From the NCBI GenBank assembly GCA_048886185.1, contig JBHLKY010000009.1, positions 180,001-212,000 on the forward strand: DNA of 32,000 bases. The letters run 5' to 3'. The notes under the pieces are model-generated. The model was not told where the DNA came from and did not search any database. It saw only the letters and a program-made list of their open reading frames with translations. Shown piece by piece: positions 1-32,000 of the stretch. A program made the position numbers and the translations under genes. How positions within the stretch are numbered: position 1 is the stretch's first letter; every line of letters begins with the position of its first letter. The DNA is from Candidatus Hermodarchaeota archaeon. Its GTDB lineage: Archaea > Asgardarchaeota > Heimdallarchaeia > Hodarchaeales > Hodarchaeaceae.

Positions 1-715
1 TCGTCACAGTAGCCGTTGACAGTTTAGAGTTTGGGATTATTATATCGTACTTAGCCGGGGGACGAATAATTGTATGTCTCCATGTCATATCTGTAATGTA
101 TCCTTCTTCACCAGAATCAAGTTTGATGTAATCTCCAATTTTAAATTCTCTTGATGCAAGAAGATAAACACCAGCAAAAAAATTTGAAAGTGTTGGTTGA
201 AGTGCTAAAGCAACAGTTAGGCCCCCTACTCCGAGTAATGTTAATAATGGTGTGATATCAATCCCTAGTGATTGAATAATGATGAGAAATCCAAGCAAAA
301 GGTAAATAAAATTCATCAAATTAGTCACAATTGAGGTAGCTGCCAATGCTCCTTCTGTTTTACCCGCATAATGCATTACAAAGCCACTGGTAACTCTAGC
401 AAATATTAAAAGGATTGATAGAGTAATTAAAATGAATATAACATCAACAAATAAATCTGAAGTATCAGCACCTAATAAATATTCGAAATCAATGGTAAGA
501 ATAGCACCATAACAACCCATCATTAGAAACCAGAAAATTGGAATTCCGCGAAAAGCCTTAACAATTATTTCAACTCCTTTCCATTTTGCTTTACTTAAGA
601 CTCTTCTAAATCGTGCAAAAACTATAATTTCCAGAATAAACCCAAGAAATAATCCTCCAATTATGAAAGCAAGCGCAATAATCATTTGTTCTTGAATCAA
701 AGTTTGCTTTATCAA
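1..715 (-). CDS. mscS: Small-conductance mechanosensitive channel (MscS family); C-terminus runs off the window start
   Basis: Not in the ORF track; translated by hand. Contains LGIDITPLLTLLGVGGLTVALALQPTLSNFFAGVYLLASREFKIGDYIKLDSGEEGYITDMTWRHTII...IPNSKL (MscS TM3 and beta domain). TTG at 715 has GAGGT 8 nt upstream; an alternative in-frame ATG lies at 685. Confidence 0.93.
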   Translation of the reverse strand, partial: MIKQTLIQEQMIIALAFIIGGLFLGFILEIIVFARFRRVLSKAKWKGVEIIVKAFRGIPIFWFLMMGCYGAILTIDFEYLLGADTSDLFVDVIFILITLSILLIFARVTSGFVMHYAGKTEGALAATSIVTNLMNFIYLLLGFLIIIQSLGIDITPLLTLLGVGGLTVALALQPTLSNFFAGVYLLASREFKIGDYIKLDSGEEGYITDMTWRHTIIRPPAKYDIIIPNSKLSTATVT

Positions 716-792
716 GCTTACTAACCTCTATAACTAAAACATTGCTGATCTATATTCCCAAACAATTTATTATTAAAGGGAATGTACATCGG

Positions 793-1893
793 TTATAACC
801 AACCTTTTTTCCAAAAATAACTTAACATGATTATAGCAACTAGTAGCATTAAAGAAAGAGCCATAGGGTAACCAAAAGACCAAGCTAATTCAGGCATTAA
901 ATGAAAATTCATTCCATAAATACCTGAAATTACTGTCATCGGGATAACAATTGTAGCGATGATGGTTAGCACTTTCATTACTTCATTCATTTTATTACTA
1001 ATACTGGAAAGATAAATATCAAGCATACCTGAAACAATATCTCGGAGCGTTTCTACTGTATCGATCACTTGGATTGTATGATCATAAACATCTCTAATGT
1101 ACTTCTGGGTTTCAGGTTGTATCAATACTGATCCCCCACGTTCTAGTCGACTAATTAATTCTCTTAAAGGCCACACAGACTTACGAATGAATATAATATT
1201 AGTTTTTAGAGAATGTATTGTCTGAATTGTCTCAGTTCCTGGAGTGGTAACTACCTCTTCTTCCAAAAATTCAATGCGTTCACTCAATCTTTCTAGAATC
1301 AAAAAGTAATTGTCTACAATAACATCAATTAATGCATAAAATAGATGATCGGCACCATAGGATCGAATTTTCCCTTTTTTCCCTTTTATACGTTCGCGAA
1401 TAGGATTAAATACATCCTCAGGTCTTTCTTGAAATGATAATACGTAATTTTGTCCAAGAATTAAACTAACTTGTTCAATGACAACACTTTTTCGTTCCTC
1501 ATTGTAATTAAGCATTTTTAACACTATATAGAGGTGATTTTCATAATCATCAATTTTTGGCCTCTGGTCTGTATTGAGAATGTCCTCTAATAACAAAGGA
1601 TGTAAATTAAAATGTTCTCCAAACTTTTCTAAAATTGAAGTGTCATGAAGTCCATCCATATTGACCCATGTTATAGTAGGCTTTAACTTAAAAGGTAGAC
1701 ATTCTTCTACTGTCTTAACCTCTTTTTCCTCATAATTTATTTCGTCATAATCTAATACTGTTATCCTTGTCTCTTCTATTTTTTTACGGCCAACAAAAAT
1801 TGGAGTACCAGGAGGAAGTCCTACCTTCTTTTTTCTTTTTTTAATAATTGCAGGTAATTTTTTTGATCTTCCCTTTTGTAATAGCTGGGCCAT
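793..1893 (-). CDS. corA: Magnesium/cobalt transporter CorA
   Basis: GIYGMNF signature, two C-terminal TM helices, N-terminal GLPPGT motif of Thermotoga-type CorA. Start moved from 1941 to the ATG at 1893 (MAQLLQK), which has GGAG upstream. Confidence 0.95.
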   Translation of the reverse strand: MAQLLQKGRSKKLPAIIKKRKKKVGLPPGTPIFVGRKKIEETRITVLDYDEINYEEKEVKTVEECLPFKLKPTITWVNMDGLHDTSILEKFGEHFNLHPLLLEDILNTDQRPKIDDYENHLYIVLKMLNYNEERKSVVIEQVSLILGQNYVLSFQERPEDVFNPIRERIKGKKGKIRSYGADHLFYALIDVIVDNYFLILERLSERIEFLEEEVVTTPGTETIQTIHSLKTNIIFIRKSVWPLRELISRLERGGSVLIQPETQKYIRDVYDHTIQVIDTVETLRDIVSGMLDIYLSSISNKMNEVMKVLTIIATIVIPMTVISGIYGMNFHLMPELAWSFGYPMALSLMLLVAIIMLSYFWKKGWL

Positions 1894-2071
1894 TAGATTT
1901 GATCTCCTTGTACATTTTTCAATTTTGCTTTTGAATAACAATAAAGAGTTACAATGGATCAGGGCGTTGTATAATGATAGTAGTGTTTATTTTAGTGGAA
2001 AAAGAGGGCTGTCATTTGTTAATAATTCTGACAGTCTCGAAATAACGATGCATTAAGCGACATTCATAACC

Positions 2072-2500
2072 TTAAATAGACTCATCTGCTTCTAGAAGAC
2101 TTTGGAAAGTATCATGATGATCCTCCTCATCTTCTAGAATTTCTTGAAAAATGAAAGCTGTTGTTACATCATTGTTTGTTTGAGCTTGTTTAATTATTTG
2201 TTTGTAAAATGCGATTGTCTCTTCTTCTGCTTTTTTATCATTTTCAAGCATTTCTTTTAGATTCTCCCCCAATGATATAGAAGCAGGTTTTGTTGTTGGT
2301 ACTTCACCTAGGTAAAATAGTCTTTCCGCTATCTTTTCAGCATGACCCATTTCTTCAATAGCTATTTTTCTGAATTCTTCTTTAACTGTATAATGTTTTG
2401 GGCCCCTCCATAATACATGCTGCCACATATATTGAATAGAAACTTGCATCTCCATCGAGATTGCCTCATTTAGCATTCCTAATAATTTATTTGGCGCCAT
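2072..2500 (-). CDS. bfr: Bacterioferritin / ferritin-like di-iron protein
   Basis: Ferroxidase ligand pattern E..QY, EEMGHAE, EEETIAFY, EEDHH in a 142-aa four-helix bundle; GGTGA upstream of the ATG. Confidence 0.85.
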   Translation of the reverse strand: MAPNKLLGMLNEAISMEMQVSIQYMWQHVLWRGPKHYTVKEEFRKIAIEEMGHAEKIAERLFYLGEVPTTKPASISLGENLKEMLENDKKAEEETIAFYKQIIKQAQTNNDVTTAFIFQEILEDEEDHHDTFQSLLEADESI

Positions 2501-2786
2501 TAGATCTCACCTTCTTAATTGGACCTATCTATGTTTATAGATATAATCTCTTAAAAATTTTCGCTTTGGTAATAAACATAAAATGTTCAAATTATAGATA
2601 AAAAGAATTGATATAGACAATTATCCGAATTTTATAAATACCTACAATTATGTTTTTATCAGTATTGATGATTAAGGCTTTATCGGGGAACTATCTCTAT
2701 TAATGATTTGAATTTCGCTTCAACATTCTTAAATAGAAATCAAAGTCATTTATATCCTAAGTTAAACTAAGAAGGTGTTTTGAAAA

Positions 2787-3158
2787 ATGAGTGAAAAAAA
2801 ACTTAAAGAGGCAGAAAAGAAAAAACAAGAAGCCATGAGAAAGATGACAGAAGCAGAAGAGCTTGAAAAGAAAGCTGGAAGAAAAAGAAAAGAAGCAGAA
2901 GTTAAAGAAAAGGAAGCAGAGAAAAGATCACAAGAGGCAATCAAGAAACGTGGAGAAGAAGAGAAAAAGCGAATGAAGGAGACTGAACACAAGCATAAGG
3001 AAGCTGAGAAGAGGGCGAAAAAAGAGGAGGAAAAACAAAAGAAGGAAGCTGAACATAAGCGTCGGGAAGTAGAGAAAAAGGCCAAGAATGAAGAGGAGAA
3101 AGCAAAAAAGGATGCTGAGAAGAAAAGAAAGGAAACTGAAAAAGCACTTAAAAAGTAA
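2787..3158 (+). CDS. Lys/Glu-rich alpha-helical repeat protein (123 aa), function unknown
   Basis: Almost entirely K/E/R/A with heptad-spaced EA and then 22-aa repeats. TTTATA box about 30 nt upstream and GAAGGTG SD-like site. A paralogue lies at 3385-3600. Confidence 0.8.
   Translation: MSEKKLKEAEKKKQEAMRKMTEAEELEKKAGRKRKEAEVKEKEAEKRSQEAIKKRGEEEKKRMKETEHKHKEAEKRAKKEEEKQKKEAEHKRREVEKKAKNEEEKAKKDAEKKRKETEKALKK
2913..3155 (+). repeat. Degenerate 66-nt (22-codon) tandem repeat, about 3.7 units
   Basis: Units EAEKRSQEAIKKRGEEEKKRMK / ETEHKHKEAEKRAKKEEEKQKK / EAEHKRREVEKKAKNEEEKAKK / DAEKKRKETEKALKK. Confidence 0.7.
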
Positions 3159-3384
3159 CAATTTATCCTCAGTTAGACTGGTGTTACTATTAGCTTAATA
3201 CTTTTCTGAAATAAAGTTCATGACCCAAGCCAATAATAAGATTACTTACTTAACCTAGCTCTGGCAATTTGTTTCAATAAAAAAACTCTAAAACCACTAG
3301 AAGTAAGGATAGTGCTTGTATTAGCACTAAAACAGAGTAATACAGTGGTAAATAAAGTTCGATAATGGAATGGGTTAATTCTAA

Positions 3385-3600
3385 TTAGAGTTCTAATTTA
3401 TTCACCTGTTCTTTCATCTTTTTTTTCCTATCTGCTAAATTCTTTTTTACTTCTTTAACCTTCCTCTCTGCTTCGTCAAATTTAATTCTTGCTTCAAATT
3501 TCTTCTTTTCCGCCTGTTTCTCTAATTTTTCCGCCTCCTTCCGTTTTTTTGTGGCCTCTTGCCTTTTCTTTTCCACCTCTTTCAACTTTTTTTCAGTCAT
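3385..3600 (-). CDS. Lys/Glu-rich helical protein (71 aa), paralogue of 2787-3158
   Basis: 30/54 identical residues to the N-terminus of the 123-aa protein by manual alignment; AGGTGG SD-like site upstream of the ATG. Confidence 0.75.
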   Translation of the reverse strand: MTEKKLKEVEKKRQEATKKRKEAEKLEKQAEKKKFEARIKFDEAERKVKEVKKNLADRKKKMKEQVNKLEL

Positions 3601-3752
3601 ACTACCACCTTTTGACCGATTTTTTCACTTGTTTCAGATTAAATAATTATTAAAGACTTTTCATGATATCAGTTTGTTGATATAATATTTTTTGTCTCTA
3701 GCAAGTAATTTTAAATAATGTTGTCACAAGGAAAAAGTAGCTATTTTGGATT

Positions 3753-6101
3753 TCATTGATCATAAATCTGTTCTTCAGAAAATTTATCTTTAAGCTTATT
3801 TGGCCTTAAAACTCTACCACAATGAGCACATACTGGATATTTTGTTTTCCAATTGCTTCCACAGTAGTGACAAGTTTTTACTCTTCTTAGGAGGCGATTA
3901 AATATTCTAATATATAACCCCCAAACCAATGCAGTAATTGCTGCTATTGTTCCAATCCAAGCTCCCATATCACTTTCTAAAAATAGCCAAGCTAACCATT
4001 CAACTAAGAAATTTAATTTTGTTTGTACATAGATGGTTATATTGGTTTCTGCGGGGTAGTAACCATCCTTATGAGCTAAAAAGAAGCAATATAAATCGGT
4101 TTTTGTTTGCCTGGAATCTAAAATAATTGGATTTTCCCCTTTGAGAGTATAAAGAGATTTGTTATACCAAAGAGGTTCTTTCCATGAATCAGATTGGATT
4201 ATAGCATAGTATTGAACATTTTTGCGGAGAATACCTACTTCATCACGAATTTCTAAATATATTTTGATTTGATCTTCCTGTATTGGTTTGGCTGGATTGA
4301 CAAGAACATTCATTGTTAACGATCGTAAAACCAAAAATGACGCTTCGAGTGTAAAAAATCCAACTTGTTTATGAAGAAGATGAATAGTAAATTTGATCGT
4401 CCCTCCTGTAGATACTGTGAAATTATAACGAGTTGAATAATTCGATTCAACTGACAAAGTTGGATTGGCAATAATTGCGTTAATTGATTCTAATGGAGCA
4501 ATGAGTACAAGCTGTGTATTGAAATATAAACCTGAAGATTGTGTCCCATTATTCTCAGGAACAATTTGAATGAGTAAACTTTGTTCCTCACGAACTGTTA
4601 TTGGATTATTAAACTCTAGAAGTAATTGGAAGGGGAAAATCGATCCTAGACCATTGAGGGCTTGGATATTGGCTTTTATCAATGATCCTTGTGTTGTATT
4701 ATCAAATAAAAATAAACCAAGGGAAACAGAATAGAAAGCATAGAAGTATCCAGATGTAGAAGAATCATCAATATTGTTTGAAGCATGTCCACCAATGATG
4801 ACAGTTTTATAGGCTTCTTCATTGAGATTGTCCCATAAAAGAATCAATAATCTCTGTAATTGCTCAAATGAAATTTTACCTATATCTGGTGAGGTAGTTA
4901 AAGAAAACCATTTAGTCATTTGAGAAAGTAGATTTATAAGAGCAAATTGATCACCTATGTATATCCGATCACTCGGATATATTGGTCCAGTCTTATCAAA
5001 TTCATAAGTAACAATTCCGTTGAGATATAGGGTGTTTTCATGGCGAAAGAGTACTTGTATATCTGTTAAAAGACGAATTAACTTTTCTTGGTATAAATCA
5101 GCTAGAATTGGATCAAAAAAATCATAGATTTCTCTATCAGCTTCAGTATTGAAGTCTTTTATCTGATTAAAATAATATTCTAACAGATATAAGCCATCTA
5201 TGAAAAAAAACCAACTTATTTGGTTTCGATAATGATACATTCCTAAAGATTGATCTCTTTCCGCGTGAAGGAACCCATAATCTAATCCTAAATTATACGA
5301 TAGATTATAATCTAGGAATCCTTCAATCTTGTCCGTGGTCATATTCTCAAGATGTATTATTCGTTCGAGAAATCCGAGAACTTGTATCTCATCAAGAACC
5401 TTGTATGATAATTGCTGATAAATTATCATAGCCATTAGCTGATCTTGGAGAGTCGCAATTGGGGAAATTGATCCTGGAATAGGATTCTCCGTGGCATCTA
5501 ATAGAATAGAATGCCGAAAAAAAGCAGCAGGGGTTTCTTCATGTAAAAAAAGCTCAAGATTGTTCATGATGTTTTGTGCCATTTCAATCAAGGTTAAATT
5601 ACGAGAAGGTTCAAGTGCTAACAAAGCTTTAGCTATCCAAAGGTTCATGCGTGTTGAGACATTTCGATCACCATCTTTTATAATGTAAAAGAGACCTTGA
5701 TCTGTTTTATCCAATGACTCCTTGGAGTTGGCTAAATCGGCTGTGAGAACAAGGTCAAAATCTGAAAGTATCTTATCAACAAGATCCAAAGATGCCTTAA
5801 TTGAATTTAATGCTGTAATAGCTTGACAGATAATTTCTATTGTAGTTGTTAAATCATCATTAAGAAATTCACTGATATCCCAATTATCCGTCAAGTATCT
5901 AACAACTTCTTGTTGCTGTATTATTGATCTAGAAGAGATTTGAGTAGCCTGGGTGATAGGGCTAGGAAGTAAAAAATCTGGCTCAAATTCTCCTTGTTGA
6001 ATAAATGAATAACATTTCGCTTTAGTTTCTAAAGATAAAGGTATACAAATTAGAAGTGTCATCAAGAGTATGAATCCAAGTTGTCTGTCTCTTTTTAGCA
6101 C
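3753..6101 (-). CDS. Large secreted/membrane-anchored protein with C-terminal cytoplasmic zinc ribbon
   Basis: N-terminal signal-like hydrophobic stretch (LGFILLMTLLICIPLSL), helical then beta-rich extracellular region, hydrophobic segments near the C-terminus, then CHYCG...CAHCG. Confidence 0.75.
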   Translation of the reverse strand: MLKRDRQLGFILLMTLLICIPLSLETKAKCYSFIQQGEFEPDFLLPSPITQATQISSRSIIQQQEVVRYLTDNWDISEFLNDDLTTTIEIICQAITALNSIKASLDLVDKILSDFDLVLTADLANSKESLDKTDQGLFYIIKDGDRNVSTRMNLWIAKALLALEPSRNLTLIEMAQNIMNNLELFLHEETPAAFFRHSILLDATENPIPGSISPIATLQDQLMAMIIYQQLSYKVLDEIQVLGFLERIIHLENMTTDKIEGFLDYNLSYNLGLDYGFLHAERDQSLGMYHYRNQISWFFFIDGLYLLEYYFNQIKDFNTEADREIYDFFDPILADLYQEKLIRLLTDIQVLFRHENTLYLNGIVTYEFDKTGPIYPSDRIYIGDQFALINLLSQMTKWFSLTTSPDIGKISFEQLQRLLILLWDNLNEEAYKTVIIGGHASNNIDDSSTSGYFYAFYSVSLGLFLFDNTTQGSLIKANIQALNGLGSIFPFQLLLEFNNPITVREEQSLLIQIVPENNGTQSSGLYFNTQLVLIAPLESINAIIANPTLSVESNYSTRYNFTVSTGGTIKFTIHLLHKQVGFFTLEASFLVLRSLTMNVLVNPAKPIQEDQIKIYLEIRDEVGILRKNVQYYAIIQSDSWKEPLWYNKSLYTLKGENPIILDSRQTKTDLYCFFLAHKDGYYPAETNITIYVQTKLNFLVEWLAWLFLESDMGAWIGTIAAITALVWGLYIRIFNRLLRRVKTCHYCGSNWKTKYPVCAHCGRVLRPNKLKDKFSEEQIYDQ

Positions 6102-6185
6102 CTGATTAACCTCTTCTTATACGAATTCTTTCTGATTAATAGATAGAAAATCAAAATAAAAGGTTAAAAAAACAAGTAAATCTCA

Positions 6186-7118
6186 TTAACCTTCAGGAAT
6201 GAGAGGAACTGATCGCGCATAATTTGAACTTTGATAATAGAAGTGTACTTTTTTAATCGCTTCTAAAGAGAAATCAGTTTCTTGATGAATTTTTTGAATT
6301 GAAAAACCTGCTTCTAATCGTATTAAAATACGATCGACCTCTTCCGATTTTAACCCAAAAAAGAAGTTATATGCTGGAGGTTTCTTAAATTCTCTCATAG
6401 TTAAATATTCTTGAAGGTGAAGATGTTCAGCTAGTTGAATGACTTGTGTTCGATAAAGACCAGCTAGAGGCAGAAAATCACATGCATGATAAGTACCAAA
6501 TTTAGTAAAGAATCCCAAAAGCCGTTCAGTTTTATTCGTGGAACCGATAACAGATTTATTTTCTGTCTCTGCTAATAAGAATGCTAATAGCATTCCTAAG
6601 CGGATTTGGGCTTTATGATAGGCTATGGTTCTCTGGATAAAGTGCTCTCGTGGTGATAATGGTTCTTCTGTGGGAGGCATAAAGGTTTTCTCTTCAATTT
6701 CATTAGCAGCCATACTTCTCAAAAGAAAATAGCTTAAATTATAATTAAAAAGAGGACTAGCATCATAAAATATTACCTCCTTTTCATAAAAGCTTTTCCT
6801 AATCTCCTTAAGAGCTCCTTCTTTATTAACAAACACGATATTCTCTGGAGGAAGGTTAATAAACTGATTTATTTCTTCTAAAGACATTCTTTCTTTTGGT
6901 GCTTTATAAATCAATCGTCCTCTCGTTACGATTAGTTTAATATTCCTTTCTCCTACTATTTCTTTAGCAATGTGAACATTAATCAAGGATTCAACGCAAT
7001 CACTAAATATAACGACAAGTCCCTTAATATTTCTTTGATCTAACTTAGTACGAATAAATTCAACGATTTGTGCTTTTAAAGCAGACGAATTAATACTAAG
7101 ACTATTATCAATTGTCAT
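6186..7118 (-). CDS. NH3-dependent NAD+ synthetase (NadE)-like protein with degenerate active site
   Basis: Keeps VIGSTNKTERLLGFFTKFG and DFLPLAGLYRTQVIQLAEHL, but the PP-loop SGGxDS reads SDCVES. Confidence 0.8.
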   Translation of the reverse strand: MTIDNSLSINSSALKAQIVEFIRTKLDQRNIKGLVVIFSDCVESLINVHIAKEIVGERNIKLIVTRGRLIYKAPKERMSLEEINQFINLPPENIVFVNKEGALKEIRKSFYEKEVIFYDASPLFNYNLSYFLLRSMAANEIEEKTFMPPTEEPLSPREHFIQRTIAYHKAQIRLGMLLAFLLAETENKSVIGSTNKTERLLGFFTKFGTYHACDFLPLAGLYRTQVIQLAEHLHLQEYLTMREFKKPPAYNFFFGLKSEEVDRILIRLEAGFSIQKIHQETDFSLEAIKKVHFYYQSSNYARSVPLIPEG

Positions 7119-7288
7119 AATTATTCTCCTTTACTAAATAATGAAAAATTTCTCATTTATATTTATTTCAATCTTGATCAGATTTCAGATTATATTCTTT
7201 CTCTATTACTTTAAATTGAAAGGGAATAAGGAGGCAAGTATTTTTTAGGAAAAGAATAAAAGTGATTTATTGAATATTCTAAGTAACA

Positions 7289-8707
7289 ATGATTTCATCG
7301 TGGTTACCCTCAAATCGGATGAAACACCTACTCCTAATTTTCTTTTTTGTTATAATCCTAGGTCTTTTAATAATTTTTTATTTAATTAATCCACGCATTG
7401 GAAAAATGGTTATTTTTTCACTCGTTTTTATTGTAACTTTTCTCCTAGTTGCAAAATATCATCTTGACCAACTAACTATCATCTTGGTTTCTTGCTTGAT
7501 AGTGTTAATTTTAGCAATTTTTTTGTTAGAAGACTTTACTTGGTACAATGTAGTTGATCATTATATAGAATGGGAAGTACTTGCTGTAGTTTTTGGAATG
7601 TCACTTCTAGTTGAAACAATATCAGAAACAGGATTGTTTGATTGGCTAATTATAAGAATTTTGAAAATTTCCAAAGGAGAAGTTTTTCCTTTGTTTGTTT
7701 TGACCTTTATCTTAACCATTTTATTATCATCTGTGCTAGCAAATGTTACAGCAATGATCCTAGTTGGTTCAATGATTATCACCACTTGTAAAGGGCTTGA
7801 TTATGATCCTACTCCCTTTATTGTTGGTGCTGTACTTGCTACTGACCTTGCTGGTATGGCAACAGTAGTATCTTCTTTACCAGCAATTCTAGTTGGAGCA
7901 AAGGCCGGGATTGGATTTGTTGAATTTCTTATAGTTTCATTCCCCTTCGTGATTTTATCGATTCCAATATGTATTTTTTACTTGAAAAAATACTTCCCTC
8001 CAGAGAAGATTCCCCTTAAGGAAGTATCAAGTGTCGATGCTCGAATGATTTTATCTTTGGATCCATGGGTAGTAGTAGAAGATATAACAAAATTTAGGTT
8101 AGCATTCGTATCACTATTTATAACAATTGTTGGATTTGCTCTTGCTCAGCCATTGAACATACCTATTGGGGTTATTGCCATCTCAGGAGGAATAATAGCA
8201 ATTGTACTGACTAGGCCAAATGAGCAAGAATTGATTGCCAAATTAAATTGGAGCGCTCTACTTCTGTTTGCAGGGCTCTTTATTTTAGTTGGGACATTAG
8301 AAGAGACTGAAGTTTTGGTTGATATTGCTCATTGGCTTAAGGAGATAAGCGGAGGCGATCTCTTTCTTTCTGGTTTTCTCATTCTTTTGATAACAGGTTT
8401 TTTCAGCGGACTTCTCGATAATATTCCTGTCACAGCTGCGCTTATTCCTGTAGTAGAAGATTTGAATACTTCTTTTGGCGATTCCAATCCGCATTTTCTT
8501 TGGTTTATCTTAGTTTTCTCTGGTGCGTTAGGTGGAGGATGGACACCTTTTGGTTCAGCGGCAGGTATCTTAGCGGTCTCCTTTCTTGCTAAAAAACGAC
8601 CACTAGAATTTAAAACGTTTATCCTTTGTCTTCTACCCATATCGATTATCTTATTAATCCTTAGTGGTATTTATCTTTCACTCTTGGCACTGATAGGCCT
8701 AATTTGA
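7289..8707 (+). CDS. ArsB/NhaD/SLC13 (IT superfamily) anion or carboxylate permease
   Basis: More than 10 TM segments with the repeated IT motifs VLANVTAMIL and GLLDNIPVTAAL, and GGGWTPFGSAAGIL. Confidence 0.85.
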   Translation: MISSWLPSNRMKHLLLIFFFVIILGLLIIFYLINPRIGKMVIFSLVFIVTFLLVAKYHLDQLTIILVSCLIVLILAIFLLEDFTWYNVVDHYIEWEVLAVVFGMSLLVETISETGLFDWLIIRILKISKGEVFPLFVLTFILTILLSSVLANVTAMILVGSMIITTCKGLDYDPTPFIVGAVLATDLAGMATVVSSLPAILVGAKAGIGFVEFLIVSFPFVILSIPICIFYLKKYFPPEKIPLKEVSSVDARMILSLDPWVVVEDITKFRLAFVSLFITIVGFALAQPLNIPIGVIAISGGIIAIVLTRPNEQELIAKLNWSALLLFAGLFILVGTLEETEVLVDIAHWLKEISGGDLFLSGFLILLITGFFSGLLDNIPVTAALIPVVEDLNTSFGDSNPHFLWFILVFSGALGGGWTPFGSAAGILAVSFLAKKRPLEFKTFILCLLPISIILLILSGIYLSLLALIGLI

Positions 8708-8954
8708 ACTTAAAAAAGAATGTCTTGATTCTTGATTAATCACAGTATTAGGGTTCATTAGTTATCCCGAGATTATCCTAAATCAAATAATTTATAGTTT
8801 ATGTGCTGAAGCGTGGAACTTTTAGAATCAGATTTTTTCTTTTTGATTAATCATTTGGATCATGAACCAAGAACCTTAAAAAAGGATAAAAAATTGCTTG
8901 AATTCGTAAAAAATATGATTTATTTTGTCATACGAAGAATTTTGAGGTTTTTAT

Positions 8955-9956
8955 ATGGATAAAATTGTAGAATGCGTACCTAATTTTTCAACTTCTGATT
9001 CTACAGTTATAAAAGCAATTACTGATGCGATTGAAATGGTTGATAACGTAAAGTTGTTAAATGTGGATCCAGATGTTGATTATAATAGAGTTGTTGTCAC
9101 ATTTGTAGGAACCCCAGAATCTGTCGGGGAAGCTGCGTTCCAAGGCATCGTTAAAGCTACTGAACTCATCGATATGAGAAAACATAAAGGGGAACATCCC
9201 AGAGTAGGAGCAACCGATGTATGTCCTTTTGTTCCAGTTAGGGGAGTGAAAGATGATGATTGTATTAAAATAGCTAACAGGTTAGCTGAAAGAGTTGCCA
9301 AAGAATTGAAAATTCCAACTTATTTATATGCTAAAGCTGCTCGTAACGAGGAAAGGGTGTCTTTACCAAATATTCGCAAAGGAGAATATGAGGGTTTACC
9401 AGAGAAAGTGATTGATCCAAATTGGAAACCAGATTATGGCGACCCAATTTTTAATGAGCGTTCTGGAGCGACAGTCATCGGTGCGAGAGATTTTCTTATT
9501 GCTTATAATGTGAATATTGAATCTGAAGATGTAGAGATTGCGATAGAAATTGGCCGAGCTGTTAGGGAATCAGGATGGTGGGTAGAAAAAGATGGGCAGA
9601 AAATACGAGAACCTGGAAAATTCAAAGGGATTCAAGGCATGGGTGTAACTCTCGAAAGGCCAGATCGAAAATTAACCCAGGTATCAATGAATGTATTGAA
9701 CTATAGGGAATTAACAAAACCACATGAAGTATTTGAAGAGATCAAAAGATTAGCCTCTGAAAAAGGAACGAAAGTAACAGGAAGCGAAATTGTTGGTTTG
9801 ATTCCTTTAGAAGCTATCCTCATGGCTGGAAAAGACTATGCTCCAGAAGAAGAGGATCAAGAAAAATTGATCAACATTGCTATAGATAAGCTTGGATTAA
9901 GTGATCTTGACACTTTCAAACCTGAAGAGAAAATAATTGAGTTGATGATTAAATGA
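8955..9956 (+). CDS. ftcD: Glutamate formiminotransferase
   Basis: KIVECVPNFS, IDMRKHKGEHPRVGATDVCPFVP, RDFLIAYNVNI; GAGGT SD-like site. Confidence 0.95.
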   Translation: MDKIVECVPNFSTSDSTVIKAITDAIEMVDNVKLLNVDPDVDYNRVVVTFVGTPESVGEAAFQGIVKATELIDMRKHKGEHPRVGATDVCPFVPVRGVKDDDCIKIANRLAERVAKELKIPTYLYAKAARNEERVSLPNIRKGEYEGLPEKVIDPNWKPDYGDPIFNERSGATVIGARDFLIAYNVNIESEDVEIAIEIGRAVRESGWWVEKDGQKIREPGKFKGIQGMGVTLERPDRKLTQVSMNVLNYRELTKPHEVFEEIKRLASEKGTKVTGSEIVGLIPLEAILMAGKDYAPEEEDQEKLINIAIDKLGLSDLDTFKPEEKIIELMIK

Positions 9957-10582
9957 CAAAAGAGAATTTAATTGAACTTACTATATCAGAATTTGTAGAA
10001 GAAGTCGCGTCAGACAAACCAGCACCAGGAGGGGGAAGTGTAAGTGCTTTAGGCGGTGCTTTAGGATCTGCTTTGGCTGTGTTAGTAGGAAAAGCGACTG
10101 TTGGCAAGGAAAAATTCGCTGAAGTGCAGAAAGAGATGGAAACAGTAGTTTCGAGAGGAACCGAGCTATATAATTCACTAAATTTGTTAATAGATGAAGA
10201 TACAAACGCTTTTAATCAAATTTTGAAGGCTTATAGGATGCCCAAGGAAAATCCAGAGACTCGTTCGAGAGCTATTCAAGAAGCCATGATTCATGCCGCT
10301 GAAGTTCCACTTAACACAGCAAAACTTAGTTTTGAAGCCTTAGACTTAGTTTTAGCTGTAGCTGAAAGGGGAAATAAAAATGCAATAACTGATGCAGGGG
10401 TTGCTGCTCTATTTGCTGATTCAGCTGTGAGAGGAGCACTATTTAATGTTAAAATTAACCTATTGAGCATTAAAGATGAAGAAGTGAAATCTAGATTTCG
10501 TCACGAAATGGATGAAATTACTGCGAAACTTGATTCGAAAAGAGAAGCTATTTTGAAAGTTATTGAAGCAGAACTGGCTTGA
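9953..10582 (+). CDS. Cyclodeaminase/cyclohydrolase family protein (FTCD C-terminal / FchA-like)
   Basis: VASDKPAPGGGSVSALGGALG, IDEDTNAFN, AAEVPL, GNKNAITDAGVAA, NVKINL; ATGA overlap with ftcD. Confidence 0.92.
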   Translation: MTKENLIELTISEFVEEVASDKPAPGGGSVSALGGALGSALAVLVGKATVGKEKFAEVQKEMETVVSRGTELYNSLNLLIDEDTNAFNQILKAYRMPKENPETRSRAIQEAMIHAAEVPLNTAKLSFEALDLVLAVAERGNKNAITDAGVAALFADSAVRGALFNVKINLLSIKDEEVKSRFRHEMDEITAKLDSKREAILKVIEAELA

Positions 10583-10609
10583 TTAATTACATTCCAGGAG
10601 TTATCAGAT

Positions 10610-11452
10610 GTGGTGACGATATTAGATGGAAAAAGAGTAGCAAAAACTTTAAGAAAAGAATTAAGTTCGAGAATAACTAAATTGGATCGTCATCCAACAT
10701 TAGATATTATCTGTGTCGGAGAAGACCCAGCTTCAACAATTTATGCAAAGAATCAAGTAAAATATAGTTTAGAAATTGGAATTGAGGCTAAAATTCATCA
10801 TTTTGAAAAAATAAGTGAGGAAGCACTGGTAGAATTCATTTCAACGGACTTGAAAGACAGAGATGCGATAATTGTACACTTTCCTCTTCCTGATAACCTG
10901 AATACAGAGAAAATTCTTGAGGCTATACGACCAGATCAAGATGTTGACGGATTGCATTATGTTAATATCGGTCGTCGGTTATTCGATTATTTAAATGTTT
11001 TTTGGCCCAGTACACCCCTAGCATGTATAGAATTACTTGATCGCTATAATATTCCAATTGAAGGTAAACATGCCGTTGTTGTTGGCAGATCTCATTGGGT
11101 GGGACGACCAGTAGCCACATTGCTTGAAAAAAGGAATGCTACGGTCACTCAATGCCATTCATATAGCAAACCATTGTCTAACTACACACAGCTAGCTGAT
11201 ATACTGGTTATAGCAATTGGTAAGCCTAGAATAATTAGAGTAGATATGATTAAACAGGGTGCTATTGTCATAGATATTGGGATGAATCGAGATGAGGATG
11301 GTAAACTTTGTGGGGATGTTGATTTTGACAAAGTCAAAGAGAAATGCAGTTATATTACTCCAGTGCCAGGCGGAATTGGTCCTATGACTGTTGCTGAACT
11401 ATTAGCAAATACGGTCCTTGCCTCAGAACGAAATCAATCGAAATTAACCTAA
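10610..11452 (+). CDS. folD: Methylene-THF dehydrogenase (FolD family), cyclohydrolase residues substituted
   Basis: DVDGLH, STP, GKHAVVVGRS, ATVTQCHS, VIDIG, ITPVPGGIGPMTVA; CCAGGAG upstream of the GTG. Confidence 0.93.
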   Translation: MVTILDGKRVAKTLRKELSSRITKLDRHPTLDIICVGEDPASTIYAKNQVKYSLEIGIEAKIHHFEKISEEALVEFISTDLKDRDAIIVHFPLPDNLNTEKILEAIRPDQDVDGLHYVNIGRRLFDYLNVFWPSTPLACIELLDRYNIPIEGKHAVVVGRSHWVGRPVATLLEKRNATVTQCHSYSKPLSNYTQLADILVIAIGKPRIIRVDMIKQGAIVIDIGMNRDEDGKLCGDVDFDKVKEKCSYITPVPGGIGPMTVAELLANTVLASERNQSKLT

Positions 11453-11607
11453 CTTGAGAGGTATAGTCTCACTCAACTTTTCAAAGAGTACCTTTATAAT
11501 TAAGCCTGATTTGAAAAAAACTTAATAGGTTAAATTAGGTTATACTGTTCTCTCCTCGGAGTAAAATGTCTAATAATCCTAAATAAGATTCAAAATACTG
11601 ATAGCAA

Positions 11608-12402
11608 ATGACTCTGTCTATAAATGATATCTATAACCAGAATTGTCTTGAAGGAATGGATCAAATCGAACCGAAAACTGTAGATCTCTTATTGACCGAT
11701 CCGCCATTTGGAATAGATTTTGACAAAGTTGGGTCCCAATATAATCGAAAACAAAAAGAATTGGGGCGATTTTACATCGAAATAAGTGGAAATTATTACG
11801 ATTTTACCGTTCAGTGGCTTCAAGCCGCTTGGAAGGCGATGAAGCCTACTGCAAGTGGATTTATTTTTTCAGGGTGGAATCACTTAAGTGACATCCTTAA
11901 TGCCCTCTCTAAAGTTGGATTTCGATTAGTGAATCACCTCATTTGGAAATATCAGTTTGGTGTTTTTACTAAAAAAAGATTTGTTGCAAGTCATTATCAT
12001 ATTCTCTATTTTACAAAGCTTCTTGAAAAAGAAGATAGCTTACGAACCTTTAATCGAATACCAGAATATTCTAGTTCTCCAGGAAAACTCTATTTTGAAG
12101 ATGTCTGGAGAATCAACAGAGACTATCAAAAAGGAGGCGAAAAAACTCCTACTCGATTACCGCTAGCTGTAACTGACAAATGTGTTCGAATGGGGAGTAA
12201 TGAGGGGGATTTGATATTGGAACCATTTTTAGGAAGTGGATCGGTAGTTCTCTCATGCATTAAGTTCAACAGACAGTATCTTGGTTTTGAAATATCAGAA
12301 CCAATTTTCTTAATAGCCAAAAAAAGAATAATTAAGATAAAAAAGCAGCTTGCTAGAAAAGACTCGAACCTAGATTCATGGCTAGTGACAACCAAAAAAT
12401 AA
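11608..12402 (+). CDS. Orphan beta-class DNA amino-methyltransferase (N6-A / N4-C)
   Basis: Catalytic motif IV (LLLTDPPF) near the N-terminus precedes SAM-binding motif I (ILEPFLGSGS); also FEIS and H.....F.K elements. Confidence 0.9.
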   Translation: MTLSINDIYNQNCLEGMDQIEPKTVDLLLTDPPFGIDFDKVGSQYNRKQKELGRFYIEISGNYYDFTVQWLQAAWKAMKPTASGFIFSGWNHLSDILNALSKVGFRLVNHLIWKYQFGVFTKKRFVASHYHILYFTKLLEKEDSLRTFNRIPEYSSSPGKLYFEDVWRINRDYQKGGEKTPTRLPLAVTDKCVRMGSNEGDLILEPFLGSGSVVLSCIKFNRQYLGFEISEPIFLIAKKRIIKIKKQLARKDSNLDSWLVTTKK

Positions 12403-12465
12403 TTTTTTGAGATTAATTTTTCTCTGCCCAACCTTGCCTAAAACATGTTTATAAGGTGATGAATC

Positions 12466-13476
12466 TTGGTTTATTTAATTACTGGTGGTACAGGACTAGT
12501 GGGTAGTTTTCTACTAAAGAATTTAGCAAATGATTTCCATTATGACAATGGAGAATGTCGCGTTATTGTTCGTTCACCAGAAAGTAAAGCCATCATTGAA
12601 CACCAAGGATTTATCCCTATCAAAGCAGACCTTACGGACTTAAAAAGTCTGAGAATCGCTTTAAAAGATGTTACAGTTGTTTTTAATCTTGCTGCTATAG
12701 CTAGTGATTGGGTAGGTCGAAAAGAACTGTATCGAGTGAATGCAACTGGAATGAGTAATTTATTAGAGGCTTGTCTTACAACCAATACAGATCCATTCTT
12801 AGTTCACACTAGTTCAACTGGAGTGTATGGACATTATCTTCCTAGTACACCAATTGATGAGAGTTACAAATTTAATCCCACTAGTATCTACCAAAAAAGC
12901 AAGTATTATCAAGAGAAGGCTATATGGGATGTTCATACTGAAGAAGGATGGAATAACTTTGGTATTGTCCGTCCACCCAGTGTTATTGGCCCAAGAGACA
13001 TGAAAACGATATATGGTATTTTTAAAGCTGTATATGAACATAAATTTCCCATCATGCGTAAAGGAAAAGGATATCTTACATTTATTCACCCTCAAGACTT
13101 ATGTGATGCTATATTATTGGTAGAAGAGAAAAAAACTCATGCACGTGGTGAAGCATTCAATTTAAAGTCATTTGAGTGTACATTAAAGGATTTTTTAGAT
13201 TATATTGTTAAGAAAATCAATCCTCCCAAACCTCCACGACATCGGAACTATCGTATTATTTATACTATCGCTATTCTCTCAGAAATCTATGCAAAAATAA
13301 CAGGACGGCAAACAACTCTAAATCGTTATCGTGTGACAAAATTTGCGTTATCACGTAGATATATTGATCAAAAAATTAAGAATGAACTAGGATTTCAACC
13401 ACGAAAAACTATGGAAGCAACTATAGATGAATCTTACGAATGGCTTGTTAAACGTAATTTATTTCCCCCCACTTAA
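12466..13476 (+). CDS. NAD-dependent epimerase/dehydratase (extended SDR, 3-beta-HSD-like)
   Basis: ITGGTGLVG Rossmann motif, HTSSTGVYG, YQKSK (YxxxK), VRPPSVIGPRD. Confidence 0.9.
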   Translation: MVYLITGGTGLVGSFLLKNLANDFHYDNGECRVIVRSPESKAIIEHQGFIPIKADLTDLKSLRIALKDVTVVFNLAAIASDWVGRKELYRVNATGMSNLLEACLTTNTDPFLVHTSSTGVYGHYLPSTPIDESYKFNPTSIYQKSKYYQEKAIWDVHTEEGWNNFGIVRPPSVIGPRDMKTIYGIFKAVYEHKFPIMRKGKGYLTFIHPQDLCDAILLVEEKKTHARGEAFNLKSFECTLKDFLDYIVKKINPPKPPRHRNYRIIYTIAILSEIYAKITGRQTTLNRYRVTKFALSRRYIDQKIKNELGFQPRKTMEATIDESYEWLVKRNLFPPT

Positions 13477-13629
13477 GAAACAAGAGGCTACTTTTATATT
13501 GTTTAGTAAGAATTTGAAAGAACTAGATTAACATTTTATTACTTGGACTAAAAAGATATTCTTTGAGCTTGAGTAACAATGATTAGATGCAATGAGGGAG
13601 AGGAAAAAAGTGATAAAATGTGAGAATTA

Positions 13630-13743
13630 TTATTTGCGTTTTCTAGAGGTTAATACTACAGTTATGAAAAGACCTAGTAATAATGGGATTATTTTAAATC
13701 CTGGAACCCCATAACCAGTACTGATCTCTTCATAGTCATAGAA
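13630..13743 (-). pseudogene. Relic 3' end of a surface-protein gene with a PGF-CTERM-like sorting signal
   Basis: Manual translation FYDYEEISTGYGVPGFKIIPLLLGLFITVVLTSRKRK*; no in-frame start and in-frame stops immediately upstream. Confidence 0.6.
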
Positions 13744-14218
13744 TCACTAGCTTTGACTTACTAGTCAAGCTCCGCTTTAGCAAATTAAAAAGTGCCACTG
13801 ATGGATATACAACAAGAAATAGTAAAATACACTCACTATTTAGGTTCGTCTTTTTTAGGATTTTAACTCTCTATTCTTGAGATATTATGAAAAAAAGATT
13901 ATCGTCAACCTTTTACTCTTTTGAAAACTTAACCATAATCGTTTAATTATATTAAATTATATAAAAAAAACAAGAAAATTAAAAACAACAAATGAGAAGA
14001 ACGAGAAGGGGGCCACTGTCAATAACCACAAATGACGAAAATACTCATTTACAATTCGTAATTATCATTTTGAATAGAAATTAAATAAATAGTAAATTCC
14101 CCAATTTTTTATAAGAAAAAAAATATTTTAAATCAGAATATACTGTTCTCATAAGTTAACTCTGATTATTGACAATGGTAAATGGTTGAAATACCAAATA
14201 ATCGCAGTTGAAATAGAT

Positions 14219-15394
14219 ATGCCAATTAATCTGAACCGAGAGGCTCAAGTTGAATGGGATAAATACTTAGAAGCCTCTTCTATTGATGATCAGATATTTC
14301 ATCTAGAAAGGTTTCTGGGGGTATGTGTTAAACATAAAGGGGTCGAAAAACACCTAGCTATGGCCAAAACCAAGTTGAAAAAACTTAAGGCTCAAAAAGC
14401 GAAACTCACCCAATCACGTAAAGGGAGTGGTGAAAAATGGCTTGTGCCAAAAGGAGAAGACGCTCAAATAACAATAATTGGAATGGTTAATTCAGGTAAA
14501 TCATCTGTTTTGAATGAATTAGCTCAATCAGAGGCCGCCAAGGTTGGAGCATATCCATTCACCACTGTAAAACCTGAAATAGGGTCAACTACTGCAAAAG
14601 GGGCGCGATTACAGCTTGTTGAGCTTCCAGCACTGGTAGAAGGAAGTGTGAGAGGAGAAATGTCAGGTAAATTAGTTTTAGCTGGAACAAGAAACGCTGA
14701 CTGTGTTGTAATAACCCTAGATTTATCACAAGAACCCATACAGCAACTTCAGTTAATTTTATCAGAGCTCCACAAAGGGAAAATTCGCTTAAATGTATCC
14801 AAACCCCCTGTGACGATTGAAAAGGTTGGATCAGGGAATATTCAGGTCTTTAACGACCACTTTTTTGAAGGTGAGGGAAGGGAGGCTGTGATCGAAATTA
14901 TGAGGGGGAATGGTTATTTAAACGCAATTGTTAGATTTCAAGCTTTTGTCACAGTAAATCAATTTCTTGATGCCCTTGATAAAACAATCACATATCTTCC
15001 TGCAATCATAGTAGCCACAAAAGGCGATTTAGAAGGTTCTAGGCAGAGTTATGAAAACCTTGTAAGGTATCTAGAAGAATCAAAGCTAAATTTTCATGTT
15101 ATTCCTACATCTGCCTTACGAAAAGAAGGTTTTGAAGCAATTGGAGAGAAACTATTTAGTCAATTGGGTAAAATTCGAGTATTTACTCGTAATGCCAAAG
15201 GAGACATTGCTGATAGACCTATCATCTTAGAAAAGGGAAGTACGGTAGAAAATGCAATAGAAGTATTAAGTAAAAAAATGTTGAAATATTTTCGATTCAC
15301 ACGGATTTGGGGAGACTCTGCGAAGTTTGATGGCGAAAAAGTGGGTCTCGATCGTCAGTTACATGATGGTGATGTGATTCAAGTTTTTGCCTAG
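14219..15394 (+). CDS. DRG/OBG-family GTPase with C-terminal TGS domain
   Basis: G1 GMVNSGKSS, G2 YPFTT, G4-like TKGD, G5 SAL, TGS-type IWGDSAKFDGEKVG...LHDGDVIQV. Start placed at the ATG at 14219 (MPINL...KHKGVEK, typical archaeal N-terminus) rather than the TTG at 14186. Confidence 0.9.
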   Translation: MPINLNREAQVEWDKYLEASSIDDQIFHLERFLGVCVKHKGVEKHLAMAKTKLKKLKAQKAKLTQSRKGSGEKWLVPKGEDAQITIIGMVNSGKSSVLNELAQSEAAKVGAYPFTTVKPEIGSTTAKGARLQLVELPALVEGSVRGEMSGKLVLAGTRNADCVVITLDLSQEPIQQLQLILSELHKGKIRLNVSKPPVTIEKVGSGNIQVFNDHFFEGEGREAVIEIMRGNGYLNAIVRFQAFVTVNQFLDALDKTITYLPAIIVATKGDLEGSRQSYENLVRYLEESKLNFHVIPTSALRKEGFEAIGEKLFSQLGKIRVFTRNAKGDIADRPIILEKGSTVENAIEVLSKKMLKYFRFTRIWGDSAKFDGEKVGLDRQLHDGDVIQVFA

Positions 15395-15634
15395 AGTAAA
15401 TTAATAAACCAATTAATTTTGTTAACAACACTTATTGAGTTATTATCTACCATGATTCTCAAGCTACTCAAAAATATGACTTTGATCTATCCCTCTCGAC
15501 TGGTGATATCATGTTCTCTGAAGTTTAGGATTTTTATTTTTAAACTAAGAGTTACAAACACTAGGTCTTCTTAATTGGAATTTTTATTTAATGAATAAGA
15601 AGATCCTCAGTTTTTTCAGAAAATCTCCCTGATT

Positions 15635-16168
15635 CTATTCTTGAAAACCAAAATATCTACTTACAAAGGTTTCAATGATCTTACTAAAGGCTTCCTCGTC
15701 ATTTTCTCTTATTCCATAATAGATTACATTTGGTGAACTACTTAATACCTCTGGTTCGTCAATTATGGGAATATTAATACTATCAATCACTTCTATAAAA
15801 GTTACTAGAACAGGGAGATTACCATTTACTTTCCTAACTTGATGATAAAAAGTTCTTGCAGCTTTAAATGATTCCAAATTGTCATTTGAAAAAAGTATTA
15901 TTGATCCTGCGATTTCGGTATAATAATGTGAGGGTAATTTATCTATGAGATATTGACTTACAGGTTGAACAAGGTAAATTGTTAAACGCCAATTTTCTAT
16001 TTCAATTTGGAGAATGTAAATGTTCTCTGATTCAGAAGATAAATTTAAAGTAACTTGACGTGGATATGTTTGTACCAATTTATGGATTAATGGATTTACT
16101 AATTCATCAGGGTGACCAAAAATAGATATTTTTAATAGATATTCTTTCCATTTTTCATTGTTAACCAT
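15635..16168 (-). CDS. Small (Ras/Rab-like) GTPase-fold protein with lost nucleotide-binding motifs
   Basis: LLKISIFG start, ...HYYTEIAGSIILFSNDNLESFKAARTFYHQVRKVNGNLPVLV... matches the Rab beta4-alpha3-beta5 pattern; no GKT/S, DxxG or NKxD. Confidence 0.65.
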   Translation of the reverse strand: MVNNEKWKEYLLKISIFGHPDELVNPLIHKLVQTYPRQVTLNLSSESENIYILQIEIENWRLTIYLVQPVSQYLIDKLPSHYYTEIAGSIILFSNDNLESFKAARTFYHQVRKVNGNLPVLVTFIEVIDSINIPIIDEPEVLSSSPNVIYYGIRENDEEAFSKIIETFVSRYFGFQE

Positions 16169-16319
16169 CGAACTTTCCGCATTCTCAATGGATGAGGTAG
16201 AATTAGTTTTTTTCGAATTCTCTATTAGTTCTGAACTTTGTGATCTCCATCAATAACTGTACCTAATACAAATTGATAAAGGTTTGTGAACCTATTTTTG
16301 AAAGAAATCTCAAAAAAAA

Positions 16320-17174
16320 TTAGTTTATCGGCCAATCTAATAAAGAACTTACCAAATTCTTTCTTGATAACTCCCCTCCAGTCATTATACTAATGAAATC
16401 ATCCCCCTCGAAGATTTCTCTAACAATTTCTTCTTCACTTAATCCTTTCTTAAAGAGATCATGTGTAATTTGATGGAGGCTTTCAATTTCTTTCATTTTT
16501 TCTTCTAAAAAAGATCTTCCAGAAATTATCCCTTTTCCAGCAAGGAAAAGCGTTAAATTATTCATATTTTTGGTGGAAATAAATAAACTTTGAATAGATC
16601 GAAATATCTCTGCAATATCTTCTTGAATGTCTGATGTTGCGCCAAAAATTCGCGTATATTTAGGTTGAACACCATCTGAGGCAAAGACCCATTGTTGCTT
16701 GTGTTCAATTAGTGCTATTTGATCAGGAGCATGACCAGGGATTGGTAACACTTCAAATGTATAATTACGAGTACTTGTTATTATAGGATTAGGTATCGGA
16801 TTTACTTCAGCTGGAAGTAGTCCCGAGCCCCAAGTAATTTGTCGGTACTGTGGATACAAGTACCCCTTTTTAAGAATAGAAGTAGCTTTTTTACTAGCAA
16901 ATAAAGGAATTCTAAATTCATCCTGTAATAAAAACGCTCCCCCTACATGATCTTCATGTGAATGAGTCAGAACACATTTTTTAACATTTTCAGGCCCAAT
17001 TGACAAAATAAACTCTCGGAATTCTTTCACTCCTCCTGGTGCACCTGCATCAATGAGTAAACCATCAATAAAATAGCATGATGTCCAATATGGGGAGCGA
17101 ATCAACACATTATCAGAGGCCCAACACCATTCTAAAATCTCTTTATTTTGGTACCAATTTATTTTAGTAACCAT
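16320..17174 (-). CDS. Metallo-beta-lactamase-fold hydrolase
   Basis: LIDAG, THSHEDHVGG (HxHxDH), PGHAPD, ASDG. Confidence 0.9.
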   Translation of the reverse strand: MVTKINWYQNKEILEWCWASDNVLIRSPYWTSCYFIDGLLIDAGAPGGVKEFREFILSIGPENVKKCVLTHSHEDHVGGAFLLQDEFRIPLFASKKATSILKKGYLYPQYRQITWGSGLLPAEVNPIPNPIITSTRNYTFEVLPIPGHAPDQIALIEHKQQWVFASDGVQPKYTRIFGATSDIQEDIAEIFRSIQSLFISTKNMNNLTLFLAGKGIISGRSFLEEKMKEIESLHQITHDLFKKGLSEEEIVREIFEGDDFISIMTGGELSRKNLVSSLLDWPIN

Positions 17175-17268
17175 GTTAAATTCCCTTAAGATCGCTTTAG
17201 GAAGAATCAGTTTCTTTGTAACAAATAATAATATCTATTAAATCTAGCTTTTATCTTCCCTTGATGTC

Positions 17269-18045
17269 GTGTTAACAATGATCATAAAGGATATAGTAGT
17301 ACGTTATCAAGAATTAGCTAATAACGCATGGCCGAGTAAAATACACTTCTTTGTTAATGGTTGGAATGTTAGAATATCTGAAGGCTATACACAAAGAGCC
17401 AATAGTGTACTTCCAATTTTATATTTTGGAACAAACCATGAAGAAGACATAGTGGTGGTTGAACAAATATATCGGAAAATGAATTTACCTAAAGTAATTT
17501 TCCAGATACCTGAATATACCCAACCATCTAATCTTGATATAATTTTAGCCTCCAAGGGGTATGATCAACGGTCTAAAACATCAGTTATGTCAGCTAAGCT
17601 TAAAAATCTACTTAAACAGCGAATTAATAATGTTTATTCCTATAAGGTATCAGAAATTGATCAACAAGGTCAATGGTTTAATTTTAAAGAGTCTTACTCT
17701 CTATCAAAGAATAAGATGCATTTAAAAAGGATGATTATTAATAGGATAGAGATTCCTGCAAAATACTTTTTCTATCTTTTTTTGAATGAATTGTTGATTG
17801 GAGTCGCTTTAGGAGTGTGTGAAAGAGGATATATTGGTGTCTATGACGTGGAAATTCATCCAGAATTTCGACGAAAAGGTGTTGGAGCAAATTTAATGTA
17901 TTATATTATTAATTGGGGTATTGATAATGATTTTTCTGATGTCTATCTTCAAGTTGAAACCCAAAATGACGCAGGGCAACGTCTGTATAAAAAATTGGGA
18001 TTTCAAACTTTATTCCATTATCATTATCGTGAAAAGTTTTTGTAA
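17269..18045 (+). CDS. GNAT-family N-acetyltransferase
   Basis: GYTQRANSV N-terminal motif, VEIHPEFRRKGVG acetyl-CoA motif A, VYLQVETQNDAGQRLYKKLGF. The start may be the ATG at 17278. Confidence 0.9.
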   Translation: MLTMIIKDIVVRYQELANNAWPSKIHFFVNGWNVRISEGYTQRANSVLPILYFGTNHEEDIVVVEQIYRKMNLPKVIFQIPEYTQPSNLDIILASKGYDQRSKTSVMSAKLKNLLKQRINNVYSYKVSEIDQQGQWFNFKESYSLSKNKMHLKRMIINRIEIPAKYFFYLFLNELLIGVALGVCERGYIGVYDVEIHPEFRRKGVGANLMYYIINWGIDNDFSDVYLQVETQNDAGQRLYKKLGFQTLFHYHYREKFL

Positions 18046-18338
18046 TGAAGTAATCAATCCAAAAACTATAGCATTTTTCAGGGGAAAGAAAATTAAGAGA
18101 GATTGATACCTTAAATATCAAGAATTGTAATATTTTTCACAATCTATTATTATATTTTTAGATTAATTATTTCTCACTTCCGGTAAGAAAAAGCTAAATA
18201 TAGACTCAAAAAAAGATTAAAATAGGATTAAAATTCTACTATTTCAACTCTCTTCAGAATAATACTATTGTAGTTAACTAAAAACATGTTCTTGAGCTGC
18301 AATATGAGACCTAGTTCAGATTTCATGAGTGATTTTTA

Positions 18339-21104
18339 ATGGGTACACAATGGCATGCAGAGGACATTAATTCACTGTTAAATCAATTGGGGGTGGATGA
18401 TAATGGTTTGTCAGACAATGAAGCTGATAAAAGACTCACACAATATGGTTTTAATGAATTAGAGCATGCAAAAAAAAGACATCCAATTTTCCTCTTTTTT
18501 GAACAATTTAAAGATCCATTAGTTATCATTCTGCTTGTTGCACTTATGATATCAATTTTAATTGGTCTTTTCTCAACTGATGAACACCAGAGAATGGAGT
18601 ACTTTATCGATGCTTTAGCTATATCAGCCATTGTTACTTTTAATGCATTCTTTGGTTTTATCCAAGAGTATAAAGCCGAAAAATCTATCGAAGCTCTAAA
18701 ATCCATGGCTGCTCCCTTTTCCACAGTTATTCGTGAAGGAAAAAAACGACGAATTGAAGCTCAACTTCTTGTTCCTGGAGACATTATTTTGATTGAAGAG
18801 GGGGACAAAATTCCTGCTGATGGGCGATTACTGGAATCACATTCGTTAAGAATTGATGAATCAGCACTCACAGGTGAATCTTTCCCATCTGCAAAGGAAG
18901 CTCAGAGTCAATCCTCTCCCTATGCTTCCGTTGCTGATCGTGAAAACTCAGTATTTAGTGGAACTAGTGTTACAAGAGGCCGCGGCCAAGCTGTTATTGT
19001 TCAGACTGGAATGCAGACTGAATTTGGCAGGATAGCAAAGGGTTTATTGGAAGAAAAGACTGAAGAAACCCCTCTTCAGAAGCGACTGGTTACTTTAGGA
19101 AAGTGGATTGGATTTGCTAGTTTATCAATCTGTAGCATGATTTTCTTCATTGGTGTCTTGTTACAACAAGAGGTGATAGAAATGTTTATTGTTGCAGTTG
19201 GACTAGCTGTAGCAGCTGTTCCAGAAGGATTACCTGCTGTTGTTACTCTTGCGTTAGCACTTGGAGTTCAACGTATGAGTAGGAAGAATGCTATAATCAG
19301 AAGACTTCCCTCAGTTGAAACATTAGGTTCTACAACGGTAATTTGTTCTGATAAAACTGGAACACTCACTCAAAACAAAATGACAGTTCGGAAGATCCTC
19401 GCGGTTGATGAAGAATATCATCTTACTAAGAATATCCCCATTAATGATACGATTAATTTAATTATCACAATTGGTGAGGAATGTAATAACGCACAACTCT
19501 CAGAGTCTAAAGGGGGTATTGACATCGGTGATCCGACGGAAATTGCCCTGTTAAGAGTAGCACAGCGAATACATACTTCTGAGCGGGTAAAATACAAGAG
19601 ATTATTCGAGATTCCTTTTGATTCCAATTCAAAGCGAATGAGTGTTTTAGTTCAGAATCTGCAAGGTGAATATTTTGTATTCACTAAAGGTGCTCCTGAT
19701 GTTTTAATTAATCTATGTACATTTTACCTCTCGAAAGGAGAGATTCTACCACTTGATGACAAAATTCGTGTTCAGTTAGAAGAATCAGAACAGAATCTTG
19801 CGAAAACTGGTTATCGAATGCTTGGTATGGCTTTTAAATCAGTTGATCCTAATGAGGTTGCAGTTGAAAGGGTATTATTATCAGAAGATACCGAAGAGAT
19901 CGAGTCACAATTAGTCTATGTTGGTGCAATGGCTATCATGGATCCTCCTAGAGAGGGTACAAAAGATTCTATCGAAATTTGTAAGAAAGCAGGGATCCGC
20001 CCAATCATGATTACTGGTGATCATTTAAAAACAGCGCTAGCTGTTGCTACTGAGATTGGATTAGTATCTTCGGAAGAATTGGCGAAACCATTTCTTTTTC
20101 TTGAAGGAAATCAATTAGCGCAAATGAGTGATAAAGAATTTACTAATGCTGTTATGGATGTTAATGTGTATGCTCGTGTGTCTCCCGATCACAAACTGAA
20201 AATTGTTTCAGCTTTGAAGGCAAACAATGAAATTGTAGCTATGACTGGGGATGGTGTTAACGATGCTCCTGCCCTAAAACGTGCTGATATTGGTGTTGCT
20301 ATGGGTATTGCAGGAACTGATGTGTCAAAAGAAGCCTCTGATATGATTTTAGCTGATGATGATTTTTCGACTATTGTAGGTGCTGTTCTCGAAGGAAGAA
20401 CAATCTATGATAATATGAGGAAGTTCATTCTTTATCTGCTTTCTTGTAATGCAGGGGAAATAGCAGTTATGTTTTTTGGCATTTTATTGACTTCATTCAT
20501 TTTCCAAACTCCTATCCTCCCCTTACTAGCTATTCAAATTCTCTGGGTTAATTTGGTGACCGATGGACTTCCTGCACTTGCAATGGGGGTCGATCCACCT
20601 GATCCTGACGTGATGATCAGACAACCCCGTAATCCAAAAGAACCAATTTTAACACGGAAGTCTGGTTTTTTTATTTTATACTCGGGGATAATAATCGCAT
20701 TCGGGACTTTGTTGTTGTTTTTCATGTATATGTATTCTGATGTTATCACAGGTCAGGTACCTTCCGAAGATACTCGAATTCACGCTCAAACTATGGCTTT
20801 TACTATGCTGATCATGTTTCAAATGATTATGGCTTTGAATATTCGAAAAGAAGAACACTCTTTACTTGGGAGAGAATTCTTTCGAAACCCATACCTTTTA
20901 CTTGCTATTGGTAGTTCTGTCTTTCTTCACATTATGATTGTGTATATTCCATTCTTCCAACCCTTTTTTAGTACCATTGGACTTAATTTGATAGATTGGA
21001 TTGTGATCATTACTATTGGGAGTATTCTTGTGATAATAGATGAAGTACGAACATTTTTTGCACACAGGGTTCCTCGTTTTCGAAAACTAGCAGGTTATTG
21101 GTGA
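18339..21104 (+). CDS. P-type ATPase, P2A (SERCA-like) Ca2+ transporter
   Basis: TGES, VPEGL, CSDKTGTLT, KGAPD, MITGD, GDGVNDAPALKRADIG; M5 YLLSCNAGE; M6 LWVNLVTDGLPA. Confidence 0.95.
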   Translation: MGTQWHAEDINSLLNQLGVDDNGLSDNEADKRLTQYGFNELEHAKKRHPIFLFFEQFKDPLVIILLVALMISILIGLFSTDEHQRMEYFIDALAISAIVTFNAFFGFIQEYKAEKSIEALKSMAAPFSTVIREGKKRRIEAQLLVPGDIILIEEGDKIPADGRLLESHSLRIDESALTGESFPSAKEAQSQSSPYASVADRENSVFSGTSVTRGRGQAVIVQTGMQTEFGRIAKGLLEEKTEETPLQKRLVTLGKWIGFASLSICSMIFFIGVLLQQEVIEMFIVAVGLAVAAVPEGLPAVVTLALALGVQRMSRKNAIIRRLPSVETLGSTTVICSDKTGTLTQNKMTVRKILAVDEEYHLTKNIPINDTINLIITIGEECNNAQLSESKGGIDIGDPTEIALLRVAQRIHTSERVKYKRLFEIPFDSNSKRMSVLVQNLQGEYFVFTKGAPDVLINLCTFYLSKGEILPLDDKIRVQLEESEQNLAKTGYRMLGMAFKSVDPNEVAVERVLLSEDTEEIESQLVYVGAMAIMDPPREGTKDSIEICKKAGIRPIMITGDHLKTALAVATEIGLVSSEELAKPFLFLEGNQLAQMSDKEFTNAVMDVNVYARVSPDHKLKIVSALKANNEIVAMTGDGVNDAPALKRADIGVAMGIAGTDVSKEASDMILADDDFSTIVGAVLEGRTIYDNMRKFILYLLSCNAGEIAVMFFGILLTSFIFQTPILPLLAIQILWVNLVTDGLPALAMGVDPPDPDVMIRQPRNPKEPILTRKSGFFILYSGIIIAFGTLLLFFMYMYSDVITGQVPSEDTRIHAQTMAFTMLIMFQMIMALNIRKEEHSLLGREFFRNPYLLLAIGSSVFLHIMIVYIPFFQPFFSTIGLNLIDWIVIITIGSILVIIDEVRTFFAHRVPRFRKLAGYW

Positions 21105-21212
21105 AATCTTTTCATTTGTATGTAAATGTGTGATAGTAAATACTTAAAGAGTAATCAGATTTTCTGAAATTTAAACTAAATTTATTACGTTCCAACATTT
21201 GAGAGTGTCAAA

Positions 21213-22712
21213 TTGGTCTCAATATTAAGAACCAGATTTTCTCGAATAGCTAATGTTGTAATATTCTTTGCTTTAGCTTTGTTTCAAATCATAGTTGTAT
21301 CTTGGATAAGCATTAGTCAAGAGGCGAAACCTGAATATCTCGATATCCAGTGGATTACTCAGTGGCACATCTTAGGATTTTATGTATCAATCAATCCAAT
21401 GGCAGACCCACGTTTCACTGGATTATTAGTAGTATTGACCGCTGGATTGCAAATACTCTTATTAGGATTTTTAGTAAATGTAGTATTCTCAAACAAGAAT
21501 ATGGTTCAAATTTTCCCTGAACCGCTATATGGCCCTTCTTATGCCCCTGAAGAGGCACCAATTGTTGATAAAACTGTTGCATTAGTAACAAGGGTCTCGC
21601 AAAAAGCAAAAATTAAAATAAAAAAGATTTTTGTTTATCGTAAAGCAGTACCTAATGCATTTTCACTCGATCTTATACCATTACCTATTTTTCGAAGACC
21701 ATATCTAGTACTCAATACAAATGTTCTGGAGATACTTAATGACAATGAAATTGAAGCCGTTATTGCTCATGAACTTGCTCATGTGAAAAATAGCGATAGT
21801 CTTATCAGGTTGATTTTATCGGTTCCTCGCTTATACCTTAACCTCGTTTATTTATTTATCTACCTTCAAATCGTCACGGGTATATTAGATGCACTTTTTG
21901 ATACCCTAAATCTCGGTATTGCGTTTGAACGGATAATTTTTCTTGGACTTGTGTATTTCATATTAGCCATTTTCACTAAGATAACAGTTCATTTTCTCTC
22001 TTCTGCTAATCATCAGGCTGAATATTTAGCTGATTATTTTGCAGCCAAATTGATTGGACCAGATATACTAATTAACTCCTTGATTCATTTAGGTCAACGT
22101 AGTGAAACAATGCAAGTCCTATCAAGAGAGATTGAGTGGCTTTCCAGTCTCTCAGAGGAGCAAAAGACTTCTAGTAATTTTTTAAGGAGAATCTACCAGC
22201 GGTTTCCAAAAACCCAGTTAAATGAGGATGTAGCTCGTGAAATCGCCCCTAGAATTTTTCTGGAGGAGAAATTTGAAGAATTAATAAGGGATTATGGGAT
22301 TGAGCTGGATTCACCAATCAGATCACAGCTCATTAAGAGTGCTGTTCCTGGATTACTAGAAAAGAGAGCACAATATTTCAGTACATTAGAGAATGATGAA
22401 GCAAAAAAGGCAGATTTCACTCCGAGTGTTCTTAAGGCAAAGACCATTGACTGGCGTCATTTTGATTATAATGCAAGTCAGACACTAGAAGAGGAGGAAA
22501 TTGCGAGCTTTATCCAAACAATTCTTGCTCAACCTGATAAAATGGTATTTGAGCATGAGCTTTTCCAAACTGCTGAGAGGGACAGTGACCATCCAAATTT
22601 TCGGGAAAGAATCCTAACAATTTATCGCACATTCCATTTAAGTCAATATAAGGAAATTCTGGCTGAAGTAACCAAGAAGCAAGAAAACTCTTCCGAGATG
22701 GTTAATTCTTAG
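21213..22712 (+). CDS. Membrane M48 (HtpX/Ste24-like) zinc metalloprotease with an EF-hand-like insertion
   Basis: PNAF, IAHELAH (HEXXH, H186-H190), AEYLAD (E270), DHPNFRERI (H460), several TM helices; loop DYNASQTLEEEE. Confidence 0.88.
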   Translation: MVSILRTRFSRIANVVIFFALALFQIIVVSWISISQEAKPEYLDIQWITQWHILGFYVSINPMADPRFTGLLVVLTAGLQILLLGFLVNVVFSNKNMVQIFPEPLYGPSYAPEEAPIVDKTVALVTRVSQKAKIKIKKIFVYRKAVPNAFSLDLIPLPIFRRPYLVLNTNVLEILNDNEIEAVIAHELAHVKNSDSLIRLILSVPRLYLNLVYLFIYLQIVTGILDALFDTLNLGIAFERIIFLGLVYFILAIFTKITVHFLSSANHQAEYLADYFAAKLIGPDILINSLIHLGQRSETMQVLSREIEWLSSLSEEQKTSSNFLRRIYQRFPKTQLNEDVAREIAPRIFLEEKFEELIRDYGIELDSPIRSQLIKSAVPGLLEKRAQYFSTLENDEAKKADFTPSVLKAKTIDWRHFDYNASQTLEEEEIASFIQTILAQPDKMVFEHELFQTAERDSDHPNFRERILTIYRTFHLSQYKEILAEVTKKQENSSEMVNS

Positions 22713-23590
22713 TCATAGAGGACTTTTTCTAACATTTCGGGGATCGAACGTTCATCAATTGCCATTAAATAGAGTTTAACATTTGCCATTTTTCTTAATT
22801 TACCTAATATAGGAGCGGTGAGCTGGAGTGTCTGTCGTTTAGGAGTGAGGATGATGCGAACATCTTCCATGCGTTTGAGTATAGGCAAAAAATCGATGCC
22901 ACTTGTGGCTAGGAGGTCGGAAATGATGACAAGTGTCTTTTTATAACCAATTTGATGAGAGAACTCTTTCTGTGCTGCTTGTAAAGCAGAAGAGATGTTT
23001 GTTTTTCCTCCAGAGCGAATATTAACTAATTCTCTAATTATATTTAGTGTGGTTATTTTAGAATCTCTAAATCTCTTGATGAACTCTGGATGACTATCAA
23101 ATCCAATTAATGCGATGTCTTTGATGTTGAGCGATAGACTGAATAAAATTGCAGAGAGAATAATGAGTTTCAGATAAATCAACACTGAATGACTTTTATC
23201 GATCAATAACATAATAGATTGTAGTTTTCCTTCTCTTTTATTACAAACAACATGTTGATAAGTAAAGTTAGAGTCCCCTGATAGAAGAAAATTCAAAATT
23301 GTACTCTCTACATCCCACGAGTTTCCTGGAGAATAAGGAATTTTCTTTGGATATTTTGAGCGATCGATTGCATTATATATTCTTTCTGCATGTCTATAAA
23401 GCCTTGGAACGAGTTTTTGGAGTAATAATTGCTTTTCTTCATAAGAAAGATGTTCCTTGATTTGAAAAAATAAGGAATTCGATTCTAATATAAATTCAGC
23501 ATGCGTAAAATCCATTTGCAAGGATTCAGTAACCGCTTTAGGATATAATCCTGCTAAGATCTCAATTGCACGTAAATTCTGAGTATCCAT
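22709..23590 (-). CDS. vWA-domain protein (CoxE-like MoxR partner); frame open without a start codon up to the frameshift site at about 23737
   Basis: Complete MIDAS: LIDKSHS (DxSxS), GGKTN (T), IISD (D); CoxE-like PYSPG..WDVESTI segment. Confidence 0.88.
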   Translation of the reverse strand: MDTQNLRAIEILAGLYPKAVTESLQMDFTHAEFILESNSLFFQIKEHLSYEEKQLLLQKLVPRLYRHAERIYNAIDRSKYPKKIPYSPGNSWDVESTILNFLLSGDSNFTYQHVVCNKREGKLQSIMLLIDKSHSVLIYLKLIILSAILFSLSLNIKDIALIGFDSHPEFIKRFRDSKITTLNIIRELVNIRSGGKTNISSALQAAQKEFSHQIGYKKTLVIISDLLATSGIDFLPILKRMEDVRIILTPKRQTLQLTAPILGKLRKMANVKLYLMAIDERSIPEMLEKVLYD

Positions 23591-23710
23591 TGCTTGTTGT
23601 GCGAATGTTAAGGCAGTTTCTGTGTTTAATTTATCTTGTAACTGAAACTCATAGATTTGTTCAAGTAAATAGCTGGAATAATTTACATCATGACTTACTT
23701 GCAGCTGAAA

Positions 23711-23743
23711 GGCGGGATCAATGTCCCGCCCTAAGATTTTTTT
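23711..23743 (-). other. Candidate -1 programmed ribosomal frameshift signal (slippery heptamer + stem-loop)
   Basis: Minus strand TCA AAA AAA TCT TAG GGCGGGA CATTGA TCCCGCC: A_AAA_AAA in XXXYYYZ phase (23743-23737), 6-nt spacer, perfect 7-bp stem with 6 G-C pairs; the -1 frame is the vWA frame. Confidence 0.75.
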
Positions 23744-24585
23744 GAAAAAGAAGGGAAAAAGATTGGCTCCGCAATTTCTAGCAGACTATCCTCAAGAGAA
23801 TTATTAATATCTGGATGTAACTTCACTTTACCCGAGTAAACAGCATATATAGCAGGGAATACAACATCACGAACAAGTGGCCGATTTGACAAGAGTTGAG
23901 TCAGTTGGATTGCAGCCCGTACACTTGCACCTGTTTCAAAATTAGCTGATGACCGTGTCTGATCTGTAAAGTGAACTATTTTTGTTATTAAATCCTCATC
24001 AGAGCAGTTTGTACGTAGTTGGACAATTTTTCTAGCTTCGTAACCAGATTTATGCTTAAGAGGGATTAAGATGCATCTGTCAAAAAAAGCTTCAGGTAAC
24101 GGATTTGTACCTATATATTCGATAGGATTTCGTGCAAATAGAGAATAAAATTCTGCTTTTGCTTTAATATGTCCGAGCTGGGGAACTTCTATTTGTCTCT
24201 CATCTAGTGCAGATAAAACACCATTTATGGATTCACTTGGGGCACGATTGACCTCATTGAAGAAAAATAATCCTCCCTGTTTCATGGCATTTACTAGGGG
24301 GCCAGGGATATAGCTTTCTTCCCCAAAACCTGTTTTCATGACCAAAGGAGGATCGAACCATCCTCTTAAATGAGTAATTGTAAGGTTCTCATCACCATCC
24401 ACCCTAAAAAGGGGTCTATTGAGAGCTTTTGCAATCGTTTTGGCCAATTCAGTTTTCCCTGTCCCAGATTCCCCCTCAATTATTACAGCAATTTGACTAT
24501 CAATTGCTGCTAAGATTAACTGAATCTCTTTATCAAGTCCAACCAAATTTTTTTGGCAAGTTCTTAGAAGATCTTCGAGATCCAT
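23731..24585 (-). CDS. MoxR-family AAA+ ATPase (CoxD/CbbQ-like)
   Basis: Walker A GESGTGKT, FRVDG, GPLVNAM, variant Walker B FFFNEVNR, NPIEYIGTNPLPEAFFDRC (sensor 1 and Arg finger), GASVRAAI. Confidence 0.92.
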   Translation of the reverse strand: MDLEDLLRTCQKNLVGLDKEIQLILAAIDSQIAVIIEGESGTGKTELAKTIAKALNRPLFRVDGDENLTITHLRGWFDPPLVMKTGFGEESYIPGPLVNAMKQGGLFFFNEVNRAPSESINGVLSALDERQIEVPQLGHIKAKAEFYSLFARNPIEYIGTNPLPEAFFDRCILIPLKHKSGYEARKIVQLRTNCSDEDLITKIVHFTDQTRSSANFETGASVRAAIQLTQLLSNRPLVRDVVFPAIYAVYSGKVKLHPDINNSLEDSLLEIAEPIFFPSFSKKS

Positions 24586-24615
24586 TATATCATCCCAAGA
24601 TAAATGGTGAATAAT

Positions 24616-26589
24616 CTAGTCAAGCTCGAGAAGTGATTTTTTCAGTGTGACTTGTCCTGAATCTTCATTGAACTCGATCCACCCCTCAGTTTCGAGCTCC
24701 TTCAACAAGCGTGTAGCAAATACATTTTGAATTGCGACAGTTTTGGCAAGTTCTTTTAGAGTGGCTTGTTGGATATCCTGAAGTACGAAGAGTATTGCAT
24801 ATTTTGGATTCTTAGCAAGATTGATCCTTAATGTTTCAACGGCCGTCATCAGATTCGCTGACTTTTCTTCCAACTTCTTCTTTGTATTATTTAAAGTTGA
24901 AATTTCATCATCTTTCTCTTTTAACTCAGTTTCGTTACCTTTTATTCTTTTATCAAGTCTTTCCTTCTCTGCATTAGAATCGTTAAGTTGGGTTCTAAGA
25001 TCCTTTATTATATCTTCAAACTTATCGTGTTCACGTAGATTCTCAGCCTGTTTAGATCGGAAATCATCAACTTTATGGGTAATTTCTTCATGCTTTTGTC
25101 TCAAAACATCTAGGTCTTTTTGTTTCTCTTCTAATTCACGATCTTTTGTACCTACTTGAGTCTTAAGATCTAATAGTGATGTTTGCTGCTTTTCGTACTC
25201 AATTTTAAGGTTTGCAAAGGATTCTCTTAATTCATCTCTATCAGATTCTATTGCATAGATACGTTCTTTTTTACTTTTCAAATCTGTTTCTAAGTCTTTT
25301 ATCTGAGCTTCTAAAGATCGATTAGTATTTAGAAGGCTTTCAGTTAAATCTTGAGAATTTTCTAATTTTTCTTGCGCTTCATTTATTTCAGTTAGTTTTT
25401 CATTGAATTCTTGTTTTTGGGTTGTAATTTCTAGAGTCAAAACCTCAAAATCTTGTTTTATCTGTTTATATTCTTGTTTAAGAATAATTAACTGCTCTGA
25501 GAGTTGTTTAGATTCTTTCTCGCTCCTTTCTACTCTAAGAAGTAGTTCTCTATTCTCATCTTCTCTTTTTTCTAGAGCTCGTTGTGTTTCATCTAATTTA
25601 TTACGAACAACAATCGCTTCTTGGCTTGTTTCCCCTGAATCTAATAATAAATCCTCATTTTCTTGTTCTAATCTTGATATCTGTTCTCTTAACTGATTTA
25701 AGTTGATTTCCATATTCTGAATTTGTTTTGTCAATTGGTTTATTTTTTCTACCTGCGTCTGTATTTTACCCTCAAAAGCTGTCTTTTGCTCTTCCAACTT
25801 GAATCTATGATTATCTTTTAATGTATCAATTTCATTTTGAAGGCCATCAATAGTTTCTTTTAGTTTGACATTTTGTTCTGAGTGAGAACTTAGAATTTTT
25901 ACCTCTGATTTCAAGTTTTCGATTTCAATATTCTTCTCTGATGTTAATGTCTCAATTTCGTTATCCTTATTCCCTAATACTTCTTGAAGCTGCTCTATTT
26001 CAAGGCGTGCTGACATTAATGCATTACCAACGGTTTCAAAATCAGTTTCCATCTTTTCACGCTCTTGAATAGCTTTTTTTGATTCACGTTGAGCTTCATC
26101 AACAGCTTCTTGGAGGCGATTTATGTCCTCAATTTGTGATGTAACTTTCCCTGAGTCAATTCCAGACTGGTTCTGCAATTCTGCAATTTGTGTTTCTTTC
26201 TCTTCCAGTAATATATGCAGATCATCAATCTTCATTTCTAAGGCTTCTATTTCGGAGATTTTTTCTTTCAACAATTGATTTTCTTTCTGGAGTTGTTCAA
26301 ACTCAGTATTTGTAATTAATGTAACCTCTGAATCAAGTAGCTCGAGGTTATCTACCCCTTTGAGCCCTATTTTCGAGAATTCCGTATGAGCTGCTTTGTT
26401 AATAATCTGCATCTTTTGTTTAAGTTTTTCAACTAAATCTTCTACATCAGCTATTGAATAATATGATTTGGGAAATTGTTGTAGTGTTTTAATCGCAGAT
26501 TTTGCTTCTGATGATATTTCTTGACTCAGGCGACGCTCCTGTTGTGCAATATTTTGAATAAAGACAAGTTTGGGGTTCTTGCTTGACAA
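24616..26589 (-). CDS. Long coiled-coil protein with C-terminal winged-helix domain
   Basis: About 500 aa of continuous E/K/Q/L heptad-like sequence, then PKYAILFVLQDIQQATLKELAKTV...ATRLLKELETEGWIEFNEDSGQVTL (wHTH pattern). Confidence 0.8.
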   Translation of the reverse strand: MSSKNPKLVFIQNIAQQERRLSQEISSEAKSAIKTLQQFPKSYYSIADVEDLVEKLKQKMQIINKAAHTEFSKIGLKGVDNLELLDSEVTLITNTEFEQLQKENQLLKEKISEIEALEMKIDDLHILLEEKETQIAELQNQSGIDSGKVTSQIEDINRLQEAVDEAQRESKKAIQEREKMETDFETVGNALMSARLEIEQLQEVLGNKDNEIETLTSEKNIEIENLKSEVKILSSHSEQNVKLKETIDGLQNEIDTLKDNHRFKLEEQKTAFEGKIQTQVEKINQLTKQIQNMEINLNQLREQISRLEQENEDLLLDSGETSQEAIVVRNKLDETQRALEKREDENRELLLRVERSEKESKQLSEQLIILKQEYKQIKQDFEVLTLEITTQKQEFNEKLTEINEAQEKLENSQDLTESLLNTNRSLEAQIKDLETDLKSKKERIYAIESDRDELRESFANLKIEYEKQQTSLLDLKTQVGTKDRELEEKQKDLDVLRQKHEEITHKVDDFRSKQAENLREHDKFEDIIKDLRTQLNDSNAEKERLDKRIKGNETELKEKDDEISTLNNTKKKLEEKSANLMTAVETLRINLAKNPKYAILFVLQDIQQATLKELAKTVAIQNVFATRLLKELETEGWIEFNEDSGQVTLKKSLLELD

Positions 26590-26712
26590 GCTCTACTACC
26601 TTCTTTTAATAATTGAAATATATTGAGGATTGGTAATATTCTTGTAAAGTTTTCAACTAAATTGATTCTGGCTATTTGGGGAACAATTTGTATTTGATAT
26701 ATTTAATATGTT

Positions 26713-27297
26713 TTATATGGTAGTTTCCATGTCTTTCTCTGAATCTTGGGGTTTTAAATTTTCATTCAGCGAATTTAGCTCCTTTTCGAATTCACGATAA
26801 CGTCCTTGGTACAAATTTGCTAGAGCTAAATCTAAAAGTGACGTTTTACTTTCAGGTTCATAACCTAATATGCTTAATAACTTAAAATTGATTTGTTGAA
26901 AGCGTTTCAGTAAATTTGGAAGTTGTTCCAAGTTCTTATTTACAGCATCAAGCATCTTGAGAGCACTTATCTCACAAGTAGTAAGATTCTGAGTAAATGA
27001 TTCCACTTGAGGTTGAAGAACGACTCGTAACCGATAACGGATCTCATCTTTACTTATCGTGGTTTCTTGAGCCAGAATTTCAGCCCATTCAAGAATTGTC
27101 TCAAAATTCCTTAATCCATTCTTCTCCAGTTTAATCCAGTTTAAAACTGTCTCCAATGCATCCTCAACTGTTGCTAATTGTTTATATAATTCATCACGAT
27201 CGATTAAAGACTGGTCTTTAAGGAGATTTAATGAATTGTGTAATTCAGTTAAGTATTTTTGGTAATCCTTTTCTTTTTGTTCATGTGAAGCAGTCAT
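26713..27297 (-). CDS. Hypothetical all-alpha-helical protein
   Basis: Open frame with amphipathic helical composition, co-oriented with its neighbours. Start chosen at the ATG at 27297 (MTASHEQ); upstream in-frame ATGs extend to 27315. Confidence 0.7.
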   Translation of the reverse strand: MTASHEQKEKDYQKYLTELHNSLNLLKDQSLIDRDELYKQLATVEDALETVLNWIKLEKNGLRNFETILEWAEILAQETTISKDEIRYRLRVVLQPQVESFTQNLTTCEISALKMLDAVNKNLEQLPNLLKRFQQINFKLLSILGYEPESKTSLLDLALANLYQGRYREFEKELNSLNENLKPQDSEKDMETTI

Positions 27298-27440
27298 TTT
27301 CATCTCTTCTCTCATAGAATGTTTAGGAAACGGGATAGAGAAAGGCTTTTCTTTTCTAGAGTTAATACAGAGCTAGCAGTTTTAAAGGTATTCTTAAAGG
27401 GCCCTCTTCCAACTCATTTTATATTAGACATAAAAGCTTT

Positions 27441-29825
27441 TTAAAGGATTTGAGCTAAAATTAGTGGAATTTGACCAATTGCTATTCCTCCATCACCACA
27501 AGGAACTTTTTTGTGTGTAATAGGTTGGGTAGATCTCCCATATTTAGAAATATGTTGATAAAATTCTGTAAAAATCACACGGTTGTAACAAACTCCTCCT
27601 GACATCCCAATTTTCGTAACTCCATGTTTATCAGCAAGATCTAAGGCAATTTCTGCAAATTTTCTAGCAATGGCTTTTTCAGCTGCTAACGCTAGCTTTG
27701 AAAGATTATTATTTCGTTGAATAGATTCCCAAAGTTCAAATATTAGATTTGAAGTACAAATCTCAATCATACCATCTGTTTTCAGTCTTGAAGGCAGGTC
27801 AAACTCAAAATCGTTTATTTTACCACTTGCTTTTTCAGCAAACGATTCAAGTTTGATTGCTGGTTCGCCCTCATATGATCGGTTTTTTGCTGCTCCTAAA
27901 AGAACGCTAATGGTATCTAAAAGTCGTCCACAACTTGAAGTGAAATGAATCCTAGGAGAATCGATAAAATTAAGGTTTTTTTCCAATTGCTTACCTACAA
28001 TTGGATAATCCGAGGATTGTGGAATCCATGATAAAAATGGAATTTCTTGAAACTTTATTGTAATCTCATCAAGAGGGTATTTAGATAAGAGAATACTTAG
28101 AAGAATCCTATATGGAGAAGAAATCGCCTGATCTCCACCTAACATTCGTTGTTTTTCTAGATGAGCTAATCGTTTATACCCAGAAAAGTTACCAAATAGG
28201 ATTTCTCCACCCCAAATTGTACTATCCTCACCATATCCTGTTCCATCTAGCGCTACACAAATGATTTTTTCTTCTGGATCAATTCCAGCATCTAAACCCA
28301 ACGCACCTAAATGAGCAAAATGGTGTTGAAACTGAAAAAAAGGAATATTCAGCTCTGATGATAGTTGTTGTCCTCTTTCTGTGGTTAAAAATTGCGGATG
28401 AAGGTCACTACCAACTGCATCAATATTGTTAATTCCTAATAATTCTTTCATATGCTCAATTGTTGAATCAAAGAAATCTAAATTTTCTAAGGTTGTCATA
28501 TGGCCAATGTGTTGGGTAGGAAAACATCGGCTACCTATCCCCAAAGCTCCTATATTGTACATTTCTGCTCCTAGTGCTAATACTATTTGATTATTATGAG
28601 ACCATGGCAATTGGAAGGGTTCAGGAACATAACCTCGGCTTCTTCGAATGAGTAAAGGATATTCTGACTTATTTATCATATGAAGTCTCAACACACTATC
28701 ATCAGCTCGTTGATAGATTTCTCTATCATGGAGAAGAAAATAATCTGCAACTGAAGCAAGCTGATGCTGGATTTCATCATTATTAATTAGAATTGGGATA
28801 TTACTTGGATTTCCTGATGTCATAATGAGAGCTGGATCGGTAACATTCTCTGTAAGTAAAAAGTGAATACCACTGTATGGGAGTAAAACACCAATATTAT
28901 GTAAACCAGGTGAAATAAGTGAAGAAAGTGGAAAATCTTGTTTCTTCTTAAGGAGTAAGATTGGCCGCATAAAGGATTGGAGAAGCATTTCTTCTTTATG
29001 TGAAGAAATCGCGAATTCTTCTAGCCTTTTTATATTGGGAGACATTACTGCAAAAGGTTTGTCTCCACGAGCGCCTTTCCATTGACGTAATTTAAGAATC
29101 GGGTCATCATTAGTAGTACAACACGCAAGGTGAGTACCCCCAATGCCTTTAATAGCGATGATATGGCCTTCATCTATCATTTTTATCATGTCTAGCCAGT
29201 AATTTTTGAAATCATTTTGATCCAGAATTATATCACCGAATTTATCAGTAAAGTAATAGCGGGGCCCACAGTTCCAACAACAAGTTGTTTGAGCGTGAAA
29301 TCGTCTATCAGCAGGATTAGTGTATTCTTTTAAACAATCAGGACATAAGCGAAATTTATCCATCACAGTTCGAGGCCTATCATACGGGAGGGAAGTAATC
29401 ACTGTATACCGAGGTCCGCAATCGACACAAGAAGTGAATGGATAATTTATTCGTCGTGGATCAGATTTCATTTCAGTGAGGCATTTTTCACATATTGGCA
29501 GATCTGGAGGGATATATGAACCCTCTGTACTTCGTGTTAGAGAGCTTGGTGCAATTTCAAACGATTCATATTCGTCTAGACTTGTAATTGGAGGATTAAA
29601 ATCAATTTTGAAGGTTTCATAATGAGCTAGTGTTGGTTTATTTGTTTTAAGAGATTTAATGAATTTTTTAATTTGGATTTTTTCTCCTCTGACTTGGATT
29701 TCAACACCAGCATCCCCTCGATTTAGAACAAAGCCCTTCATTTTATATTTGTGTGCGATATTATAGACAAATGGTCGAAAACCAATTCCTTGAACAACAC
29801 CACTAATCATTATTCGACAGTACAC
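27441..29825 (-). CDS. hypF: Carbamoyltransferase HypF ([NiFe]-hydrogenase maturation)
   Basis: Acylphosphatase GVVQGIGFRPFV, zinc fingers CEKC...CVDCGPRY and CPDC...CWNCGP, YrdC IKGIGG, Kae1-like QHHFAH, DGTGYGED, GDGGIAIGQ. Confidence 0.96.
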   Translation of the reverse strand: MYCRIMISGVVQGIGFRPFVYNIAHKYKMKGFVLNRGDAGVEIQVRGEKIQIKKFIKSLKTNKPTLAHYETFKIDFNPPITSLDEYESFEIAPSSLTRSTEGSYIPPDLPICEKCLTEMKSDPRRINYPFTSCVDCGPRYTVITSLPYDRPRTVMDKFRLCPDCLKEYTNPADRRFHAQTTCCWNCGPRYYFTDKFGDIILDQNDFKNYWLDMIKMIDEGHIIAIKGIGGTHLACCTTNDDPILKLRQWKGARGDKPFAVMSPNIKRLEEFAISSHKEEMLLQSFMRPILLLKKKQDFPLSSLISPGLHNIGVLLPYSGIHFLLTENVTDPALIMTSGNPSNIPILINNDEIQHQLASVADYFLLHDREIYQRADDSVLRLHMINKSEYPLLIRRSRGYVPEPFQLPWSHNNQIVLALGAEMYNIGALGIGSRCFPTQHIGHMTTLENLDFFDSTIEHMKELLGINNIDAVGSDLHPQFLTTERGQQLSSELNIPFFQFQHHFAHLGALGLDAGIDPEEKIICVALDGTGYGEDSTIWGGEILFGNFSGYKRLAHLEKQRMLGGDQAISSPYRILLSILLSKYPLDEITIKFQEIPFLSWIPQSSDYPIVGKQLEKNLNFIDSPRIHFTSSCGRLLDTISVLLGAAKNRSYEGEPAIKLESFAEKASGKINDFEFDLPSRLKTDGMIEICTSNLIFELWESIQRNNNLSKLALAAEKAIARKFAEIALDLADKHGVTKIGMSGGVCYNRVIFTEFYQHISKYGRSTQPITHKKVPCGDGGIAIGQIPLILAQIL

Positions 29826-29916
29826 TGATTACCCACTTGTTTCAACAAAATGAATCCCTCTTCTTATGTTTAACTTCATTAAGTCTTATTTCCCAATGAG
29901 AGGGAAAATTCATACT

Positions 29917-29996
29917 TTAAGAGGAGTAAATCATGAGACACTAAGACAAGGAATGTGATTACACATCCTTCAAAAGTCTTCCATTTACTCCTTTAA
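29917..29996. other. Nested inverted repeat / long hairpin in the hypF upstream region
   Basis: AGGAGTAAAT/ATTTACTCCT (10 bp), AAGAC/GTCTT, AAGG-A-ATGTG/CACAT-CCTT around an ATTA loop. Confidence 0.65.
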
Positions 29997-30151
29997 GAAT
30001 AACCAAGAAATGATCAATGAGGCAATAAAATCGATAATGAAGACAATAGGATGAGATCCTCAATAGATGCAAATGGAAGAAAGAAAGGGATAGATTAAAA
30101 CAAAAGTGGAAGAGAAAACAACAGGAACATGGAAAGCATTAAGATAATGGT

Positions 30152-30685
30152 TTATTCAAACATAAATTTCTTAGATGTAATGTCAGAGATTTTGATTTGA
30201 ACAGTTCCATCTGTCACTGTTATAGGCAAATAACTTGGCCAACAACCACCTTGAATATTGTCGGTTCCAATACTATTAATGTTGAACTGTTTTCCACAAT
30301 TGTTACATACCATAACCGCATTATTTTGTCGATACCCCTTTTTCTCTGCAAAACACACATCGCAGGCATCGAAAGCAATATGAACATTATTGTCAGAGCC
30401 AATTACAGCAAAATAAGCAATTTTCACACTTTCAGTTTGATAATTGTAAAATTTAGCATTATTATTTAAATTCGATATTGATAATACAACATTATCACCC
30501 TCTTTTTTTGGTAGTAAGAATTTAGTACTAGAGGTATTATTTTCCTGCAAAATTATAATAGCAGCAAAACCAACTATTGAGACAATTACAATTACCATAA
30601 GCATATTCCAGTTTTGATCTTCCCCTTTTCTCATAAGTTTTTTAGGTTTTGATCTATAAGATTTATTCTTCGTCTTTTTTATCAA
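30152..30685 (-). CDS. DUF2318 Fe-S-containing membrane-anchored protein
   Basis: One TM helix, then AFDACDVC...GY....MVCNNCG..F....G...GGCWP. Confidence 0.88.
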   Translation of the reverse strand: MIKKTKNKSYRSKPKKLMRKGEDQNWNMLMVIVIVSIVGFAAIIILQENNTSSTKFLLPKKEGDNVVLSISNLNNNAKFYNYQTESVKIAYFAVIGSDNNVHIAFDACDVCFAEKKGYRQNNAVMVCNNCGKQFNINSIGTDNIQGGCWPSYLPITVTDGTVQIKISDITSKKFMFE

Positions 30686-30697
30686 TCTCTTTCACCT

Positions 30698-31384
30698 TTA
30701 GTTAACATTATTTTGTACAGAAACATCGTTGATTACTTTTCCATCGACCATTTGTAGGATCTGTTTGCCTTGTTTAGCTATATCCATGTTATGAGTTACT
30801 AAGAGAATTGTATGTCCCTCTTCGTTCAGATTGTGAATTAGATCCATTATAATCTGACCATTTTTCTGATCTAGATTTCCAGTTGGTTCATCAGCTACAA
30901 GAATTCGTGGTTCATTAATCAAAGCACGGGCGATGCAAACACGTTGCTGTTCTCCACCAGACAATTTAGATGGTTTATGGGCTAAGCGGTCTTCTAAGCC
31001 GACTTTAGTTAATGTTTTGATCGCTTTATCTTCGTCTACAATACTATTATGATAATACATAGCAATCATGACATTTTCTAAAGCAGTTAAGTATGGGATG
31101 AGATAATGTTGTTGGAAGATCAGTCCAATCATCTCTCTTCTGAATCGGGTCAATTGGTTTTGGTCCAATGTTGTTATATTTATTCCGTTTATCATGACTG
31201 ACCCCTCAGAAGGTTTATCTAGGCAACCGATCATGTTCAGAAGAGTTGTTTTTCCAGAACCAGATGGTCCTACCAATGAAACCCACTCACCTTCCTCAAT
31301 AGTGATGTTTACATTGTTTAGAGCACAAATAATTCTATCATATACCTTGGTCAGATTATGTGTTTGGATGTATCCTGGTTGCAT
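30698..31384 (-). CDS. ABC transporter ATP-binding protein (LolD/MacB type)
   Basis: [35 protein letters not shown]. Confidence 0.95.
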
Positions 31385-32000
31385 TACAATCCCCTTAATA
31401 CTAGAACTGGTTCTATTTTTATAGCGTGTTTAACAGGCAACAATGAGGCCAATAATGCCACAAAAACTGAAATTCCAAGTATAACAGGTAACACCAACAC
31501 CTGAGGTGTTACTGAAGAGTTAAATACAAGTAAACCTACAAATTGTGCACCAATAATTCCACACACAAATCCTAGAGTACCACCTAGAAGACCAATAATT
31601 GTTGATTCAGCTATAAATAGAGTGATAATTCTACGATTTTCAGCACCAATACTTTTAACAAGGCCAATCTCTGTTCGTCTTTCTAGGATTGATGTTGTTA
31701 AGGTTGTACTCATTCCTAATGTTGTAGTTATGAGAGCTACAATTGTGACGAAAGCCATCATCATCTCTATCTTTCCTAATACACTCATCTCAGTATTAGT
31801 CATTTGTAAAATCGTTTTCGCTTCAATATAACTGATTTTTCCCTCAATTTCTTCTGCTATTGTCTCAATTGGACATGCAGTACACAACGCAGAGACTTGA
31901 ACCGAATGGACCAAGTTTTCCCGTTGGGTTAGGTTTTGTGCCACAGGAAGAGAAACAAAAATGTGATTATCTTCAGTACCACCTGAAGTAATGATTCCAA
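31384..32000 (-). CDS. MacB/FtsX-type ABC permease; N-terminus lies beyond the window end
   Basis: Frame stays open to the window edge (GIITSGGTEDNHIFVSLPVAQ...); ERRTEIGLVKSIGA motif, three C-terminal TMs, PVLVLRG; TAATG overlap with the ATPase. Confidence 0.92.
   Translation of the reverse strand, partial: GIITSGGTEDNHIFVSLPVAQNLTQRENLVHSVQVSALCTACPIETIAEEIEGKISYIEAKTILQMTNTEMSVLGKIEMMMAFVTIVALITTTLGMSTTLTTSILERRTEIGLVKSIGAENRRIITLFIAESTIIGLLGGTLGFVCGIIGAQFVGLLVFNSSVTPQVLVLPVILGISVFVALLASLLPVKHAIKIEPVLVLRGL

Follow-up and report, generated by a model that had tools for sequence, protein, structure and literature searches.

A conserved slippery heptamer with a downstream hairpin suggests that a MoxR ATPase and a MoxR-vWA fusion are made from one recoded gene in Hodarchaeales

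The window analysed here is a stretch of 32,000 nucleotides (positions 180,001 to 212,000 of contig JBHLKY010000009.1, assembly GCA_048886185.1) from an Asgard (Hodarchaeota) archaeon that is known from metagenomes alone and whose genome has 35% GC. All features discussed below lie on its minus strand. The moxR ORF (23731..24585), which we take as the 0 frame, encodes an AAA_5 ATPase of 284 aa with the Walker A motif GESGTGKT and the Walker B motif FFFNE, and ends at a TAG stop (23731..23733). The next ORF, as called by the ORF finder, encodes 293 aa from an ATG at 23590 (22709..23590) and carries the MIDAS motif DKSHS (D-x-S-x-S, 23200-23186) in its VWA domain. Between this ATG and the end of moxR, the -1 frame runs for 49 codons without a start (23591..23737); this stretch holds a linker and the first two helices of the vWA N-terminal helical domain, the rest of which is in the called ORF. 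A coiled-coil/winged-helix gene (24616..26589) lies 30 nt upstream of moxR on the same strand. Its C-terminus is found directly upstream of moxR in all 19 loci of the same genus that extend far enough (tblastn), and its product may share an operon with moxR or be a client of it. The flanking genes that could be identified are this one and an M48 protease.

The family assignments of the two ORFs differ in firmness. In Pfam, the moxR ORF matches AAA_5/AAA_3 (AAA_5 at 80.6 bits, for a cut-off of 22), and the second ORF matches VWA_2 (43.5-48.2 bits, cut-off 27) and VWA_CoxE. Walker B reads N-E in all orthologs, with N replacing the usual D, and the MIDAS residues D182, S184, S186, T248 and D276 are invariant in 19 orthologs. 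Among solved structures, the best per-domain sequence matches of the ATPase are MoxR (2r44), CbbQ (5c3c) and NorQ (9qh4). A search of the vWA profile against PDB sequences gave no match, and the best fold match of the vWA product is to the NorD VWA domains in NorQD complexes (9qhd, 9qhe, 9qh6). A reading made from the sequence only had called the pair CoxD/CoxE-like. This label is weak: VWA_CoxE stands just above its cut-off (27.0 against 26.4 bits, a borderline score), the neighbours identified are only the two mentioned above, and the closest structure is NorD. Two further affiliations were considered and dropped. Midasin came top of the PDB sequence search (E 1e-32), but this value sums six to eight weak AAA-domain hits of at most 29 bits, and per domain midasin is no better than the bacterial MoxR 2r44 (37.6 bits). 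As for ChlD/BchD, TIGR02031 gave 29.2 bits where its cut-off is 499.55, and no NCBIfam model hit the vWA part.

The end of moxR has the anatomy of a -1 frameshift signal. Its final codons read TCA AAA AAA TCT TAG, and the heptamer A_AAA_AAA (23737..23743), preceded by TC, is in X_XXY_YYZ phase. The core of a putative stimulatory hairpin, GGCGGGA-CATTGA-TCCCGCC (23730-23711; six G-C pairs and one A-U pair), follows after the 6-nt spacer TCTTAG, for an expected distance of about 5-9 nt; the moxR stop is inside this spacer, 3 nt past the heptamer. With additional G-U and A-U pairs the stem grows to 9 bp (23709..23732, RNAfold), which shortens the spacer to 4 nt, and the 48 nt past the heptamer have a free energy of -15.8 kcal/mol (z = -2.1 relative to shuffles). 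The -1 frame opens 52 nt ahead of the moxR stop and stays open through into the vWA ORF, without ATG, GTG or TTG in the 49 codons that precede the ATG at 23590. Given the base composition, 49 stop-free codons have a probability of about 0.027 and 49 start-free codons of about 0.095. In translation the stem uses the rare codons CGG, GAC and CCC, for which the joint expectation is 0.002. The predicted products have 284 aa and 283 + 342 = 625 aa. Hence, every statement that the sequence-only reading had made on phase, spacer, stem, linker and product sizes holds. The stem sequence also codes for R-D..P-A, and selection on the protein could explain part of its conservation.

The same layout is present in all the orthologous loci that we examined, 21 from the same genus and 26 from a second Heimdallarchaeia family (f3), although these genomes are interrelated and the counts are not independent events. 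In all 47 the vWA part lies in frame -1 relative to moxR and the -1 linker is open, as had been anticipated from the window. The heptamer is in phase at 44 of 44 scored junctions and likewise in L023, L024 and L031. It occurs as A_AAA_AAA, A_AAA_AAC or A_AAA_AAT, in A-runs ranging from A6 to A13. The -1 frame opens just ahead of the heptamer, and the 0-frame stop comes 0-15 nt past it. A shift must fall within the A-run itself in three loci (L007, L016, L017), where no more than 10 nt separate the opening of the -1 frame from the moxR stop. Natural in-frame AAA-vWA fusions of the same architecture, the existence of which had been suggested as a check, were also found: P0001, with 618 aa, and ORFs of 624 and 643 aa. 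The linker of P0001, which does not align, is similar in length to that of the predicted product.

A7 runs are common in a genome with 35% GC, and the heptamer alone is thus weak evidence. Inside the long frames of the genome there are 2382 in-phase A6/T6 heptamers, but the 0 frame ends within 60 nt and the -1 frame stays open for 150 codons or more at just 10 places. A GC hairpin and the lack of a start codon come in addition at no more than two of these, each of them a MoxR-vWA pair. One A7 site that passed the frame criteria (G000:C3:73798) was rejected, as it is an ordinary pair of NOG1-like GTPase and TruA genes with a TTG start. The second MoxR-vWA pair is a paralog of the first, found in this genome and also in 17 relatives, with an invariant T_TTT_TTA, a hairpin of its own and no conserved start for the vWA part. 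At one locus of this paralogous pair, L066, the junction reads ATGA.

Taken on sequence evidence, recoding of one kind or another is very likely at this locus. It is probable that moxR forms a single recoded gene with the vWA ORF, in which a slip at A_AAA_AAA gives both the ATPase and a fusion, and fairly probable that ribosomal -1 frameshifting is the main route at this site. Most ribosomes would then read moxR up to the TAG and release the 284-aa AAA+ ATPase. Some ribosomes, held up on A_AAA_AAA by the GC hairpin that begins 6 nt further on, would slip back there by one base and continue in the -1 frame to produce the 625-aa MoxR-linker-vWA protein. This fusion would join the MoxR hexamer through its AAA+ module, so that a single MIDAS adaptor domain, or a few of them, would be tethered to the ring, and the shift might in this way set the ratio of ATPase to adaptor.

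Every scored A6/A7 locus of the genus (n=15) has a hairpin 4-7 nt past the heptamer, with -10 to -19 kcal/mol, and retains it together with the rare codons. The stem GCGGGA/TCCCGC is kept in 17 of 17 aligned loci, with a mismatch at the stem base in L011. It is invariant within the genus and hence uninformative on covariation. The covarying hairpin that the sequence-only reading had proposed to look for is instead visible in f3, where a hairpin of different sequence covaries at 7 of 7 pairs (a value reached by 0 of 500 shuffles) and is separated from the heptamer by a 13-nt spacer, above the typical length. Between the two families the stem differs in sequence, but a hairpin is kept. Within the genus, L008 and L015/L018 have lost the hairpin independently of each other and L011 has a weakened one; these loci all carry A10 to A13. 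This fits the increase of slippage with run length observed in E. coli reporters (10% for A7, 40% for A9 and 63% for A11, PMC3711429). With hairpin and A-run length inversely related, these loci offer a natural experiment on the evolution of recoding signals.

Long A-runs are also the classic signal for transcriptional realignment (PMC3711429). If RNA polymerase added one A, the resulting A8 mRNA would encode the same 625-aa protein directly, and the loss or weakening of the hairpin in relatives with A9 to A13 is in line with this. Yet, all 15 scored A6/A7 loci of the genus keep the hairpin at a spacing typical of frameshifting, and the X_XXY_YYZ phase is always kept, including in A_AAA_AAC and A_AAA_AAT, whereas a slipping polymerase needs neither phase nor hairpin. 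Runs of A6 and A7 are moreover short for efficient polymerase slippage. We therefore regard transcriptional slippage as an unlikely account of the window's site.

The two ORFs might alternatively encode two separate proteins in mere compact overlap, the vWA part being started at a non-canonical codon or by ribosomes that reinitiate past the end of moxR. Overlapping prokaryotic genes most often stand in a -1 relation, and a few junctions do contain a start: TTG at -1 in L012, ATG at -4 in L031, and the ATGA of L066 in the paralogous pair. In the second family, an ATG is semi-conserved 81-84 nt past the heptamer in most genomes, and independent initiation of the vWA part is possible there. In the genus of the window no start is conserved. 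In nine of 20 loci, ATG, GTG and TTG are all absent from the 50 codons past the heptamer, and the starts of the others are scattered; for L007 and L011 the scan covered roughly 85 codons beyond the junction and found none. The Met at the window's ATG 23590 is replaced elsewhere by L, I, V or F. The 26 codons ahead of this Met are under coding constraint, as their diversity at the three codon positions (0.40/0.20/0.53) is similar to that of the vWA body (0.36/0.21/0.58). The predicted structure has a disordered linker of about 20 residues followed by two confident helices (20-35 and 41-53, pLDDT about 90), and both this constraint and these helices lie upstream of every candidate start. The stable hairpin, furthermore, occupies the exact spot where a reinitiating ribosome must start, and the residues that come after the A-run differ between loci (KKIL, KKTL and KKLE, among others), so that no fixed non-canonical start is kept. 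Two separately initiated proteins are thus improbable, and a shift is probably the main or only route to the vWA part in this genus, which seems to have no start codon of its own.

The length of the A-run was checked in the contigs that Logan provides for metagenomes. Those of four runs, all from one study and with depths of 11-58, contain the identical stretch with A7 and no indel, as the sequence-only reading had assumed, although these contigs are consensus sequences in which a minority of A8 reads would be invisible. In two of the runs they come from a variant strain that differs by A>G at 23788. No RNA run was listed as containing the stretch. Errors are frequent at homopolymers, and in-frame fusions do occur in nature. 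Even so, it is a very remote possibility that the A7 is an assembly mistake within one continuous fused ORF, or that a recent mutation has turned the gene into a frameshifted pseudogene: the four runs concur on A7, purifying selection acts on both halves, and the same -1 shift would be required in 47 independently assembled genomes at run lengths of 6, 7, 9, 10, 11 and 13.

The closest known case is fs-chlD of the Mg and Co chelatases (Antonov et al. 2013, PMC3711429; PMC9227772), where one locus also gives a short AAA+ protein and a long AAA+-linker-vWA protein by a -1 shift at an A-rich heptamer or poly-A. It is found in bacteria and archaea, relatives have in-frame fusions, and its efficiency grows with the length of the A-run (PMC3711429; PMC9227772). 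Here, however, the ATPase belongs to another AAA+ family (AAA_5, NorQ/CbbQ/GvpN-like), no link to the chelatase pathway is seen among the flanking genes identified, the GC hairpin of the site is conserved, and the paralogous pair uses a T-run. In archaea, the fucA1 gene of Saccharolobus solfataricus joins two ORFs by a -1 shift on A_AAA_AAT, with a putative stem-loop downstream (PMC1616953; PMC8211752), and was the sole archaeal -1 case reported up to 2021 (review PMC8211752). The ortholog L012 has this very heptamer. Yet, fucA1 encodes a glycosidase that is functional only when full-length, whereas the 0-frame product of moxR is itself a complete ATPase. The dnaX gene of E. coli (tau/gamma) is similar in that an AAA+ gene gives two products of a ring complex by means of an A-rich heptamer and a downstream hairpin, but there the shift yields the shorter product and here it is predicted to yield the longer one. 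Thermus dnaX relies instead on polymerase slippage on A9 (as described in PMC3711429), and this contrast between the two dnaX genes parallels that between hairpins and long A-runs among the orthologs. Also close are NorQ-NorD and CbbQ-CbbO, in which a MoxR AAA+ hexamer works with a VWA/MIDAS adaptor, and the MIDAS motif is intact here. They differ in being two separately translated proteins, NorD and CbbO are larger than the vWA part, and Walker B has N-E here in place of D-E; no nor or cbb genes are seen next to the present pair. In the literature searched, on MoxR, CoxE or VWA with frameshifting and on slippery-site frameshifts in Asgard archaea, we found nothing relevant, in agreement with the initial impression that such recoding had no earlier description for the MoxR family in archaea.

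Together, these observations invite a broader reading, which we offer tentatively and consider doubtful. Recoding might be obligatory for the vWA part in Hodarchaeota, so that it would never be free, and the efficiency of the shift might fix the number of adaptors per hexamer. Lineages would toggle between a hairpin-stimulated ribosomal slip on A6/A7 and a hairpin-free slippage on A10 to A13, and the device would be older than the split of the two Heimdallarchaeia families, retained ever since in the A-run and T-run paralogs.

Recoding is poorly documented in archaea, and a well-defined case would be gained with a -1 site that is conserved across about 47 Asgard genomes. It belongs to the Hodarchaeales, an archaeal group proposed as close kin of eukaryotes, and comes with a second, differently built site in the paralog. 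There are consequences for annotation, since gene callers either treat the vWA part as a gene by itself or place its start at internal codons that are not conserved; the resulting models therefore lack the two N-terminal helices and the fusion is missed. Finally, a covalently tethered, sub-stoichiometric MIDAS adaptor would answer the question of how the ratio of ring to adaptor is set, with a parallel in ChlI/ChlD.

The moxR gene (23731-24585, minus strand), which encodes a 284-aa MoxR-type AAA+ protein (Pfam AAA_5/AAA_3), is followed on the same strand by a 293-aa vWA ORF (22709-23590, minus) that matches Pfam VWA_2 and, at the borderline, VWA_CoxE. The last moxR codons are TCA AAA AAA TCT TAG and the seven A's at 23743-23737 (minus) therefore form an in-phase X_XXY_YYZ heptamer, A_AAA_AAA. 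Six bases past it begins GGCGGGA-CATTGA-TCCCGCC, a stem that RNAfold extends to 9 bp (-15.8 kcal/mol) in a genome of 35% GC. The -1 frame is open starting 52 nt ahead of the moxR TAG and includes 49 codons without ATG, GTG or TTG, up to the ATG at 23590. With a frame change at the heptamer, the predicted product has 283 + 342 = 625 aa. The facts given in the sequence-only reading were all correct, among them the ORFs, the in-phase A7, the hairpin, the open -1 frame and the predicted 284- and 625-aa products.

That A7 is an assembly error for A8 is argued against by the Logan contigs of four sediment-metagenome runs of one study, which cover the stretch with zero indels at depth 11-58 and in two runs represent a slightly different strain (A>G at 23788); being consensus sequences, possibly including the source sample, they support A7 at that level and leave minority variants possible, and the comparative evidence is the stronger argument.

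Of 21 same-genus genomes searched in six frames, 20 yielded the locus, and the genus set comprises 21 loci when the window's own genome and a split-contig copy (L031) are counted. At every locus vWA lies in the -1 frame relative to moxR, an in-phase A-run heptamer reading A_AAA_AAA, A_AAA_AAC or A_AAA_AAT is present, the 0-frame stop lies 0-15 nt past it, and the -1 frame is open from the A-run onward. In three loci (L007, L016 and L017) this frame opens just 10 nt ahead of the moxR stop, so any frame change must occur within the A-run. No ATG, GTG or TTG lies within 50 codons past the heptamer in 9 of 20 genus loci, and in L007 and L011 the ~85 codons scanned past the junction are free of them too. 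The remaining loci have candidate starts at differing positions, and the Met encoded at 23590 is replaced by L, I, V or F in other species. Judging from these alignments, no vWA start codon is conserved in the genus, and the open -1 linker expected of orthologs is there in every locus.

The linker itself evolves in two parts. Past the hairpin, a variable segment of ~14 residues has pairwise diversities of 0.68/0.61/0.67 at codon positions 1/2/3. The next 26 residues (LLExIYEYQLQxKL onward) are conserved, with 0.40/0.20/0.53, a profile matching that of the vWA body (0.36/0.21/0.58), and by this measure the conserved segment is coding sequence. We modelled the -1-frame product, i.e. the vWA protein plus its upstream start-free linker, with AlphaFold2 from a 19-sequence alignment (mean pLDDT 78). 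Residues 1-20 are disordered, and helices 20-35 and 41-53 (pLDDT ~90) are part of a helical N-terminal domain reaching residue 125. In this model, initiation at the window ATG (23590) would remove both helices.

A class-wide search recovered orthologs in 27 of the 31 genomes of a second Heimdallarchaeia family (28-35% identity); in four other families of the class nothing reached E <= 1e-20. Among the 26 junctions read in the second family, A_AAA_AAA is invariant and in phase (CGA AAA AAA GAx in most), extending beyond the genus the conservation of the slippery site, a check that the sequence-only reading had proposed. The -1 frame opens 19-28 nt ahead of the stop, and 13 nt downstream there is a hairpin of sequence unlike that of the genus, mostly CCTTACA...TGTAGGG and elsewhere CTCTATCA...TGATAGAG. 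All 7 of its 7 pairs change on both sides with 88% of cells paired, values matched by 0/500 shuffles, and slid controls are just 39-58% paired. The covariation of the hairpin proposed as a check is seen in this family; in the genus the stem is invariant across the loci compared, which leaves no covariation to be read there. Most second-family genomes carry an ATG 81-84 nt past the heptamer, which makes independent vWA initiation possible in that family; L077, L078, L089 and L098 lack a start codon there, and L075 has TTG only.

Within the genus, GCGGGA...TCCCGC is found in 15/15 of the A6/A7 loci scored for a hairpin (spacing 4-7 nt, -10 to -19 kcal/mol); the split-contig copy (A7) has the same stem, with two weak flanking pairs added by RNAfold that cut the spacer to 1 nt. 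The stem spells the rare codons CGG, GAC and CCC, which account for 7%, 20% and 15% of their synonymous families in the genome of the window (joint expectation 0.002); this points to constraint on the RNA besides the peptide R-D..P-A. The hairpin is absent from L008 (G009:C120; A10), in which a deletion has removed precisely the 5' arm, and from L015 (G001:C2; A11) and L018 (G016:C78; A10); it is mismatched in L011 (G005:C365; A13) and intact in L007 (A9). On a tree of concatenated proteins L008 falls inside the A7-plus-hairpin clade and L015/L018 form a separate lineage, so the hairpin was lost independently at least twice, each time together with an expanded A-run. This fits E. coli reporters in which slippage grows with A-run length, from 10% at A7 to 40% at A9 and 63% at A11 (PMC3711429). 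In the A10 to A13 relatives without the hairpin, polymerase slippage probably contributes or takes over. Ribosomal -1 frameshift sites typically combine an in-phase heptamer, a short spacer, a stable stem and a 0-frame stop right after the site. The window junction matches this anatomy, which is why we regard ribosomal -1 frameshifting as probably the main route at its A7.

The window genome has a second, paralogous MoxR-vWA pair (G000:C3:87795-87800; locus L021:1375-1381). Its first ORF ends CGT TTT TTA TAG, placing T_TTT_TTA in phase at the stop, with the stem ATCCCGAG...CTCGGGAT 6 nt past the heptamer. From the heptamer onward the -1 frame stays open for 358 codons, and the earliest start codon lies 125 nt past the stop. 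In 17 same-genus genomes (L052-L068) this pair shows no variation in T_TTT_TTA, the stem has 92% pairing with one pair switching from A-U to G-C, and the -1 peptide is conserved straight from the T-run, with the earliest conserved ATG 191 nt downstream. Other families have T_TTT_TTC at this site and a conserved ATG ~60 nt downstream. As a genome-wide control, we considered the 2382 in-phase A6/T6 heptamers within long frames. Just ten have the right ORF geometry and only two, both MoxR-vWA pairs, combine a hairpin with no start. The other places have an ATG or TTG shortly downstream and resemble ordinary neighbouring genes, as checked for one by ORF and Pfam calls. In that one (G000:C3:73798-73804; L099), an A7 with a small hairpin ends a NOG1-like GTPase gene, the -1 ORF being a TruA pseudouridine synthase; a TTG overlaps the stop, so it looks like ordinary gene overlap and we rejected it as recoding.

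Relatives also encode AAA-vWA fusions in a single frame, something the sequence-only reading had proposed to look for. P0001, a 618-aa Hodarchaeales protein, has 40% identity to MoxR residues 15-275 and matches the -1-frame product over residues 38-340 at 29%, the unaligned stretch in between being of 44 residues, against ~46 in the predicted shift product. Other in-frame AAA_5-vWA ORFs have 624 aa (L029, G001:C32) and 643 aa (L097, G041:C74, from a third family); searching the window's own genome with the query used gave none. Within the genus, P0001 and the G001 copy represent a third paralog type. The Walker B of moxR (window 24250-24270) reads FFFNEVNRA, with N-E where D-E is usual; shared by all same-genus orthologs, the second family and P0001, this is a conserved departure.

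The short product would be a complete AAA+ ATPase, to which the long one would add a ~20-residue disordered linker, a helical domain and a VWA domain whose MIDAS motif is intact. By fold, the -1-frame product best matches the NorD VWA domains of NorQD complexes, with the MIDAS domains of MDN1/Rea1 coming next; a special link to midasin was discarded, its high PDB rank being summed over matches to its repeated domains. The locus is not a chlD gene either (29 bits with the BchD-ChlD model, cut-off 499.55). The CoxD/CoxE-like label proposed from sequence draws on the borderline VWA_CoxE match, but the identified flanking genes encode a coiled-coil protein and an M48 protease, and the assignment is weakly founded. 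Both neighbours are syntenic in the genus: the 657-aa coiled-coil/winged-helix gene (24616-26589, minus) lies directly upstream of moxR in 19/19 loci, its product being a candidate client or partner, and the protease gene (21213-22712, plus) converges with the vWA stop in 19 loci.

A full-text literature search turned up no account of frameshifting for MoxR/AAA_5-vWA genes or for Asgard archaea, and a 2021 review gives fucA1 as the sole reported archaeal -1 frameshift (PMC8211752). On the model of ChlI/ChlD and NorQ/NorD, the fusion would enter the ring via its ATPase module and bring the adaptor along; this, the shift efficiency and any resulting ratio are our inference. The principle is already known from fs-chlD, where a -1 shift at an A-rich site makes a single locus produce an AAA+ subunit and an AAA+-vWA subunit (PMC3711429), and the MoxR/AAA_5-vWA locus would be a further case of the same kind.
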